Shown here piece after piece: positions 1 through 64,000 of a DNA stretch of 64,000 bases. The notes beneath the pieces were generated by a model. It was given only the letters and a program-made list of their open reading frames with translations, did not search any database and was not told the DNA's origin. A program made the translations under genes and the position numbers. Within the stretch, counting starts at the first letter, position 1. The number at the start of each line of letters is the position of its first letter. This DNA comes from an uncultured Planctomycetota bacterium (GTDB lineage: Bacteria > Planctomycetota > Planctomycetia > Gemmatales > Gemmataceae): positions 96,001 through 160,000 of the forward strand of contig CAWKHF010000010.1 in assembly GCA_963849325.1 (NCBI GenBank), in the 5' to 3' direction.

Positions 1-1379
1 GTAGAAGTTGGCCGGCCCGACCTCGGCGAGCGGCCCTTCCGCCGTCACGCAGCGCGCGGGCGAACTCGTCGAGCGGTCGTTGGCGGCGAGGCTGTCGCGG
101 ATCCAGCGGTAATAGGCGTAGGCCCGCTTCGTGCCCCAGCGCCGCGCGATCGACGCGCAGCAGGTCCGCCCATTGCAGCGCCCAGAAGTCGGCGAACTCC
201 GGCCGCCGCAGCAATTCCTCGACCAGCCGGGCGCGGCGGTCGGGCCGCTCGTCGGCCAGGAAGCGCCGCGCCTCGGCGGCCGTCGGCAGCGTGCCGATCA
301 CGTCGAGATAGACGCGGCGCAGATACTCGGCGTCGTCGGCCAGTTCCGAGGGCAGGATGTTCAGCTTGCGCAGCTTGCGAAACACCAGGCGATCGATGAA
401 GTTGTTCTCGGGCACGGCCGGATAGTGCTCGATGCGTTCGGCGCGCGGCACGAGGACGCGGAAGGTATCCACGGCGTTCATGAAGCTGGCCATGACGGCC
501 GCCTCGCCGGGCGTCTCGCCGGCCATGACCAGGCCGCTCGGCTGCACCGTGGCCAGGCCGTCGTTGTTCGACTGAAACTTGGCGTGGGCGGTCACGTCGA
601 CCTCGCGGCCGTCGGTGTAGCGGGCGACGACGCGCAGCTGCTGCCGGCCGCGCAGGGCGAGGACGCGCTCGCGCGGCTCGACGCGGATCGACGCCACGAC
701 TCGGATCGTCGCGCGTCGCCGAACGGCAGGCCGGCGGCGATCCAGGCGCGGACGGTCTCGTAGTCGCCGGAGCCGGCCGCGATGCGGGCGCCGCCGCCGT
801 GCGGCATCTGCCCGGTCATCTTGCGCAGCAGCAGGCTCTGCTCCGGCGCGGCCGGGAAGACGCGCCGGCCGCGCGCCTCCTTGGTCAGGGCGGCGTAGTC
901 GGCGGGCGGATCGAAGCCGAAGACCGACAGCTTGAACCCGTTCTGCCCTTCCGCCTTGCCGTGACAGCCGGACGAGTTGCAGCCGAAGCGGCTCAGGATC
1001 GGCACGATGTCGTTCTCGAAGTTGAAACGCCGCGGCTCTGCGCTGCCTTCCACGGTGACGGCGACGTTCAGCGTGCGTCCTTCCGCCTGCACCCGCACGG
1101 CCGTTGTCCCGTCTCCTACTGCCGTGGAGGACACCGGCCGGAGTGACGCGGACGATACGGGGATCGAGCGACTCGAACCGCGCGGCGTGCGTGCGATCGA
1201 CGAGCCGGCCGTTGGCGGTTCGGCCCGGTTATCAGCAGGGAATAGCGGGCCGTGGGGCCGTGCAGGCGGAGGGTAGGGGGATCGGCCGTCACCTCAACGA
1301 AGTCCTCCGCCGCCGCGCCGAAGGTCGGCGCCAGAACGAGCAGACAGAGGGCGGTCAGAGGACGGCCGAGGAATGTCAT
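1..1379 (-). CDS. DUF1549/DUF1553 planctomycete surface protein with Ig-like (Big_2) repeat; runs off the left edge; frameshifted
   Basis: Signal peptide MTFLGRPLTALCLLVLAP; FENDIVPILSRFGCNSSGCHGKAEGQNGFKLSVFGFDP and HGGG motifs; coding frame switches near 1190 and 705. Confidence 0.8.
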
Positions 1380-1573
1380 AACGAAGGGTGCCTCCCAAGA
1401 CATCGAGGCGCATTGGGGTAGGAGCCTAGGCGGGCTGGCAACATCGGCGCGGACGGTGAGCCTAACTCTCTGTTATCAGATTGGAAGAGAGGGGGCAAGA
1501 AAGAATAACGCGGATGCGCAGTGAAAGGGGGAGGACGCTCTTGTCATCACGATTGCAGGAGGGGCACGAGCAC

Positions 1574-2272
1574 TCAGGACTGCGTCAGTTGGGCCGAGCG
1601 TGCCCGAGCCGCCTGAGCGATCAACTCGGCGCACACGTCCTCGCCCAGCAGACTCGAATTGAGCACCACGTCATACTGATGCACGTCGCCGGGATCGCGG
1701 TGGAAGTTGTTGGCGACGAACTCGCGGCGGCGCTCGTCGCGCAGGCGGACGCGCTCGGTCGCCTCCTCGACGGTCAGGCGCAGCCACTGGCCCATGTAGG
1801 CGATGCGCTCGTGCAGCGGAGCCACGATGCGGACGTTCAGCGTCGTCTCGCGCGGCAGGATGCAGCCGGCGCCGCGGCCGATCAGCACCGCTTGCCCCTG
1901 CGCCCCCAGCGCCAGCACCACGCGGGCCAGGTTGACGATGGACGGATGCTCGCTGAGGCTGCCTTCGCGGAGCAACTGCTGCAAGCGTGCCTCGGCCCAG
2001 TCGGCGGGCGCCGCCGGCGGGACGTCGAGAACGCCCTGGCTGACGATCGCTTCCTGGGCCATGTATTCGAGCAGTTCCTGATCGTAGACCTGCCAGCCGA
2101 GCTTGCGGCCGACGCGGCGGGCGATGGTGCCGCCGCGCGCACCGGCCTCGCGGCTGAAGGCGATGGTCAGAGCGGACGGTCCCGAGCGCGGCGGCGGCGG
2201 CGCGCCGCGGTCGCCCTGGAAGCCGTGACGCGGCGATTCACGCGGCTCGTCGGCGGAGGAAGGCTGGTGCAT
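1574..2272 (-). CDS. cytidylate kinase-like family protein
   Basis: TIAFSREAGARGGTIARRVGRKLGWQVYDQELL, VLIGRGA and YDVVLNS motifs. Confidence 0.8.
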   Translation of the reverse strand: MHQPSSADEPRESPRHGFQGDRGAPPPPRSGPSALTIAFSREAGARGGTIARRVGRKLGWQVYDQELLEYMAQEAIVSQGVLDVPPAAPADWAEARLQQLLREGSLSEHPSIVNLARVVLALGAQGQAVLIGRGAGCILPRETTLNVRIVAPLHERIAYMGQWLRLTVEEATERVRLRDERRREFVANNFHRDPGDVHQYDVVLNSSLLGEDVCAELIAQAARARSAQLTQS

Positions 2273-2313
2273 GACGTCACCTCGATTCACGCCAGGCCGC
2301 AAGCGGCCCAACG

Positions 2314-3307
2314 TCAGACGATTTCCTGATACTGCGACCGCGAGAACACGACCATGCCCAGGCCGAGCAGCGCGACCGTCAGTCCGAGCAGCACGACCAG
2401 GGCCGTCGATGCCGTCCACCGGCAGGAAGATGTCGGGCCGCTCCGGCTGGACGCCGTAGTCGCTGGGCCGCCTCGAACATCATACAGCGCGTGTAGAAGC
2501 CGATGCTGATGCGTTTCAGATAGCCCGGCATGTTGCCGAAGATCACTTCCAGGAAGAACGCGTAGACGATGGCGACCACGGCCGGCCGGCGGAAGAAGGC
2601 GCCCATGAGGTAGAACAGGGCCGAGAACGCCAGCGTCGCCCACAGCACGGCCGGCCAGTACAGCCGGAAGGCCATCGCTCCCGGCTGGCCGGCCGCCAGG
2701 CACAGCAGGCCGAAGCCGCCGAGGTTCAGGCCGAGGCTCCACGGCAGCAGGGCGACGAACTTGGCCAGGTAGATCGCCGGCCGCGGCAGCGGCCGGGTCA
2801 GCAGCCAGATCAGGCTGTTGCTCTCGCGCTCGCCGCCCAGGGCCTCGGTGGCGAAGCTCAGGCTCCACAGCGGCAGCAGGAAGGTCAGGAAGATCGAGAA
2901 CACGATCCAGCGCGAAAAGACCAGGAAGCCCGACTGATCGACGATGCCGCGCACGGCCGCCGCCAGGCTCGCCGAGCACGGCCTGGCCACCCGCCGACGG
3001 ATCGAGCGCGCCCAGTGAGCACTTGAATCTCGTCGGCCCATTGCAGGAAGGTCGGCCCACGGCGGTACGGCCAGCGCCAGTGTCTCATGCTCCAGGTGCC
3101 CGCCGCCGTCAGGATCGCCACCAGCAGCACCGCGAACACCAGCAGCCCCAGGGCGATCCACACCATCTGCCGCGCTCGCGCCTGCCGCTGCCAGCTCAGC
3201 CAGACGAGGTAGCACCAGGCCCTGGCGGATGACAAGGTGACAAGGTGACTTGAACCTACGCTCTGCGAAGGCGTCATCTCCCCCACTGCTTTTTGCCGGG
3301 TTTCCAT
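2314..3307 (-). CDS. ABC-2 transporter permease (frameshifted)
   Basis: Hydrophobic segments and ERESNSLIWLLTRPLPRPAIYLAKF motif, spread over three frames. Confidence 0.75.
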
Positions 3308-3331
3308 ACTTCTTTCACCTTGTCCTCTTCA
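3228..3331. repeat. 8-bp-periodic imperfect inverted repeat (GACAAGGT units) enclosing the permease start codon
   Basis: GATGACAAGGTGACAAGGTGAC at ~3228-3249 and TCACCTTGTCCTC at ~3315-3327. Confidence 0.55.
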
Positions 3332-4385
3332 CGCGGAGCGGCCGCGCAGCAGGTAGCCGAGCACCGCCTGGGCGGAGTCGTCGAGCGTTTCCAGGCGGCT
3401 GATTTCGTACCACTCTTCGAGGACCAGGCGCGTCAACTCCTGGAAGAATTGCTGCGGGATTGCGGGCGCGCACCAGCACCGGACTGACGCCGTCGTCCGG
3501 GCGGCTGTCCAGCAACTCGACGCCGACCACGTCGCGCAGCTTCAACAGCGCCGCGGCCAGACGACGCTGCTCGGCCCCGTCGGCCGAGTCACCTTCGCGG
3601 TCGCGCGGCGAACCTTCTTGACATCGATGCGGACCAGTAGCGGATGATTGTCGAGGCGGTCGCGGATCTGGGCCACCGAGCCGACGGCGGCGATGCGGCC
3701 GTGGGCCATGATGGCGACGTGGTCGGTCAGCTTCTCCAGCTCTTCCAGTTCGTGGCTGGAGACGAGCAGGCACTTGCCCTGCTCGGCCAGGTCGCGGAAC
3801 AGACGGATGAACTCCCAGCGGCCGACCGGGTCGATGCCGCTGAGCGGTTCGTCGAGCACGAGCAGCTCGGGATCGTGCAGCAGCGCCTGGGCCAGCTTGA
3901 CGCGCTGCCGCATGCCCTTGGAGTAGCCGCGCACGCGGCGCTCGGCGCGGTCCGGCCATGCCGACGCGCTCCAGGGCGGCCTCGGTGCGTCGCCGTGCCT
4001 CGCGGCGCGGATAGCCGCACAGCCGGGCCATCGCCTCGACGAACTGCCGGCCGGACATCTCCTCGTAGAAGGCGTCCACCTCGGGGCAGTAGCCGACGTG
4101 CCGCTTGGCGGCCGTGCTCCAGGCGTCGTGGCCCAGCACCTCGACGCGGCCGAGGTCGGGCCGCAGCTGCCCGGTGATGAGGCGCATCAGCGTACTCTTG
4201 CCGGCGCCGTTGGAGCCGACCAGGCCGGTGATGCCGGAGCGCAGCTCCAGCGTCACCTGATTGACGCCGATGACCGGGCCGTACCACTTGGAGACGCGCT
4301 GGCACAGCAGCCGAGGGACTTCGGAAGAAGTGTCGAGGGGCGAGGGGCGAGGGGCAAGGGAAGACGCTTCTTCTTCCTGCGCCAC
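3329..4385 (-). CDS. ABC transporter ATP-binding protein (frameshifted)
   Basis: Walker A GSNGAGKST; signature YSKGMRQR; Walker B LLVLDEP; SSH loop; frame switches near 3955 and 3600-3450; GTG start inferred. Confidence 0.8.
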
Positions 4386-4408
4386 TCGCCATTCGACACT
4401 CGCCCCTA
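4333..4408. repeat. 7-bp-periodic inverted repeat at the permease/ATPase junction
   Basis: CGAGGGG CGAGGGG CGAGGGG ... CGCCACT CGCCATT CGACACT CGCCCCT. Confidence 0.7.
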
Positions 4409-5363
4409 CTTCACGATCTCCACGGCCCGGATCCGCAGAATCAAGTAGGTCAGGCATAGCAGGCTCACTCCTCCCAGGACCAGGGCCGCCTCGTACCAGG
4501 GCGGCTGATGCGAGGGTCGAATCGTCCGCGGCGTCCATCCCCAGGCAGGCGCTGCCGATCAGATAGGTGCTGTTCCACAGGTCGATCAGCCGCCAGCGCG
4601 GGCTGAAACGCAGACCGTCCACCAGGGCCGACGACAGCAGCCGGCAGAAGAAGAACAGCGTCGTCCACGTCATGATGAGCGGCACCGTCCGCCGCAGCCA
4701 GGTCGCCGTCGCCAGCAGCAGCAGCGTCAGGGTGACGGTCAACACCAGGCCGTAGCCGAGGATGCCCAGCAGCAGGTCGAAACGCTCGTAGAAGTAATCC
4801 CACGATTCGAGCATGCCGCACTGCACGAACAGGATGACGGCCGGCAGCGTCGTCATCAGGTTGATGAACACGGCCACGGCCAGCCCCTTGCCGAGCAGGT
4901 AGTGCCAGCGCGACAGCGGCTTGGACAGGTAAAACGGCAGGCTGCCGAAGCGCAGGTCGTTGCCGATGAGGATCGAGCCGGCCAGGGCCAGGACGATCAT
5001 GACGATGTAGCCCTGGTAGGCGAAGAAGTTGCGGTACGTCTCGGCGCCGCCGTCGAGCTTGAGGAAGACGCGGAAGAGCTGGATGAGATGGCGCGGGTTC
5101 ATGCGGCCCAGGCCGCCGACCTGCACGTCGGACTCGCCGACCTGCGTCTGCGCCCACGCCAGGAGGTACTGGCCGAAGAAGAACAGCAGGAAGATGAGCA
5201 GGCCGAGGACGTAGATGACCCAGAACAGCCAGCGGCGGAAGATGCTGACCAGCGCCACGCGCGCGATCGGCCAGACGCTGGCGGCCGGACGGCGGAAGTC
5301 GCCGCGCCAGGGACGATAGTGCAGCAACTCAGGCGACGCAGCCTGATTCGGACTATCGCCCAT
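4406..5363 (-). CDS. ABC-2 transporter permease (frameshift ~4525)
   Basis: Multiple TM segments; GNDLRFGSLPFYLSKPLSRWHYLLGK; C-terminus RIRAVEIVK* in the shifted frame. Confidence 0.8.
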
Positions 5364-5386
5364 GACACGCCCTTCCTCAAAGAAGT

Positions 5387-5510
5387 AAAACCACGAATCA
5401 CACGAATAACACGAATAAAAGACAACACAATCAGGAAAAGATGTTTGCCTATCTCCCTTTGACTTCGCTCCGTTTGTTTTTATTCGTGTAATTCGTGTGA
5501 TTCGTGGTTT
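5387..5510. repeat. 9-bp-periodic AT-rich inverted repeat
   Basis: AAAACCACGAATCACACGAATAACACGAATAAAA ... TTTTATTCGTGTAATTCGTGTGATTCGTGGTTTT. Confidence 0.85.
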
Positions 5511-6458
5511 TTATCCTTCATCCTTCAAAACGCGATGGAACAGTTCTTCGAGATCCTCGTCGTCCGGCTGCAGGCCGCGCAGCAGGACGTGGTGATTGTC
5601 GGCCAGGGTGAAGAAGGCCCGCGTCACCCAGCCCGGCGGCACGGCCACGCGCAACTCGCCCCGTCCATTGTCGTGAAGGATCTGCACGCCTTCAAGGCGT
5701 AACTCTTCGCGGAAGGTCGCGGCATCGCCCTGAATTTGCAGGCGGTAACGATCTTGACGGCGGCGGCACAGCTCGACGACGCCGCCTTGAAGGAGCAGCC
5801 GGCCCTGGTGCAGAATCAGCACCGTATCGCAGACGCGCTCGACGTCGCCCAGCAGGTGCGTGGACAGCAGGATCGACTTGCCGTGCTCGCGGCCCAGCGT
5901 CAGCAGCAGACGCAGCATGGCATCGCGGCCGGCGGGGTCGAGGCCGCTGGTCGGCTCGTCGAGCAGCAGCACCGGCGGATCGTGGACCAGCGCCTGCGCC
6001 AGCTTGAGACGCTGCTTCATGCCGGTGGAGTATTCCTCCAGCCGGCGATAGCGGGCGTCTTCCAGTTCGAGATAGGTGAGCACTTCGTGAGCGCGGCGCT
6101 GGGCCTCGCGGCGCGGCATGCCGTACAGTTCGCCGGCCAGGGCGACGTATTCGGCCCCGCGCAGGCCGGGGACGAGGGCGTCGGCCTCCGGCATGTAGCC
6201 GATGGCCCGCCGCAGCGAGGCGCCGTCCTGTCCGATGACGTGGCCCAGGACGCGGCCGCCGCCGGAGGAAGGCGGCAGCAGGCCGAGCAGGATCTTGAGC
6301 AGCGTCGATTTGCCGGCCCCGTTGGGTCCGAGCAGACCGACCCGGCCGGGAGCCAGCCGGAAGCTCACGTCGTCGAGCGCCCGGAAGGTGCCGTACCAGC
6401 GGGACAGGTTGCACAGGTCGATCATCGCCTCGTTTGCGTCCGCCGTGATCGGCCCCAT
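5511..6458 (-). CDS. ABC transporter ATP-binding protein
   Basis: GPNGAGKST, YSTGMKQR, LLLDEPT and STH motifs; intact. Confidence 0.9.
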   Translation of the reverse strand: MGPITADANEAMIDLCNLSRWYGTFRALDDVSFRLAPGRVGLLGPNGAGKSTLLKILLGLLPPSSGGGRVLGHVIGQDGASLRRAIGYMPEADALVPGLRGAEYVALAGELYGMPRREAQRRAHEVLTYLELEDARYRRLEEYSTGMKQRLKLAQALVHDPPVLLLDEPTSGLDPAGRDAMLRLLLTLGREHGKSILLSTHLLGDVERVCDTVLILHQGRLLLQGGVVELCRRRQDRYRLQIQGDAATFREELRLEGVQILHDNGRGELRVAVPPGWVTRAFFTLADNHHVLLRGLQPDDEDLEELFHRVLKDEG

Positions 6459-6722
6459 GACGTCTCCCCGCATTCCGCCCGGGTTTCCGGCGCCTCCGCG
6501 CCCCCGAGTCTGGTTATTGTAGCAAAGAGGGCAAGACACGCTCCCTCTCACCACCGTCTGAGAGAGGTGCCCCGCTCGATTTTGGCTACGAAAGGAGCAA
6601 GCGGCCCCTCGATTCGTATTGCTCGGCACTCTTATTTCCGATAAGGAGTTGTCTCGCGGCTGCGGCGTTCGCGCAGCCGTTCGTCTCGCCCACTCGGTTC
6701 CCGCGCCCGAAAGGAAGGAACC

Positions 6723-7490
6723 ATGCCCGCGGACCTGTTTTTGAGTCTTATCCTTCCGGCCTACAACGAGGTCCGGAGCATCCGTAAGACCCTGACGCTG
6801 GTTCAGAACTACCTGGACCGGCAGCCGTTCGCGTACGAGATCATCGTGGCGGCCGACGGGGACGATGGCACGCGCGAGGCCATCGCCGAGTGGTCGCGGC
6901 GCGATCCGCGTGTGAGTGTCCTGGGTAGCGTCGAACGGCATGGGAAGGGACGCGGCATCCGTCAGGGAGTGGCACGAGCGAGCGGCCAAATCATTGGCTT
7001 TTGCGATGCCGACTACAAGACCCCAATCGAGGAGCTGGATAAACTTCTGCCCTGGTTCCGCGAGGGTTACGATATCGTTATCGGATCGCGCTGCATGGCG
7101 GATTCGCGTATCGAGGTGCCACAACCGCTGTATCGGCAGCTCGGCTCGCGCGCCTTCTCTCTCTCCATGCACCTTCTATTGGGTTTGTGGCACATTCACG
7201 ACACACAATGCGGCTTCAAGTTTTTCCGGTCGCCGATCGCCCACGATCTGTTTGGCCGTCAGCGCATCGACGGCTACATGTTCGATGTGGAAATCTTGCA
7301 TTTGGCGGAGCGGAGCGGCTACCACATCAAGGAGGTCGGCGTCCGCTGGCGCGACGATGGCGACAGTCGCCTTCAGCTCGTCGCCGGGAACTGGCGCAAC
7401 ATGCTGGACATACTCCGCATCCGTTTCGGCCGCCCACCGCGCTCCGCCGTGCCATTGGCCGAGAAGGCGAGCGAGCGTCAAGCGGCGTGA
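6723..7490 (+). CDS. GT2 glycosyltransferase (dolichyl-phosphate beta-glucosyltransferase-like)
   Basis: LSLILPAYNE, GKGRGIRQG, FCDAD, DTQCGFKFF and FDVEIL motifs. Confidence 0.9.
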   Translation: MPADLFLSLILPAYNEVRSIRKTLTLVQNYLDRQPFAYEIIVAADGDDGTREAIAEWSRRDPRVSVLGSVERHGKGRGIRQGVARASGQIIGFCDADYKTPIEELDKLLPWFREGYDIVIGSRCMADSRIEVPQPLYRQLGSRAFSLSMHLLLGLWHIHDTQCGFKFFRSPIAHDLFGRQRIDGYMFDVEILHLAERSGYHIKEVGVRWRDDGDSRLQLVAGNWRNMLDILRIRFGRPPRSAVPLAEKASERQAA

Positions 7491-7570
7491 ACGATGCATC
7501 TTCGGCGCCTGGCTTGCCTGAGCAGTTCCAAGGTGCGTATTTTGACACCCTTTTTCTAAGGGAAAGAGGA

Positions 7571-8314
7571 ATGGCAGAGACTACCCTTACCAACCCTTAT
7601 CAATACGCGGACTTGCTTGTCCGCTCGCGCGACCAATATGCCAATACCAAGTACGAGATCCTCCAGGAGTACCTTGGCGATCAGAGGGAACTCTCCATCC
7701 TTAACGCCGGCTGTGGCTCCGGCGAGCTGTCGCTGCAGCTCGCGGCCGCCGGCCATCGCGTTCTGGGCATCGACCCCGCGCCCGAGTACATTGACCTGGC
7801 GCACACCAACGCCGAACACGCCGGCTTGACCAATTGCTCGTTCCTCGTCTCGTCTATCGAAGATCTCTCGACCAACGAGACGTTCGATTGTGTCGCGGCC
7901 ACCGATGTGCTCGAACACATTGCCGATGACAGTGTGGCCTTCGAGAAACTGGTTGCGTTGGTTAAACCGGATGGTTTTCTTCTTATCACGGTCCCAGCCG
8001 GTCCGTGGCTCTTTGGGTATCACGATGAAGAGTTAGGGCATTATCGCCGATATTCGTGGTCCGCTCTTCGCCGTCTGGTGTCTTCCTCTTGCCGTATTGA
8101 CGCGCTCCGCTATTTCGGTATGAGTCTGATTCCCGTCTGTTACCTGTACAGCAAGTGGCTGCGCAAACCGTACCCGGTTGGAGCGTCGGGCGACACGGAG
8201 GGCAACCCGATCGTGGCCCGAGCGTTGCGTTTGCTGTTGCGTCTGGATCGACTTCTGCCCATGCCCTTCGGAACGAGCTTGATCCTCAAGGCGGTCCCGC
8301 GGCGAGCCGCCTGA
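7571..8314 (+). CDS. class I SAM-dependent methyltransferase
   Basis: ILNAGCGSG, DVLEHIADD, TVPAGPWLFGYHDEELGHYRRY. Confidence 0.85.
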   Translation: MAETTLTNPYQYADLLVRSRDQYANTKYEILQEYLGDQRELSILNAGCGSGELSLQLAAAGHRVLGIDPAPEYIDLAHTNAEHAGLTNCSFLVSSIEDLSTNETFDCVAATDVLEHIADDSVAFEKLVALVKPDGFLLITVPAGPWLFGYHDEELGHYRRYSWSALRRLVSSSCRIDALRYFGMSLIPVCYLYSKWLRKPYPVGASGDTEGNPIVARALRLLLRLDRLLPMPFGTSLILKAVPRRAA

Positions 8315-8355
8315 CTTCGCTTGGCGCCTCGGTTCACGGAGAGGGAGATCCGTCC

Positions 8356-9321
8356 ATGAAAATGTTTGTCACCGGCGGCGCCGGGTTCATCGGCAGCAAT
8401 CTCGCCGACCGTCTGCTGGCGGACGGCCACGCCGTGACGGTTTACGATAATTTTTCGACCGGGCAGCGGGCCTTCCTCGCCTCGGCAACTTTGTCTCCTC
8501 GCTTCGCTCTGGTGGAGGGCGACTTGCTTTGTCTGCCCGATTTGAAACGGGCGATGGACGGACACGATTTCGTATTTCATCTGGCGGCCAACGCCAACGT
8601 CCGCTTCGGCACGCACCATCCGAGCAAGGACCTGGAGCAAAATACGCTCGCCACCTTCCACGTCCTGGAAGCGATGCGTGACAACGGTATCCGCCGCCTG
8701 GCCTTTTCCTCCACCGGCTCGATTTATGGCGAGCCGCAAGTCTTCCCAACTCCCGAGGACGCCCCCTTCCCGATCCAGACCAGTCTTTACGGGGCCTCCA
8801 AGCTGGCCGGCGAGGGGCTGATCGCCGCCTACAGTACGGGCTTCGACTTCCAGGTCTACATCTTTCGTTTTGTTTCCATCCTGGGCGAGCGTTACACACA
8901 CGGACACGTCTTCGATTTCTATCGCAAATTGCGGGACAATCCGCATCAGATCGAAGTGCTCGGCAACGGTCAGCAGCGGAAGTCTTATCTATATGTCCAG
9001 GACTGCATCGACGCCATGCTCCGGGTGATCGAGAAGGCGGATGCACCAATCAACATCTATAACCTGGGTACGGAGGAGTATTGCAAGGTCGATGACTCGC
9101 TCGGCTGGATCTGCGCTCATCTGGACCTGAACCCGCGTCGCTGTTATAGCGGAGGCGAGCGCGGCTGGATTGGAGACAACCCTTTCATCTTCCTCGATAC
9201 GGCCAAAGTCCGCTCGCTCGGTTGGCGGCCGAAACTGACCATCCGCGAGGCGGTGCTGCGCACTCTGCACTACCTGCAAGCCAACTCGTGGGTGCTTGAG
9301 CCGAGCCGCGACGCGGCCTGA
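8356..9321 (+). CDS. NAD-dependent nucleotide-sugar epimerase/dehydratase
   Basis: VTGGAGFIGS, SSTGSIYG, YGASK (extended SDR). Confidence 0.9.
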   Translation: MKMFVTGGAGFIGSNLADRLLADGHAVTVYDNFSTGQRAFLASATLSPRFALVEGDLLCLPDLKRAMDGHDFVFHLAANANVRFGTHHPSKDLEQNTLATFHVLEAMRDNGIRRLAFSSTGSIYGEPQVFPTPEDAPFPIQTSLYGASKLAGEGLIAAYSTGFDFQVYIFRFVSILGERYTHGHVFDFYRKLRDNPHQIEVLGNGQQRKSYLYVQDCIDAMLRVIEKADAPINIYNLGTEEYCKVDDSLGWICAHLDLNPRRCYSGGERGWIGDNPFIFLDTAKVRSLGWRPKLTIREAVLRTLHYLQANSWVLEPSRDAA

Positions 9322-9377
9322 TTCTCCATCACCGAGGAGTCGGCCCCTCGCGTTCTCGACACGGGAGAATTGACGCG

Positions 9378-10247
9378 ATGCCTTTGACGAACCGTTCGGC
9401 CATCATCACGGGGGCCAATCAAGGTCTCGGTCAAGTGATCGCCCGACATTTCGTGACAGCGGGAGCCAGCGTCCTGCTTTTGGCGCGGGGCCGGGACCGC
9501 TTGCGCGAAGTGGAAGCCGAGTTGCGAGGACGGACCCGACCCGGTCAGATCGTTGCCGGTTGGCCGTGTGACGTCTCGCGCCCCGAACAATGCCTGGCCG
9601 CAGTCTCCCACGCGGAAAAGATCCTGCCTAACCTGGCCGTCCTCGTCAACAACGCCGGCGTCCTTGGCCCGACTGGGCCTGTCGAGGACGTGGATTGGGA
9701 CGACTGGGTACAGACCCTCCAGATCAATCTCTTCGGCACGGTGTTCCTGTGCCGGGCGGTGCTGCCGCTGTTGCGAGCGAAAGGTTTCGGCAAAATCATC
9801 AACCTTTCCGGCGGCGGCGCCACGGCGCCGATGCCGCGGATGAGCGCCTACGCCGCTTCCAAGGCGGCCATCGTCCGTTTCACCGAAACGCTGGCCGAAG
9901 AGACGCGCGACTGTCACATCGATGTCAACGCCATCGCGCCCGGCGCCTTGAACACCCGGTTACTCGATCAAGTCCTGGAGGCTGGGCCGGAACGGGTCGG
10001 GCAAGGTTACTACGAACGTGCCCGCAAGCAGCGCGACGAGGGCGGCGCCTCGCCGGAGAAAGCGGCGGCCCTGGCCGTTTTTCTGGCCTCGGCGGCCAGC
10101 GACGGCATCACCGGCCGGCTCCTCAGCGCCGTCTGGGACAACTGGGCCGATTTGCCCGCGCGCCAGCAGGAATTGGCGCGGAGCGACATCTACACGCTGC
10201 GGCGGATTATCCCCGAAGATCGAGGACAAAAATGGCACTGCGCGTAG
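9378..10247 (+). CDS. SDR family oxidoreductase
   Basis: ITGANQGLG, NNAG, YAASK. Confidence 0.9.
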   Translation: MPLTNRSAIITGANQGLGQVIARHFVTAGASVLLLARGRDRLREVEAELRGRTRPGQIVAGWPCDVSRPEQCLAAVSHAEKILPNLAVLVNNAGVLGPTGPVEDVDWDDWVQTLQINLFGTVFLCRAVLPLLRAKGFGKIINLSGGGATAPMPRMSAYAASKAAIVRFTETLAEETRDCHIDVNAIAPGALNTRLLDQVLEAGPERVGQGYYERARKQRDEGGASPEKAAALAVFLASAASDGITGRLLSAVWDNWADLPARQQELARSDIYTLRRIIPEDRGQKWHCA

Positions 10248-11251
10248 CGATCATCGGTTGCGGACTCATCGGCCAGAAGCGGGCCAAGGCCCTCGGCTCG
10301 GACGTCAAGCTGACGGCGGTGGCCGACACCAACCACCAGCGGGCGCAGCAGTTGGCCGCCCAGTATTCCGGCTGCGAGGTCGAGCCGGACTGGCAATCCT
10401 GCGTGGCGCGGCGAGACGTGGAGGTCGTCATTGTCTCGACCGTCAATGCCGCCCTCGCTCCGGTCACGCTGGCCGCGGTTCAGCAGGGCAAGCACGTCCT
10501 CGTCGAAAAGCCGGCGGGACGCCGCGCCGACGAGCTGCAACCCGCCGTAAAGGCGGCCCGCGAAACCGGCGTTTTCGTCAAGGTCGGCTTCAATCACCGC
10601 TTTCATCCGGCCTTTCAGAAGGCCCGAAGTCTATGTGATGCCGGCGAGCTGGGGTCTCTTCTCTACGTTCGCGCCCGCTATGGCCACGGTGGACGCATCG
10701 GCTATGACCGCGAGTGGCGCACCGATCCCGCTGTCTCCGGCGGCGGTGAGCTGCTCGACCAGGGTGTCCACCTTATCGACCTGTCGCGCTGGTTTCTCGG
10801 CGATTTCGACGATGTTCAGGGACACATCGACACCTATTTCTGGAAGATGCCGGTCGAGGACAATGGCTTCCTGGCCCTGCGGACGGCGGAAGGACAGATG
10901 GCATGGCTGCACGCCAGCTGTACGGAATGGAAGAACCTTTTTTCGTTCGAGATCTTCGGCCGCGACGGCAAATTGCAGATTGATGGCCTGGGCGGGAGCT
11001 ATGGCACCGAGCGTCTGTCCTTCTACCGGATGCTGCCGCAGATGGGGCCGCCGGAGACGACCATCTGGGAGTATCCCGGCGAAGACCAGTCCTGGCGCGA
11101 CGAGTTCCGCCATTTCCGCGACTGCATTGCCACCGGCCGGCAGCCGCTTGGCACGCTCGACGATGCCGTCGCGGCCCTGACCATTATCGAGCGTGTGTAC
11201 GGCCAAGCCGAAAGACAGCGACAAATGGCCCCGCTGGCGGACGCCGGCTGA
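10232..11251 (+). CDS. Gfo/Idh/MocA oxidoreductase
   Basis: VAIIGCGLIG, HVLVEKP, GFNHRF, GGGELLDQGVHLID. Confidence 0.9.
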   Translation: MALRVAIIGCGLIGQKRAKALGSDVKLTAVADTNHQRAQQLAAQYSGCEVEPDWQSCVARRDVEVVIVSTVNAALAPVTLAAVQQGKHVLVEKPAGRRADELQPAVKAARETGVFVKVGFNHRFHPAFQKARSLCDAGELGSLLYVRARYGHGGRIGYDREWRTDPAVSGGGELLDQGVHLIDLSRWFLGDFDDVQGHIDTYFWKMPVEDNGFLALRTAEGQMAWLHASCTEWKNLFSFEIFGRDGKLQIDGLGGSYGTERLSFYRMLPQMGPPETTIWEYPGEDQSWRDEFRHFRDCIATGRQPLGTLDDAVAALTIIERVYGQAERQRQMAPLADAG

Positions 11252-11313
11252 TTGGTCCCTCATGGGGGGCACTTGCCGGTTGTCAACTACGGTGCGGAGT
11301 TGAGGAAAGCAAT

Positions 11314-12294
11314 ATGATTATCACGCGAAGCCCGCTGCGTATTTCCCTGGGCGGCGGAGGCACCGATTTACCCTCCTACTATGAGAAGCACACGGGTTTC
11401 CTGCTCGCGGCCGCGATCGATAAATACGTGTGTATCACGTTGCATCATACGTTCGCGCCGGAACTTATTATCAAGTATTCCAAACTCGAACGAGTCAACA
11501 GTGTCGAGGAAATCAACCATCCGATCGTCCGCGAGTCGCTGCGCCTGGTGGGGATCGACGGCGCCGGTCTGGAAATCACCAGCATGGCGGACATCCCGGC
11601 CGGCACCGGACTGGGTTCGTCGGGCAGTTTCACGACAGCGCTGCTCAAGGCCCTGCACGCACACAAGAAAAACCTGGTCCATCCGCGCGACTTGGCCGAG
11701 CAAGCCTGCCACATCGAAATCGAACGCCTCAAGGAACCAATCGGCAAGCAGGACCAATACATTGCCGCCTATGGCGGGCTGACGTGCTTCCAGTTCCTGC
11801 CCAACGGACAGGTCGAGGCGTGGCCCCTGCGCATCAGCTCCGAGACGCTGTACAACCTCGAAGACAACTTGCTCCTATTTTTCACCGGCTACAGCCGCTC
11901 GGCGTCGAGCATTCTCAAGGAGCAGGACGACAAGAGCAAAAAGCGCGACCAGGGCATGGTGGACAATTTGCACTTCGTCAAGGAACTGGGCTACCAGAGC
12001 AAGGAAGCGCTGGAGAACGGAGATTTGGTCCGCTTCGCCGAACTGATGAACGTGCATTGGGAGCACAAGAAGCAGCGCAGCGGCGGCATGAGTAATCCGG
12101 AGATCGATCAATGGTACGAGTTGGCCCGCGCCAACGGGGCGCTGGGCGGCAAGCTCATCGGCGCCGGCGGCGGCGGTTTTCTGATGTTCTACGCCGAGGA
12201 TAAGACGCGCCTGCGCCGCGCCATGGCGGAGACACGCTTGCGTGAGGTGCGTTTCCGCTTTGATTTCGAGGGGACCAAGTGCGTCGCCGCCTAA
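11314..12294 (+). CDS. hddA: GHMP kinase, D-glycero-alpha-D-manno-heptose-7-phosphate kinase-like
   Basis: PLRISLGGGGTD, PAGTGLGSSG, GKQDQY, GGKLIGAGGGG. Confidence 0.8.
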   Translation: MIITRSPLRISLGGGGTDLPSYYEKHTGFLLAAAIDKYVCITLHHTFAPELIIKYSKLERVNSVEEINHPIVRESLRLVGIDGAGLEITSMADIPAGTGLGSSGSFTTALLKALHAHKKNLVHPRDLAEQACHIEIERLKEPIGKQDQYIAAYGGLTCFQFLPNGQVEAWPLRISSETLYNLEDNLLLFFTGYSRSASSILKEQDDKSKKRDQGMVDNLHFVKELGYQSKEALENGDLVRFAELMNVHWEHKKQRSGGMSNPEIDQWYELARANGALGGKLIGAGGGGFLMFYAEDKTRLRRAMAETRLREVRFRFDFEGTKCVAA

Positions 12295-12298
12295 CGCC

Positions 12299-12579
12299 GG
12301 AAATCCGAAATCCGAAACTCGAAATCCGAAAGAAATCCAAAATATCAAATCCAAAATTCAAAACGAGGCGTGGGATGTTTTGAATTACGATATTCGAGTT
12401 TGAGTTTTCGTAACCGTTCACCCGACCTCCGGAAGTGCCATTATTGTCCAGGCATCGTAGCCATTTGTGGACAAAAGAGGCCAAAAATTCACTCTGCCTC
12501 AGCTGTCATGCACCGTCAAGTGTGTCGAATTCCGAGGTCGGGTGAACGGTTACGAGTTTTCTTTCGGATTTCGGATTTC
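12299..12579. repeat. 7-bp-periodic inverted repeat (AAATCCG units) interrupted by a MITE
   Basis: GAAATCCGAAATCCGAAACTCGAAATCCGAAAG ... CTTTCGGATTTCGGATTTC. Confidence 0.8.
12410..12553. mobile_element. 144-bp MITE with IS66-type ends
   Basis: 20-bp perfect TIR GTAACCGTTCACCCGACCTC/GAGGTCGGGTGAACGGTTAC; 8-bp direct repeat GAGTTTTC at 12402-12409 and 12554-12561; GTAA ends with 8-bp TSD are IS66 hallmarks. Confidence 0.85.
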
Positions 12580-12590
12580 AGGAGGCTCTA

Positions 12591-13303
12591 GTGGACATTG
12601 CGACGGTGCCGGCGGCGTTGCTTGCCGGCGGGTTGGCGACGCGGCTGCGGCCGATCACCGCGACGATTCCCAAGGCGATGGTCGAGGTCGCCGGCCGGCC
12701 GTTCATCGATCACCAGCTCGCCCTGCTGCGCCGCAACGGCATCCGCCGCGTCGTCCTTTGCCTGGGTTACCTCGGCGAGCAGATCGAGCAGTACCTCGGC
12801 GACGGCGGCGCGCTGGGCATGGAGCTGCGCTACGCCCACGACGGTGATCGACTGCTGGGGACCGGCGGCGCCCTCCGCCGCGCGCTGCCGCTGCTGGGGC
12901 CGGTGTTCTGGGTACTCTACGGCGACTCGTACATGGACATCGACTATCGAGCGGTACTGGCGCATTTTCGCGTCAGCGGGCGCGCGGCCTGATGACGGTG
13001 ATTCAAAATGAGAATCGCTGGGACAAGAGTAATGTCGTCTTCCGCGATGGCCGACTGTTGTGTTATAGCAAACGCGCGCCGACCCCCGAGATGAAGCACA
13101 TCGATTACGGCGCGACCTTGCTTCGCGGAGAAGTGCTGGCCTCCCTGCCGGCCGACCAACCGTCCGACCTGGCCGACCTTCTCAGCGACATGGCGGCTCG
13201 CGGCGAGTTGGCCGGGCATGAGGTGACGCAGCGCTTTTACGAAATCGGCTCGCCTCAAGGTCTGGAGGAGACGCACAGGTATCTCCAAGCTCGCAGCGCG
13301 TAA
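12591..13303 (+). CDS. sugar-phosphate nucleotidyltransferase, HddC-like (frameshift ~12985)
   Basis: LAGGLATRLRP, PKAMVEVAGRPF, LGTGGAL, YGDSY; continues in ORF 12992-13303 (FYEIGSPQGL). Confidence 0.8.
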
Positions 13304-13441
13304 CGGCAGGGATGCTTGACACCGGGTGGAGGCGCCCGGTACGGAACGGAAGGCACGCGGCACGGAACAGCCGAGACAGGCAGAGGGACCGGCTCCCGTC
13401 TACCTGCACGCGCGCCGTGCGCGACAGAGAGGCTTGGTCGC

Positions 13442-14050
13442 ATGTCTCATACGAACGATTACATCCACGACGCCACGCAAGTCCTCGCCCAACTCGACAC
13501 CCAGGTCATCGACCGCATGGTGGGCATGCTCGTCAAGCTGCGCGAACGCGGCGGACGATTGTTCGTCCTCGGCGTCGGCGGTTCGGCCGCCAACGCCTCG
13601 CACATGGTCAACGATTTCCGCAAGATCGCCCAGATCGAGACGTACGCGCCGACGGACAATGTGTCGGAGTTGACGGCGCGGACCAACGACGAGGGCTGGG
13701 AGTCGGTGTTTGTGCAATGGCTGGCCGGCAGCAAGTTGTGCGACCGCGACATGATCTTCATCCTCTCCGTCGGCGGCGGCGACCTGGAGCGCAACATCAG
13801 CCCCAATCTCGTCCGCGCCCTGGAATACGCCCAGGAAATCGGCGCGACCATCTGCGGCATTGTCGGCCGTAACGGCGGTTACACGGCCCGCGTCGCCGAC
13901 GCCTGCGTCATCGTGCCGACGGTCAACACGACGACGGTGACGCCGCACGCCGAGGCGTTCCAAGCCGTCATCTGGCACTTGATGGTCTCGCATCCGGCCC
14001 TACGCGCCGTCGAAATGAAGTGGGAATCCTCCGGCCGTCGAGCGGCGTGA
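13442..14050 (+). CDS. gmhA: SIS-domain phosphoheptose isomerase-like protein
   Basis: LGVGGSAANASHMVNDF, TARTNDEGWESVF. Confidence 0.7.
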   Translation: MSHTNDYIHDATQVLAQLDTQVIDRMVGMLVKLRERGGRLFVLGVGGSAANASHMVNDFRKIAQIETYAPTDNVSELTARTNDEGWESVFVQWLAGSKLCDRDMIFILSVGGGDLERNISPNLVRALEYAQEIGATICGIVGRNGGYTARVADACVIVPTVNTTTVTPHAEAFQAVIWHLMVSHPALRAVEMKWESSGRRAA

Positions 14051-14070
14051 GGTCGAGGCGAACAGTAGTC

Positions 14071-14640
14071 ATGGTGGATTCACGGCAAGCGGCGGTCTTT
14101 CTCGACCGCGATGGTGTGCTCAATCAGGTGTTCGTCCGCGAGGGGGTGACGCATCCGCCGGCCCACGTCGGCGAGTTCACACTCCTGCCGGGCGTGCCGG
14201 AGGCCGTGTGCCGCCTGCACGCGGCGGGGTTGCCGCTCGTGGTGGTCACCAATCAGCCGGACGTGGCTCGTGGGACGCAGACGCGCGAAGGAGTCGAGGC
14301 CATCCACAAGCGGCTGCGGGCTGAGTTGCCCCTGCTCGACGTGCTGGCCTGCTACCACGACAACGAAGACGACTGTGCGTGTCGCAAACCGCGGCCAGGC
14401 ATGTTGCTGGAGGCGGCGCGGCGCTGGCGACTCGACCTGGGCCGTAGTTTCCTCGTCGGCGATCGCTGGAGCGACGTCGCCGCCGGCGGAGCCGCCGGCT
14501 GCCGAACCGTCCTGGTCGAGACGCCCTACAGCGGGCGAGGGCGGTGCCAACCCGATCATTGTGTCCGCGACCTCGCCGAGGCGGCGGAATGGATTCTTAC
14601 CGTTATGAGAGGGGGAAAAGAGCATGAAGCTGTTTGTTGA
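14071..14640 (+). CDS. gmhB: HAD-IIIA heptose-bisphosphate phosphatase
   Basis: FLDRDGVLN, VTNQPD, CACRKPRPGML, VGDRWSD. Confidence 0.8.
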   Translation: MVDSRQAAVFLDRDGVLNQVFVREGVTHPPAHVGEFTLLPGVPEAVCRLHAAGLPLVVVTNQPDVARGTQTREGVEAIHKRLRAELPLLDVLACYHDNEDDCACRKPRPGMLLEAARRWRLDLGRSFLVGDRWSDVAAGGAAGCRTVLVETPYSGRGRCQPDHCVRDLAEAAEWILTVMRGGKEHEAVC

Positions 14641-15325
14641 CACGGCCAACCTGGAGGAGTTGGAGCAGTGCCTGAAGCGCGGCTTTCCCAGCGGCGTCAC
14701 CACCAACCCGTCGATCCTGTCCAAGGAGCAACGCCGCGACTTCCGCGAGCACATCAACGACATGATCGCCCTGCTGAAAAAGTATAACTGCGACATCCCG
14801 CTCAGCGTCGAGGTGTTCACGGCGAACCCCGAGGAGATGCTGCCGCAGGCCGAGGAGTTTCTCGGCCATTTCGGCCATTATCCGAACCTGAACATCAAGG
14901 TGCCGGTCGGCTGGAACGAGCTGGCGGTGATTGCCGAGCTGCGACGGCGCGGCATCCGCGTCAACTGCACCTGCTGCATGTCGTACAACCAGGCGATCAT
15001 GGCCGCCCGCGCCGGGGCCAACTACGTCAGCCTGTTCTGGGGCCGCATCCGCGACATCGGCTACGATGCCGGCTCGGTCGTGCGTCAGGTACACAACACG
15101 CTGCGCGAGTGGCACAGCGATTCGGAGATCATCGTCGGCAGTATCCGCCACATCGCCGACATCAACGAGGCGATGCAGGCCGGCGCCGACATCCTGACCG
15201 TGCCGCCCAAGTTCTTCCCGCAGATGTGCGGCCATCCCAAGACGGATGAGGCGGTCAAGCAGTTCGTGACCGAGTTCCAGAAGTGGCAGGGCGAGGCGCC
15301 GCGGCCGCTGGCGAAGAGCGCCTGA
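14624..15325 (+). CDS. transaldolase (short TalC/FSA fold)
   Basis: LFVDTAN, GVTTNPSI, SVEV, NIKVP, YVSLFWGRI. Confidence 0.85.
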   Translation: MKLFVDTANLEELEQCLKRGFPSGVTTNPSILSKEQRRDFREHINDMIALLKKYNCDIPLSVEVFTANPEEMLPQAEEFLGHFGHYPNLNIKVPVGWNELAVIAELRRRGIRVNCTCCMSYNQAIMAARAGANYVSLFWGRIRDIGYDAGSVVRQVHNTLREWHSDSEIIVGSIRHIADINEAMQAGADILTVPPKFFPQMCGHPKTDEAVKQFVTEFQKWQGEAPRPLAKSA

Positions 15326-15335
15326 GCGTCTCCAT

Positions 15336-15399
15336 GTTTAGCCGCGACGCGCAGCGGAGCGCGGGGATGGCCGCGCTCCGCTGCGCGTCGCGGCTAAAC
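15336..15399. repeat. REP-like palindrome family A, copy 1
   Basis: GTTTAGCCGCGACGCGCAGCGGAGCGCG / CGCGCTCCGCTGCGCGTCGCGGCTAAAC. Confidence 0.85.
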
Positions 15400-15440
15400 G
15401 AAGTTATTTCGATCCACCCCGGAACGAGAACGAGAACTTC

Positions 15441-16654
15441 ATGCGTGTGCTGGTGAACGGTCTGGCCGCGGCCGGGCCCAAGACGGGCATCGGCCACTAC
15501 ACGGCTCAATTGCTGCGCTGCCTGAGCGAGCAGGCGGAGCCGGAGGAGGTCCACTCCTTCCCCAGTCGCTGGCTGTGCCAGGCTCGCTCCTTGTGGCGCA
15601 GGTCCGCTCGCGCCTGGATCGCGGCAACAGCACCGCTCCGCTCCCCCAGACCAGGCACTCTTCGAGAAAACTCGGATGGCGCGGCCGGGCCATGCGCTCG
15701 CTGCGGTCCTCGGGACAATGGCTGCTGGCGCGGAATTTCCGCGCCGCTTACCAGCGCGGCGGATACGACCTCTACCACGAACCGAACTTCATCCCGCTGC
15801 CCAGCGATCTGCCCACCGTGGCCACGCTGCACGACCTCTCGGTACTGCTGCACCCCGAATGGCACCCCGCGGATCGTGTCGCTTATTTCGAGCGACGTTT
15901 TCGCCGCGGTCTCAAGCAGTGCGTTCACTTTCTGGCCATCTCCGAATCGGCCCGGCAAGAACTGATCCGTACCCTGAACCTGCGACCCGACCAGGTGACG
16001 CGCACCTACATGGGCATCCGTCCCGGTCTGGCCCCGATGCCGCAACCTCACGTCCAGCAGTCGTTGAGGCGGCTGGGACTGCCGCCCCGTTATCTGCTGT
16101 ACGTCGGCACGATCGAGCCGCGCAAGAATCTCCTGACCCTGCTGCGGGCTTACTGCGGACTGGACGAGCGGGTCCGTCGGGACTATCCGCTTGTGCTGGT
16201 GGGCGGCTGGGGCTGGAACTCCGCCGACGTGGCCGGTTTTCTCGATGCCAAGGGGAAGGCGTCGGGAGTGATGCACCTGGGCTACGTCGCGGATGGTCAT
16301 CTGCCGGCGTTGTACAACGGGGCTCGGGCGTTGGTATTTCCGTCGCTGTACGAGGGGTTCGGTCTGCCGCCGGCGGAAATGCTGGCCTGCGGCGGGGCCG
16401 TGCTGGCCTCCACCGCCGACGCCGTCGCCGAGACCGTCGGCCGACAGGCCCATCTCGTCCAACCGCTCGACATCGACGGTTGGCGTCAGGCCATGCTCCG
16501 TGTCGTCACCGACGACGATTGGTGGCTTCAGCTGCGCCGGGGCGCCGCCGAGGCGGCTCGTCCCTTCACCTGGGAACAGTGCGCCGCCGATACCCTCGCC
16601 GTCTACCGACGACTCGGCGGGGAGAAACAGATCACCGAGCCGCTTGCGGCTTGA
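15441..16654 (+). CDS. GT4 glycosyltransferase (frameshift ~15600)
   Basis: TGIGHYT, TLHDLS, VGTIEPRKN, PSLYEGFGLPPAE. Confidence 0.85.
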
Positions 16655-16769
16655 CGACCGGGGAGCTGTGGGGACAGCGGCCCGGAGGATGGCGGCGACA
16701 TACACGTCCTACGGAACACGGATCGATCATTTCCTTCAACGCTTCGTGAGCAGAGGGGAGGGGGATCCC

Positions 16770-17971
16770 ATGCGCGTTGTTGTCAATTACCTGCCCGCGC
16801 TGGAGACACGGACGGGCATCGGTCACTACACGGCGGAGTTGGTTCGCTGTCTGCGCCGGCAATCGGGCGAAGACGCGATCGACACCTTTCCCGGGCGCGT
16901 GGGCACAAGCTGCACGGCGCCTGGATGGGCGTCCGCCGCCAGCAACTCGCTTTCCCGGCCGGGCCGGTCACGAGTACGATCCCGCCGCGTCCGACGCTGC
17001 GCCGGCGTCTGTTCGGCTGTGTGCGCGCGTGCGGCCGGCTGGCCCGCGAGGTCGCCTTCCGGCAATTGTGCCGCTGGAAGGGGTATGACCTGTACCACGA
17101 ACCCAACTACATTCCCCTGCCCTGCGATTGCCCGACCGTGGTGACGCTGCACGACCTGTCCACCTTGCTGCACCCCGAATGGCACCCGGCCGAGCGCGTC
17201 GTCCAGTTCGAGCAGCGATTCCGCCGCAGCCTCGGCCAGTGCGTCCATTTTTTCACGGTCTCCGACTTCATCCGACGCCAGGTGATCGAGACGCTGGGTC
17301 TCTCGGCGCAGCAGGTGACGCGGACCTACAACGGCATTCGGCCAGCCTTTGTCCCGCTGCCGTCCCCCATCGTGGCCGAGGGGCTGCGGCGTCTGGATTT
17401 GCCGCCGCGTTACCTGCTCTTCGTCGGCACCATCGAGCCGCGCAAGAACCTTCTGACCCTGCTGCACGCCTATTGCAGTTTGCCCGAGGGCGTGCGAAAC
17501 GATTGGCCGCTCCTCCTGGTCGGCACCTGGGGCTGGAACGCCGGCGCCGTCGCCGACTTCCTGGAGAGCGGAGCACGGCAGCGCGGCGTGCTGTACCGGA
17601 ACTACGTTCCCGAGGACGATTTGCCGGCGTTGTACAACGGGGCTCGGGCGTTGGTGTTTCCGTCGCTGTACGAGGGGTTCGGTCTGCCGCCGGCGGAAAT
17701 GCTGGCCTGCGGCGGGGCCGTGCTGGCCTCCACCGCCGACGCCGTCGCCGAGACCGTCGGCCGTCAGGCCCATCTCGTCCAACCGCTCGATGCTGACGGC
17801 TGGCGTCAGGCCATGCTGCGTGTCGTCACGGATGAGGACTGGTGGCTTCAGCTGCGCCGCGGTGCTGTCGAGGCGGCTCGTCCCTTCACCTGGGAACAGT
17901 GCGCCGCCGATACCCTCGACGTCTACCGACGACTCGGCGGGAAAGAAGAATGTCTGGATCGGGCGGCGTGA
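16770..17971 (+). CDS. GT4 glycosyltransferase paralog (frameshift ~16900)
   Basis: Same motifs as the upstream paralog. Confidence 0.85.
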
Positions 17972-17995
17972 TATACAAGTCCGGTAAAGATGTAT

Positions 17996-18060
17996 GTTTA
18001 GCCGCGACGCGCAGCGGAGCGCGGGTCTGTCCCGCGCTCCGCTGCGCGTCGCGGCTAAAC
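17996..18060. repeat. REP-like palindrome family A, copy 2
   Basis: Arms identical to 15336-15399, different loop. Confidence 0.85.
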
Positions 18061-18073
18061 AGAGAGGATTCAC

Positions 18074-18451
18074 CTACGATGATATTTGCGGGGGTTGCTG
18101 CTGAAACAAGTTGTGATAGAGGCTGACCGGATCGAACCCGTTGGCCGTCAGCCCGGCCGCGAACAGCTGATTGAAGGTATTGATTGTCGTCGTCTGCTGG
18201 TCCGGGGTGGCCTGTTGCCACCAGGCATTCATGGTTGCGGGGAGCTGGCTGATGATGGTCTCCATCTGGGCGTTGAGAGGTGTCAAGACGCCTTGCAACG
18301 GTGCCGGCAGTTGGGCTTCCCAGATGGCCACCTGAACCATGCTGGTCTGGAGGCTGGATTGCAAGACGGCTACGTCGGCGTTGAAAATCGGCGTCAGGCC
18401 CGCGGCACTCGGCGCGATCCGTTCCTCCAACGACTCCAGCTCCAGTTTCAT
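18074..18451 (-). CDS. small Gln-rich protein with planctomycete LExLEER N-terminal motif
   Basis: RBS AGAAGGAG; starts MKLELESLEERIAPS. Confidence 0.6.
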   Translation of the reverse strand: MKLELESLEERIAPSAAGLTPIFNADVAVLQSSLQTSMVQVAIWEAQLPAPLQGVLTPLNAQMETIISQLPATMNAWWQQATPDQQTTTINTFNQLFAAGLTANGFDPVSLYHNLFQQQPPQISS

Positions 18452-18555
18452 ACTCCTTCTCTCCGTAAATAAATCGGCCCGCTGTGAGTCAAGGTGTCCT
18501 TGATTCACCGCGGGCCGGTGCGCTTGGCGATCGATCAGCGCAAGCGTCCGTTGAC

Positions 18556-19140
18556 TTACTCACTCCAGTAGGATGGGGCGGCCATGATCTGCGGCCGGGC
18601 CTGCATCGCCGCGGGAAGAACGACGCTCGGGACCGGGTAGCTGACCGACCGATAGGAGGCATTCTGGATCGGACGGTAGTTCGCCACCTGCGACGTCGCG
18701 CCGGCCGGCATTTGGCTGGGCAGGGGGGAAGGACTCATGATCGGGTTGGTGGGCGGCTGGGCGGCGTCACTCACGGGTGCGCCCTCGGTCGGCGGCAGCG
18801 AGCCGAGGCATCCGCCATCGCAGCCACCGGGCGGACAGCCCATGACGCCCATGTAATTCAGACCGCCGCCGCCTCCGGGGCACATGCCGCCGGCGCATGG
18901 ACCGCCGCCGCCGCCGCCGAAATTCGGGCCGCAACCGCTTCCGAACGGGCAGCAGCCGTCACAAAAGACCGTGCCGCAGCACACGGGACTGAAAGCGTTG
19001 TACTGGCGCACGCAGAACTTGGCGCCGCAGCCGCAACAGCCGCAGTGGGGGAACAGTCCGAAGGCGCCGGCGAACGACTCGGCCGCCGCGAATCCGGACA
19101 CGGCCAGGGCGAGCAGGGCGGAAGGAAGGAGTTTCTTCAT
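18556..19140 (-). CDS. secreted Cys/Gly/Pro-rich hypothetical protein ending PSYWSE
   Basis: Signal peptide MKKLLPSALLALAVSGFAAAESFA; CGCCGCG and VRQYNAFSPVCCG. Confidence 0.75.
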   Translation of the reverse strand: MKKLLPSALLALAVSGFAAAESFAGAFGLFPHCGCCGCGAKFCVRQYNAFSPVCCGTVFCDGCCPFGSGCGPNFGGGGGGPCAGGMCPGGGGGLNYMGVMGCPPGGCDGGCLGSLPPTEGAPVSDAAQPPTNPIMSPSPLPSQMPAGATSQVANYRPIQNASYRSVSYPVPSVVLPAAMQARPQIMAAPSYWSE

Positions 19141-19381
19141 GGTGGTGGGGATCTCGTGAGATTTCCACGGGAGGGGCCGGCCAACATCCTGATGGTCGGC
19201 ACCCGCCCTGATTCCGCCCAACTATACCCGCGCCGGCGACTCGGGAGCGGACAGGCAAGGCATTTTTGCCTCATCTCGACGGGGCATCACGCGGCAGGAT
19301 GAATAAAGGAGATGAGACCCACACAACGGCTCGGGTCGATCCGAAAACAGGGGTCCGGCCGGAGAAAACGCGCGGAAAAAC

Positions 19382-20410
19382 TCAAGTCGGCGGGGTCGGC
19401 GTCCAGGTGGGAGTCGCGTCGAGATTGAGGGGAGCCCAGTCCTGACGATGCCATTTTTCGACGGCGACGGCGGCCATCGCCGCGTTATCGGTACACAGGG
19501 ACAAGGGGGGAATGAACAGCTCGGCCCCTTCGTCCTTCGTCATCGTCTCCAGCGCCGTGCGCAAACCGCGATTGGCGGCGACACCTCCGCCGACGGCCAA
19601 TCGCCGCAGTCCGGTGCGGCGTAGCGCCTGCCGCGACTTGGCGACCAGGACATCGACGACGGCCTTCTGAAAGCTGGCCGCGAGATCGGCGCGCTGGGGA
19701 CCGGGCGGCGGCGGAGCCGGACGCGGCTGACTCTGCCCGGCCAGGGCGTAGAGTACGGCCGTCTTCAGGCCGCTGAAGCTGAAATCGAGCCGGTCCTCGT
19801 GCCAGAAGGAACGCGGCAGCGCGATGGCATTCGGATCGCCCTGCGCCGCCTCGCGCTCGACAGCGGGACCACCGGGAAAGCCGAGACCGAGCAGGCTGGC
19901 CACCTTGTCGAACGCCTCCCCGGCCGCGTCGTCCAGCGTGCCGCCGAGCATCTCGAAATGGAGGGCGGAGCGACAGTGGAACAGGATCGTGTGTCCGCCG
20001 CTGACGACGAGGCCGACGCACGGGAAGATGTCGCGGCCCGCCGCCAGGCGAGCGGCGTAAATGTGACTTTCGATGTGATTGACGCCGACCAGCGGCACCT
20101 CCAGCGCCACCGACAGCATCTTGGCCGCGCTGACGCCGACCAGCAGTGCGCCGACCAGTCCCGGCGTGTTGTGGACGGCGATGCAGCCGATGTCTTCCAG
20201 TCGCACTCCCGCCTGCTTCAGCGCCTCGTCGATGACGGGGAGCAGGCGTTGCAGGTGCGCGCGGGCGGCGACCTCCGGGACGACGCCGCCGAAGCGCGCG
20301 TGCAGATCGGTCTGCGAGGCGATGACGCTGGAGCGAATCACCGGCTCGTCGGTGAAGACGGCGGCCGCCGTTTCGTCGCAGGAGGTTTCGATCGCGAGGA
20401 AATACGTCAC
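19382..20410 (-). CDS. tsaD: tRNA N6-adenosine threonylcarbamoyltransferase
   Basis: [56 protein letters not shown]. Confidence 0.95.
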
Positions 20411-21282
20411 GACGCGCTTACACCTTCACCGTCGTCCGCTCCTTGACGGCCGCACCGTTGGTCTCGCTCCGTGTCACCGGCTCTTGCCAGCGGGCGCATT
20501 GCCGGAAGAAGGACAAGCGGGTTGTCATGGACCACCTTGCGGATGACCTCCTCGGCGTGGCCGCGGCGGCGCATCGCCAGGATGAACTCGGGCACCGCCA
20601 GCGGGTCCGACTTGCCCCAGTCGCCGGCCGAGTTGACCATGATGCGCTCGGTGCCGACCATCTCGATGATGTCCACCGCCCGTTCCGGCGTACACTTCGT
20701 CGTCGGATACAGCGTCATGCCGCACCAGAAGCCGCCGTCCAGCGCCAGCCGAACCGTGTGTTCCTCGACGTGATCGACGCACACCCGCGCCGGATCGACG
20801 CGGCGGTCGCCCTTGAGCATGTCGAGAATCATGCGCGTGCCCTTGTACTTGTCCTCCAGGTGCGGCGTGTGGATGAGGATCAATTCGTTGGTCTTCATCG
20901 CCAGATCGACGTGTTCCTGGAAGATGATGGCCTCGTTGCGCGTGTTCTTGTTCAGGCCGATCTCGCCGATGCCGAGCACGTTGGGCCGCTGGAGATATTC
21001 GGGGATCAGGGCGATGACCTCGCGCGACAGGGAGACGTTCTCGGCCTCCTTGGCGTTGATGCACAGCCAGCTGTAATGGCGGATGCCGAACTGCGCGGCG
21101 CGCTTCGGCTCGACCTCGACGAGGTGATGGAAGTAATCGCGGAAGCCCTCGGCCGAGCCGCGATCGAAGCCGGCCCAGAACGCCGGCTCCGACACGGCCA
21201 CGCAGCCGCACTGGGCCATGCGGTGGTAATCGTCCGTGACCCGCGAGATCATGTGGATGTGGGGGTCGATGTACGCCGGCAT
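20407..21282 (-). CDS. TatD-family amidohydrolase (EboB-like subgroup)
   Basis: [36 protein letters not shown]; possible frameshift near the C-terminus. Confidence 0.85.
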
Positions 21283-21286
21283 CGAT

Positions 21287-21344
21287 TTAACTCCTTATGG
21301 AGAAACCACTTATGTTACGACCGTGGACCAATTGCGGGACCAAT
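21287..21344. other. putative att-like site (core plus GGACCAAT arm doublet), left
   Basis: TTAACTCCTT at 21287; GGACCAAT at 21325 and 21337. Confidence 0.4.
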
Positions 21345-21628
21345 TTGCCGCCACTATAGTCCATATCATATCAGGTTCGCCCCCGACCTGCACCAAGCCA
21401 GCCCTCGCTCTACCGCTTGCGCTTCGCCCGCTTCTCTGCCATTCTTCTTCCTGACTCCGGCACAGCGAGTACGTCCGGCACCTGGCCTACAGCCTCTTTG
21501 AGGACGGGGTCTTTCGGTCTGGGAATGAGAAAAAGCGACAAGAATCGAAATCCCCGCAAGCGGCGGCCGAAGAGAATCAAGAAGAAGAATCTGTTCGGCG
21601 TTGTCTCCTTTTGCGGGAGGGTCGATCG

Positions 21629-21763
21629 GTGGGCGAGTTCGTGCTGGCTGTGCTGTCGGGAATTGTCGCCTCGGTGATCGTCGAGGTCGTCAAGCTCCTC
21701 CTCCAAAATCATAAAGGGGGGGTCTTAATGTTTCCCGGTATGGCAAATACTCTCCCGGCCTGA
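21629..21763 (+). CDS. small hydrophobic peptide
   Basis: GGAGG at 21616-21620, GTG start; MGEFVLAVLSGIVASVIVEVVKLLLQNHKGG; length uncertain because of a G7 run. Confidence 0.35.
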   Translation: MGEFVLAVLSGIVASVIVEVVKLLLQNHKGGVLMFPGMANTLPA

Positions 21764-22032
21764 CCAGAGGCCTGCCCACCCGACTGCTCGTTCACCTATC
21801 TGATGACCTTCCTCGTCGGGATGACCCGCGTCTCGCCCCTCTTTCGCTGATAGAGCTTACACGGTGCAGGCCCCACCTTCTGCAAAGCCTCCCCCTCCAG
21901 GTCGGCGTTCCTGTTCTTGTTCGGGAAGCGGCCCTTGCCGCCCACAAAGGACGACGGCCAGGCGCGATAGCTACCCAGGCGCATGAAAAAACCCAGCCCT
22001 CGGGCTGGGTTCCCCCCATGCGACTGGAAGTG

Positions 22033-22431
22033 TCAGGTCACCGGCACGGGTATCGGTGAAGGGTAGATATACACCTCCTCCACCGGAAGGCCGCCGAACA
22101 CCTTGCCGTGGAAGCGGGTGGCAACCCGTCCAGGGTAGCGCCGGTGGATGTCCAATGCCGCCTTCGCCAGCGGGTCATCCGCCCCGATCAGTTTCACCTG
22201 GAAGGGGTCGAAGAGAGGGTCGCGCAACAACCCCGCCATCCGGAGAACCTCCCCATACGCCACGTCGAAGTTGTCGTCAGTTATTTTCTCCGACGCGACG
22301 TACAGGCTCCACTCCCCATCGTCACTTTCTTTGAGCCAGAACGCAGCCTGGACGGGCATGTACTTCTGGAATTCGCCGAGGAATCTGACCCCCACGTCGA
22401 TCTGATCGATTACCAGCGGACCCTGATCCAT
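22033..22431 (-). CDS. putative antitoxin partner of the HEPN protein
   Basis: Overlaps the HEPN gene 3' end; AAFWLKESDDGEWSLYVAS...EEVYIY. Confidence 0.6.
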   Translation of the reverse strand: MDQGPLVIDQIDVGVRFLGEFQKYMPVQAAFWLKESDDGEWSLYVASEKITDDNFDVAYGEVLRMAGLLRDPLFDPFQVKLIGADDPLAKAALDIHRRYPGRVATRFHGKVFGGLPVEEVYIYPSPIPVPVT

Positions 22432-22832
22432 TGCATCACTCCATTCGCATTATCCGCGATCGCGTCGTAGAGTTTCTTGGCTTTCTGGTGCGATGTCGTA
22501 TTGTAACGGGCCTTCTCGCTCCAATCCTTCACGACCAACCAGTTCTTCCCCAAGGCTGCGTTCGCGACCGCGTCGGCCGCCCGCGCACCCTCCAAGTCAG
22601 CCATCTTCACCAGATCCAGGGTACTATGCGTCCAGCATTTCTCCGAGAACTTCTTGTCTCCGAAAATGACCTCCGGTGCGGCAGCAACGCGCACCAAGAC
22701 GCACGCTTTGAGGCCGCATTCGACGGCATACCCGGCGAGGTAGTAGGCTGCCGACCATCGGTGGTCATCGAGTAAGCGTTTCGCGTCCACCAGCCAACGC
22801 TCGGCCAGCTGCTGCCACTCAAGCCGGGTCAC
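22410..22832 (-). CDS. HEPN domain protein
   Basis: DAKRLL..AAYYLAGYAVECGLKA..TH..DWSEKARY. Confidence 0.8.
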   Translation of the reverse strand: MTRLEWQQLAERWLVDAKRLLDDHRWSAAYYLAGYAVECGLKACVLVRVAAAPEVIFGDKKFSEKCWTHSTLDLVKMADLEGARAADAVANAALGKNWLVVKDWSEKARYNTTSHQKAKKLYDAIADNANGVMQWIRVRW

Positions 22833-22976
22833 CTTTACGCTCCCAGTGCCAAATCGTCGTGCTCAGCCCAGTTCATGATAGCAGAGCTGGACACCGCTGC
22901 CTACAAGAGCTGACCCCACGCCGCCGGCGCAGCTCGGGCTCCGAGCGACTCAGTCGCCACACTAGCCGGGTTCGCT

Positions 22977-23082
22977 GGACCAATTCGGGACCAATCTCAT
23001 GGAAACAGTGGAAAAAATGGCCTTATGAAACGCACTGGGAAATCGTGGAACGCCTTAACTCAAGCGTTGCAAGGAGTTTAGG
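22977..23082. other. putative att-like site (arm doublet plus palindromic core), right
   Basis: GGACCAAT at 22977 and 22988; CCTTAACTCaagcgttgcaagGAGTTTAGG at 23053-23082. Confidence 0.4.
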
Positions 23083-23201
23083 TGATTTCTCAATGACATA
23101 ATCTGTTCGGGTCGATATAATGCATCCTCGTCACCACCTCTCGTGTTGAAATGCTCTACGTCATATCATTTCCTGATTCTCGCGAGTGGTGCGGGAAAAC
23201 G

Positions 23202-23789
23202 TCAAAGGAGCACCCCTTTAACTTTCTTCCGCCTGCACCAATCTTGCCTCGTGGCGAAGTCTTGAGCCGTAATCTCCCGGTCGATGATCCACACGTCCTC
23301 ACTTCCTGGAAATCGTTGGATCAAGCGCTGTCGGGCGGCCTCCGCCTCCTCCCCCGTGGCAAAGCGCAACTGGGGTCTGTCCCAGTGGAAAAGCAGCGAT
23401 CCTCCCTCATCCAGCATCACTTGCTTCACCTGATCGGGGGTCACGGGGTCGTCTTTGCGCAAGGCGGCGATTATTTGGTAGGGCAACAGCCCTGCGGCAT
23501 GGGCCTCCGGGACCGTGAGCCCGCTGGCGAGCACGATACGATCGCGCGATTCCGGCCCCTCGGCCATCTCGTAGGCACGCAGAATCGTGGCGGAGCGCTC
23601 CTGTAAAGGAGCATCTTGCCACTTATCCCAGATTACGGTGACGCGGGCCTTACCCGTCCGAAACGCATGTTCATAAATCACTGGCTGCCCGAATTCATGA
23701 TTGCCTTTCAACTCAGCGGCTAGTTCCTCGGCGAGTTCCTTCTTTACGCTCCCCGTGCGTAATTCAGGACCGATTCGTTGGCGGGGCAT
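23202..23789 (-). CDS. hypothetical protein
   Basis: ~195-aa ORF, RVTVIWDKWQDAPLQERSATILRAYE; lower GC. Confidence 0.6.
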   Translation of the reverse strand: MPRQRIGPELRTGSVKKELAEELAAELKGNHEFGQPVIYEHAFRTGKARVTVIWDKWQDAPLQERSATILRAYEMAEGPESRDRIVLASGLTVPEAHAAGLLPYQIIAALRKDDPVTPDQVKQVMLDEGGSLLFHWDRPQLRFATGEEAEAARQRLIQRFPGSEDVWIIDREITAQDFATRQDWCRRKKVKGVLL

Positions 23790-23864
23790 GACTTGACCCT
23801 CACAAGGTGTCTGAGTTGGCCAGCAGCCATTGAAGTGTAATTGGCCATCCCATCGTTTCCAAGC

Positions 23865-24005
23865 GGTTGCGGTCGTTGCCAGCTTGGCTCGAAGTCGAGT
23901 GAGAAAATCCACTGAATGCGTTCGGCGCAGGCTGTCGGTCTCCTCGTGCAGCACTTCGAGCACTGACAAATGCGCTCCAGCGCGCGGGTTGCCGTCCTGG
24001 ACGGC
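23865..24005 (-). pseudogene. degenerate duplicate of the 3' half of the 25687-25962 gene
   Basis: LERI..LEVLHEETD..AERIQWIFSLDFEPSWQRPQP versus LERIRQALEVLHDESEGRAERIQQIFSLDYDPNWERPQP. Confidence 0.75.
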
Positions 24006-24042
24006 GACGCTTGGACTGCGGCCCTTACCTCGCTGGTCCTTA

Positions 24043-25659
24043 TTATTTCTTGACCGGAGGATACGGAAGGACGTTCGTCCGTTTCGCCCATGCCTCCCAA
24101 GCCGCAGCCAGCTTCTTCACCTGGTCGGGGTGGCGAGCGGCCAGGTTCGTTAACTCCACCCGGTCGGCCTCCATGTCGTACAACTCCCAGGGTCCGTCGT
24201 GGGTCGCCACCGCCTTCCATCGACCGGCACGGAGTGCCTTGTTCCCCTCGTGCTCCCAGGCCAGAAAGTCGCGCTCGACCGGACGATCCGAGAACGCCGG
24301 CATCAGGCTTTTCCCCTCGGCCGGCGTGATGGCGGTTTCGCCGACTCGTTCGGGATACTTCGCGCCGGCCACGTCCACCAGGGTGGCCATGACGTCGATC
24401 ACGTGCCCGACCTGATTGCGGAGTTCGCCCCCTCCCTTGATCCTCTTCGGCCAGTGGGCGATCAGCGGAGTGCTGATGCCGCCTTCGTGGACCCAGTGCT
24501 TGTACAGCCGGAACGGCGTGTTGCAGGCGTTCGCCCAGCCGGAGCCGTAGCTGTGATAGGTGTCCGGCCCGCCCATCCGGTCGAGGTCGGCCCCCCTGTG
24601 CAGGACGTTCTTCGGCCCGGAACCGCCGTCGAAGCCGAAGGGGTCCCACTCGGCGCACGCTCCGTTATCCGACAGGAACAGGATCAGGGTGTTGTCGAGT
24701 TGGCCATTCGCGCGGAGGTCGGCGACGACGCGGCCGACGTTTCGATCCATGCGATCCACCATCGCCGCGTAGACGGCCATGCGGCGCGCGAGGTCGGCCC
24801 GGCGGTCGGCGTCGAGGGCGTCCCAGGCCGGATTGGCGCCGCTTCGGAAGAAGTCGCGCCGCGTTTCGTAGCCGGAGCGCGGCGTCAGCGGCCAGCGGGG
24901 ATCGATCAGCCCGGCCTTCTGTTGGCGGGCGTAACGCTCCGCCCGGACCTTGTCCCATCCCCGGGCGTACACGTCCTTGTAGCGCGCGATGTCCTCTTTC
25001 GGGGCGTGTAGAGGAAAATGGGCGGCGTTGAACGCCAGGTACAGGAAGAACGGCTTGTCGCCGGGCTTTCGCGCCTCGGCCAGGAAGTCGAGGGCGTAGT
25101 CGCCGAAGGCGTCGGTCGAGTAGAACTTGCCGGCCGGATACTTCCGCTGCGGCCGGCCGGCGGGCAGCCGCGTGTAGAAGGGCTTTTCCCGGAAGCAGGA
25201 GTTGAAGCCGCCGATCATGCCGTAGAACTCGTCGAAGCCGCGGTCGATCGGTCCCGGCTTGCCGGTCAGGTGCCATTTGCCGACCATGTACGTGCGGTAG
25301 CCGGCAGCCTTGAGCACCTCGGCCAGGGTGACGCAGTTGGGCTGGAGCCGGCCGCGATAGCCCGGCCGTCCCTGGTCGCCGGTCATGTTGCCGACGCCGG
25401 CCTGGTGCGGGTAGAGGCCGGTCAGCAAGGAGGCGCGCGTCGGGCAGCAGCGGGCGCAGTTGTAGAACTGGGTGAAGCGCAGACCGCCCTTCGCCAGGCC
25501 GTCCAGGTTCGGCGTCCGAATCTCGCCGCCGTAACAGCCGAGGTCCGACCATCCCACGTCATCGGCCAGGAGAAGCAGAATGTTCGGCCGAGCGTCGGCC
25601 GCCAGTAAGGCCAGCGGAGTGAGCAACGCCACAACGATAGCCACGACCACGATCCGCAT
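24043..25659 (-). CDS. secreted arylsulfatase (S1, Cys-type)
   Basis: Signal peptide; PNILLLLADDVGWSD; CCPTRASLLTG; GKWHL; SDNG. Confidence 0.95.
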   Translation of the reverse strand: MRIVVVAIVVALLTPLALLAADARPNILLLLADDVGWSDLGCYGGEIRTPNLDGLAKGGLRFTQFYNCARCCPTRASLLTGLYPHQAGVGNMTGDQGRPGYRGRLQPNCVTLAEVLKAAGYRTYMVGKWHLTGKPGPIDRGFDEFYGMIGGFNSCFREKPFYTRLPAGRPQRKYPAGKFYSTDAFGDYALDFLAEARKPGDKPFFLYLAFNAAHFPLHAPKEDIARYKDVYARGWDKVRAERYARQQKAGLIDPRWPLTPRSGYETRRDFFRSGANPAWDALDADRRADLARRMAVYAAMVDRMDRNVGRVVADLRANGQLDNTLILFLSDNGACAEWDPFGFDGGSGPKNVLHRGADLDRMGGPDTYHSYGSGWANACNTPFRLYKHWVHEGGISTPLIAHWPKRIKGGGELRNQVGHVIDVMATLVDVAGAKYPERVGETAITPAEGKSLMPAFSDRPVERDFLAWEHEGNKALRAGRWKAVATHDGPWELYDMEADRVELTNLAARHPDQVKKLAAAWEAWAKRTNVLPYPPVKK

Positions 25660-25686
25660 GGAAACCTCCGAGAAAGGAAGTGGCGT

Positions 25687-25962
25687 TCATCGCGGCTGAG
25701 GACGTTCCCAGTTCGGATCGTAGTCGAGCGAGAAAATCTGCTGGATGCGTTCGGCGCGGCCCTCGCTCTCATCGTGCAGCACTTCGAGCGCCTGCCGGAT
25801 GCGCTCGAGGCGCGCGTCGCCGTCCACTTCGGCGCTGCCGGTGCCGCGGCTGATGCGGTCGAGGATGGCGGCGAGATCGAGTAGCTTGCTGCGCGCTTCG
25901 AGGAAATACGCATCCAGCGCGGCGCGGGACGGCAGAGGGGCAACGGAGCGGTTATCGGTCAT
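25687..25962 (-). CDS. conserved small helical hypothetical protein
   Basis: YFLEARSKLLDLAAILDRI; ATGA overlap with larE. Confidence 0.75.
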   Translation of the reverse strand: MTDNRSVAPLPSRAALDAYFLEARSKLLDLAAILDRISRGTGSAEVDGDARLERIRQALEVLHDESEGRAERIQQIFSLDYDPNWERPQPR

Positions 25963-26834
25963 GGCGTTGGCCTGGCAAAGAGGCGCTGATAGTCGAGGCC
26001 CACCAGCTGATTGAGGTTGCCCGAGCGAAATCCTTCCAGGTCGAGCGTCACGAAACGAAAGCCGAGTTCCTTGAGCCGCCGCACCAGTTCCTGACGCACG
26101 ACGGGTTCGAGAAGGCGGGGCAGCTCCGCGAGCGGCACTTCGACGCGGGCCAGCTCGCCCTCGTGCAGACGGACGCGGCACTCCCGATACCCGAGGCTGT
26201 GGAGATATTCTTCCGCCGCCTCGATGCGGGCCGTGCGCTCGCGCGTCACCTCGACGCCGGGAGCGAGACGGCTCGACAGGCACGGCGACGCCGGCTTGTC
26301 CCACGTCGGCAGACCCCAGGCCAGGGCCAGGCCACGCACATCGGCCTTGGTGAAGCCAGCTTCCTGCAAGGGGTGGCGGACGCGATGCTCGGACGCCGCC
26401 TTCAGTCCGGGGCGGTAGTCGCCCTCGTCGTCGAGGTTGGCGCCGCTGCAAATGACGGCTGCTCCCAGCTCGGGCAGAAGCCCCTCGATGCGCGAATACA
26501 GCTCGCTCTTGCAGAAGTAGCAGCGGCTGCCGTCATTGCGGACGTAATTGGCATCGGCGAACTCGTCGGTCGCTACCACCTGATGACGAATGCCGATGCG
26601 CTCGGCTAACCGGCGGGCGTCGTCGATCTCGACCCGCGGCACGCTGGGACTGTCGGCCGTGACGGCGACGGCGCGGTCGCCCAGCGCCAGCCGCGCCGCC
26701 TGCGCCACGACGGTACTGTCGATGCCGCCGCTGAAGGCCACCACAGTCGGACCCATGCCACGCAGCACCTCCAGCAGCCGGTCGCGCTTGGCGGTCAACT
26801 CGGACGGCAGGCTCGCGGCGGTGGCGGGTATCAT
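25959..26834 (-). CDS. larE: ATP-dependent sulfur transferase LarE family
   Basis: PP-loop AFSGGIDS, RCYFCK, DDEGDYRPG, WDKPASPCLSSR, GFRSG. Confidence 0.9.
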   Translation of the reverse strand: MIPATAASLPSELTAKRDRLLEVLRGMGPTVVAFSGGIDSTVVAQAARLALGDRAVAVTADSPSVPRVEIDDARRLAERIGIRHQVVATDEFADANYVRNDGSRCYFCKSELYSRIEGLLPELGAAVICSGANLDDEGDYRPGLKAASEHRVRHPLQEAGFTKADVRGLALAWGLPTWDKPASPCLSSRLAPGVEVTRERTARIEAAEEYLHSLGYRECRVRLHEGELARVEVPLAELPRLLEPVVRQELVRRLKELGFRFVTLDLEGFRSGNLNQLVGLDYQRLFARPTP

Positions 26835-27017
26835 GTCTGTCCTCGGTTCGACGGATCGCTCCATGTTTCCATGATAAGCCATGACGCCGAGACGCTCAAG
26901 CGCCCTCGCGTTGCGGAAGCGCCCCGGTCTCTTTAAGATGTTGAACAAAGAGGCGAGAGACCGATGGCGCATTGCGGACGCCTGCAATCGCCATTCGTTC
27001 AGCGAGGTAGGAAAGCC

Positions 27018-28752
<1,735 letters not shown>

Positions 28753-28767
28753 TTTCGGAGGTAGGCG

Positions 28768-28994
28768 ATGACGGCCGAACGGCTACGGGCCATGCGCGAG
28801 GCGAATCCGTTCCGCCCCTTTACGATTCATCTGGCCGATGGGCGGACCTTGGCCGTCCCCCATCGGGACTTCGTATCCCAATCCCCGGTGGGCGGACCAT
28901 TATCGTCTATCGCTCCGAGGAAGCGTTCAGCGTGGTGGACCTGTATTTGGTGACGGAGTTAGAGGTCCAGGCACCGACCGACTCCGGCGGTTGA
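28768..28994 (+). CDS. small planctomycete hypothetical protein (frameshift ~28890)
   Basis: PFRPFTIHLADGRTLAVPHRDF...VVDLYLVTELE. Confidence 0.6.
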
Positions 28995-29045
28995 CCGGGA
29001 GCGGCCATCGTGTAGCTCTCTTGCTCGGTGAAGGGAGGGAACGGC

Positions 29046-30138
29046 ATGGCACGGAACGGGACCGACGTGCGCGAGGCGGCTTCGGTCGCCCTGGCGTTCC
29101 TCCTCTGTCTGAGCGCCTGCGGTGGCGCCTCGGCTGGGGGCGGGCCGCGGCAATACCTTCGCAAGCCGGACGACTGGTTTGCCAGTGACGAGGCCCGGCG
29201 CGTCGCCGCTTCCATCCTGTCGTACCAGTCCGACCTCGGCGGCTGGCCCAAGAACACCGACACCACCGCCGCCCCGTTCCGCGGCGACCGCCAACAGCTG
29301 AAGCCCACCTTCGACAACGGCGCCACGACCGACGAACTACGTTTCCTGGCCCGCGCCTACCAGGCCGCCAAGGACGAGCACTACCGCAAAGCCGTCGAGA
29401 AGGGGATCGATTACGTCCTGCAGGCGCAGTATCCCACGGGCGGCTGGCCGCAGTTTCATCCGCCGCCGCCGCGGACTTACCACCGCCACATCACCTTCAA
29501 CGACGACGCCATGGTCCGGCTGATGGAACTGCTGCGCGAGATCCGCGACGCGGACGTCTTCGCCTTCGTGGGTGACGAGCGCCGGCGGGCCGCGCGGCGG
29601 GCCTTCGCGCGCGGCATCGACTGCATCCTCAAGTGCCAGATGCGCGTGGACGGCAAGCTCACGGCCTGGTGCGCTCAGCACGACGAGAAGGATTATCGGC
29701 CCCGGCCGGGCCGCAGCTTCGAGCTGGTTAGCCTCAGCGGGGCCGAGTCGGTGGGCATCGTGGGCCTGTTGATGAGCCTCGACGAGCCGAGTGCCGAGGT
29801 CGTGCGGCGCGGTGGAGGGAGCGGCGGCCTGGTTCGAGTCCGTCAAATTGCCTGGCATTCGGGTGGTCGTGCGGAAGGACGAGAAATCCCCGACGGGCAA
29901 GAACAAGGTGGTTGTCAAGGACTCGTCGGCCGCGCCGATGTGGGCGCGGTTCTATGAGATCGGCACGAATCGGCCGCTCTTTGCCGACCGCGACGGCGTG
30001 GCCCGTCACGACCTGGCGGCCATCGGCTACGAACGGCGCAACGGCTATGCCTGGCTGGGCTACTGGCCGCGGAAGCTGCTGGAGCACGATTGTCCGGCCT
30101 GGAAGAAGCGGCTCCCAGAAGGGCAACCACGTCGATGA
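29046..30138 (+). CDS. pelA: pectate lyase, PL10 (frameshift ~29810)
   Basis: GGWPKN, TFDNGAT, QYPTGGWPQF, ITFNDDAM, WCAQHDE, WARFYE, ERRNGYAW. Confidence 0.9.
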
Positions 30139-31171
30139 GCGGCACAAGGGGGAAGCACGGAGCGGCGACGGCACGGGACCGGCCTATCAGTACCGGCCGG
30201 TCGAGGTCGCCCTGCCTCCGCACGGCGTTTTCGTCCTGGAGAGCCATCATGCTCCGGGCTTCCGCATGGCCGACCAGTGTCACGACTTCCTGGAGATCTT
30301 CTACGTGCTGGAAGGGACCGGGGTGTTCCACCTCGGCGGCCGGGGCCTCGTCTGCCGCCGCGGCGACATCGTCGTCGTGCCGGTGGGGCACCTCCACCGC
30401 ATCGATGACCACCGCTCCGCACCACTGGCCCTGTACGGCGTCTGTGTCGGCCCGTCGGCCTGGCGTCACGAACCGGCCTTGCTCGACCACCTACCCGCCG
30501 GACGGCTGCCGGTCAGCAAGTTACTGGCGGAGCAGGTGCGGGCCGACCTGCGGCGGCTGCGCTTCGAGCAGACGTTGGCCCGGCCGGGCAGCCGTACCCT
30601 GGTTCTGGGGCTGGCGCTGCAATTACTCGCCCTGCTGGCGCGGAGCAACTCGGCCCCGGACCCTCTCCCCTCGGCCGGCAGCTCATCTTCCGGCCATCGT
30701 CAAGCCGTGGCCCGCTACCTGGAGGAACTGCCTCACCGCTTCTTCGAGGCGACCGACCTCGATCACACCGCCGCCGAACTGGGGATGAGCCGACGGCGTT
30801 TCACCTGCCTGTTCCGCCAGGCCACCGGCACGTCCTGGTCCGCCTACCTGAGCCGACTGCGGATCGACTATGCCTGCCAGCTGCTCCGCGAGACCTCGCG
30901 CGGCGTGCTGGCCATCGCCTTCGAGAGCGGCTACGAAGATCTGTCGAGCTTCTATCGCGCCTTCAAGCGCCACAAGGGCTTGCCGCCGCAGACCTGGCGC
31001 GAGCACAGACCAACCGCTGAACGCCTCCTCATCTCGATTGCCCGATTTGCCAATCGACTTTGCCCGACCTGCCAAGACAGGCTACCGTCGTCGCTGTACG
31101 CTCAGCGGAAATACAGCAAAGGAACGGCGCGACCGAAAAACCGCGACGGCTTCCAGGCCGATGCCTGTTAA
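30135..31171 (+). CDS. AraC family regulator with cupin sensor domain
   Basis: Cupin HDFLEIFYVLEG; RIDYACQLL..IAFESGYEDLSSFYRAFKR; start and end uncertain. Confidence 0.85.
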
Positions 31172-31216
31172 GAGGAAGATACTCGCATCCTCGGAACGTG
31201 GCTGAAATACCCGGTG

Positions 31217-31268
31217 AGCGGGGTTGCGTAAGCGCCCGAGCGCGCTCGAAGGCTTACGCAACCCCGCT
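31217..31268. repeat. 17-bp perfect hairpin (REP-like)
   Basis: AGCGGGGTTGCGTAAGC / GCTTACGCAACCCCGCT. Confidence 0.7.
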
Positions 31269-31316
31269 TCCTCAACCCGTTGTCCTTGTCTGTCCATTTC
31301 TCCGGAGGTCGCTCTC

Positions 31317-32285
31317 ATGACTCGTCTCTGTCGAGTTCCGCGAGGCCGCCGTCCTGGCTTCACCCTGATTGAATTGCTGGTGGTCATCGCCATCATCGCC
31401 ATTCTGATCGGTTTGCTGCTGCCGGCCGTGCAGAAAGTGCGCGAGGCCGCCGCACGCAGCCAATGCGCCAACAACCTCAAGCAGTTCGGCCTGGCGGCAC
31501 AGAACGGCAACGATACCTACGGAAAGCTGCCCCCCGCTTTCGGTTGGTTCCCCTCCACCGCCAACACGCCGCAGAACAACACCAGCTACGGCTCCGTCTT
31601 CGTCCATCTGCTGCCGTTTGTGGAGCAGCAGAACCTGTATAACGCCTCGCTCACCAACTATACCGGCGTGAAAGCGTACATGCCCTGCCTGGTGACGGCG
31701 GTGAATACCACGCCGGTCAAGGCGTTCCAGTGTCCCTCGGACCCCAGTCAATCTGGAGGGCTCCCCACGGGCATGGCCCAGGCGGCGGTTTGCTACGCCG
31801 CCAACTTCTTTGCCTTCGGGGCCGCCGCGAATACCTATCCGGTAGCGAGTTGGAACTGGTTCGGCACCAACAGCATCCCGGCCAGCTTCCCCGACGGTAC
31901 GAGCAACACCGTCCTGTTTACCGAGAAATACGCGCACTGCGAGTATCCTCCCGGTAGCGGGACCGGCGGCGGCAGTATGTGGGCGCATACGGGCTACAAC
32001 TCCGGCCAATCCTGGTGGCCGGTCGTCATGGCCCCGGATTTCGCCAAGTACAACGCGCAATGTTACGGTCCCAACGCCGGCGCCCTGTTTCAGATGCGGC
32101 CGACCCCGTTCATGGGTGGAGGCGCGATCCGCGATTTCACACGGGCGAACAGCGGGCACACGTCCGGCGTTCAGGTCGGCCTGGCCGACGGCAGCACCCG
32201 TAGCGTCAACCAGGGCATCTCGCCGCTTACCTGGTGGTCCGCCTTTACGCCGTCGGGCGGCGAAGTGATGCGGAGCGATTGGTGA
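31317..32285 (+). CDS. DUF1559 prepilin-type protein
   Basis: [53 protein letters not shown]. Confidence 0.95.
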
Positions 32286-32292
32286 TCGGGAT

Positions 32293-33062
32293 TCAGCGAC
32301 CGCCGTTGCGGGAGGATCGCCTCTGCTCCAACTCGGCGCGGAGGCGCGCCACTTCCTGCTCCGCCGTCAGCCACGCTTGATGCTCCTGATCGGCGCGGCG
32401 CGATTGCTCATCGGCGCGGCGCGATTGCTCGGCGAGTTGCCGTCGGAGTTGGTCCACCTCGCGCTGGAGATCCGCCGGCAACGGCAGCAGTTCGTCCTCA
32501 TACCAATAGCGCACCCAACCGTCGAGCAGGGCCACCTCCATGCTCAGCTCGGGGATGGCCAACCGTCCGCGCCGGTTGGGTCTCTTCGAGACGTATTTCT
32601 CGCCCTGGTGGTGAAACAGAGTCAGATCCTGGCTGTCGGAATGGAAGACCAGGTAGTAGGGCACTTTCAACCGCTCGTACTTCTCGAAGCTGTCCTCGTA
32701 GTCCTTGCGCTGGTTGGACGGCGAGACGTACTCGAAGACCCAGAACGGACGCACCGGCTGGAACGGCACATCGTAACTGCCCTCCGCCTGAATGGGGTCT
32801 TTGCAGATGACCACCATGTTGTCGGGGACGACCTCGCCGGTCGATGACGGCCGCGCACGGGGAACTGCACCAGGAGTTCGTTGAAGATTTGCACGTCCGG
32901 CCGGCGTGCGTGGACGAGGTCGAGGCTTTCGAGCGTGATTTTGCGTTGGTGGGCCTGGGCCGTCGCTTCCATGAAATGCTCCAGCGGCAGGCTGCGTAAA
33001 TAATCGTTCGCCGCCTTGGCATAGGCGTATCGCAGCAAGCCGGGAGGGAGTTTGCTGGCCAT
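32293..33062 (-). CDS. Uma2 family (PD-(D/E)XK) endonuclease-like protein (frameshift ~32845)
   Basis: VVPDNMVV, WVFEYVSPSNQRKDY, VPYYLVF; C-terminal coiled coil. Confidence 0.85.
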
Positions 33063-33171
33063 GCTTCGCGCTCCTGCCGGTTTCGATACGGGTCCATCCT
33101 GGAACAACTGTCGTTGATCGGCGGCTCTGCGAGTCGCCGATCAACAGGCGACATCATTGCTGGACACATTC

Positions 33172-33693
33172 TCAGCGATTGAGTACGGCAAATCTCAGAA
33201 TGATGCTGAGAACCCAAAGCACCGTCCAGAGGATGAGGCCAACGATGGCGAGAATCTTGCCTGTATTGGTCATGCCCTGGCCTGATCGATCCATCTTCCC
33301 CTGGGCCATCGCGGCGAGGTCGGCATTGGCCATCGAGATAGCGATCCCTCCCAGAATCCAGTTGAGGAAAACACAGAGACAGCCCAATGCCAGTGTCAGG
33401 ATGCCCAGCGTCAGGATCACTCCGCCGCGGTGCGGTCTGCCGTGCGCCCTCCTGGGCTCGTCCTCGTAATCCTCGTCCTCCTCGCGCTCGCGGCGCCGAC
33501 GCCGGGCCGGACGGGAGGGGCGTTCCTCCTGAATGGCCTCCTCCTCCTGTTCCTCGACTGGCTCCACGCCTGCCTCTGGATCCTCGGCCGTGAAGACCTC
33601 CTGGCAGCCGGGACAGCGGACCCGCTTGCCCATGAGGTTTTCCGGCAGACGCAGGGTCTTCTGACAGTTCGGACAGGTGATGTTGACTGGCAT
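33172..33693 (-). CDS. zinc-ribbon/DUF4190-like membrane protein
   Basis: CPNC..VRCPGC; PHRGGVILTLGIL. Confidence 0.85.
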   Translation of the reverse strand: MPVNITCPNCQKTLRLPENLMGKRVRCPGCQEVFTAEDPEAGVEPVEEQEEEAIQEERPSRPARRRRREREEDEDYEDEPRRAHGRPHRGGVILTLGILTLALGCLCVFLNWILGGIAISMANADLAAMAQGKMDRSGQGMTNTGKILAIVGLILWTVLWVLSIILRFAVLNR

Positions 33694-33901
33694 GATGTTG
33701 GCGATTGAGTGAAGGATGTTACCGTTTCTCCCGCCGGTCGGGAACGCCGGGTATCCTATGAAATGCGTCCTTGGGCGGCATGGCGATCCTCAATGGCCTC
33801 TGTTACACTTGAAGTATCCACCTTGGGGATTCGAGAGTCCTCCGCGAGACGAGACGTGCCCCGGAGCGCGGGCGTCCCGCCCGCAGACCGAGGAAATCAT
33901 C

Positions 33902-34999
33902 ATGTCCGTTCAGGCGCTGACGTGCCGGGACTGCAACCGGCCTTGCGTGTTCGACCGCATGGCTCCCTATCCGGGCAAGGGCGATGAGCGGACCTACGGC
34001 GTCGGCTGGCGCTGTCCGCAGTGCTTCAAACTCACGCTCGACGTTTGCCCGGTCGGCCCGCTGGTCCCCTCCGACTCGGTTTGCCTCAATTGCGGGTCGG
34101 CCTACGCCGGCGAGGCGGACCCTCTCTGCTGCGGCGCCTGCGGGTTGCCGCGCGACGGCGTCGCCGCCGTTCTCGGCGTCGTCTCTGTACCGGATGATCC
34201 GCTGGCGGCCGCACGCGATGCCTTCGCTGCTGGGTTGATCCGCCGCGGACTGGCGATCCTCAACCTCGCCCTGCGGCGCGATCTCGGTCTGGCGGAGGCC
34301 TGGTCGGCCAAATGCTCCTTCCTCGATGCACTGGGGTTCCGCAAGACGAAAGTGACCATGCTGGAAGCGGCCCTCGATGCCGGGGGTCCGGCCTCGTTGT
34401 GGGTCAGTTACGGATACACGCTGCAACAGATGGATCGCCACCCGGAAGCGGTCGCGGCCTATCGGCGTTATCTGGAACGGGAGCCATCGGGTCCGTGGGC
34501 AGGAGTCGCCTGCTGCAACCAGGCCAATTCCTTGATCCGCATGGGCGATCCGACCGCCGCCGATGCGCTCTATCAGCAGGCCATTGCCCTCGAACCCGGC
34601 CGCGTCAGCCATGCCGTCAATTACATCCGTTTGCTGATCGACAAACAGAAGTGGGACGAAGCGTTGGCCGTGATTGATACGGCCCTGACGAGGGCGGAAG
34701 TGTCCACGGACATCATCGCCTTGCGGGAGGACCGGGCCGCTGTCCTGGTGGCCCAGGAGCGCGGCGCGGAAGCGCTGGCCAACGCCGAAGAAGCCTTGGC
34801 CCTCGGTTCCGATTCCGTATCGGCGCACTATTTCCGCGGACGCGCCCTGAACCTGCTCGGCCGACTGGAGGAGGCGCGAACCGAGATGCTCCGCGTCCTC
34901 ACGCTGGACCCCAACAACGAGGCCGGCAAGCAGGCGCTGGAGACGCTGGACTCGGTGCTCTTGTGGGGCTGGCCGGGACCGAAACTCCATCTTGGTTAA
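33902..34999 (+). CDS. Cys-rich N-terminus plus TPR repeats
   Basis: Four CxxC-type motifs followed by TPR-like helices. Confidence 0.75.
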   Translation: MSVQALTCRDCNRPCVFDRMAPYPGKGDERTYGVGWRCPQCFKLTLDVCPVGPLVPSDSVCLNCGSAYAGEADPLCCGACGLPRDGVAAVLGVVSVPDDPLAAARDAFAAGLIRRGLAILNLALRRDLGLAEAWSAKCSFLDALGFRKTKVTMLEAALDAGGPASLWVSYGYTLQQMDRHPEAVAAYRRYLEREPSGPWAGVACCNQANSLIRMGDPTAADALYQQAIALEPGRVSHAVNYIRLLIDKQKWDEALAVIDTALTRAEVSTDIIALREDRAAVLVAQERGAEALANAEEALALGSDSVSAHYFRGRALNLLGRLEEARTEMLRVLTLDPNNEAGKQALETLDSVLLWGWPGPKLHLG

Positions 35000-35029
35000 T
35001 CCCATCTTGGGGCTTGTCCCAATAACTTC

Positions 35030-35090
35030 GTTTAGCCGCGACGCGCAGCGGAGCGCGAAGACCGCGCTCCGCTGCGCGTCGCGGCTAAAC
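35030..35090. repeat. REP-like palindrome family A, copy 3
   Basis: Same arms as 15336. Confidence 0.85.
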
Positions 35091-35159
35091 GAGACACTAT
35101 TACCGGGAACGTATATCAAAATAAAAGAAGCCCGCCACCTGGAAAAAGGGAACTGTTCC

Positions 35160-35934
35160 ATGAGATTGCCGATTCGAGCTCTTGGCCTGCTGACCGTGCT
35201 GTCCCTGGCGGCGACTCCGTGCGGCCGAGGGACAAGGGACGCCGGGCAAGGCGTCGCCACGCTACACGACCGCCGCTTCGAGCACCGCCGGCGGCAGCGG
35301 CAAGTATTACATGAATCGGGAGATCGCCTTCGTCATGGGACATCAGGGGGCCGGCTGGCTCGAACGTCCCGAGCGCGAGAAAGAAGAACAGCCTAAAAAA
35401 CTGCTGGCGACGCTGGAACTCAAGCCGGGCCAGGTCGTCGCCGACATCGGCGCCGGCAGCGGCTATCACACCTTCCGCATGGCCGAGAAGGTCGGACCAC
35501 GCGGCAAGGTGCTGGCCGTGGACATCCAGAAGGAAATGCTCGACATCATCCGCCAGCGCATGAAGAAGGAGAAGGTGGCCAACGTCGAGCCGATCCTCGG
35601 CACCGAGACCGATCCGAAACTACCGGACAACGGCGTCGATTTGATCCTGATGGTGGACGTTTATCACGAATTCGCCTTCCCTTATGAGATGACGGAAGCG
35701 CTGGTCAAGGCCCTCAAGCCCGGCGGCCGGATCGCGTTCGTCGAATTTCGCCGGGAAGACGAGAAGGTACCGATCCTGCTGGCGCACAAGATGACGGTGA
35801 AGCAAGTGCTCAAGGAGATGGGGCCGCACGCGCTCAAGCACGTCAAGACGATCGACTCGCTGCCGTGGCAGCACGTTATCCTCTTCGAGAAGAAGGCGGC
35901 CGGCAAGGATGTTCCGCAGGGCCGCGAGCGTTAG
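35160..35934 (+). CDS. secreted class I SAM methyltransferase (frameshifted 5' part)
   Basis: VADIGAGSGY, AVDIQ, MVDVYHE, LPWQH. Confidence 0.85.
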
Positions 35935-35959
35935 AGGCACGAACCAAATGCATTTTTGA

Positions 35960-36022
35960 CCCCGGATAACACGGATAACACGGATAAAACAAAAGAAGCG
36001 TTCTCGTTTTCTTTATCCGTTT
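35960..36022. repeat. 9-bp-periodic palindrome, left part (right part at 40224-40252)
   Basis: CGGATAACACGGATAACACGGATAAAAC; complementary ATCCGTTTTATCCGTGTTATCCGTGG at 40224. Confidence 0.8.
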
Positions 36023-36153
36023 GTAACCGTTCACCGATTTTTCAGCAGTTTTTCAGTTCCAGACATGCCGTCTGACCATGAAAAGTGTCGTCCCAGCCCA
36101 CCCAGGCAGAATGTCTGGGGCCGAAAAAAGGCTGGAGGGTGGTGAACGGTTAC
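36023..36153. mobile_element. 131-bp IS66-type MITE, left copy
   Basis: GTAACCGTTCACC/GGTGAACGGTTAC; flanks ATCCGTTT (left) and GCCCGGAG (right). Confidence 0.85.
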
Positions 36154-36236
36154 GCCCGGAGAATGGCTAGGAAAAGGTTCCTGACACGTTCCTGACGCCT
36201 CTTCTTTCCGAATGTTAAAAAAACTTCCAGGGACTG

Positions 36237-36279
36237 TTGACAACCCTCCTCCCCCCAACTAAACTGAATTAGTGCACTA
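36237..36279 (+). promoter_or_regulatory. sigma70 promoter with putative GntR operator
   Basis: TTGACA (36237)-17 bp-TAAACT (36260); palindrome TAGTGCACTA at 36270-36279. Confidence 0.65.
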
Positions 36280-36294
36280 GGGTGGAGAAAGCCA

Positions 36295-36690
36295 ATGCTC
36301 ATTGACCCGAAAAGCCCGATTCCGATCTTTCAACAAATTGCGGCGCAAATGCGGCAACACATCGCCTTGGGGGTCTATAAGCCGAAGGAATCACTGCCCT
36401 CCCTGCGAAGCTTGGCCGCTGACATTCAGGTGAATCCCAACACCGTTCAAAAAGCCTATGACGAGTTGACCCGCGAAGGCCTCGTTGAGTCACGGCGCGG
36501 AGCGGGCCTTTTCGTGGCCGATCGGGCCAGCGCAGCCGGAACGACCCAAACCGAGAGACGAATTCATCGCCAGCTTTCCCGGGTCATTGCCAATGGTCTC
36601 AGGAAGCGAATTGCACCCGAGCGAATTCGAACCCTGTTTCGCGAAGCCCTCGACAGCCAGGTGGCAGCCACGACCTGGAGCACGCCATGA
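36295..36690 (+). CDS. GntR (YtrA subfamily) regulator
   Basis: PIFQQI, LPSLRSLA, VNPNTVQKAY, RRGAGLFV. Confidence 0.9.
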   Translation: MLIDPKSPIPIFQQIAAQMRQHIALGVYKPKESLPSLRSLAADIQVNPNTVQKAYDELTREGLVESRRGAGLFVADRASAAGTTQTERRIHRQLSRVIANGLRKRIAPERIRTLFREALDSQVAATTWSTP

Positions 36691-37592
36691 CCCCCATGCT
36701 CATAGAGTTCTCCGCAGTCACAAAAGAGTTCAAGAACCATCGGGCGCTGGACTCTCTGAGTTTGCAATTCCGGGAGGGGAGCACCGTGGGCTTGCTCGGT
36801 CCCAACGGTGCCGGCAAGACCACCTGCCTGAAAATGATGCTCGGCCTATTGCGGCCTACCTCCGGTTCGGTGTCCATCTTCGGATGGGACCTCTGGTTGG
36901 AGGGTCCGAAGATCCGACAGGAGATTGGGTATGTTCCGGAAGATCCCTGGCTCTACCCCTGGATGACCGTTCGCCAGGTCATCCGCTTCGCCTCATCCAT
37001 GTATGAGCGTTGGTCGAGCGCTCTGGCGGATGATCTTCTGGTCAATCTGAATTTGCCTCCCGACTGTACTGTCAAAAACCTATCTAAAGGAATGCGCATG
37101 AAGGCGGCGCTCTTGGTGGCCCTGGCCCATCGTCCCCGCTTGCTGATCCTTGACGAACCCATGTCGGGGCTTGATCCACTCGCCAGGGAGGACTTGGTAG
37201 AAATTCTCATCAAGTTGAGAGGTGAAGAGACAGAGTGCATCATTATCTCTTCCCACCAGATTGATGACGTCACTCGACTGGCCAACGAGGTCGTCATCCT
37301 CCATGCGGGCAAGCGGCTCGTGCATGCGTCCATTGATGAATTGCTTGGGACCACGAAGCGGGTCGAGGCGGTCTTGCTGGATGGCCGCCTTCCTGAACGT
37401 GTCTTGCAACAAACTGTGTGGCAGCGAGTCGATCGACGAACCTGGTCGATGACCTTGCATCCGTTCGACGCCACCATGGTCAATACCTTGCGGGAAGCCA
37501 ACCCGATTTCATCCCTAACGGTGATCGACATGGGCCTGGAACAGGTCTTCAAAGACTTTATTCGAGGAGCAACGCCATGTTGCGCACCCTGA
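36687..37592 (+). CDS. ABC ATP-binding protein (YtrB-like)
   Basis: GPNGAGKTT, LSKGM, LILDEP, SSH. Confidence 0.9.
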   Translation: MTPMLIEFSAVTKEFKNHRALDSLSLQFREGSTVGLLGPNGAGKTTCLKMMLGLLRPTSGSVSIFGWDLWLEGPKIRQEIGYVPEDPWLYPWMTVRQVIRFASSMYERWSSALADDLLVNLNLPPDCTVKNLSKGMRMKAALLVALAHRPRLLILDEPMSGLDPLAREDLVEILIKLRGEETECIIISSHQIDDVTRLANEVVILHAGKRLVHASIDELLGTTKRVEAVLLDGRLPERVLQQTVWQRVDRRTWSMTLHPFDATMVNTLREANPISSLTVIDMGLEQVFKDFIRGATPCCAP

Positions 37593-38254
37593 TTTGGAAA
37601 GATGTGTTGGCCAATCGCTTTTCGCTCTTGCTCGCAGCTATCTTGCTCGTAGCAGCCTATGGCGTGGCAGCGATCATGGGTTTGCTAGATCCCGTGATGT
37701 CTGCTCAACCGTCGTGGGGACGACGACTGGCCGAGATTTTGTTTTTCGGCAGTCTGATGAGCTATGCCGTGGCCCATTTATCCCTGGCGGTCTTATCGGG
37801 AAACTTGATCGCTGGGGAACGCGTCCGTCGATCCGCCGAATTCCTCGCCTATCTGCCGCCAAGCCGGGGGATGGTTTTGCGGGCCAAGGCAACGGTGCTT
37901 GGCGCCGTGGCACTCCTCTTGCTGTTTATCCCTCTTGCGATGACAGGGTTGGGGGCGTTCTTCGATAAGGCCTCCCTTGTCGATATCTATCGTAAGACTG
38001 CGAGCGGGTGTGTTGTCATCTGGGCGATGGGCTTTTGTGCTTCCGGAATCGGTTGGCTGGCATCCTGTTGTTTACAGAGCAACGCCGTCGCCATCCTCTT
38101 CGCTCTTTTATCGCCCTATATCCTGATGATACTAATCATGCGCGTGATTCAGAGTGCAGAACCCATGGCCATCTTGGTGGCAGCCAGCTTGTCCATCGGC
38201 TTGGCAGGATTCCTGTTTGGAACGATGCACTACCTTAATCGCGTGGAGCCTTAA
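37577..38254 (+). CDS. ABC-2 permease
   Basis: LIWKD, GERVRRSAEFLAYLPPSR; about 6 TM segments. Confidence 0.85.
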   Translation: MLRTLIWKDVLANRFSLLLAAILLVAAYGVAAIMGLLDPVMSAQPSWGRRLAEILFFGSLMSYAVAHLSLAVLSGNLIAGERVRRSAEFLAYLPPSRGMVLRAKATVLGAVALLLLFIPLAMTGLGAFFDKASLVDIYRKTASGCVVIWAMGFCASGIGWLASCCLQSNAVAILFALLSPYILMILIMRVIQSAEPMAILVAASLSIGLAGFLFGTMHYLNRVEP

Positions 38255-38274
38255 TTGGAAGGGAGGGACGATCG

Positions 38275-39318
38275 ATGCTACGTCTCAGGTCAATAAGGAT
38301 CAAGGTAATCATCTATGCCCTCACTCCAATCCTTGTGTTCGGGAGCGCTTATCGCCTGGCACGAGTTTTTCTCCCGGCAAGCGAAGATGCGGCTGCGACC
38401 CACGACGAATTATTTAGCGAGGAAGAGTGGATCGAACAAATCGCAGATGCCTTCAGACTCTATGCCCAGGCATTTGAGAATCGCTTTCCGGACGTGGAAT
38501 ACCTCTATGGGGATGAGTTGATGGGAGCCGTCAGAGAAAAACTGAAAATTCCCCGTTGCGCAGGGTGGTCACCGGCCAGCGGCTTCGGTCGGTTGACCAA
38601 ACTACAAAGGAGTGACCCGACGTTTGGTTACCACGGTTCGGGAGCTAGCCTTGGGGACCCCAATCGGGTCCTCGTTCATTGGTCAACGGCGGAGGGCAGG
38701 TCTCGAGTCATTTTCTGCGATCTGTCCCATCGTGAGGTCGATGGTGGTGAGTTGCTGAATCTTCTTTCGCCCTGGCAACCGGTTGCCAACCAATGTGTTG
38801 TGCGGGTGGGTTCCGGCGGATCGGGGACGATCGTTTCGCCAAAAGGATTGATTGTCACCGCTGCTCATGTCCTTCCTTCGAGCGGTTCGAGTATCGATAT
38901 CCATTTTGCCGATGGCCGTGCGATGACATCGACCGTGGTTGCTCAAAGTAAACGATTCGATGTCGCCGTTCTCAGAATTCCCGTGGACCAGTCGATTCCT
39001 TTCGTTCGGCTGGAAGAACGACATGTTAGCGAGGATCAGGTGGCCTGGATCATAGGATATGGCGGTGGTCGTTCCGAGCCCGCTATTCGCCAAGTACGAA
39101 CCGTCCAGTACGTCCTCGATGAGTTGATTACGACCTGGAACAATGTCATCGGCGGCGATTGCGGCGGGGCCGTGTTGAACGCCAAGGGATGTCTCATCGG
39201 CGTTCTTGACACCCTAGCTGAGCCCCACCCAAGATACTGTCGAACGATTTCTTCTCCCACGCTGCTGAAGGTTTTCCCGGTTTTGTTAGAGCAGGTCGGG
39301 GGGATGAGGTCACCGTGA
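38275..39318 (+). CDS. membrane-anchored trypsin-like peptidase with Cys at the nucleophile position
   Basis: GSGTIV, TAAHV, DVAVL, GGDCGGAVLN..G.LIGV. Confidence 0.75.
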   Translation: MLRLRSIRIKVIIYALTPILVFGSAYRLARVFLPASEDAAATHDELFSEEEWIEQIADAFRLYAQAFENRFPDVEYLYGDELMGAVREKLKIPRCAGWSPASGFGRLTKLQRSDPTFGYHGSGASLGDPNRVLVHWSTAEGRSRVIFCDLSHREVDGGELLNLLSPWQPVANQCVVRVGSGGSGTIVSPKGLIVTAAHVLPSSGSSIDIHFADGRAMTSTVVAQSKRFDVAVLRIPVDQSIPFVRLEERHVSEDQVAWIIGYGGGRSEPAIRQVRTVQYVLDELITTWNNVIGGDCGGAVLNAKGCLIGVLDTLAEPHPRYCRTISSPTLLKVFPVLLEQVGGMRSP

Positions 39319-39349
39319 GAAGGGGCGGCGCTGTTTTCCGAAAGGCAGG

Positions 39350-39610
39350 TGCGCGAGCGTACGTTGCAGGCAACAGATTTGGCGCAGTTGTGGACCGACC
39401 TGTCGGACGCCGATGTCCCGAACGCTTACCGGGCCCAGGGGATGCTGGTCGCCGGTGCCGGGCACCATCGTTCAGCGCCTTGCCTGTTGCATGGTCAAGG
39501 ACCTTGACCACGCGGAGGCGCGCATCAGGGAACTCTATGCTGACTTCGCGGACTTGGCGGTCAAGCACATCGGCGATTCACGAGTATTTCCGGGCAGGAA
39601 GCTGCATTGA
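39350..39610 (+). pseudogene. remnant of a Gemmataceae WD40-protein C-terminal helical module
   Basis: LAQLWTDLSDADVPNAYRAQGML ... KDLDHAEARIRE, broken frames. Confidence 0.4.
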
Positions 39611-39667
39611 CTGATGTGCAGGGTGTCCCGGCGAGCGGCGTGCGGGTGCGAATGGTCCCTCCGCTGG

Positions 39668-39758
39668 CACACTCAAGCAACCAGCGGCGACCGAGTTTGT
39701 CTGCCGGAAACTGTACCGCAATCTTGTGACAGATTCCGAAGAGCCAGGGCGGGAGTTG
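39668..39758 (+). pseudogene. DUF1800 internal fragment
   Basis: TLKQPAATEFVCRKLYRNLVTDSEEP aligns with ILQQPAAARFLVRKLYRFYVSETHEP of the DUF1800 gene at ~60470. Confidence 0.55.
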
Positions 39759-40041
39759 CCCCGGAGGGACCGCAGGTGGGATCGGGTCGCTCCCGTGGAA
39801 CCTGCGACAGCGGCCTTCCCCGTCTGACAGCCGGGTCGGCTCCCCATCAGATATTTCGGGGCCTGCTCAGCGTTCACTCACGTTACGGCCTGCTTGCTCG
39901 CGGGGTCCCCGACGGACCCTTTCCATCAGAGGCTTCGACAGGATCGTTACCTCCCCTGCCGCTCCGATTGCTACCGGCCGGAGCGACCGTTGCCGGGTGG
40001 GAATTTCACCCACTGAAGAGAGACACCTTGGCACGGCGCAC
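39758..40041 (-). mobile_element. group II intron 5' fragment (domain I only, no RT and no domain V)
   Basis: Starts GTGCG; GGGTGAAATTCCC hairpin, GGTAAC loop, GCCGAC...GGGGAAGGC, CCGGGG, then truncated. Confidence 0.7.
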
Positions 40042-40091
40042 TGTCAGCAACTTTTTTTTCCAGCACTGCATGCGGCGATGATAGCCCGGAG

Positions 40092-40223
40092 GTAACCGTT
40101 CACCGTTTTTTCAGCAGTTTTTCAGTCAAAGACATTCCGTCTGACCATGAAAAGTGTCGTCCCAGCCACCCAGGCAGAATGTCCGGGGCCGAAAATCAAG
40201 GCCGGAGGGTGGTGAACGGTTAC
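40092..40223. mobile_element. 132-bp IS66-type MITE, right copy (direct orientation)
   Basis: Same TIRs; differs from the left copy at about 7 sites; flanks GCCCGGAG (left) and ATCCGTTT (right). Confidence 0.85.
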
Positions 40224-40276
40224 ATCCGTTTTATCCGTGTTATCCGTGGTTCAAAGTGCATTAGGTTTAGTAGCTC

Positions 40277-40801
40277 TTACTGTTTCTTCTTTTCGTATTG
40301 GAGCGCCTTGTTCAGGTGGCGGATGGCCACACCGAGGTCGCGGACGGCGGCCACGCGATGGCCGTGGTAATCGTGATCGGCTTTCTCCATCACCGCGACC
40401 GTCTGCTGCAGGACGGGGATGGCCTCGGCCAACTGCATGTTGGAGACGGCCTGCGGCTCGTTACCCTTGCCCTTGCCCTTGACGGCGCCGGGGTTGGCGG
40501 CCTTGCCCGTGCCCGTCTTCTTGCTCTGCATCCCCAGGGCCAACCGCAGTTGATGCTGGGCGGCGCCGATGGCCTTGACGGCCACGACGCGATGGCCGCC
40601 GTAGTCGTGGTTGGCGGCTTCAAGTGTCTGCTTGGTCGCGTGCAAGACGCGCAGCCCCTCGCGCAGCTGGGCGTTGGAGACTTTCTGCGGCTCCGACTTG
40701 CGCGGCTTGGTGGGCGCGGCATCGACCGGGACAGTCAACCCCGTCAGCAGAAGTCCAACGGCCAGAGAGAACGTGCGAGCTTTCGACCCTTGAGCGAACA
40801 T
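40277..40801 (-). CDS. secreted protein with duplicated HDY(G/H)GHR helical repeat
   Basis: Signal peptide; ANHDYGGHRVVAV and ADHDYHGHRVAAV. Confidence 0.8.
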   Translation of the reverse strand: MFAQGSKARTFSLAVGLLLTGLTVPVDAAPTKPRKSEPQKVSNAQLREGLRVLHATKQTLEAANHDYGGHRVVAVKAIGAAQHQLRLALGMQSKKTGTGKAANPGAVKGKGKGNEPQAVSNMQLAEAIPVLQQTVAVMEKADHDYHGHRVAAVRDLGVAIRHLNKALQYEKKKQ

Positions 40802-40928
40802 ACGATTACTCCTCGTCAGGGGATGGATTGCAAGAATACGGTCTCCGCTCGCTGACGCTCGCGGCTCTGCTCATTCAACCAGGCGAGGCCACGAAAGTTC
40901 CGCCAACCTCGCTTTTTCTTTTCCGCGG

Positions 40929-41210
40929 TCAACTCGTGCGAGTGACGAACTTGATGAAGATCAGCAGCACCTCGGCGACGATGACGATGGCGCCGACGAC
41001 GCGGCGAATGGGCGGCTGGACGGGGCGGAGATAGCCCACGGCTGCCGCAGCCAGGACGCCCGTCTCGACGACAGCCGGGGCGTTGGCCAGGCGAATGCCG
41101 TCCTTGCGCACCACCAGGGCGGCATTGCACTTGAAACACGAGAACTCGCGGCCAATGTCCGCGGCCGCCACGTTGTAGGCCGTGTTGCAACCGGGGCACA
41201 ACTTATTCAC
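40929..41210 (-). CDS. small zinc-ribbon membrane protein
   Basis: CPGC...CFKC; C-terminal TM segment. Confidence 0.6.
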   Translation of the reverse strand: MNKLCPGCNTAYNVAAADIGREFSCFKCNAALVVRKDGIRLANAPAVVETGVLAAAAVGYLRPVQPPIRRVVGAIVIVAEVLLIFIKFVTRTS

Positions 41211-41238
41211 GGCGGGCCTTCCCCCTTATCGAATTCCA

Positions 41239-42971
41239 TCAATCAAATATCCCTTTACTCGTTATCGTCACCGCCTGAGACTGGGTAACGCCGTTGCTGG
41301 CCTTGACGCGCAGCGTATAACGTCCGGGCCGGGCGGCCTTGACCTTCCAGGTGACGGGACTGTTACGGCTGACGGCGCCGGCCGGCAGCGGCGGCACGGC
41401 CTGCGTCTCCTCGCCGTCCACGCGCGTCAGACCGCGCGGCAACTCCAGCGTCACCATCTGCCGCGGCAACGGGTCGTTGACGTAGGCCGTCACCGTGAAT
41501 TCCTCGCCTGGCCGGAACGAGCCGCCGATAGTCAGTCCGAGCTTGCCGCCGCCCTCGCTGCTGGAGACGTGGCCCAGGCCATAGGCAAATCCCAGCTCGC
41601 GCTTCCCTTGCGGCGGCAGCTCCTTGGCGTCCCAGTAGAGGACGACGCACGAATCATCGCGGATCGGCTGGACGGGGAAATCCCAGTCGATGTGCGGCTT
41701 TTCAAACGCCCCCCACTGAAGCTGGTTGACCCAGTGACACAGCGTAACGCGGTCGGGACTGTCGAGGCGTCCGCCCAGCCGCAGCGTCAGGTGAGCGACG
41801 GTGCCTGGCTTGGCGAGGCTGGGGCGTTCCAGCGCCTGGATAAAGTCGGGCACGCTCGCCGCCGTGCGGAAGTCGCGCGACGTATCGCACAGGCCACTCG
41901 CTCCGGGAATGGTGAAGGGTACGCCGTCGTTGCCGCCGATGAAGGTGTCCAGCAGGAAACGGAAAGCTACCCGGTGCGGCCGTTGGTCCTGGTTCTCGAT
42001 GCGGTAGCGCACCAGGCAGGTGTCGAGACGGCGTTTGGTTTGACCGGGCGCGACTTGTTCGCCAGCCGTGATCTCGACGGTCTGCGTCACTTCGACGCGC
42101 TGTTGATCGTAGAAATACACGGATTCCCGGCCGATGCGTTGGCGTCCGCTGCGGTCCATGCCGAGCGCTCTCGCGCGTCGCGGCAGGTGCCGCGCAGGAT
42201 CGGCAGCTCCTTCGAGGGATCGGGGGTAAAGCCAGCGGTATCGCCCTTGCGACCACTCCCGCCGGTCCCGAAAACGAATTTGCCGAATAGGAAGGTCTCG
42301 CCGTCGATCTGCGTCAGGGCGGTATGGGTCTCCCCATCGTCTCGGAAGGTCAACCGCTTCGGTTTGCCCTTGTCGTCCTTCTCCTTGAGCATGGTCAAGC
42401 CGAAGCGCAGAGTGTCAAGCTGGGGGTCCGGGGATTCCTGGAACTTGACGGCCAGCAGGGGGTCGGGGTCGATGGGCAGCGCGACCACGGGGGCTTCCGG
42501 CTCTTCCTCCTGCGGTCCGCCGCCGACGAAGCGATCGCGGACCATGAAGACGAGCAGGACGAAGGCGAGTAGTCCCGCCGGCAGCAAGCGCAGGGCTGGC
42601 GGCCACTGACGGAAATCCAGCCGTGGCGCCGGCGCGGATGCCGGGATCGCGGAAGGCGGAGGGACCGGGCGGGCCGCCGGTGCGGCATCCTTGCCGACGA
42701 GGTGGCCGCACTCCAGGCAGGCCCGTGCTTGCGGCGCCAACGGCGCCTGACAGGCGGGACAGGTACGCATGGCGGAGGGCCGAGGCAGCGGCGGAGGCGC
42801 GGGCACGACGGCCGCGCGGGCCAAAGGCACAGACGCCGGCGCCGGTGCCGGTGCCGGTGCCAGCAAGGCGAAGACGCCCTGGCAGTGCGGGCAGCGGACT
42901 TGACGGGCCGATACCCCCGTCGGCAACTGCAACGCCCGCTTGCAGTGCGGACACGAAACGAGCTGAGACAT
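41239..42971 (-). CDS. double zinc-ribbon, TM and extracellular beta-rich protein (frameshift ~42170)
   Basis: CPHC/CPHC, CPAC/CLEC, TM; LLDTFIGGNDG; Ig-like C-terminus. Confidence 0.75.
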
Positions 42972-42990
42972 GGTGCGCCCTCCCGGAGCC

Positions 42991-43914
42991 TCACTTGGCG
43001 CGACGGCCGCGCTCCCCGAAGCGCAGGACACTTCGCCCCACCCGGATCAGGTCGCCCGAACGGAGGGGCGACGGTTGCGTAACGCGAGTCTCGTTGAGAT
43101 ACGTCCCGCCGCTGCTGTCGGCATCGACGAGGAGATACCGGCCGCCTTGCTGCAAGATGCGGGCGTGCCGCGGCTCGACGCCGGGATCACCAAACAGGCC
43201 AATGTCGCAGGACTCGGCCCGGCCAATCAGCGTCTCACTCTTGCTCAGAAGCAACTCGCGGCCGGCGCGAAAGCCGGCTTCAACGCGCACCCACGCTTCG
43301 CGCAACACCACCTGGGCCAGACCGATCAGCAGGCCGATGCAAACGCCGAGCACCACGAAGCCGATGGCACTGGGACTCCACAACAGCTCCTGCGGCTGGG
43401 CGGCGAACAGCACCTTCCACAGACCGCGGAGCGAGACGTATAGGACACCGCCCAGCAGTCCGCCGACGGCGCCGCCGATCAGACCGTTGAGGAGCTTGCG
43501 CCGCGCCGCTCCCCTCCTCGCCGCGGACCAGGCTGGCCAAGACCTCGAAGACGCCGATGGACAGGCCAACCAGCAGGCCGGTACACGTCCAGCCGAGGAC
43601 GAGGAACAGCGACCACTCGGTCCAGCCGAAAAACGCTTGTCCGAGCAGGCCGCCAAAGAAGCCGCCGAGACAGCCAACCAGCACGGCCGTGCCGCGCGCA
43701 GGGCCACTTGACCAGCCTGGCGTAGCGACAGCACCCATAACGCATCGACCAGTCCGACGCCCAGCGCCACGGTCAGGCCCAGGAATACGCCCTTGACGCC
43801 GGCCTGGATGACCAGCGGTGTTTCCGGGGCCAACCAGCGGCCCAGCAACCAGCCGAACAGGGCGGCCCAACCGCCGAACAGGGCACAGTAGTAAATGAAC
43901 CAGCGAAACGACAT
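42991..43914 (-). CDS. membrane protein with C-terminal FHA domain (frameshifted)
   Basis: IGRAESCDI..VEPRHARI..SSGGTYLN. Confidence 0.8.
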   Translation of the reverse strand: MSFRWFIYYCALFGGWAALFGWLLGRWLAPETPLVIQAGVKGVFLGLTVALGVGLVDALWVLSLRQAGQVALRAARPCWLAVSAASLAACSDKRFSAGPSGRCSSSSAGRVPACWLACPSASSRSWPAWSAARRGAARRKLLNGLIGGAVGGLLGGVLYVSLRGLWKVLFAAQPQELLWSPSAIGFVVLGVCIGLLIGLAQVVLREAWVRVEAGFRAGRELLLSKSETLIGRAESCDIGLFGDPGVEPRHARILQQGGRYLLVDADSSGGTYLNETRVTQPSPLRSGDLIRVGRSVLRFGERGRRAK

Positions 43915-43971
43915 CGCATCGGCCCCCTCGATTCGTCCGCCGCCGCTGCTCCGCGCCGCGCGGCGCGGAGG

Positions 43972-44462
43972 TCAGGAGGAAACAACAGACGCCGGGCCTT
44001 CCGCGCCCTCGCCGACCGACAGGGTCACGGGCACGACGAAACTCTGTGCGTCGTTCACCGTCACGCGGACGCGCGCGTGCAGCGTCTCGCCGGGCCGGTT
44101 CGGCACGGCCGGCACCACCAAGACGATGGTGGCGCGGGCGTCCTCGAGTTGCGTTGCGCCGATGCCGAGCCAGGCTTGATCGCTGCTGGCCTGGGCGCGC
44201 ACCGGCTTGGCTCCCAGCATCTTCGGCCGCGCCGACAGGACGTGTTTAAGCCGTTCGCCCACCCGGCCGCGCAGGTGGATCCCCGCGCTTGTCTTGACGC
44301 GCACCGGCTCGACCGAGAGCGGACGGTCGAACGACGGGCGGCACCGGATCGGGAACGACGATGGCCAGCGGAGCCTGGATCGAGACCGCCGGCCCAGCGG
44401 AACTACTCTCCGCGTCCTTGAGAAACTGATAGATAGTTCACACCTCTTACGGATCGTCTCAT
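43972..44462 (-). CDS. hypothetical Ig/BACON-like beta protein, probably truncated or frameshifted
   Basis: SSDQAWL..VRVTVND..VVPVTLSV; start unclear. Confidence 0.35.
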
Positions 44463-44613
44463 CCGGAGCAAATTCTGTCCAGCGAAAATCCGAAATTGCG
44501 CGACGGGACGCCCGGAAAGGATGCGGACTGGTCGTAAACCCGCGGCCCTCTCTATAACGACGAAGAGTTTCGTGGGCCTCGGCGTGCTATCGAGCGGAAT
44601 GGGTCGGGATCGC

Positions 44614-45503
44614 ATGTCCAACTCTTTGCCACCGCTGACCGTGGTTACGGACGTGCCGCGTTTGTCGTCGCGCCCGCCGGACGCCAACAAGGGCACCTTC
44701 GGCCGCATCCTGATCGTTGCCGGCAGTCGCGGCATGTCGGGTGCGGCGGTGCTGTGCGCTCGGCCGCGCTGCGCGGCGGCGCCGGCCTGGTACGGCTGGC
44801 CGTGCCCGAAGGCATTCTTCCCATCGTCGCCGCCGCCAATTCCTGCTACACGACCGCCCCTCTCCCCGAGGACGATCACGGCCGGTTGAGCGGCGCGGCC
44901 CTGCCGCAACTGCTGGAGCTGGTGCGCGGCAACAGCGTCGCCGCGCTCGGCCCGGGGCTGGGACAAACCGCCGACCTCGCGGACATGCTCGTTGCCATTC
45001 TCGAACAGACGAACACGCCCCTCGTCCTGGATGCCGATGCTCTCAACGTGCTCGTCGGCCGTCTCGACGCCCTGCGCCGGCATCAGGGACCGATCGTCCT
45101 CACGCCGCATCCCGGCGAGTTCGCCCGCCTGCTCGGCTGCGACATCCCGACCGTGCAGGCGCGGCGTTCGGAGTTGGCGGCCGCGTTCGCCGCCGCGCAC
45201 GGCGTCGTCCTCGTCCTCAAGGGGCATGGCACGATCGTCACGGACGGCCGCCGCCTGTACGTCAACACGACGGGCAATCCCGGCATGGCCACCGGCGGCA
45301 CCGGCGACGTGCTGGGCGGTCTGATCGCGGCCCTCATCGGACAAAAGTTGGAAACATTTGCGGCCGCTCAGCTGGGCGTGTATCTTCATGGTCTGGCCGG
45401 CGATGCGGCGCGCCGGCAAGTTGGCGAAGTCTCGTTGATCGCCTCGGACCTGCTGGAGTTTTTGCCGCAGGCATTCCTCGCCCACGCTCCGCAATCGAAG
45501 TAG
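44614..45503 (+). CDS. nnrD: NAD(P)H-hydrate dehydratase (frameshift ~44760)
   Basis: NKGTFG..AGSRGMSGA, GPGLG, LDADAL, TPHPGEF, VLKG, NPGMATGGTGDVL. Confidence 0.9.
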
Positions 45504-45543
45504 ACGTTCCACCGTTTCATGGTCCCGCCAGGACTGGACTTTT

Positions 45544-46530
45544 ATGAACCTTCTTTGTCCGAATTGTCAGAAAATGCTCACCGTCCCGGAGGAGTTCGCC
45601 GGTCAGCTGATGAAGTGCCCTCTGTGCAACGGCACCTTCACGGTGCCCGGTCTGCCCGGCGCGCCGCCGCCGCCAAGCGCTCCGGCGCCGGACGTCTACT
45701 CGGTTCGCAACGACCCGGCCCCGCCGCCTCCGCCTCCCCTTGCGCCTCCGCCGCTGTCGAACCTGGAACCGTCGCCTCCGCTGTCGTCGTCGGCCGTGAC
45801 CTCGAAGCCTTCGCCGGGGCCGTCGCTGTCGCCGCTGCCGCCGGAAGGCTATCAGCACACCGCGACCGTGTGGTTCAGTCCGAAGGTACTGGCGTGGCTG
45901 GCCCCGGCGTGTTTGCTGCTGGTGTTCGTGCTGCAAATCTTCGACTGGGTAGGTCTCTACCCCGGCGGGGTGCGGGCGATGTCGGGCAACGCCTGGTATG
46001 CCGCCTTCGGTTTGTACGACGTAGACGGTGACCTGAAGCAGGAGGTCCCCTTCATCGCGGACGAGAAGCAGAAACCCGGCTGGAGCATCTTGACCGTCTT
46101 CTACCTGCTGCTGTTTTTCCCTGTTTTGGTGGTGACGATCGCCAGCGTGGCCATCACCATGATCCAGGTCAAATTGCCGCCCCAGGTGGAGCAACTGCTG
46201 CCCTGGCGCTGGGGCATCGTGGCGGCGGTCAATCTCATTCTGTTCCTCTTCCTGGCCCTCCAGGTGCTCCTGGGCTTCAGCCTTGATGGCCAATACACGG
46301 AATGGGTAGACAAGGAAATGAAGAGCGAAGCCAAGAACAACCCGACCACTCCGGAACGGAAAAAGACGGAGGCACAACGCGGAGAGAAGATGGAGGTGCT
46401 GCGCCATACGTTCTGGCTGCGCCTGGTCGTGTTCCTGCACCTCGTGGCGATCCTCAGCGCGGTGTTGATGTTCTGGATCAACCAGCGCGGCACCCATCGC
46501 CCGATGCCCAAGCTGGAGTTGGTGTGGTGA
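45544..46530 (+). CDS. zinc-ribbon, Pro-rich, multi-TM protein
   Basis: CPNC..KCPLC; about 4 TM segments. Confidence 0.85.
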   Translation: MNLLCPNCQKMLTVPEEFAGQLMKCPLCNGTFTVPGLPGAPPPPSAPAPDVYSVRNDPAPPPPPPLAPPPLSNLEPSPPLSSSAVTSKPSPGPSLSPLPPEGYQHTATVWFSPKVLAWLAPACLLLVFVLQIFDWVGLYPGGVRAMSGNAWYAAFGLYDVDGDLKQEVPFIADEKQKPGWSILTVFYLLLFFPVLVVTIASVAITMIQVKLPPQVEQLLPWRWGIVAAVNLILFLFLALQVLLGFSLDGQYTEWVDKEMKSEAKNNPTTPERKKTEAQRGEKMEVLRHTFWLRLVVFLHLVAILSAVLMFWINQRGTHRPMPKLELVW

Positions 46531-46532
46531 GT

Positions 46533-46592
46533 GACAAGCCCGGAGCGCTAGCAACGGGTGCTTTGGTCCGTCGCGGACGCTCCGGGCTTGTC
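46533..46592. repeat. REP-like palindrome family B between convergent genes
   Basis: GACAAGCCCGGAGCG / CGCTCCGGGCTTGTC. Confidence 0.7.
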
Positions 46593-46598
46593 CACGCC

Positions 46599-47426
46599 TC
46601 AATCCCAAACCGCCGCTTCCTCGCCGTCCAGGCGCAGCGTCAGACACTTGGCGCTGCCGCCGGACTTGATGAACTCGTCCAGTTCCACCGCCACCGGCGC
46701 GTAGCCGCGCGCCTGCAAGTCGGCGGCCAGCTTGTCGCAGCCGGCGTTGAGGACGACCGTCTTACCGACGACGACGGCGTTGCAGCCAAAACACCGCGCC
46801 TCGGCCTCGCTCGCCGCGATGAGGTTCGGGATGTGGCTCTCGATGACCCGCCGGCCGTAGGCGTCGAAGGCGTCGGGATACCACAACGCTTCATCGGGAG
46901 CCAGCGGACAAAAGCACGTATCGAGATGGTAGAAATAGGGATTGACCAGTTCCATCGGCAGGACTTGCTTTTGCAGGATTCCGCCGAGATACTGATGCCC
47001 CTGCACGTCGCTGCGGATGCGATAGCCGGCGAACAGCGTCGTCCCGCAGAATAGGGCGTCGCCGGCGCCCTCGAAGTACATCCCTTCGGGCAGATGTTCG
47101 ATGGCGAAGCCGTGCGCCGCAAACCAGGCGTCGAAGTGCAGCGTCTCGCGGGCGCGCTCCTCGTGACGGAAGCGCGAGCTGAAAAAACGCTTGTCGAACA
47201 TCAGTCCGGCGTTGGCCGTGAACACCAGGTCGGGCAGTCCCGACTGCGGCGCCAGCAATTCGACCGCCACGCCCAAGTCAACGAGCGTGTCATGCAGCCG
47301 CTGCCACTGCTGCCGCGCTCGCTCCCGCGAGCTGCCGCGCGCCCGGTTCATCCACGGATTGATCTCGTACTCAATGCCGTAGTAATCCGGCGGACACATC
47401 AAAATGCGTGGCTGTCTCACGAACAA
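46599..47426 (-). CDS. amidinotransferase/dimethylarginine dimethylaminohydrolase family
   Basis: YEINPWM, PDLVFTAN, FEGAGD, YHLDT, KSGGSAKCLT. Confidence 0.9.
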   Translation of the reverse strand: MFVRQPRILMCPPDYYGIEYEINPWMNRARGSSRERARQQWQRLHDTLVDLGVAVELLAPQSGLPDLVFTANAGLMFDKRFFSSRFRHEERARETLHFDAWFAAHGFAIEHLPEGMYFEGAGDALFCGTTLFAGYRIRSDVQGHQYLGGILQKQVLPMELVNPYFYHLDTCFCPLAPDEALWYPDAFDAYGRRVIESHIPNLIAASEAEARCFGCNAVVVGKTVVLNAGCDKLAADLQARGYAPVAVELDEFIKSGGSAKCLTLRLDGEEAAVWD

Positions 47427-47642
47427 CTCCCAAGCGACGCTTTGCTGCTCCTTGCCCTACCGGAAACGGTTGAACAGGCTTCTTTGTGGCCCGCACCAGG
47501 ATCTTCGCCGCTCGGGCCACGGGCCTTGCCTGAGGAGCCTCTGTGACCGATTCTACACGATGTCGGCAAGGAAAGCGGCTCGTTCGTTCTTCCCGCTCGG
47601 CGGCCCCTAGCTTTTGCTCCGCCGCTTTGCTAAACCCAAAAC

Positions 47643-50537
47643 ATGAACGCGCGCGAGTTAATCCTTCTGAGTCCGTACCGGCCTCCGACGCAAAACACTC
47701 TCTATCTCGGCGACGAGGAAGTGTCCGCCTTCCTCAACGGCTACACGGCGCTGTGGCACCCCGCCGCGCTGGTCGGCGCTTCCGGCCCGCCGCGCCTCGG
47801 CTCTCCTTACGACTACGAGCAGCCCACGGCCGGACACCTTTACTGCGTGCCGGACAATCCGCCGCTGGTGCTGCCCGACGACTGGGACGAGCGCGTTCGC
47901 GCCGCCGGCGCCCTGGCGTTTCGTTCCACCCAGGAACGCGAGTCCACCTTGGCCAATCTGCGCGAGGCGCTGCGCGGATGGGGCGATAACGCCGCGGCGT
48001 CGCTGCCGTTGCTCGACCTGGGGCCGGAGCGCGAGGCACCGTTTTTCGGCATCGGCTTCGGTCATCTGCACGTCGAGGCGCTGTTCGAGGCGATGTCGCA
48101 CGAGAACCTGCTGGCCGCCTCGGAGTTCTGGCAGGACGTGACGGCGGCCGTGACAGCCCTGGGTGAGTCCGATCCGGAAGCGCCGCGCCGTCATTTGCAG
48201 TCGGCCGCCGACCGCCTGCTGGCGGCGCGCGAAGTCCTCTATCCCGTCACGCTGCACCTACTCGATTTGTGCCTGCTCGACGGCGAGCATCTCGACGCCG
48301 CTTGGCCGCGGAGCTTCGACAAGGGAATACCCCTGAACGTCGTCGCCTGCTCCGCCCTCCTCGAACGGCTCGGCAAGGAACAATCCCAGCGCCTGGCGGC
48401 ACTGCGCGAACGCATCGAGGGCGACATCGCGGAAGTCTGCGGCGGCCCGTATCTCGAACGCGAGGACGCCCTTCTGCCACTCGAATCGCAGACGTGGAAC
48501 CTCCTGAAAGGGCGGCAAATTCATCGGGAATTGCTCGGTCAGGAGCTGCGCGTCTTCGCCCGCCGGCGCTTCGGTTTCCATCCGCACCTGCCGCTGTTGT
48601 TGCAGAACGTCGGCATTACGCGCGCCCTCCTCGTCGCCTTCGACGAGGCCGTGCTGCCGTCGTATCGTTCGCCGGTCGTCAGTTGGCCGTCGCCGGACGG
48701 CAAGTCGGTCGAGGCGTTCACCCGCGCGCCGCACCCCGCCGACAGTGCCCAGACCTTTTTCCACCTGACCTATCACCTGCACCAGACCATCATGCAGGAC
48801 CAGGCCGCCACGCTGGCACTGTTGCACCGCGACAAACCGGCCGGTCCCTGGTACGACGACTGGCTGGAGTTGAGCCGCTTCGCTCCTGTGCTCGGCCGCT
48901 GGACAACGCTGTCGAATTACTTCGGCGAGGTCATGCCCGGCGATTACACTTCCGCCGCCGAGGCCGACGAGTTCCACGGCGACTACCTCGTCGAACGCTG
49001 CCCGGTCGAGGGCTACGCCGGTGACACGCCGGAATTGCCGGCTTCGCCCGGTCGGGGCGGAGACCAGCCGATCAGTATGTTCGCGCGCCAGGTGCGCGCC
49101 CGCCGCAAGCTGGATACGGCCTGGACCCTGGCCGCCTTGCAGCGCAGCCTGGGTGGCCCACTTCCCGAGATGGAGGGCATCGATCTGTTGACGCATCTGG
49201 CCCACGTCGAGGACCGCGTGGAGGTCGAGTCGGCGCCGCCGGAAGAGGAATTGACGGCGGTACTGGCGAGGACGGCGGAGGCGTTGGCTCAGCGCCTGGT
49301 GGCGCGCGGGCAGGCGAATAATCCGGGCTTTCTGGTGCTCAACCCGTGCAGCTTCAAGCGTCGCGTGGCCCTGGAGCTGGAAGGCGTGTACTCGCTGCCG
49401 CCGCTGGCCGGCCCGCTCAAGGCCTGCCAGCTCGACGGCACGACGGCGCGCGTCGTCGTCGAAGTGCCGGCGCTGGGGTTCGCCTGGATACCGAAGGAAG
49501 GACCGCCCGGCAGCGCCGACCCGGCGCATGCGGCTGGCCGACGAGCGCTGTGTCCGCAACGAGTTCTTCGAGGCGGAGGTCGATGCGCAGACAGGCGGAC
49601 TGCGCGCCATCCGCGATCCGCGCACGCGCGTCAGCCGGCTCGGCCAGCAACTCGTGTTCAACCCCGGCGGCAGCCCGCGCGTCCAGCAGATTCGTACCAT
49701 CTCGCAAGGCCCGGCCCTCGGCGAGATTGTCAGCGAGGGCGTCCTGCTCGACACCCAGGGGCAGGTGCTGGCCCACTTCCGCCAGCGTTTCCGCGCCTGG
49801 CTGGGTCGGCCGGTGCTCGACCTGCGCATCGAAGTCGCGCCGGTCCAGCCCCCGCAAGGTTATCCCTGGCACGCCTATTACGCCGCTCGCTTCGCCTGGC
49901 GCAACGAGCGCGCCACCCTGGTACGCGGCGTCAACGGCATCCCCTCGATCACCAGCCATTCCCGGCCGGAGACGCCCGATTACCTCGAAATCCGCCTGGG
50001 CCGCGAGAACACGGTGCTCTTTCCCGGCGGTCTGCCCTTCCACCAGCGCCACGGCGGCCGCATGATCGACGTCCTGCTGGTGTGTCCAGGGGAGAAGACG
50101 CAGGCGTTTGACCTGGCCATTGGCCTGGACCGCGAATATCCGATGCAGACGGCCCTGGGCATGGTGACGCCGGCGCCGGTGACGGCGACGACGCAAGGTC
50201 CGCCGCACGTCGGCGCCGAGGGTTGGCTGTTCCACCTCGACGCCCCCAATCTGCTGCTGACCAGTTTTCGGCCGGCACCCCCCTCACCCTACCCTCTCCC
50301 CCCCAGGGGGGAGAGGGTAGGGTGAGGGGGGACAGCACGGCCGGTATCGTGGCGCGGCTGCTGGAGTGCGGCGGTTTCGGCGGTCACGCCGAGCTGCGCT
50401 GCGTCCGCGATCCGCAGCGAGCTGTGATGCTCGATGCCCGAGGCGAGGCGCAGATGGACGCCCCCATCCAGGGCGACGCCGTCCTGCTCGACGTGGGACG
50501 CAACGACCTCGTGCAGCTGCGCGTCGATTTCGACTGA
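47643..50537 (+). CDS. GH38/alpha-mannosidase-like planctomycete protein (frameshifts ~49525, ~50280)
   Basis: Long ORF chain; GH38-like PLESQ..G..HLPLLL..W.SPDG, VLNP, RNEF.., RLLECGG. Confidence 0.6.
50279..50330. repeat. CCCTCTCCC-type palindrome inside a CDS
   Basis: CCCCTCACCCTACCCTCTCCCCCC / GGGGGAGAGGGTAGGGTGAGGGG. Confidence 0.8.
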
Positions 50538-50553
50538 GAGTCTGTCCCGGAAG

Positions 50554-50727
50554 CCCCTCTCCCCCTGTACTCCGGGGGAGAGGGGTTGGGGTGAGGGAGT
50601 GTGCTTTCCGCCGGTTTCTCCCCCTCACCCCCAACCCCTCTCCCCCGAGTACGGGGGAGAGGGGGGGAGGCAGCACGTCTCCCCCTTATTGTTTCCCCTC
50701 TCCCCCGAGTACGGGGGAGAGGGGGGC
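50554..50727. repeat. cluster of three CCCCTCTCCCCC..GGGGGAGAGGGG hairpins
   Basis: Units near 50554, 50636 and 50696. Confidence 0.8.
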
Positions 50728-51081
50728 TTGTGGGACAGACTCGGAGCGTTACGACGCCTGCAAGTTCGGGCCAAGTCCCAAGCGGCTGTAAAGGCCAACC
50801 CTCTCTCCCGACCGACTTTTTCCTGCCGCATCGGCGCGCTGGCGCCGGTCCTGCCCACGGCTCGCAAGAAAGTCTTCCTGCGACTTGAAGCGAAAGGGCG
50901 AAAAACGCCGGAGACGGCGCGGGCGCGACGGAAAACGCCGCACAGGTGTTTTCTCCCCCCTGTCCCGGAGAGTTTTCCCTGGATGCCTGGCTCCTCATGG
51001 GTAATGCTTGGGATGTCCCGGCTCAGGCAGTTCTCGCGGCGAGACGCGGGCCGGCCAACGGAAACACAGAGGATCAGGTAC

Positions 51082-51564
51082 ATGAAGCGATTGATGCTGG
51101 TGGGCCTTCTGGCCCTGGGAGTGGCGGCCAGCGCCCGGCCGGCGCGGGCGGATTGCCGTTTCGAGTGGAACGTGTGTCGGAACATTTGTTTCGAGCACAC
51201 CAGCAAAAAGCGTTGTTTTTCCTACAGCAGTTATAACAACCCGTTGTCTGGCCACGGGGGCGGCGGTTACGCCGGGCCGGCCATGTGGGACGGCTACCAT
51301 CCCTACGCGGCCCCGGCCTACGGCGCCGTTCCCGTCGCCGCGGCGCCGGCCGCCGCCAAGCCGTCGTTCACCGCTCCGCAGCCGACGCCCGCCCGCAATT
51401 CCTCGGTGACGCCGACGGGACTGCAACAGGCAGGCTATTTCTACTATGCTCCGGCGACCAACGCCGGTTACGGCTACGGCGCGGGTTACGGCTATGCCGC
51501 GGGTTACGGCTACGGCTACGGGGTCGGCTCTTTCCAGGCTCCGAACTACTGGTACGACAATTGA
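51082..51564 (+). CDS. secreted Gly/Tyr/Ala-rich protein ending PNYWYDN
   Basis: Signal peptide MKRLMLVGLLALGVAASARPARA; four Cys; GYGYG repeats. Confidence 0.8.
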   Translation: MKRLMLVGLLALGVAASARPARADCRFEWNVCRNICFEHTSKKRCFSYSSYNNPLSGHGGGGYAGPAMWDGYHPYAAPAYGAVPVAAAPAAAKPSFTAPQPTPARNSSVTPTGLQQAGYFYYAPATNAGYGYGAGYGYAAGYGYGYGVGSFQAPNYWYDN

Positions 51565-51586
51565 TGAGGCCCAGAAGCAGAAAAGG

Positions 51587-51682
51587 TCTCACGCCAAGGC
51601 GCCAAGAACGCAAAGAAAGACAAAGGAGGATCGCATAGCTCCTTCTTTGTCTTTCTTTGCGTTCTTGGCGCCTTTGCGTGAG
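51587..51682. repeat. 9-bp-periodic inverted repeat
   Basis: CTCACGCCAAGGCGCCAAGAACGCAAAGAAAGACAAAG / CTTTGTCTTTCTTTGCGTTCTTGGCGCCTTTGCGTGAG. Confidence 0.85.
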
Positions 51683-51867
51683 GCTCTTCTTGATCCAACT
51701 CTGCCCGGGACGGCGGCCGCGAGAGAGAATCGGAGGCCGCTGGCGCGGACGTTTTGCTGGACGGCGGGCCATCCACCGGGAATGGTTGAGCGTCCGCGCT
51801 TGGGGTGTTTTTTCAGGAAGCCGCGCTCGTTCGCCGGAGCGCATCGCCCTCACAGGAGAGATCTCGT

Positions 51868-52307
51868 ATGAAAAAGCTATTCGGCGCCGCTCTGCTGGCG
51901 TTGCCGTTGTTGGCTGGGTCGGCCTGTGCCGAAGGTTGGCCCTTTAACGTCCAGATGGGAGGCAGTTTCTACTTTTACGGGACGCGGGCGCCGCCCGCCC
52001 GCAGGCCGGCCCGTGGTATCTGTACTGGCCGCTGGAAGCGCACTTCCTGACCCCGGCGCCGACGGGCTATCCCTACTGGCCCGGCCCGCAGGTGCTGCCG
52101 GGGACGACCCTCGGCGGGCCGGCGTACGCGCCGCACGCACCAGCCGCCCCGCCCGCCATCGCCCCCGCTCCCGCCGCGACTGCTCCCGCGCCGCGAACGG
52201 CACCGCCAACCGGGCCACAAATTTCCGTCCCCCCCTACCTTCAGCCGACGAGCTATTCCTCCAACGGCTACCCCGCACAGGTGCCGAGCTACTGGTACGA
52301 TCGCTGA
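51868..52307 (+). CDS. secreted Pro/Tyr/Trp-rich protein ending PSYWYDR (frameshift ~51995)
   Basis: RBS AGGAG; signal peptide; AGPWYLYWPLEAHF..GYPYWP. Confidence 0.75.
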
Positions 52308-52319
52308 TCGGCTCGTCTC

Positions 52320-53336
52320 TCACGCTTGGGACGCGATCAGAGGCAGCGACATCCGCGCCGCGCGCCGCGCCGGCGCGGATGTATTCGTCACCCGGCAGTG
52401 TTTGCCTTGCCAGCTATCCCGTCGCGCCAGCTCGACATGGATCGCCGCCAGCAGGGCGGGCTTGTCGCGGCACCACTCCGGCGCCACCAGGTAATCCGGC
52501 GGCGCGTCGCCGTTGAGGCGGTGGATCACCATCTCCGCCGGCAGACGTTCGAGGAAATCGCAGACGACATGGACGTACTCGTCGCGGTCGAACAGCCGCA
52601 CCGTGCCGCGCCGATACATCTCTTCCAGCGGCGTCTTGCGAACAACATGGAGATTATGGATCTTGACGGCGTGGACCGGCAGACGGGCCAGCGCGTCGGC
52701 GGTCGCCAGCATGTCGTCGTGCGATTCACCGGGCAGGCCGAGGATGACGTGGGCACACAGGTCCAGTCCGCGGCCCCGACAGCGGGCGACGGCGTCGAGG
52801 AAGGCGTCGAAATGATGGCCGCGATTCATCCAATCGAGGGAACGATCGTGGATGCTTTGCAGTCCAAGTTCCAGGCAGACGTAGCGCCGGCGGGCGTACT
52901 CCTGGAGCAGATCGAGCACCGGATTGTGTACCGAGTCCGGGCGAGTGCCGACCGCCAGGCCGACGATGCTCGGGTGGACCAGCGCCTCGTCATAGAGGCG
53001 GCGCAAACGATCGACCGGGGCGTGCGTGTTCGTCGCCGCCTGGAAATACGCGAGAAAGCGCTCGGCGCCGTAGCGGCGGCCGAGCAACTCCACGCCGCGC
53101 TCAACCTGGGCGGCGACGGAGGCGCGCGGCAGGCGGCGATTGGGACTGAAACTGCGGTTGTCGCAGTAGACGCAGCCGCCGGTCGTGACGGTGCCGTCCA
53201 CGTTGGGACAGGTGAAGCCGGCATCAATGGTCACTCGGTACACGCGCGTGCCGAAGCGTTCGCGCAGGAAACGACTGAAGGCATAATAACGCCGCTCGGA
53301 CGTGAAGCCGGCGGGCAGGCAGACGTCGGACGGCAT
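52320..53336 (-). CDS. radical SAM protein, TIGR01212 (YhcC-like)
   Basis: GFTCPNVDG....GCVYC, YFQAATNT, GTRPD, ELGLQS, HVILGLPGE. Confidence 0.9.
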   Translation of the reverse strand: MPSDVCLPAGFTSERRYYAFSRFLRERFGTRVYRVTIDAGFTCPNVDGTVTTGGCVYCDNRSFSPNRRLPRASVAAQVERGVELLGRRYGAERFLAYFQAATNTHAPVDRLRRLYDEALVHPSIVGLAVGTRPDSVHNPVLDLLQEYARRRYVCLELGLQSIHDRSLDWMNRGHHFDAFLDAVARCRGRGLDLCAHVILGLPGESHDDMLATADALARLPVHAVKIHNLHVVRKTPLEEMYRRGTVRLFDRDEYVHVVCDFLERLPAEMVIHRLNGDAPPDYLVAPEWCRDKPALLAAIHVELARRDSWQGKHCRVTNTSAPARRAARMSLPLIASQA

Positions 53337-53608
53337 GGCCGAGACCCCAAGTCCTCACAGACGGCGACCGCAGACGAATTCTCTCCAGGGTAGGGACCAG
53401 TGGAGGCGGCCGTCAAGCGCGATCGCGCCGCCGTCCGTCGCCGGATGACTTTTTCCTTCCCCTCGGCGGCGGGAGAGTTATAATGAAGAAATCATGTGTA
53501 GGGTTCGTCACGTCAGCCGAACGTTCCCTCAATGAAGACATCGTTCCGAGTTTGTGGCCCCGAAGTAACGCAGCCTTGGGACCGGCACTGAACGGGAGAA
53601 AGTGAACC

Positions 53609-54058
53609 ATGAATTACCAAGTGCATGGGGAATTGCAACCGATCGGCGGCGGCGACGCCATCCCGCTCATCCGCGAGGTCTTGACTCTCGGGCGGCGCGA
53701 GTCGTGCGACATCTGTCTACGCTTCCCCAACATCTCCGGCGTCCACGCGCAGATGCAGTTCCGCAACGGCTACTGGTACATCCGCGACATGAACAGTACC
53801 AACGGCGTCAAGGTGCAGGGCGTCCGCGTCCAGGAGAAGCTGCTGCACCCGCGCGACGAGGTCACCATCGGCAAGCGGAAATACATCATCGACTACGAAT
53901 TGCCGGCCGACCGCCGTGCCCTCGACGAGGTGGTGGAAGAGGACATCATGAGCCAATCGCTGCTGGAAAAGGCCGGCCTGGAACGGCGCAAGCCCGACCG
54001 CTCCGCGCCGAAGTCGTCCACGTTCGACGCCGGCGATTTCCTGCTCGCCGACGAGTGA
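53609..54058 (+). CDS. FHA domain protein
   Basis: GRRESCDI..NISGVHA..STNGVKV. Confidence 0.9.
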   Translation: MNYQVHGELQPIGGGDAIPLIREVLTLGRRESCDICLRFPNISGVHAQMQFRNGYWYIRDMNSTNGVKVQGVRVQEKLLHPRDEVTIGKRKYIIDYELPADRRALDEVVEEDIMSQSLLEKAGLERRKPDRSAPKSSTFDAGDFLLADE

Positions 54059-54069
54059 CAATGTGTTTG

Positions 54070-54127
54070 TCCGAGCCTGAAGCGTAAGCGAAGGAATGGC
54101 AATCTTCGCTTACGCTTCAGGCTCGGA
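54070..54127. repeat. REP-like palindrome family B between convergent genes
   Basis: TCCGAGCCTGAAGCGTAAGCGAAG / CTTCGCTTACGCTTCAGGCTCGGA. Confidence 0.8.
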
Positions 54128-54136
54128 GGCATTTTG

Positions 54137-55006
54137 CTAGTTTGAAGCCGCAAGCGGCCACAGCAAATCCCAGCCGATCGCGAAAATCGCGGCATCGACC
54201 ATCAAGTGACTGAGCCAGGGCGGCGCGAGAGAGCCGCCGCGTTCGTACAGCCACGCCCACATGGCTCCGCCGACGGCGATGGCCAGAGCAAACGGCAGCG
54301 CCGCCCCCAGGAATCGGCCCGGCAGATACACGTACAGGACGATGACGTGATGGGCCATGAAGGCCAGGCTGGACACGATCATCGCCGGCACCAGCGGCAT
54401 GAACTGCCGTAGACCGCCGAAGACGAACCAGCGCCAGTAGTATTCTTCCAGCCACGAATGGGCCGCCACCACGAAGACGGCCAGGAAGGCGTAGGAGGCC
54501 GGCGTGGCCATGTTGACTTCCTGCAGCTTGGCTTGCAGCCGCGCCGGCGTCTGCGCCAACAGCGACGAGCCGCGCAGTCCGCCGAAGTAAACGGCGAGCA
54601 TGAGGACGGCGACCGCCGACCCAAAAATCAGGGCCGGTTTCCAGGCGCGGGAGCGCGGCCGCGTCAGGTGCAGCCAGCGTGGGTCACGCCAGCCGCTCTC
54701 CAGGGAGACGTCCCAGTCTTTCGGAGCGGGAGGAAGATCGCGGACGGGCGAATGCTCGGCGTAGGTACGTTGCTTCCGCGACCGCGGCCGCGCCCGCCAA
54801 CCGAGAAAGACGAGGAAGGCCAGCGGAAAACTGAACTGGATGATCTTGCCGAGGACGTAGGCCGCTTGCTGCTGTGGATTGACTCTCGATCCGCTGCCGG
54901 CCAGGCCCAGGAAGTAGCTCCAGGCCGCGACGCTCGGAAAGGTCATGGCGAACAACAGCGCCAGGGCCGTCAGCAGCCGCGTTTGCCTCGTCGCCGGGTC
55001 ACTCAT
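54137..55006 (-). CDS. CPBP (CAAX/Abi) intramembrane glutamic protease
   Basis: LEEYYWR, FMAHH, SHLMVD. Confidence 0.85.
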   Translation of the reverse strand: MSDPATRQTRLLTALALLFAMTFPSVAAWSYFLGLAGSGSRVNPQQQAAYVLGKIIQFSFPLAFLVFLGWRARPRSRKQRTYAEHSPVRDLPPAPKDWDVSLESGWRDPRWLHLTRPRSRAWKPALIFGSAVAVLMLAVYFGGLRGSSLLAQTPARLQAKLQEVNMATPASYAFLAVFVVAAHSWLEEYYWRWFVFGGLRQFMPLVPAMIVSSLAFMAHHVIVLYVYLPGRFLGAALPFALAIAVGGAMWAWLYERGGSLAPPWLSHLMVDAAIFAIGWDLLWPLAASN

Positions 55007-55038
55007 CGCGCGTTCCTCTGTCGTGATCCGCACGCCGC

Positions 55039-55860
55039 TCAGCACTCGTGTACGAGGCGCCGCACCAGCACGCGCAGCTTTTTCTCGGCGGCGTTGGCGG
55101 TGGCGATGATGTCGGCCAGGTTGGTCGGCTCCAGGGCGTCCGGTAAACACATGTCGGTGATGACGGACAAGCCGATGTTGCGCAGGCCACTGTGTACACC
55201 GACGAGAACCTCCGGCACCGTGGACATGCCGACCACGTCGGCGCCGCCGCCGCGCAGAAAGCGATACTCTGCCCGCGTCTCCAGGTTCGGACCCGGCACG
55301 GCCACGAACACCCCCTGGTGCAAGACGATCTTCTCCTCCAGCGCGATGCGCCGGGCCAGGGCGATCAGCTCGCGGTCATACGGCCGGGCCATGTCGGGGA
55401 AGCGCGGGCCGAGGCGATCGTCGTTGGGTCCGATGAGCGGATTGTCGCCCATCAAGTTGATGTGGTCCTCAATGACCATCAGGTCGCCCTTGGCGAACTG
55501 CGGGTTCATGCCGCCACAAGCGTTGCTGACGAGAAGCACTTCGCAGCCCAGCGCCTTCATGACGCGCACGGGGAGCGTGATCTGCCGCAGCGAATAGCCC
55601 TCGTAGTAGTGGAAGCGCCCTTCCATGGCGATGACGGCCTTGCCGGCGAGATGGCCGCAGACCAACCGGCCAGCGTGCGTCGGCGCCGTCGAATGGGGGA
55701 AGTGCGGGATGTCACCGTAAGGAAGCGCCGCCTCGGCCTCGATCTCCTCGACCAGTCCGCCCAGGCCAGTGCCCAAGATGATGCCGACGCGCGGCCGACC
55801 CTGCCAACGCTCCCGGATGACGGCTTTCGCTTCCTCGATCTGCTCGTACAATCCCAGCAT
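55039..55860 (-). CDS. punA: purine-nucleoside phosphorylase (trimeric type)
   Basis: [36 protein letters not shown]. Confidence 0.9.
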
Positions 55861-55882
55861 ACGATCACCGCTTCGAGACCCC

Positions 55883-56083
55883 CTAAGCCACCAGCGCCGC
55901 CAGCAAGGCGTTGACGATGGCGCCGAGGATGGGCGGAAGCAGCGACCAGCGCCTTTGACTTGCCTCCGCCAGTCCTCTCTTTATTTCCTGTACTTTTTCG
56001 TCCAGGCTCCTCACGCGCTCGTTGAGGACGGCAAGCTCGCGACTGAGATCGCGGATGATCTCGTCATGGGTTGGTCTGACCAC
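55883..56083 (-). CDS. small coiled-coil protein with C-terminal TM segment
   Basis: [40 protein letters not shown]. Confidence 0.55.
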
Positions 56084-56085
56084 GA

Positions 56086-56418
56086 TCAATCCCTTTCGTC
56101 GATCATTTGCAGGAGTTTTTTCATCTGGGCATCGGAGAGTGCTTGCAGAAAATCGCCCCACAAGTCGAGGAGACGGCTGCGCAGGTGCCGCAGCGACCGC
56201 AGTTCGTCCGTGGCCAAGGTAGCGGACATCTGCTGAGCGGCATTGGACAGCGTTAAGGTGTATGTCTTGCGGCCGCGCTCATCCTGTCCTTGCTCCCACC
56301 GGGCGGAAACCTCCGTGATGGTTTGTCCGATGACTTCTTTGAGGCACTCGGACGCTTGTTGCAGCAGGGCGTATTCCTCGGACCTCTGTTTTGTTTGATC
56401 TTGGTAGGTCACGTTCAT
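56086..56418 (-). CDS. hypothetical protein
   Basis: RBS GGAGG; 110 aa; LLDLWGDFLQ. Confidence 0.6.
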   Translation of the reverse strand: MNVTYQDQTKQRSEEYALLQQASECLKEVIGQTITEVSARWEQGQDERGRKTYTLTLSNAAQQMSATLATDELRSLRHLRSRLLDLWGDFLQALSDAQMKKLLQMIDERD

Positions 56419-56549
56419 GGGAACCTCCGAGGCTTGGATGTCGGCGCCGATCATTCTAGCAGAACAATGGTTCACCGCGGCGCTTTCGCCTGATAAACTG
56501 CAACTCGGACAGAAGGCGTACAGCGGATTGTAGAGAGCGGAGACGAATT

Positions 56550-57542
56550 ATGGCCGTCAACCTGACCCCGCAATATCTGGAGGCGGAGGCGGAGTACAAG
56601 CGCGCCCAGACCGCCGAGGAACGCCTGGAGTGTCTGAAAAAGATGTGGGCGCTGGTGCCCAAGCACAAGGCCAGCGAGAAGCTGCAAGCGGAGTTGAAGA
56701 CCAAGCTCAGCGATGCCCGCGAAGAGGTTGAACACGAGCGCAAAAGTCCCAAGAAGAGCGGCGTCAGTCACAAAATCCCGCGGCAGGGGGCGGGACAGGT
56801 AATCCTTGTCGGCGGTCCCAACGGCGGCAAGAGCCGGCTGCTGACGCGACTGACACGGGCCACGCCGGAGGTCGCTCCCTATCCGTTCACCACCCGCGAA
56901 CCGCACGCCGGCATGATGGAGTGGGAGGACGTGCGCGTTCAGCTCCTCGATACGCCGCCCATCACCGCCGACTACCTGGAGAGCTACCTGTCGAGCATGG
57001 TCCGCTCGGCCGACGCCGCCCTGCTCGTCGTCGATCTGGGCGACGACGAGGGGCCGCTCGCCGCCGAGGCCGTCGTCGAACGGCTGGCCCAAACCAAGAC
57101 GCTTCTCGTCGGCCAACCGCCGGCCGAAAGCGACGACCCCGCGCTGCACCATACCAAGACGATACTGGTGGCCAACAAGCTCGACCTGCCCGAAGCGGCC
57201 GAACGCCTGGAGCTGGTGCGCGAGCTGTTCGGCCCGCGTTTCTCCGTACAAGCGCTGGATGCCGAATCGGGCCGCGGACTGGAGGAGCTGCGCACGGCCA
57301 TCTATCGGCTGCTCAACGTCATCCGCGTCTACAGCAAGAAGCCCGGCAAGCCGCCGGACATGACGTCGCCGTTCACCTGTCCGGCCGGCAGCACCCTCCT
57401 CCAGATGGCCGAGTTGGTCCACCGCGATTTCGCCGACAAGCTCAAGTCGGCCCGCATCTGGGGCACCGGCGTCTACGACGGCCAAACCGTGACGCGCGAT
57501 CACGTGCTGCACGACAAGGACGTTGTGGAACTGCACGTCTGA
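56550..57542 (+). CDS. OBG/DRG-family GTPase with TGS domain
   Basis: GGPNGGKS, YPFTT, DTPP, NKLD, HVLHDKDVVELH. Confidence 0.9.
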   Translation: MAVNLTPQYLEAEAEYKRAQTAEERLECLKKMWALVPKHKASEKLQAELKTKLSDAREEVEHERKSPKKSGVSHKIPRQGAGQVILVGGPNGGKSRLLTRLTRATPEVAPYPFTTREPHAGMMEWEDVRVQLLDTPPITADYLESYLSSMVRSADAALLVVDLGDDEGPLAAEAVVERLAQTKTLLVGQPPAESDDPALHHTKTILVANKLDLPEAAERLELVRELFGPRFSVQALDAESGRGLEELRTAIYRLLNVIRVYSKKPGKPPDMTSPFTCPAGSTLLQMAELVHRDFADKLKSARIWGTGVYDGQTVTRDHVLHDKDVVELHV

Positions 57543-57721
57543 AAAAAGTGTGGTTCGGACGCCAAAAGGGTTACAATCGGGAGAGGTTGAGGTGTCCGGT
57601 CGGGGATCCCGTGGCGCCGGCAGGCACCTGCGGTATCGTTGCGGCTCGAACGGTCCTTCGCGTCTCCTACGGCGAAAGCGATGGGCCTCGGGCGCTTTAT
57701 CTCCCCCTACCGAGGTGCAAC

Positions 57722-58266
57722 ATGTTCAAGCGAGGGTTTCCTGTCGTGAGCGCTGGTGCGCTGGCGCTGCTGCTGGCGAGCGCGGGTACGAGTCCGGCCC
57801 AGTATCCCAACTCCAGCGACTGGTTCTACGCCCCCAACGGCATGGGCGGTACGTATTATGCGCCCCGCTTCGTCGGCGCGGCGCCGCCGTCTCCGGCCCC
57901 TATTCCGGTTACGGCGTAGGCTCGTCGATCGCCATCGATCCAATGAACTATGTGGCCTTTTATCCGCCGCTGTACAGCACGCGGGCGCCGGTGGCCGCTC
58001 CCGTCGCCGGACTGTTGCCAGCGGGGCAACCGGCCACCGTCGCGGTGATCGTGCCCGCCGATGCCGTCGTTCGGTTCGATGGACACAAGACCCGCCAGAC
58101 CGGCAGCCATCGTCTCTTCACGACACCCGACCTGGAGAATGGCAAGAGTTATCACTACGCCGTGCAGGCGACGTTCCTGCGTGACGGCAAACCCTTCACG
58201 CAGTCCCAGCGCGTCGAGGTGCGCACCGGCGGTCTGACATCTGCCGTTTTCCCCATCGCGCGGTAG
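57722..58266 (+). CDS. TIGR03000 domain secreted protein (frameshift ~57890)
   Basis: VPADAVVRFDG.KTRQTG..RLFTTPDLE.GKSYHY. Confidence 0.85.
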
Positions 58267-58273
58267 ATATTAT

Positions 58274-58332
58274 CCGAGCCGCGAGCGTTAGCGAGCGGGA
58301 GGCAGCGGCGCTCGCTAACGCTCGCGGCTCGG
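58274..58332. repeat. REP-like palindrome family B
   Basis: CCGAGCCGCGAGCGTTAGCGAGCG / CGCTCGCTAACGCTCGCGGCTCGG; single arm also at ~40845-40867. Confidence 0.8.
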
Positions 58333-58357
58333 CCCCTAAACTCACGAGGAAACTTCC

Positions 58358-59563
58358 ATGGACGCCAGGCATGACGAACAGGAATCGGCACGGATCGACC
58401 GACGGGTCTTCCTGGGAGCAGCCCCCCTGATCGGCGCGGCGCTGGGGCGGACGGCGGTGGCGGAAGGACACGATCGGGAGGAGCGGCCGGCAAAAGACGG
58501 GCGACCGTTGGGTGTCATCACCCGCCAGAGGAACCCGGACAACCTGGAATTCCCCTTCTCGAACCTCGACAGCTTCCTCACACCCAACGAACTGTTTTAC
58601 GTCCGCACCCATTTCGACGTACCCGAGCTGGAGGCGAAATCGTGGCGGCTGAAGGTCGAAGGCACCGTCGAGAAGCCGTTCGAGATCGGCTACGACGCCT
58701 TGAAGAAGATGCCGTCGCACACCTTGACGGCCCTGCTGGAATGTTCGGGCAATGGCCGCGTCTTTCTCAAGCCGCCCCAGCTCGGTATCCGCTGGGAACT
58801 GGGCGGCGTCAGCAACGCCGAGTGGACCGGCGTCCGCCTGGCGGACGTGCTGGAGCAGGCCAGCGTCAAGGCCGATGCTGTCGAGGTCATCCTGGAAGGA
58901 GCCGATAAGGGAGAGCTTAAGTCGCCGAACCCGAAGACGCCTGGCGCGATTGCCTACGCCCGCAGCCTGCCGCTGGCGAAGGCGCGCCGGCCCGAGGTGC
59001 TTTTGGCCTACCGGATGAACGACGCCGAGTTGCCGCGGACGCACGGCTATCCGGTGCGTGCAGTCGTGGCCGGCTGGTACGGCATGGCCTCGGTCAAATG
59101 GCTGAAGCGCATCGTCGTCACCGACCGCCCCTTCCACGGCTTCTTCCAGACGTTCATGTACACCACCTGGAAGCGCCGTCATGGCGTGCCGGACCTGGTG
59201 CCGACCAGCGACATCGAGGTCAAGGCCGAGATCGCTCGCCCCGTCCTCCACGAAGTTGTCGCGGCGAAATCGCGCTATCGCGTCCACGGCGCCGCCTGGG
59301 CGGGGGAGTCGGACGTAACGAAGGTGGACGTCAGCAGCGACGGCGGCAAGACCTGGGCGTCGGCGCGGCTGCTCGACAAGGGAGGGGCGTACACCTGGCG
59401 CTTCTGGGAGTACGACTGGCAGACGCCGCCGCGCAGTGGACGCCGGGTGCTGATGGCGCGGGCGACGGACCAGCGCGGCCGTACCCAGCCGATGGAGCGC
59501 GACGACGACCGCCGCGATGGCGTCATCAGTCACGTGCTGCCGGTGGAGGTCGAGGTGCGCTAA
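58358..59563 (+). CDS. sulfite-oxidase-family molybdopterin oxidoreductase
   Basis: Tat-like DRRVFLG; FYVRTH, LECSGNGR, HGYPVR, GWYGMASVKWL. Confidence 0.9.
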   Translation: MDARHDEQESARIDRRVFLGAAPLIGAALGRTAVAEGHDREERPAKDGRPLGVITRQRNPDNLEFPFSNLDSFLTPNELFYVRTHFDVPELEAKSWRLKVEGTVEKPFEIGYDALKKMPSHTLTALLECSGNGRVFLKPPQLGIRWELGGVSNAEWTGVRLADVLEQASVKADAVEVILEGADKGELKSPNPKTPGAIAYARSLPLAKARRPEVLLAYRMNDAELPRTHGYPVRAVVAGWYGMASVKWLKRIVVTDRPFHGFFQTFMYTTWKRRHGVPDLVPTSDIEVKAEIARPVLHEVVAAKSRYRVHGAAWAGESDVTKVDVSSDGGKTWASARLLDKGGAYTWRFWEYDWQTPPRSGRRVLMARATDQRGRTQPMERDDDRRDGVISHVLPVEVEVR

Positions 59564-59718
59564 TTCGGCGAGCGAAATTTTTCTTGCCTTCGGTTAACCG
59601 AATGAGAATAATCTGAGATACAGCTCCAGGGATGTCAACGGCGCTATCCGTTCGCACGCTCCCGAGCCGTCAGGGATGATGGTGTCCGTCGCCCCGACCC
59701 TTCGACCGAGGAACCCAC

Positions 59719-61339
59719 ATGGCTCCGAACGCACTGCTTCCCCTCGACCGGCTCGACGCCGCGCAGCGAATGGCAAGCCTGGCAGCCCGATGACGCAACG
59801 GCGCTGGGACCGCAAATGGGTCGGCCATCTCTATCGCCGCGCCGCTTTCTGCGCCAACCTCGACGAGCTGCGGGCGGCCGAGCAGCGCGGCCCCCGCGCC
59901 ACGCTCGACCTGCTCTTTCGCGGCGAGCCGGACTGCGACGATGCTGCTGCCCGCGCTGCTGACGGCCGGCGCAGTACACGGCGGCGGCCAACAACCAAGC
60001 CCAGCTGCGCGGCTGGTGGCTGTACTGCATGTTGCACAGCGGCCATCCGCTGCGCGAGAAGCTGACGCTGTTCTGGCACAATCACTTCGCCACCAGCATC
60101 GCCAAGGTCAACAGCACGCGCGAGATGTTCAACCAGAACAAGCTCCTCCGCGAACACGCCCTGGGCAAGTTCGGCCCCTTCCTGCTGGCCATGAGCAAGG
60201 ACGCGGCCATGATGCACTGGCTCGACTCCAACAGCAACATCAAGGGCAAGCCCAACGAGAACTATGCCCGCGAAGTCATGGAGCTGTTCAGCCTCGGCGT
60301 CGGCCATTACACCGAGAAGGACATCCGCGAGGCCGCCCGCGCCTTCACCGGCTGGCACACCGACAGCGACGGCTTCGGCTTCGAGTTCAACGCCGCGCCT
60401 GCACGACGACGGCGCAAAGACGGTCCTTGGGCAAACCGGCAACTGGAACGGCGACGACGTCGTTCGCATCATCCTGCAACAGCCCGCCGCCGCCCGTTTC
60501 CTTGTCCGCAAGCTGTATCGCTTCTACGTCAGCGAGACGCACGAGCCGCCCGACAGCTTCCTCGAACCGCTGGCCGAGTCGTTCCGCAAGAGCGATTACG
60601 ACATCGCCGCCCTGCTGCGGACCATGCTGTCGTCGCGGCACTTCTTCTCGGACTACGCCTTCCGCCAGCGCATCAAGAGTCCGGTCGAGTACGTCCTCGG
60701 CGCGGTGCGCGCGGTGTACCGCGAGTACGAGTCCGAAGGACAAGGTACCATCAACCGCTGACGCAGCAGGTTCTGGTGCGGCAGATCGATGCGATGGGGC
60801 AGTTGTTGTTCGCGCCGCCCAACGTCAAGGGCTGGCGCGGGGCGAAGGCGTGGCTGAACACGTCCACCGTGCTGTCGCGCGACAACTTCGCGCAGGCGCT
60901 GGCGATGGGGACGCTGTGGAACGGCGGCGTAGTGGCCCTGTCTACTTCGGAGGGATTTCCTCGACGGACGTGGACCTCACGGAGGTCGATCTGGCGATCG
61001 ACAACGAAAACGTCATACAGGTTGATGTCACGGACGCGGGCAGCTCCTCCGGCGCCAAGCCGGCCGCACCGCCCAAGCCGACGGACAAGCCGGAGGAACC
61101 GGCGCCGCACAAGGCGTTCGATCCGGCCCGCGTCATCCACGAAGAGAAGGTGACCAAGCGCCAAGGACATCGTTCATCTGCTGCTCGACGTGTATCTGCC
61201 CGGCGGCGTGCGTCCGGCGTCGGAGGCGAAGCTGATCGCCTTCGTGGAGGCGGGCAATCCCAAGGGGCCGGCCCTGGATCGCCGCGTCCGTGAAACCGTC
61301 CATGCGATTATGACCATGCCGGAGTATCAACTGGCGTGA
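59719..61339 (+). CDS. DUF1800 domain protein (several frameshifts)
   Basis: HLYRRAAF, EKLTLFWHNHFAT, PNENYAREVMELF, PPNVKGW, PEYQLA*. Confidence 0.85.
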
Positions 61340-61349
61340 CGTGGCTTGT

Positions 61350-61407
61350 TACCAGCCCGAGCGTCAGCGGCGGGTCTACAACCCATCGCTGGCGCTCCGG
61401 GCTAGTA
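61350..61407. repeat. REP-like palindrome family B (degenerate)
   Basis: AGCCCGAGCGTCAGCG / CGCTGGCGCTCCGGGCT. Confidence 0.6.
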
Positions 61408-61442
61408 CGAGCGAAATCATCTTCCATTCCAAGGAGTCCTTC

Positions 61443-62712
61443 ATGTTCAATCGTCGTCAATTCCTGACCCGCACGCTGCAAGGCTCGTCGCTGCTGGCCC
61501 TCGGCTCGGTGGTGCCGGAGTTCATCGCCAACACCGCGCAGGCCGCCGAAAAGGGCAAGGACACCGTCCTCGTCGTCATCGAGATGAACGGCGGCAACGA
61601 CGGACTCAACACCGTCATCCCCTACGCCGACGACCTGTATCACAAATATCGTCCGACGCTGGGCTACAAGAAAGACCAGGTGGTGCGTCTCAACGATCAC
61701 CTCGGCCTCAACCCCGGCATGGGCAGCTTCCGGCAAATGTGGGACCAAGGGCCAACTCGCCGTCGTGCAGGGCGTCGGCTATCCCAATCCCGACCGTTCG
61801 CACTTCGAGTCGATGGACATCTGGCAGACGGCCGACCCGCGCCGCAACATCAAGACCGGCTGGCTTGGCCGCAGCGTCAACGAGCTGCAAGGCCAGGGCG
61901 GTTTCGTGCCGATCCTGCACATCGGCGGCGGCCGGCAGCCGCTGGCCGTCCAGGGCACACCTGGCGGCGCCGTCAGCATCAACAACCGCCAGCCGTTCAA
62001 GCTCGAACTCGGCGGCGGCACCGTCGCCCAGCACAAGGCGCGGCGAAAACTGCTCGAAGAACTGTCCGCTCCCGAGAAGGACGACAGCGCCGACGACATC
62101 CTGCAATTCGTCCGCCTGCGTCAACTGCGGACCATGACCAGCGTGGAACGCTTGCAGGAAATGCTTGTCGAAGCAGCAACAACGGCCCAACCAGATCTTC
62201 GGCCCGGATGGCTTTTACGGTCCCAATCGCTGCCGATGCAGCTGCAACTGATCGCCAACCTCATTGTCACCGGCTTCGGCACGCGCATCTTCTACGTCAT
62301 GATCGACGGCTTCGACACGCACTCGACGCAGGCCGACGCCCATCGCAAGCTGCTGGCGCAGGTGTCCGACGGCATCACCAACCTGTTCAACACGCTGAAA
62401 AACGGCGGCCACGACAAGCGCGTCCTGGTGATGACGTTCTCGGAGTTCGGCCGCCGCGTGCAGGAGAACGGCAGCAAGGGCACCGATCACGGGGCGGCGT
62501 CGTGTCTGTTCGTCGCCGGCCCGGCCCTCAAGGGCGGCATCGTCGGCGAGCACCCGAGCTTGAAGGACCTCGACAGCGGCGATCTGAAGTACGCCATCGA
62601 TTTCCGCCGCGTCTACGCCACGCTGCTCGACACCTGGCTGCACTGCGACAGCAAGGCCGTCCTTGGCGGCAAGTTCGAGCACCTGGAAGGACTGAAACCG
62701 CGCAAGGCGTAA
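61443..62712 (+). CDS. DUF1501 domain protein (frameshifted)
   Basis: Tat NRRQFL; GGNDGLNTVIPY, RSHFESMDIW, FDTH, SEFGRR, GTDHG. Confidence 0.9.
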
Positions 62713-62715
62713 TTC

Positions 62716-62774
62716 GTTTCGCCGCGACTCGCAGAAGCGCGTGCCATGCGCGCTTCTGCGCATCGCGGCTAAAC
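62716..62774. repeat. REP-like palindrome family A, degenerate copy 4
   Basis: GTTTCGCCGCGACTCGCAGAAGCGCG / CGCGCTTCTGCGCATCGCGGCTAAAC. Confidence 0.7.
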
Positions 62775-62799
62775 CTGGGTCTGTTTTCGGAGGTTCGTC

Positions 62800-63706
62800 A
62801 TGTCCCCGCGCAGCCGGCCGGCGTTCACCCTGTTTCAACTGTTGATCGTGCTGGCGATCCTGCTGATCCTGTTCGCCCTGTTGCTGCCGGCGATCATCAA
62901 GGTGCGGGCGATCGGCGCAGCGAACGCAGAGCGTACCAACAATCTCAAGCAGTTGTGTCTCTGGGCCTGCACAACTACGCCGATACCAATCGGCTCTCCT
63001 GCCGCCGGGCGTCGATGACAACCACTTCTCGGCGGCCAGCAAACTGCTGCCCTTCATCGAGCAGCAGGCGAACGTCTACAACACGATCGATTTCAAGAAA
63101 TCGATCGACGACAAGGCCAACGCCGCGGCCCGCAAGGTCAACGATCAAGACGTTCCTCAGCACGGCTGGACCCCATCGCGTCGGTGAAGGACGAATGGGG
63201 CGCGACGAATTACCTCTTCAACGATCAAGCTGTTCTTCGCTCAACTCGAAAGTCGAAGATTCCCCGCCGACATCCCCGACGGCACGAGCAACACCATCGT
63301 CATCGGCGAGACACTCAAGGGCGACGGCAGAACCAAGGCGACCGACGTCCGCCGCCAGTATGTGCTCGTTGAAGAAAGAGGACTCTGAAGGACATCAAGC
63401 CCGACGCCGGCGTCAAGGATTTCAAGGACGACAAGAACATCGCCGGCGATCGCTGCGCCAGCTGGATGGATGGCCGCTTCCTGCAAGGCACGTTCAACGG
63501 CAGGCTGCAGCCCAACGACAAACGGCCGGACGTGAGTTGCGGCGGCGTCGGCGGCGTGTCCGCCCTGCGCAGCTTCGATGAGTCGTCCTCGTCGGCATGG
63601 GCGATGGCAGCGTCCGCACCGTCAATGCCACAGGCGATTTCGCACAAGACCTGGAAGGCCGCCGATGACGCCGGCCGGCGGCGAAGTGCTCGGCACCGAC
63701 TGGTGA
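62800..63706 (+). CDS. DUF1559 prepilin-like protein (many frameshifts)
   Basis: [40 protein letters not shown]. Confidence 0.75.
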
Positions 63707-63738
63707 ACCGAACGACCCTTTCGACAGGAGATAAAACC

Positions 63739-64000
63739 ATGCGAACACAACCGCGATCCGCTTTCACGCTGTTTCAACTGCTGATCGTGATCGCCATCTC
63801 GCTCATTCTGATCGGCCTGCTGCTGCCGGCGGTGCAGAAGGTGCGCGCGGCGGCGGCGCGGACGCAGAGCATGAACAACCTCAAGCAATTGGCTCTCGGC
63901 CGCACACAACTATCACGACGTCAACAACGCCTTTCCGCCCGGCGTCGATGACAACCACTTTTCAGCCGCGCACAAGTTCTTGCCGTTCATCGAACAGAAC
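63739..64000 (+). CDS. DUF1559 prepilin-like protein, partial (runs off the right edge)
   Basis: [34 protein letters not shown]. Confidence 0.8.

Follow-up and report, generated by a model that had tools for sequence, protein, structure and literature searches.

Cysteine-type chymotrypsin-fold proteases are regarded as a hallmark of RNA viruses, and replacing the Ser of a catalytic triad by Cys, or the reverse, is usually held to wreck activity, so that such swaps are expected to be rare and slow in evolution. The window considered here, a 64,000-nucleotide stretch of one contig from an uncultured Planctomycetota bacterium, nevertheless encodes a trypsin-fold peptidase with Cys at the nucleophile position. 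This raises two questions: where the Cys came from, and whether the enzyme that carries it still works.

The protease gene (Table 1) has no internal stop codon, and the intact His and Asp motifs, the GDCGG motif and the unbroken frame described in the original prediction can all be read directly from the sequence. Pfam matched residues 182–310 to Trypsin_2 (E 8.9e-19; 69.1 bits, cut-off 27.6), and the top fold matches of the AlphaFold2 model (pLDDT 87.6) were DegS and HtrA. The triad columns of the family profile line up with those of the catalytic His, Asp and Ser in the HtrA2 and DegS structures. The His198 column is invariant in alignment A1 and matches the HtrA2 and DegS His, the Asp229 column is invariant in alignments A1 and A2, and His198, G293, G294, D295 and G297 likewise show no variation in A2. 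The protein is thus a PDZ-less HtrA/DegS-type Trypsin_2 peptidase of chymotrypsin fold. Besides Cys296, it contains Cys148 and Cys322.

The unrecognised N-domain that had been proposed was borne out, and the N-terminal transmembrane anchor is likewise predicted here. In the model, an N-terminal helix covers residues 2–32, with a hydrophobic core at V11-Y26 and R3, R5, R8 and K10 just N-terminal to it, and two short helices C-terminal to the barrel end the model. The predicted topology is a single membrane helix with the N-terminus inside, similar to DegS, which has a single N-terminal membrane anchor. The family-specific N-domain was modelled with high confidence in isolation (pLDDT 91.4, pTM 0.84), and it matched no Pfam family, no solved fold above a VIA Z of 3.4, and no PDB entry at E ≤ 0.001 in Foldseek (best E 0.57). 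Its matches in the Atlas reached a top score of 0.82 and were hypothetical proteins throughout. Several type IV pilins were retrieved for this domain at VIA Z 2.3–3.3, which was not strong enough to retain that likeness.

Table 1 Features of the protease locus (positions in the window; strand + is the forward strand)
Feature	Coordinates	Strand	Details and basis
Promoter-like site TTGACA, 17 nt, TAAACT; ~30 nt upstream of GntR gene	36237..36265	+	10/12 positions match
Small GntR-family regulator, 131 aa, YtrA-like size	36295..36690	+	Pfam GntR E 5e-18, residues 13-74
ABC transporter ATPase, 301 aa	36687..37592	+	Pfam ABC_tran E 1.8e-29
ABC-2-type permease, 225 aa from ATG 37577	37577..38254	+	ABC2_membrane_2, below cut-off
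Purine-rich Shine-Dalgarno-like stretch GGAAGGGAGGGA, ahead of protease start	38257..38268	+	Read from sequence; putative function
Protease gene, 347 aa	38275..39318	+	Anchor, N-domain, Trypsin_2 domain with His198, Asp229, Cys296
Putative single transmembrane helix, residues ~11-33, N-in	38305..38373	+	Model helix and four preceding basic residues
Family-specific N-domain, residues 45-172 (128 residues), alpha/beta	38407..38790	+	Modelled alone
Segment of 41 aa, repeated in tandem in most other population variants; first barrel 1 strands and His motif	38780..38904	+	
His198 codon CAT, in VTAAHV	38866..38868	+	Read from sequence
Asp229 codon GAT, in FDVAVL	38959..38961	+	Read from sequence
Cys296 codon TGC, in GGDCGG, nucleophile position; TCC (Ser) in relatives	39160..39162	+	Read from sequence

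Comparison with characterised proteases placed the protein near DegS and MarP. The closest likeness was to DegS lacking its PDZ domain (VIA Z 24.4, rmsd 3.1, 183 residues aligned; Foldseek E 5.6e-14). Unlike members of the DegS/HtrA family, which we take to be MEROPS S1C, the window protein has Cys296 in place of the Ser of a His-Asp-Ser triad, matches no Pfam PDZ family at E ≤ 0.1 and carries the N-domain instead, and is encoded within a GntR/ABC-2 operon. The NCBIfam models degP_htrA_DO, DegS, DegQ and HhoA all scored far below their cut-offs (best 50.4 bits against 416.2). MarP of Mycobacterium tuberculosis (Rv3671c) is similar in being a membrane-tethered, PDZ-less, extracytoplasmic S1 protease (fold match 3k6z, VIA Z 23.6, rmsd 2.4, 170 residues aligned; NCBIfam NF033740, E 2.9e-10, 39.8 bits, below the cut-off of 250), but has no counterpart of the N-domain or of the operon. 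MarP has a Ser nucleophile, several membrane helices, and redox control through a disulfide.

A kinship with viral 3C proteases, as the original prediction had implied, was not supported. The window protein shares with 3C and 3C-like enzymes the chymotrypsin fold, a triad of His, Asp(Glu) and Cys, and a motif of the G-x-C-G-G type. The best matches of the window protein were however DegS, HtrA and MarP, and none of the viral Cys-peptidase families (Peptidase_C3, C4, C24, C37 and similar) matched it at E ≤ 0.1; a precomputed Peptidase_C37 tag (PF05416) was present on a single protein of the family, P0001, out of 25. In contrast to the viral enzymes, the gene belongs to a bacterial four-gene operon instead of encoding part of a polyprotein, and the Cys is not family-wide. 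Because its nearest relatives are bacterial HtrA-like proteins that carry Ser, the Cys arose here independently of viral 3C, through a single TCC-to-TGC change.

We next followed the two nucleophiles across the family. It is a small one, found in soil Planctomycetota and comprising some 30 sequence clusters, and among its 27 motif-bearing representatives the nucleophile column holds Ser in 20 and Cys in seven, and nothing else (three further representatives, which are fragments or frameshifted, fell outside this count). Within the window's own lineage, Cys occurs in all 20 variants, and in the protein collection it was found in every motif-spanning member of clusters 1 (7/7) and 5 (9/9), which come from several sources. 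In the nearest lineage outside it, at 84% identity, all 15 listed members have Ser. The conservation of Cys across divergent homologues that had been put forward as a check therefore failed, given the Ser in most representatives and in this close lineage; conversely, close homologues are not uniformly of the Ser type, as P0008 (78% identity to the window protein) also has Cys. Since the 84%-identity lineage keeps Ser, the Cys is dispensable for the function of the family.

At the DNA level, the two compared loci of the window lineage (L082 and L083) both carry TGC, and all three distant relatives with Ser and available DNA (L001, L084 and L185) use TCC, in line with the single-base change suggested from the window alone. 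These codons and their distribution place Ser (TCC) as the ancestral state, from which Cys (TGC) arose by one base, a transversion, and it is fixed in the window's species-level lineage; Cys is only one of six amino acids that lie one base away from TCC. Either one or two origins of Cys would fit the trees: the best tree required two Ser/Cys changes and a clade of P0007 and P0008 was rejected (p 0.023), but a Cys-only clade was not (p-AU 0.39). A GGDCGG motif was also found in the central domain of a separate, three-domain HtrA-like family, in P0054, P0156 and P0184, which form one subclade at 46–54% identity, with His and Asp visible for P0054 and P0156. The retention of Cys at this level of divergence suggests that it can persist for long in a bacterial HtrA scaffold.

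Next, we evaluated the genomic context of the protease. As had been proposed, the gene is associated with a YtrA/ABC-2-type module: the order GntR, ABC ATPase, ABC-2 permease, protease, with the protease last, was found at all four loci with upstream DNA. Orthologues of the GntR gene were found in L001 and L185, and the ATPase gene is kept in L001, L083 and L185. The GntR and ATPase genes share 4 nt where the stop of the first meets the start of the second, and a 16-nt overlap between the ATPase and permease genes is identical in the window and in L001, by alignment with which the permease start was set. The permease matched ABC2_membrane_2 below its cut-off (E 5e-4, 19.8 bits against 27.2), and its L001 orthologue matched ABC2_membrane_4 (E 8.3e-6). 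Regulators of the YtrA subfamily are defined by a GntR winged helix and a short C-terminal part of ~50–60 aa; the regulator here fits this architecture and is followed by the ABC ATPase and ABC-2 permease genes. The same arrangement resembles the Pmt module, and PmtR was the best small-GntR NCBIfam match of the regulator (E 2.9e-15, 56.4 bits, below the cut-off of 200), as PmtA was the best NCBIfam match of the ATPase (E 2.8e-47, 161.3 bits, below the cut-off of 350). Whereas Pmt (PmtABCD) includes two ATPases and two permeases, the window module has one of each, plus the extra protease gene. It defines a small and unstudied type of operon, which combines a GntR regulator, an ABC-2 exporter and an anchored protease with a domain of no known fold.

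Other searches around the operon were less informative. The predicted complex between permease and protease scored 0.03 against a mark of 0.32, which speaks neither for nor against binding. A reading of the locus as a defence system was rejected, as PADLOC returned generic domains only: the protease domain hit LmuA and RT-Protease, and the ATPase hit P-loop models. Promoter and terminator scans of the region gave no excess over shuffled sequence, and the promoter-like site ahead of the GntR gene is a weak lead because two such sites occurred in the region and 1.6 were expected from shuffles. Two imperfect inverted repeats also lie upstream of the GntR gene, at 35980-36020 and 36050-36084.

We then considered whether the protease gene shows signs of selection or of decay. 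Across 97 columns with ≥90% conservation in the family, the window protein deviates at two and P0008 at one, the nucleophile, compared to 0–20 deviations for the 18 full-length Ser sequences. The other deviation of the window protein is P314L, which is not shared by P0008, and no compensating change common to both Cys lineages was obvious. Of 38 polymorphic sites within the lineage, only four fall in conserved columns, against ~10.6 expected (binomial P = 0.009), and three of these four are artefacts of duplication or of one frameshifted variant. The few deviations, together with polymorphisms that avoid conserved columns, show that the protein is still under purifying selection. The within-lineage pN/pS of the gene is ~0.8–1.0, a value that rests on small counts (nine non-synonymous and two to three synonymous changes), and reaches 0.17 and 0.39 for the GntR and ATPase genes of the same operon.

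Population variants of the lineage also differ in structure. Most other variants have the 41-aa segment in tandem duplication: L082 and L083 each align twice over it, P0001-P0005 carry two or three copies of it, and contigs that cross the junction (38904>38780) were recovered in all three DNA runs (X1, X2 and X10). These duplications are in frame and retain VTAAHV in both copies. A 16-nt deletion in L083/P0212 shifts the frame of the C-terminus, and the other 19 of the 20 lineage variants remain in frame to a normal or near-normal C-terminus.

The reading that we favour, with about even confidence, is that the Cys296 protein would be a working peptidase, probably weakened and redox-sensitive. 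The N-terminal helix would anchor it in the inner membrane, with the N-domain and the protease domain in the periplasm, and its gene, coupled in translation, would close the four-gene module that starts with the small GntR repressor. The His198/Asp229 pair would activate the Cys296 thiol for catalysis, probably at an amidase rate below that of the Ser orthologues, and the thiol would probably be sensitive to oxidation outside the cytoplasm. Because of the sub-threshold likeness to the PmtR/PmtA type, we further speculate that the module may export, or protect from, a membrane-active peptide or amphipath, and that the protease may act on material at the membrane's outer face. Catalysis is suggested by an apparatus that is untouched other than at the nucleophile, a column that admits only Ser or Cys, and the occurrence of Cys in two lineages at 78% identity, as well as by the intact gene, the conserved operon and the lack of general decay. 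Several observations suggest the opposite, namely the pN/pS of the gene, the duplications in barrel 1, the frameshifted variant and the Ser of the 84% lineage, and a free thiol is easily inactivated in an oxidising compartment. In addition, hydrolases generally lose their activity when the triad Ser alone is exchanged for Cys, according to one report (PMC6642262), and the reverse swap in TEV protease came at a ~10^4-fold cost in another (PMC4576821). On these figures, a one-step, uncompensated change should cripple amidase activity.

Such costs lend weight to a second explanation, possible although short of probable, in which the protein is a pseudo-protease that has effectively lost cleavage and retains a non-catalytic role, e.g., in substrate binding, as a holdase or chaperone, or as a scaffold or sensor for the ABC-2 module. 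A precedent exists in MamO, described in PMC4794232 as a repurposed HtrA-like protein, which was among the fold matches here (5hm9, Z 22.2) and shares the HtrA fold and a non-canonical active site. The similarity is nonetheless limited (NCBIfam MamO E 2.7e-6, 26 bits, below the cut-off of 800), since the window protein keeps His and Asp with the nucleophile alone changed, and lacks a magnetosome context. Purifying selection fits a retained non-catalytic function equally well as catalysis, and the natural tolerance of duplication alleles within the catalytic barrel, along with a pN/pS not far from 1, would also be expected of a protein that no longer cleaves. This explanation accounts less readily for the retention of the Gly-rich oxyanion motif alongside His198 and Asp229, for a sole observed replacement that preserves nucleophilic chemistry, and for the maintenance of Cys in the three-domain family. 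To our knowledge, dead HtrA folds have usually lost more than one triad residue.

A third explanation, early decay of the gene in this lineage, is unlikely. In that case, the gene would be lost step by step through the nucleophile change, the duplications and the frameshift, and the intact look of the window copy would be deceptive; the widespread duplication alleles, with junctions in every DNA run, the frameshift near the C-terminus of L083/P0212 and the pN/pS close to 1 are all consistent with such a process. Yet nearly all variants keep the frame, the duplications preserve it together with the His motif, polymorphisms avoid conserved columns, and the window protein and P0008 show next to no deviations, with none in P0008 besides the Cys. 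Finally, a sequencing or assembly error at the Cys codon can be dismissed as highly improbable: although the base check relied on Logan contigs of soil runs (X1, X2 and X10 for DNA, X15 for RNA) instead of raw reads, and X1 and X2 may not be independent given their identical differences, the DNA contigs spanning 39160-39162 showed no other letter, and TGC or its Cys recurs in L082, L083 and, without exception, the 16 members of clusters 1 and 5 that span the motif.

In the literature covered, which left out most subscription journals and MEROPS, we found no description of a bacterial protease of HtrA type or chymotrypsin fold that naturally has Cys as its nucleophile. We tentatively suggest that these soil Planctomycetota may offer a nucleophile exchange caught near the event, with 78–84%-identical orthologues that carry Ser or Cys and are both functional. 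If so, the Cys form would represent a cysteine protease of chymotrypsin fold that is cellular and not viral, and its thiol could place its periplasmic activity under redox gating or, as in thiol-subtilisin, bias it to acyl transfer. Considered with the second Cys-keeping family, this would indicate that an HtrA scaffold intrinsically accepts either nucleophile. If the Cys form is instead inactive, it would be an ordinary young pseudo-enzyme. The window protein and a P0007-type Ser orthologue form a natural matched pair for a single nucleophile exchange in an HtrA scaffold, and lend themselves to the question of whether redox state controls a thiol protease in the periplasm. A weak hint that the protease gene is expressed came from one soil metatranscriptome (X15), whose contigs cover 38469-38772, away from the Cys codon.

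The protease is encoded by an open reading frame of 347 amino acids, of which residues 182–310 match Pfam Trypsin_2 (E 8.9e-19), ahead of weaker Pfam matches to Peptidase_S46 and Trypsin and with no PDZ family at E ≤ 0.1. In the family profile, the His, Asp, and nucleophile columns aligned with the catalytic columns of two proteases of solved structure, HtrA2 and DegS. The unbroken frame, the catalytic codons, the Trypsin_2 match, and this alignment confirm the original prediction of His and Asp motifs followed by GDCGG. Clan PA includes viral Cys families, and the prediction had also likened the Cys nucleophile to that of viral 3C; however, no viral cysteine-peptidase family was matched at E ≤ 0.1 (Pfam) and the nearest fold is that of DegS. 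The protease is not kin to viral 3C, and its GDCGG motif is convergent. NCBIfam models for HtrA, DegS, DegP, MarP, and MamO all matched the protease domain far under their cut-offs (top score 50.4 bits vs. a cut-off of 416), and the protein stands outside every curated HtrA equivalog.

Features of the protease and its surroundings (nucleotide positions in the window)
Feature	Position	Residues	Strand	Details
TPR-repeat protein	33716–34999		+	Cys-rich N-terminal motifs
SAM-dependent methyltransferase	35311–35934		+	
GntR regulator	36295–36690		+	131 aa; Pfam GntR E 5e-18
ABC ATPase	36687–37592		+	ABC_tran E 1.8e-29
ABC-2-like permease	37577–38254		+	16-nt overlap with ATPase, same in L001
Protease	38275–39318		+	
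Long N-terminal helix		2–32		AlphaFold2 model
Alpha/beta domain (N-domain)	38407–38790	~45–172		AlphaFold2 model
Two-barrel protease domain, then two short helices		175–326		AlphaFold2 model
Cys148	38716–38718	148	+	N-domain
Segment duplicated in other variants	38780–38904			41 aa; first barrel strands and catalytic His motif
His198	38866–38868	198	+	CAT, in VTAAHV; read from sequence
Asp229	38959–38961	229	+	GAT, in FDVAVL; read from sequence
Cys296	39160–39162	296	+	TGC, in GGDCGG; read from sequence
Cys322	39238–39240	322	+	last barrel strand

An AlphaFold2 model from a 23-row alignment (pLDDT 87.6, pTM 0.68) showed three parts. The protease domain most resembled PDZ-deleted DegS (Foldseek E 5.6e-14; VIA Z 24.4, rmsd 3.1, 183 aligned), followed by Rv3671c/MarP (Z 23.6), HhoA, Deg1, and MamO. 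Within the N-terminal helix, a hydrophobic core (V11–Y26) is preceded by four basic residues, which suggests a signal anchor in N-in orientation that would place both domains outside the cytoplasm, in agreement with the transmembrane anchor predicted originally. The N-domain, which that prediction had called unrecognised, was modelled alone with pLDDT 91.4 and pTM 0.84; neither a Pfam nor an Atlas family matched it, and no solved structure resembled it (VIA matches reached Z 3.4 at most, and Foldseek gave none at E ≤ 0.001). As leads only, several type IV pilins were among its weak fold matches (Z 2.3–3.3), and in the nearest Atlas cluster that has any Pfam annotation, 17% of the members carry SBP_bac_10. 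Cys148 and Cys322 were both present in 14/14 rows of one clade and both missing from the other (7/7 rows covering both columns), a co-occurrence that reflects only one evolutionary event; the pattern may fit an inter-domain disulfide, which would imply an oxidising location. MarP is under disulfide control. Taken together, these data show an HtrA/DegS-type protease that lacks PDZ, has a predicted membrane anchor and a novel N-domain, and is encoded in a conserved GntR/ABC-2 operon; by analogy, it would work like an anchored protease of the DegS/MarP type.

Few assembled genomes carry the family. A word-indexed search returned 25 members (E ≤ 1e-78), then, after a sharp fall in significance, 12 generic PDZ-bearing HtrA proteins (E ≥ 8.9e-8), while an exhaustive search returned only 8 representatives at E ≤ 1e-30. 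Only one of 80 loci kept from species-representative genomes held a full-length relative (L001); a second genome scan added L185, and 200 genomes of the window's own taxonomic family (8 of the same genus) gave no protease match at 1e-20. The motif was present in 27 of 30 family representatives, the remainder being fragments or frameshifted, and read Cys in 7 and Ser in 20. The proposed check for Cys across homologs gave a divided answer: beyond the window lineage itself (P0001–P0006, 98–99% identity), Cys occurs in P0008 (78%), but the 20 Ser representatives include P0007, an 84% relative. Nucleophile state was fixed within clusters formed at 90% identity, i.e., Cys in 7/7 (cluster 1, window type) and 9/9 (cluster 5, duplicated type) members with the motif, and Ser in 4/4 such members of the P0010 cluster and in 15/15 among the members listed for each of the P0007 and P0011 clusters. 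Since the Ser relatives L001, L084, and L185 use TCC, Cys arose by one C-to-G transversion. These data show a single-base replacement of the Ser nucleophile by Cys in the window lineage, and its fixation there.

In the tree, P0009 (Ser), P0007 (Ser), P0008 (Cys), and the window pair (Cys) formed one well-supported clade (100/99) with weak inner order. The best tree placed the window with P0007 (63/45) and required two nucleophile changes, whereas a Cys-only clade was 2.6 log-likelihood units worse and not rejected (p-AU 0.39); a clade of P0007 and P0008 was rejected (p 0.023). Either a single Cys origin kept across 22% divergence or two Ser/Cys interchanges are thus possible, and neither history is expected of a random loss-of-function hit.

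Next, we considered whether the protein is still under selection. Over the 97 family columns conserved at ≥90%, a consensus on which near relatives weigh, the window protein departs at two only (S296C and P314L) and P0008 at the nucleophile only, while the 18 Ser-bearing full-length rows show 0–20 departures. Among 20 lineage variants, 4 of 38 variable positions fell in conserved columns vs. ~10.6 expected (binomial P = 0.009), and three of these four stem from a duplicated copy or a frameshifted variant. These data show that the window-lineage protein is still constrained, its remaining conserved core being intact. We consider it an even call that the Cys296 thiol is still the nucleophile, probably a slower and redox-sensitive one.

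The main alternative, a non-catalytic protein that only binds, is somewhat less probable. Thiol-trypsin and thiol-subtilisin lost amidase activity. In hydrolase triads, Ser-to-Cys exchange generally breaks activity, according to one study (PMC6642262), and others describe MamO as a repurposed HtrA-like protein (PMC4794232) and a ~10^4-fold loss for Cys-to-Ser TEV protease, recovered by directed evolution (PMC4576821). The original prediction had itself allowed for a single-base inactivating change: one base did change (TCC to TGC) and was fixed. Early decay of the protease gene in the window lineage is improbable given the constraint described above, although several observations count against continued selection. 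Compared with L082 or L083, other loci of its lineage (98.5% DNA identity), the window shows 9 non-synonymous vs. 2–3 synonymous differences in the protease gene (pN/pS ~0.8–1.0, from small counts), next to 0.17 for the GntR gene, 0.39 for the ATPase, and 0.56–0.85 for the permease. Most other population variants also carry an in-frame tandem duplication, with two copies in P0002–P0005 and three in P0001; it occurs in L082 and L083, and the soil runs X1, X2, and X10 each yield contigs across its junction, while the window and cluster 1 are single-copy, and its first copy has diverged (GSET..II vs. GSGT..IV). In L083/P0212, a 16-nt deletion just past GVLDT (L083 ~3990–4040, window ~39200–39220) shifts the frame and truncates the C-terminal ~40 residues. 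Finally, an artefactual Cys codon is exceedingly improbable, as soil contigs (rather than raw reads) from X1, X2, and X10 span it with no other letter, X1 and X2 being possibly non-independent.

Catalysis by the Cys form is putative, and the value of the case is that matched Ser and Cys orthologs make the nucleophile exchange directly testable. A full-text literature search, covering few subscription journals and with MEROPS outside its scope, returned no paper on a bacterial HtrA-type or chymotrypsin-fold protease with a natural Cys nucleophile. PF13365 matched at 23 places in the window's own genome (15 Ser, some overlapping; 7 without canonical motif; 1 Cys), and a motif check identified the window protease as the sole Cys gene. 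The 142 more distant Trypsin_2 representatives comprised 130 with Ser, 4 with Cys, and 8 with another residue or no motif. Of the four proteins with Cys, three (P0054, P0156, and P0184) belong to one family of ~720–750 aa that comprises three trypsin-like domains; two of these three proteins also have PDZ_2, and GGDCGG occupies their central-domain nucleophile column in all three (the P0184 alignment being partial). They are mutually 46–54% identical within a five-row subclade that includes two Ser members, which indicates that Cys can persist long in a bacterial HtrA-like scaffold. Separately, P0104 (two trypsin domains and PDZ) reads GNCGG, and three neighboring Trypsin_2 genes of the window's genome (L170, L173, and L175; contig C1:175919–179901) lack G-D/N-S-G-G by regex and may be a cluster of degenerate proteases.

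The protease follows three same-strand genes with overlapping or tightly spaced junctions, and this four-gene order was kept in 4/4 loci with upstream DNA (window, L001, L083, and L185), L082 beginning within the permease gene. L001, from a Planctomycetaceae MAG, encodes a 51% identical protease among flanking genes that differ from the window's; the TPR-repeat and methyltransferase genes upstream are absent there and thus lie outside the module. The best NCBIfam names were PmtR for the regulator and PmtA for the ATPase, both under cut-off; the Pmt system has two ATPases and two permeases. PADLOC gave only generic domain matches on the module. In L185 (5001–6030; long-read Planctomycetota MAG), a frameshift near residue 145 interrupts the protease ortholog, and the ATPase gene before it also looks frameshifted; errors in the long reads, not true gene disruptions, are probably the cause. 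Ahead of the GntR gene, a gap of 360 nt holds two imperfect inverted repeats (35980–36020, 17 nt, 82% complementarity; 36050–36084, 15 nt, 73%) that could be operator candidates. In the soil metatranscriptome run X15, two 151-nt contigs match the protease gene where it encodes the N-domain (38469–38772), a weak hint of transcription, with DNA carry-over possible.
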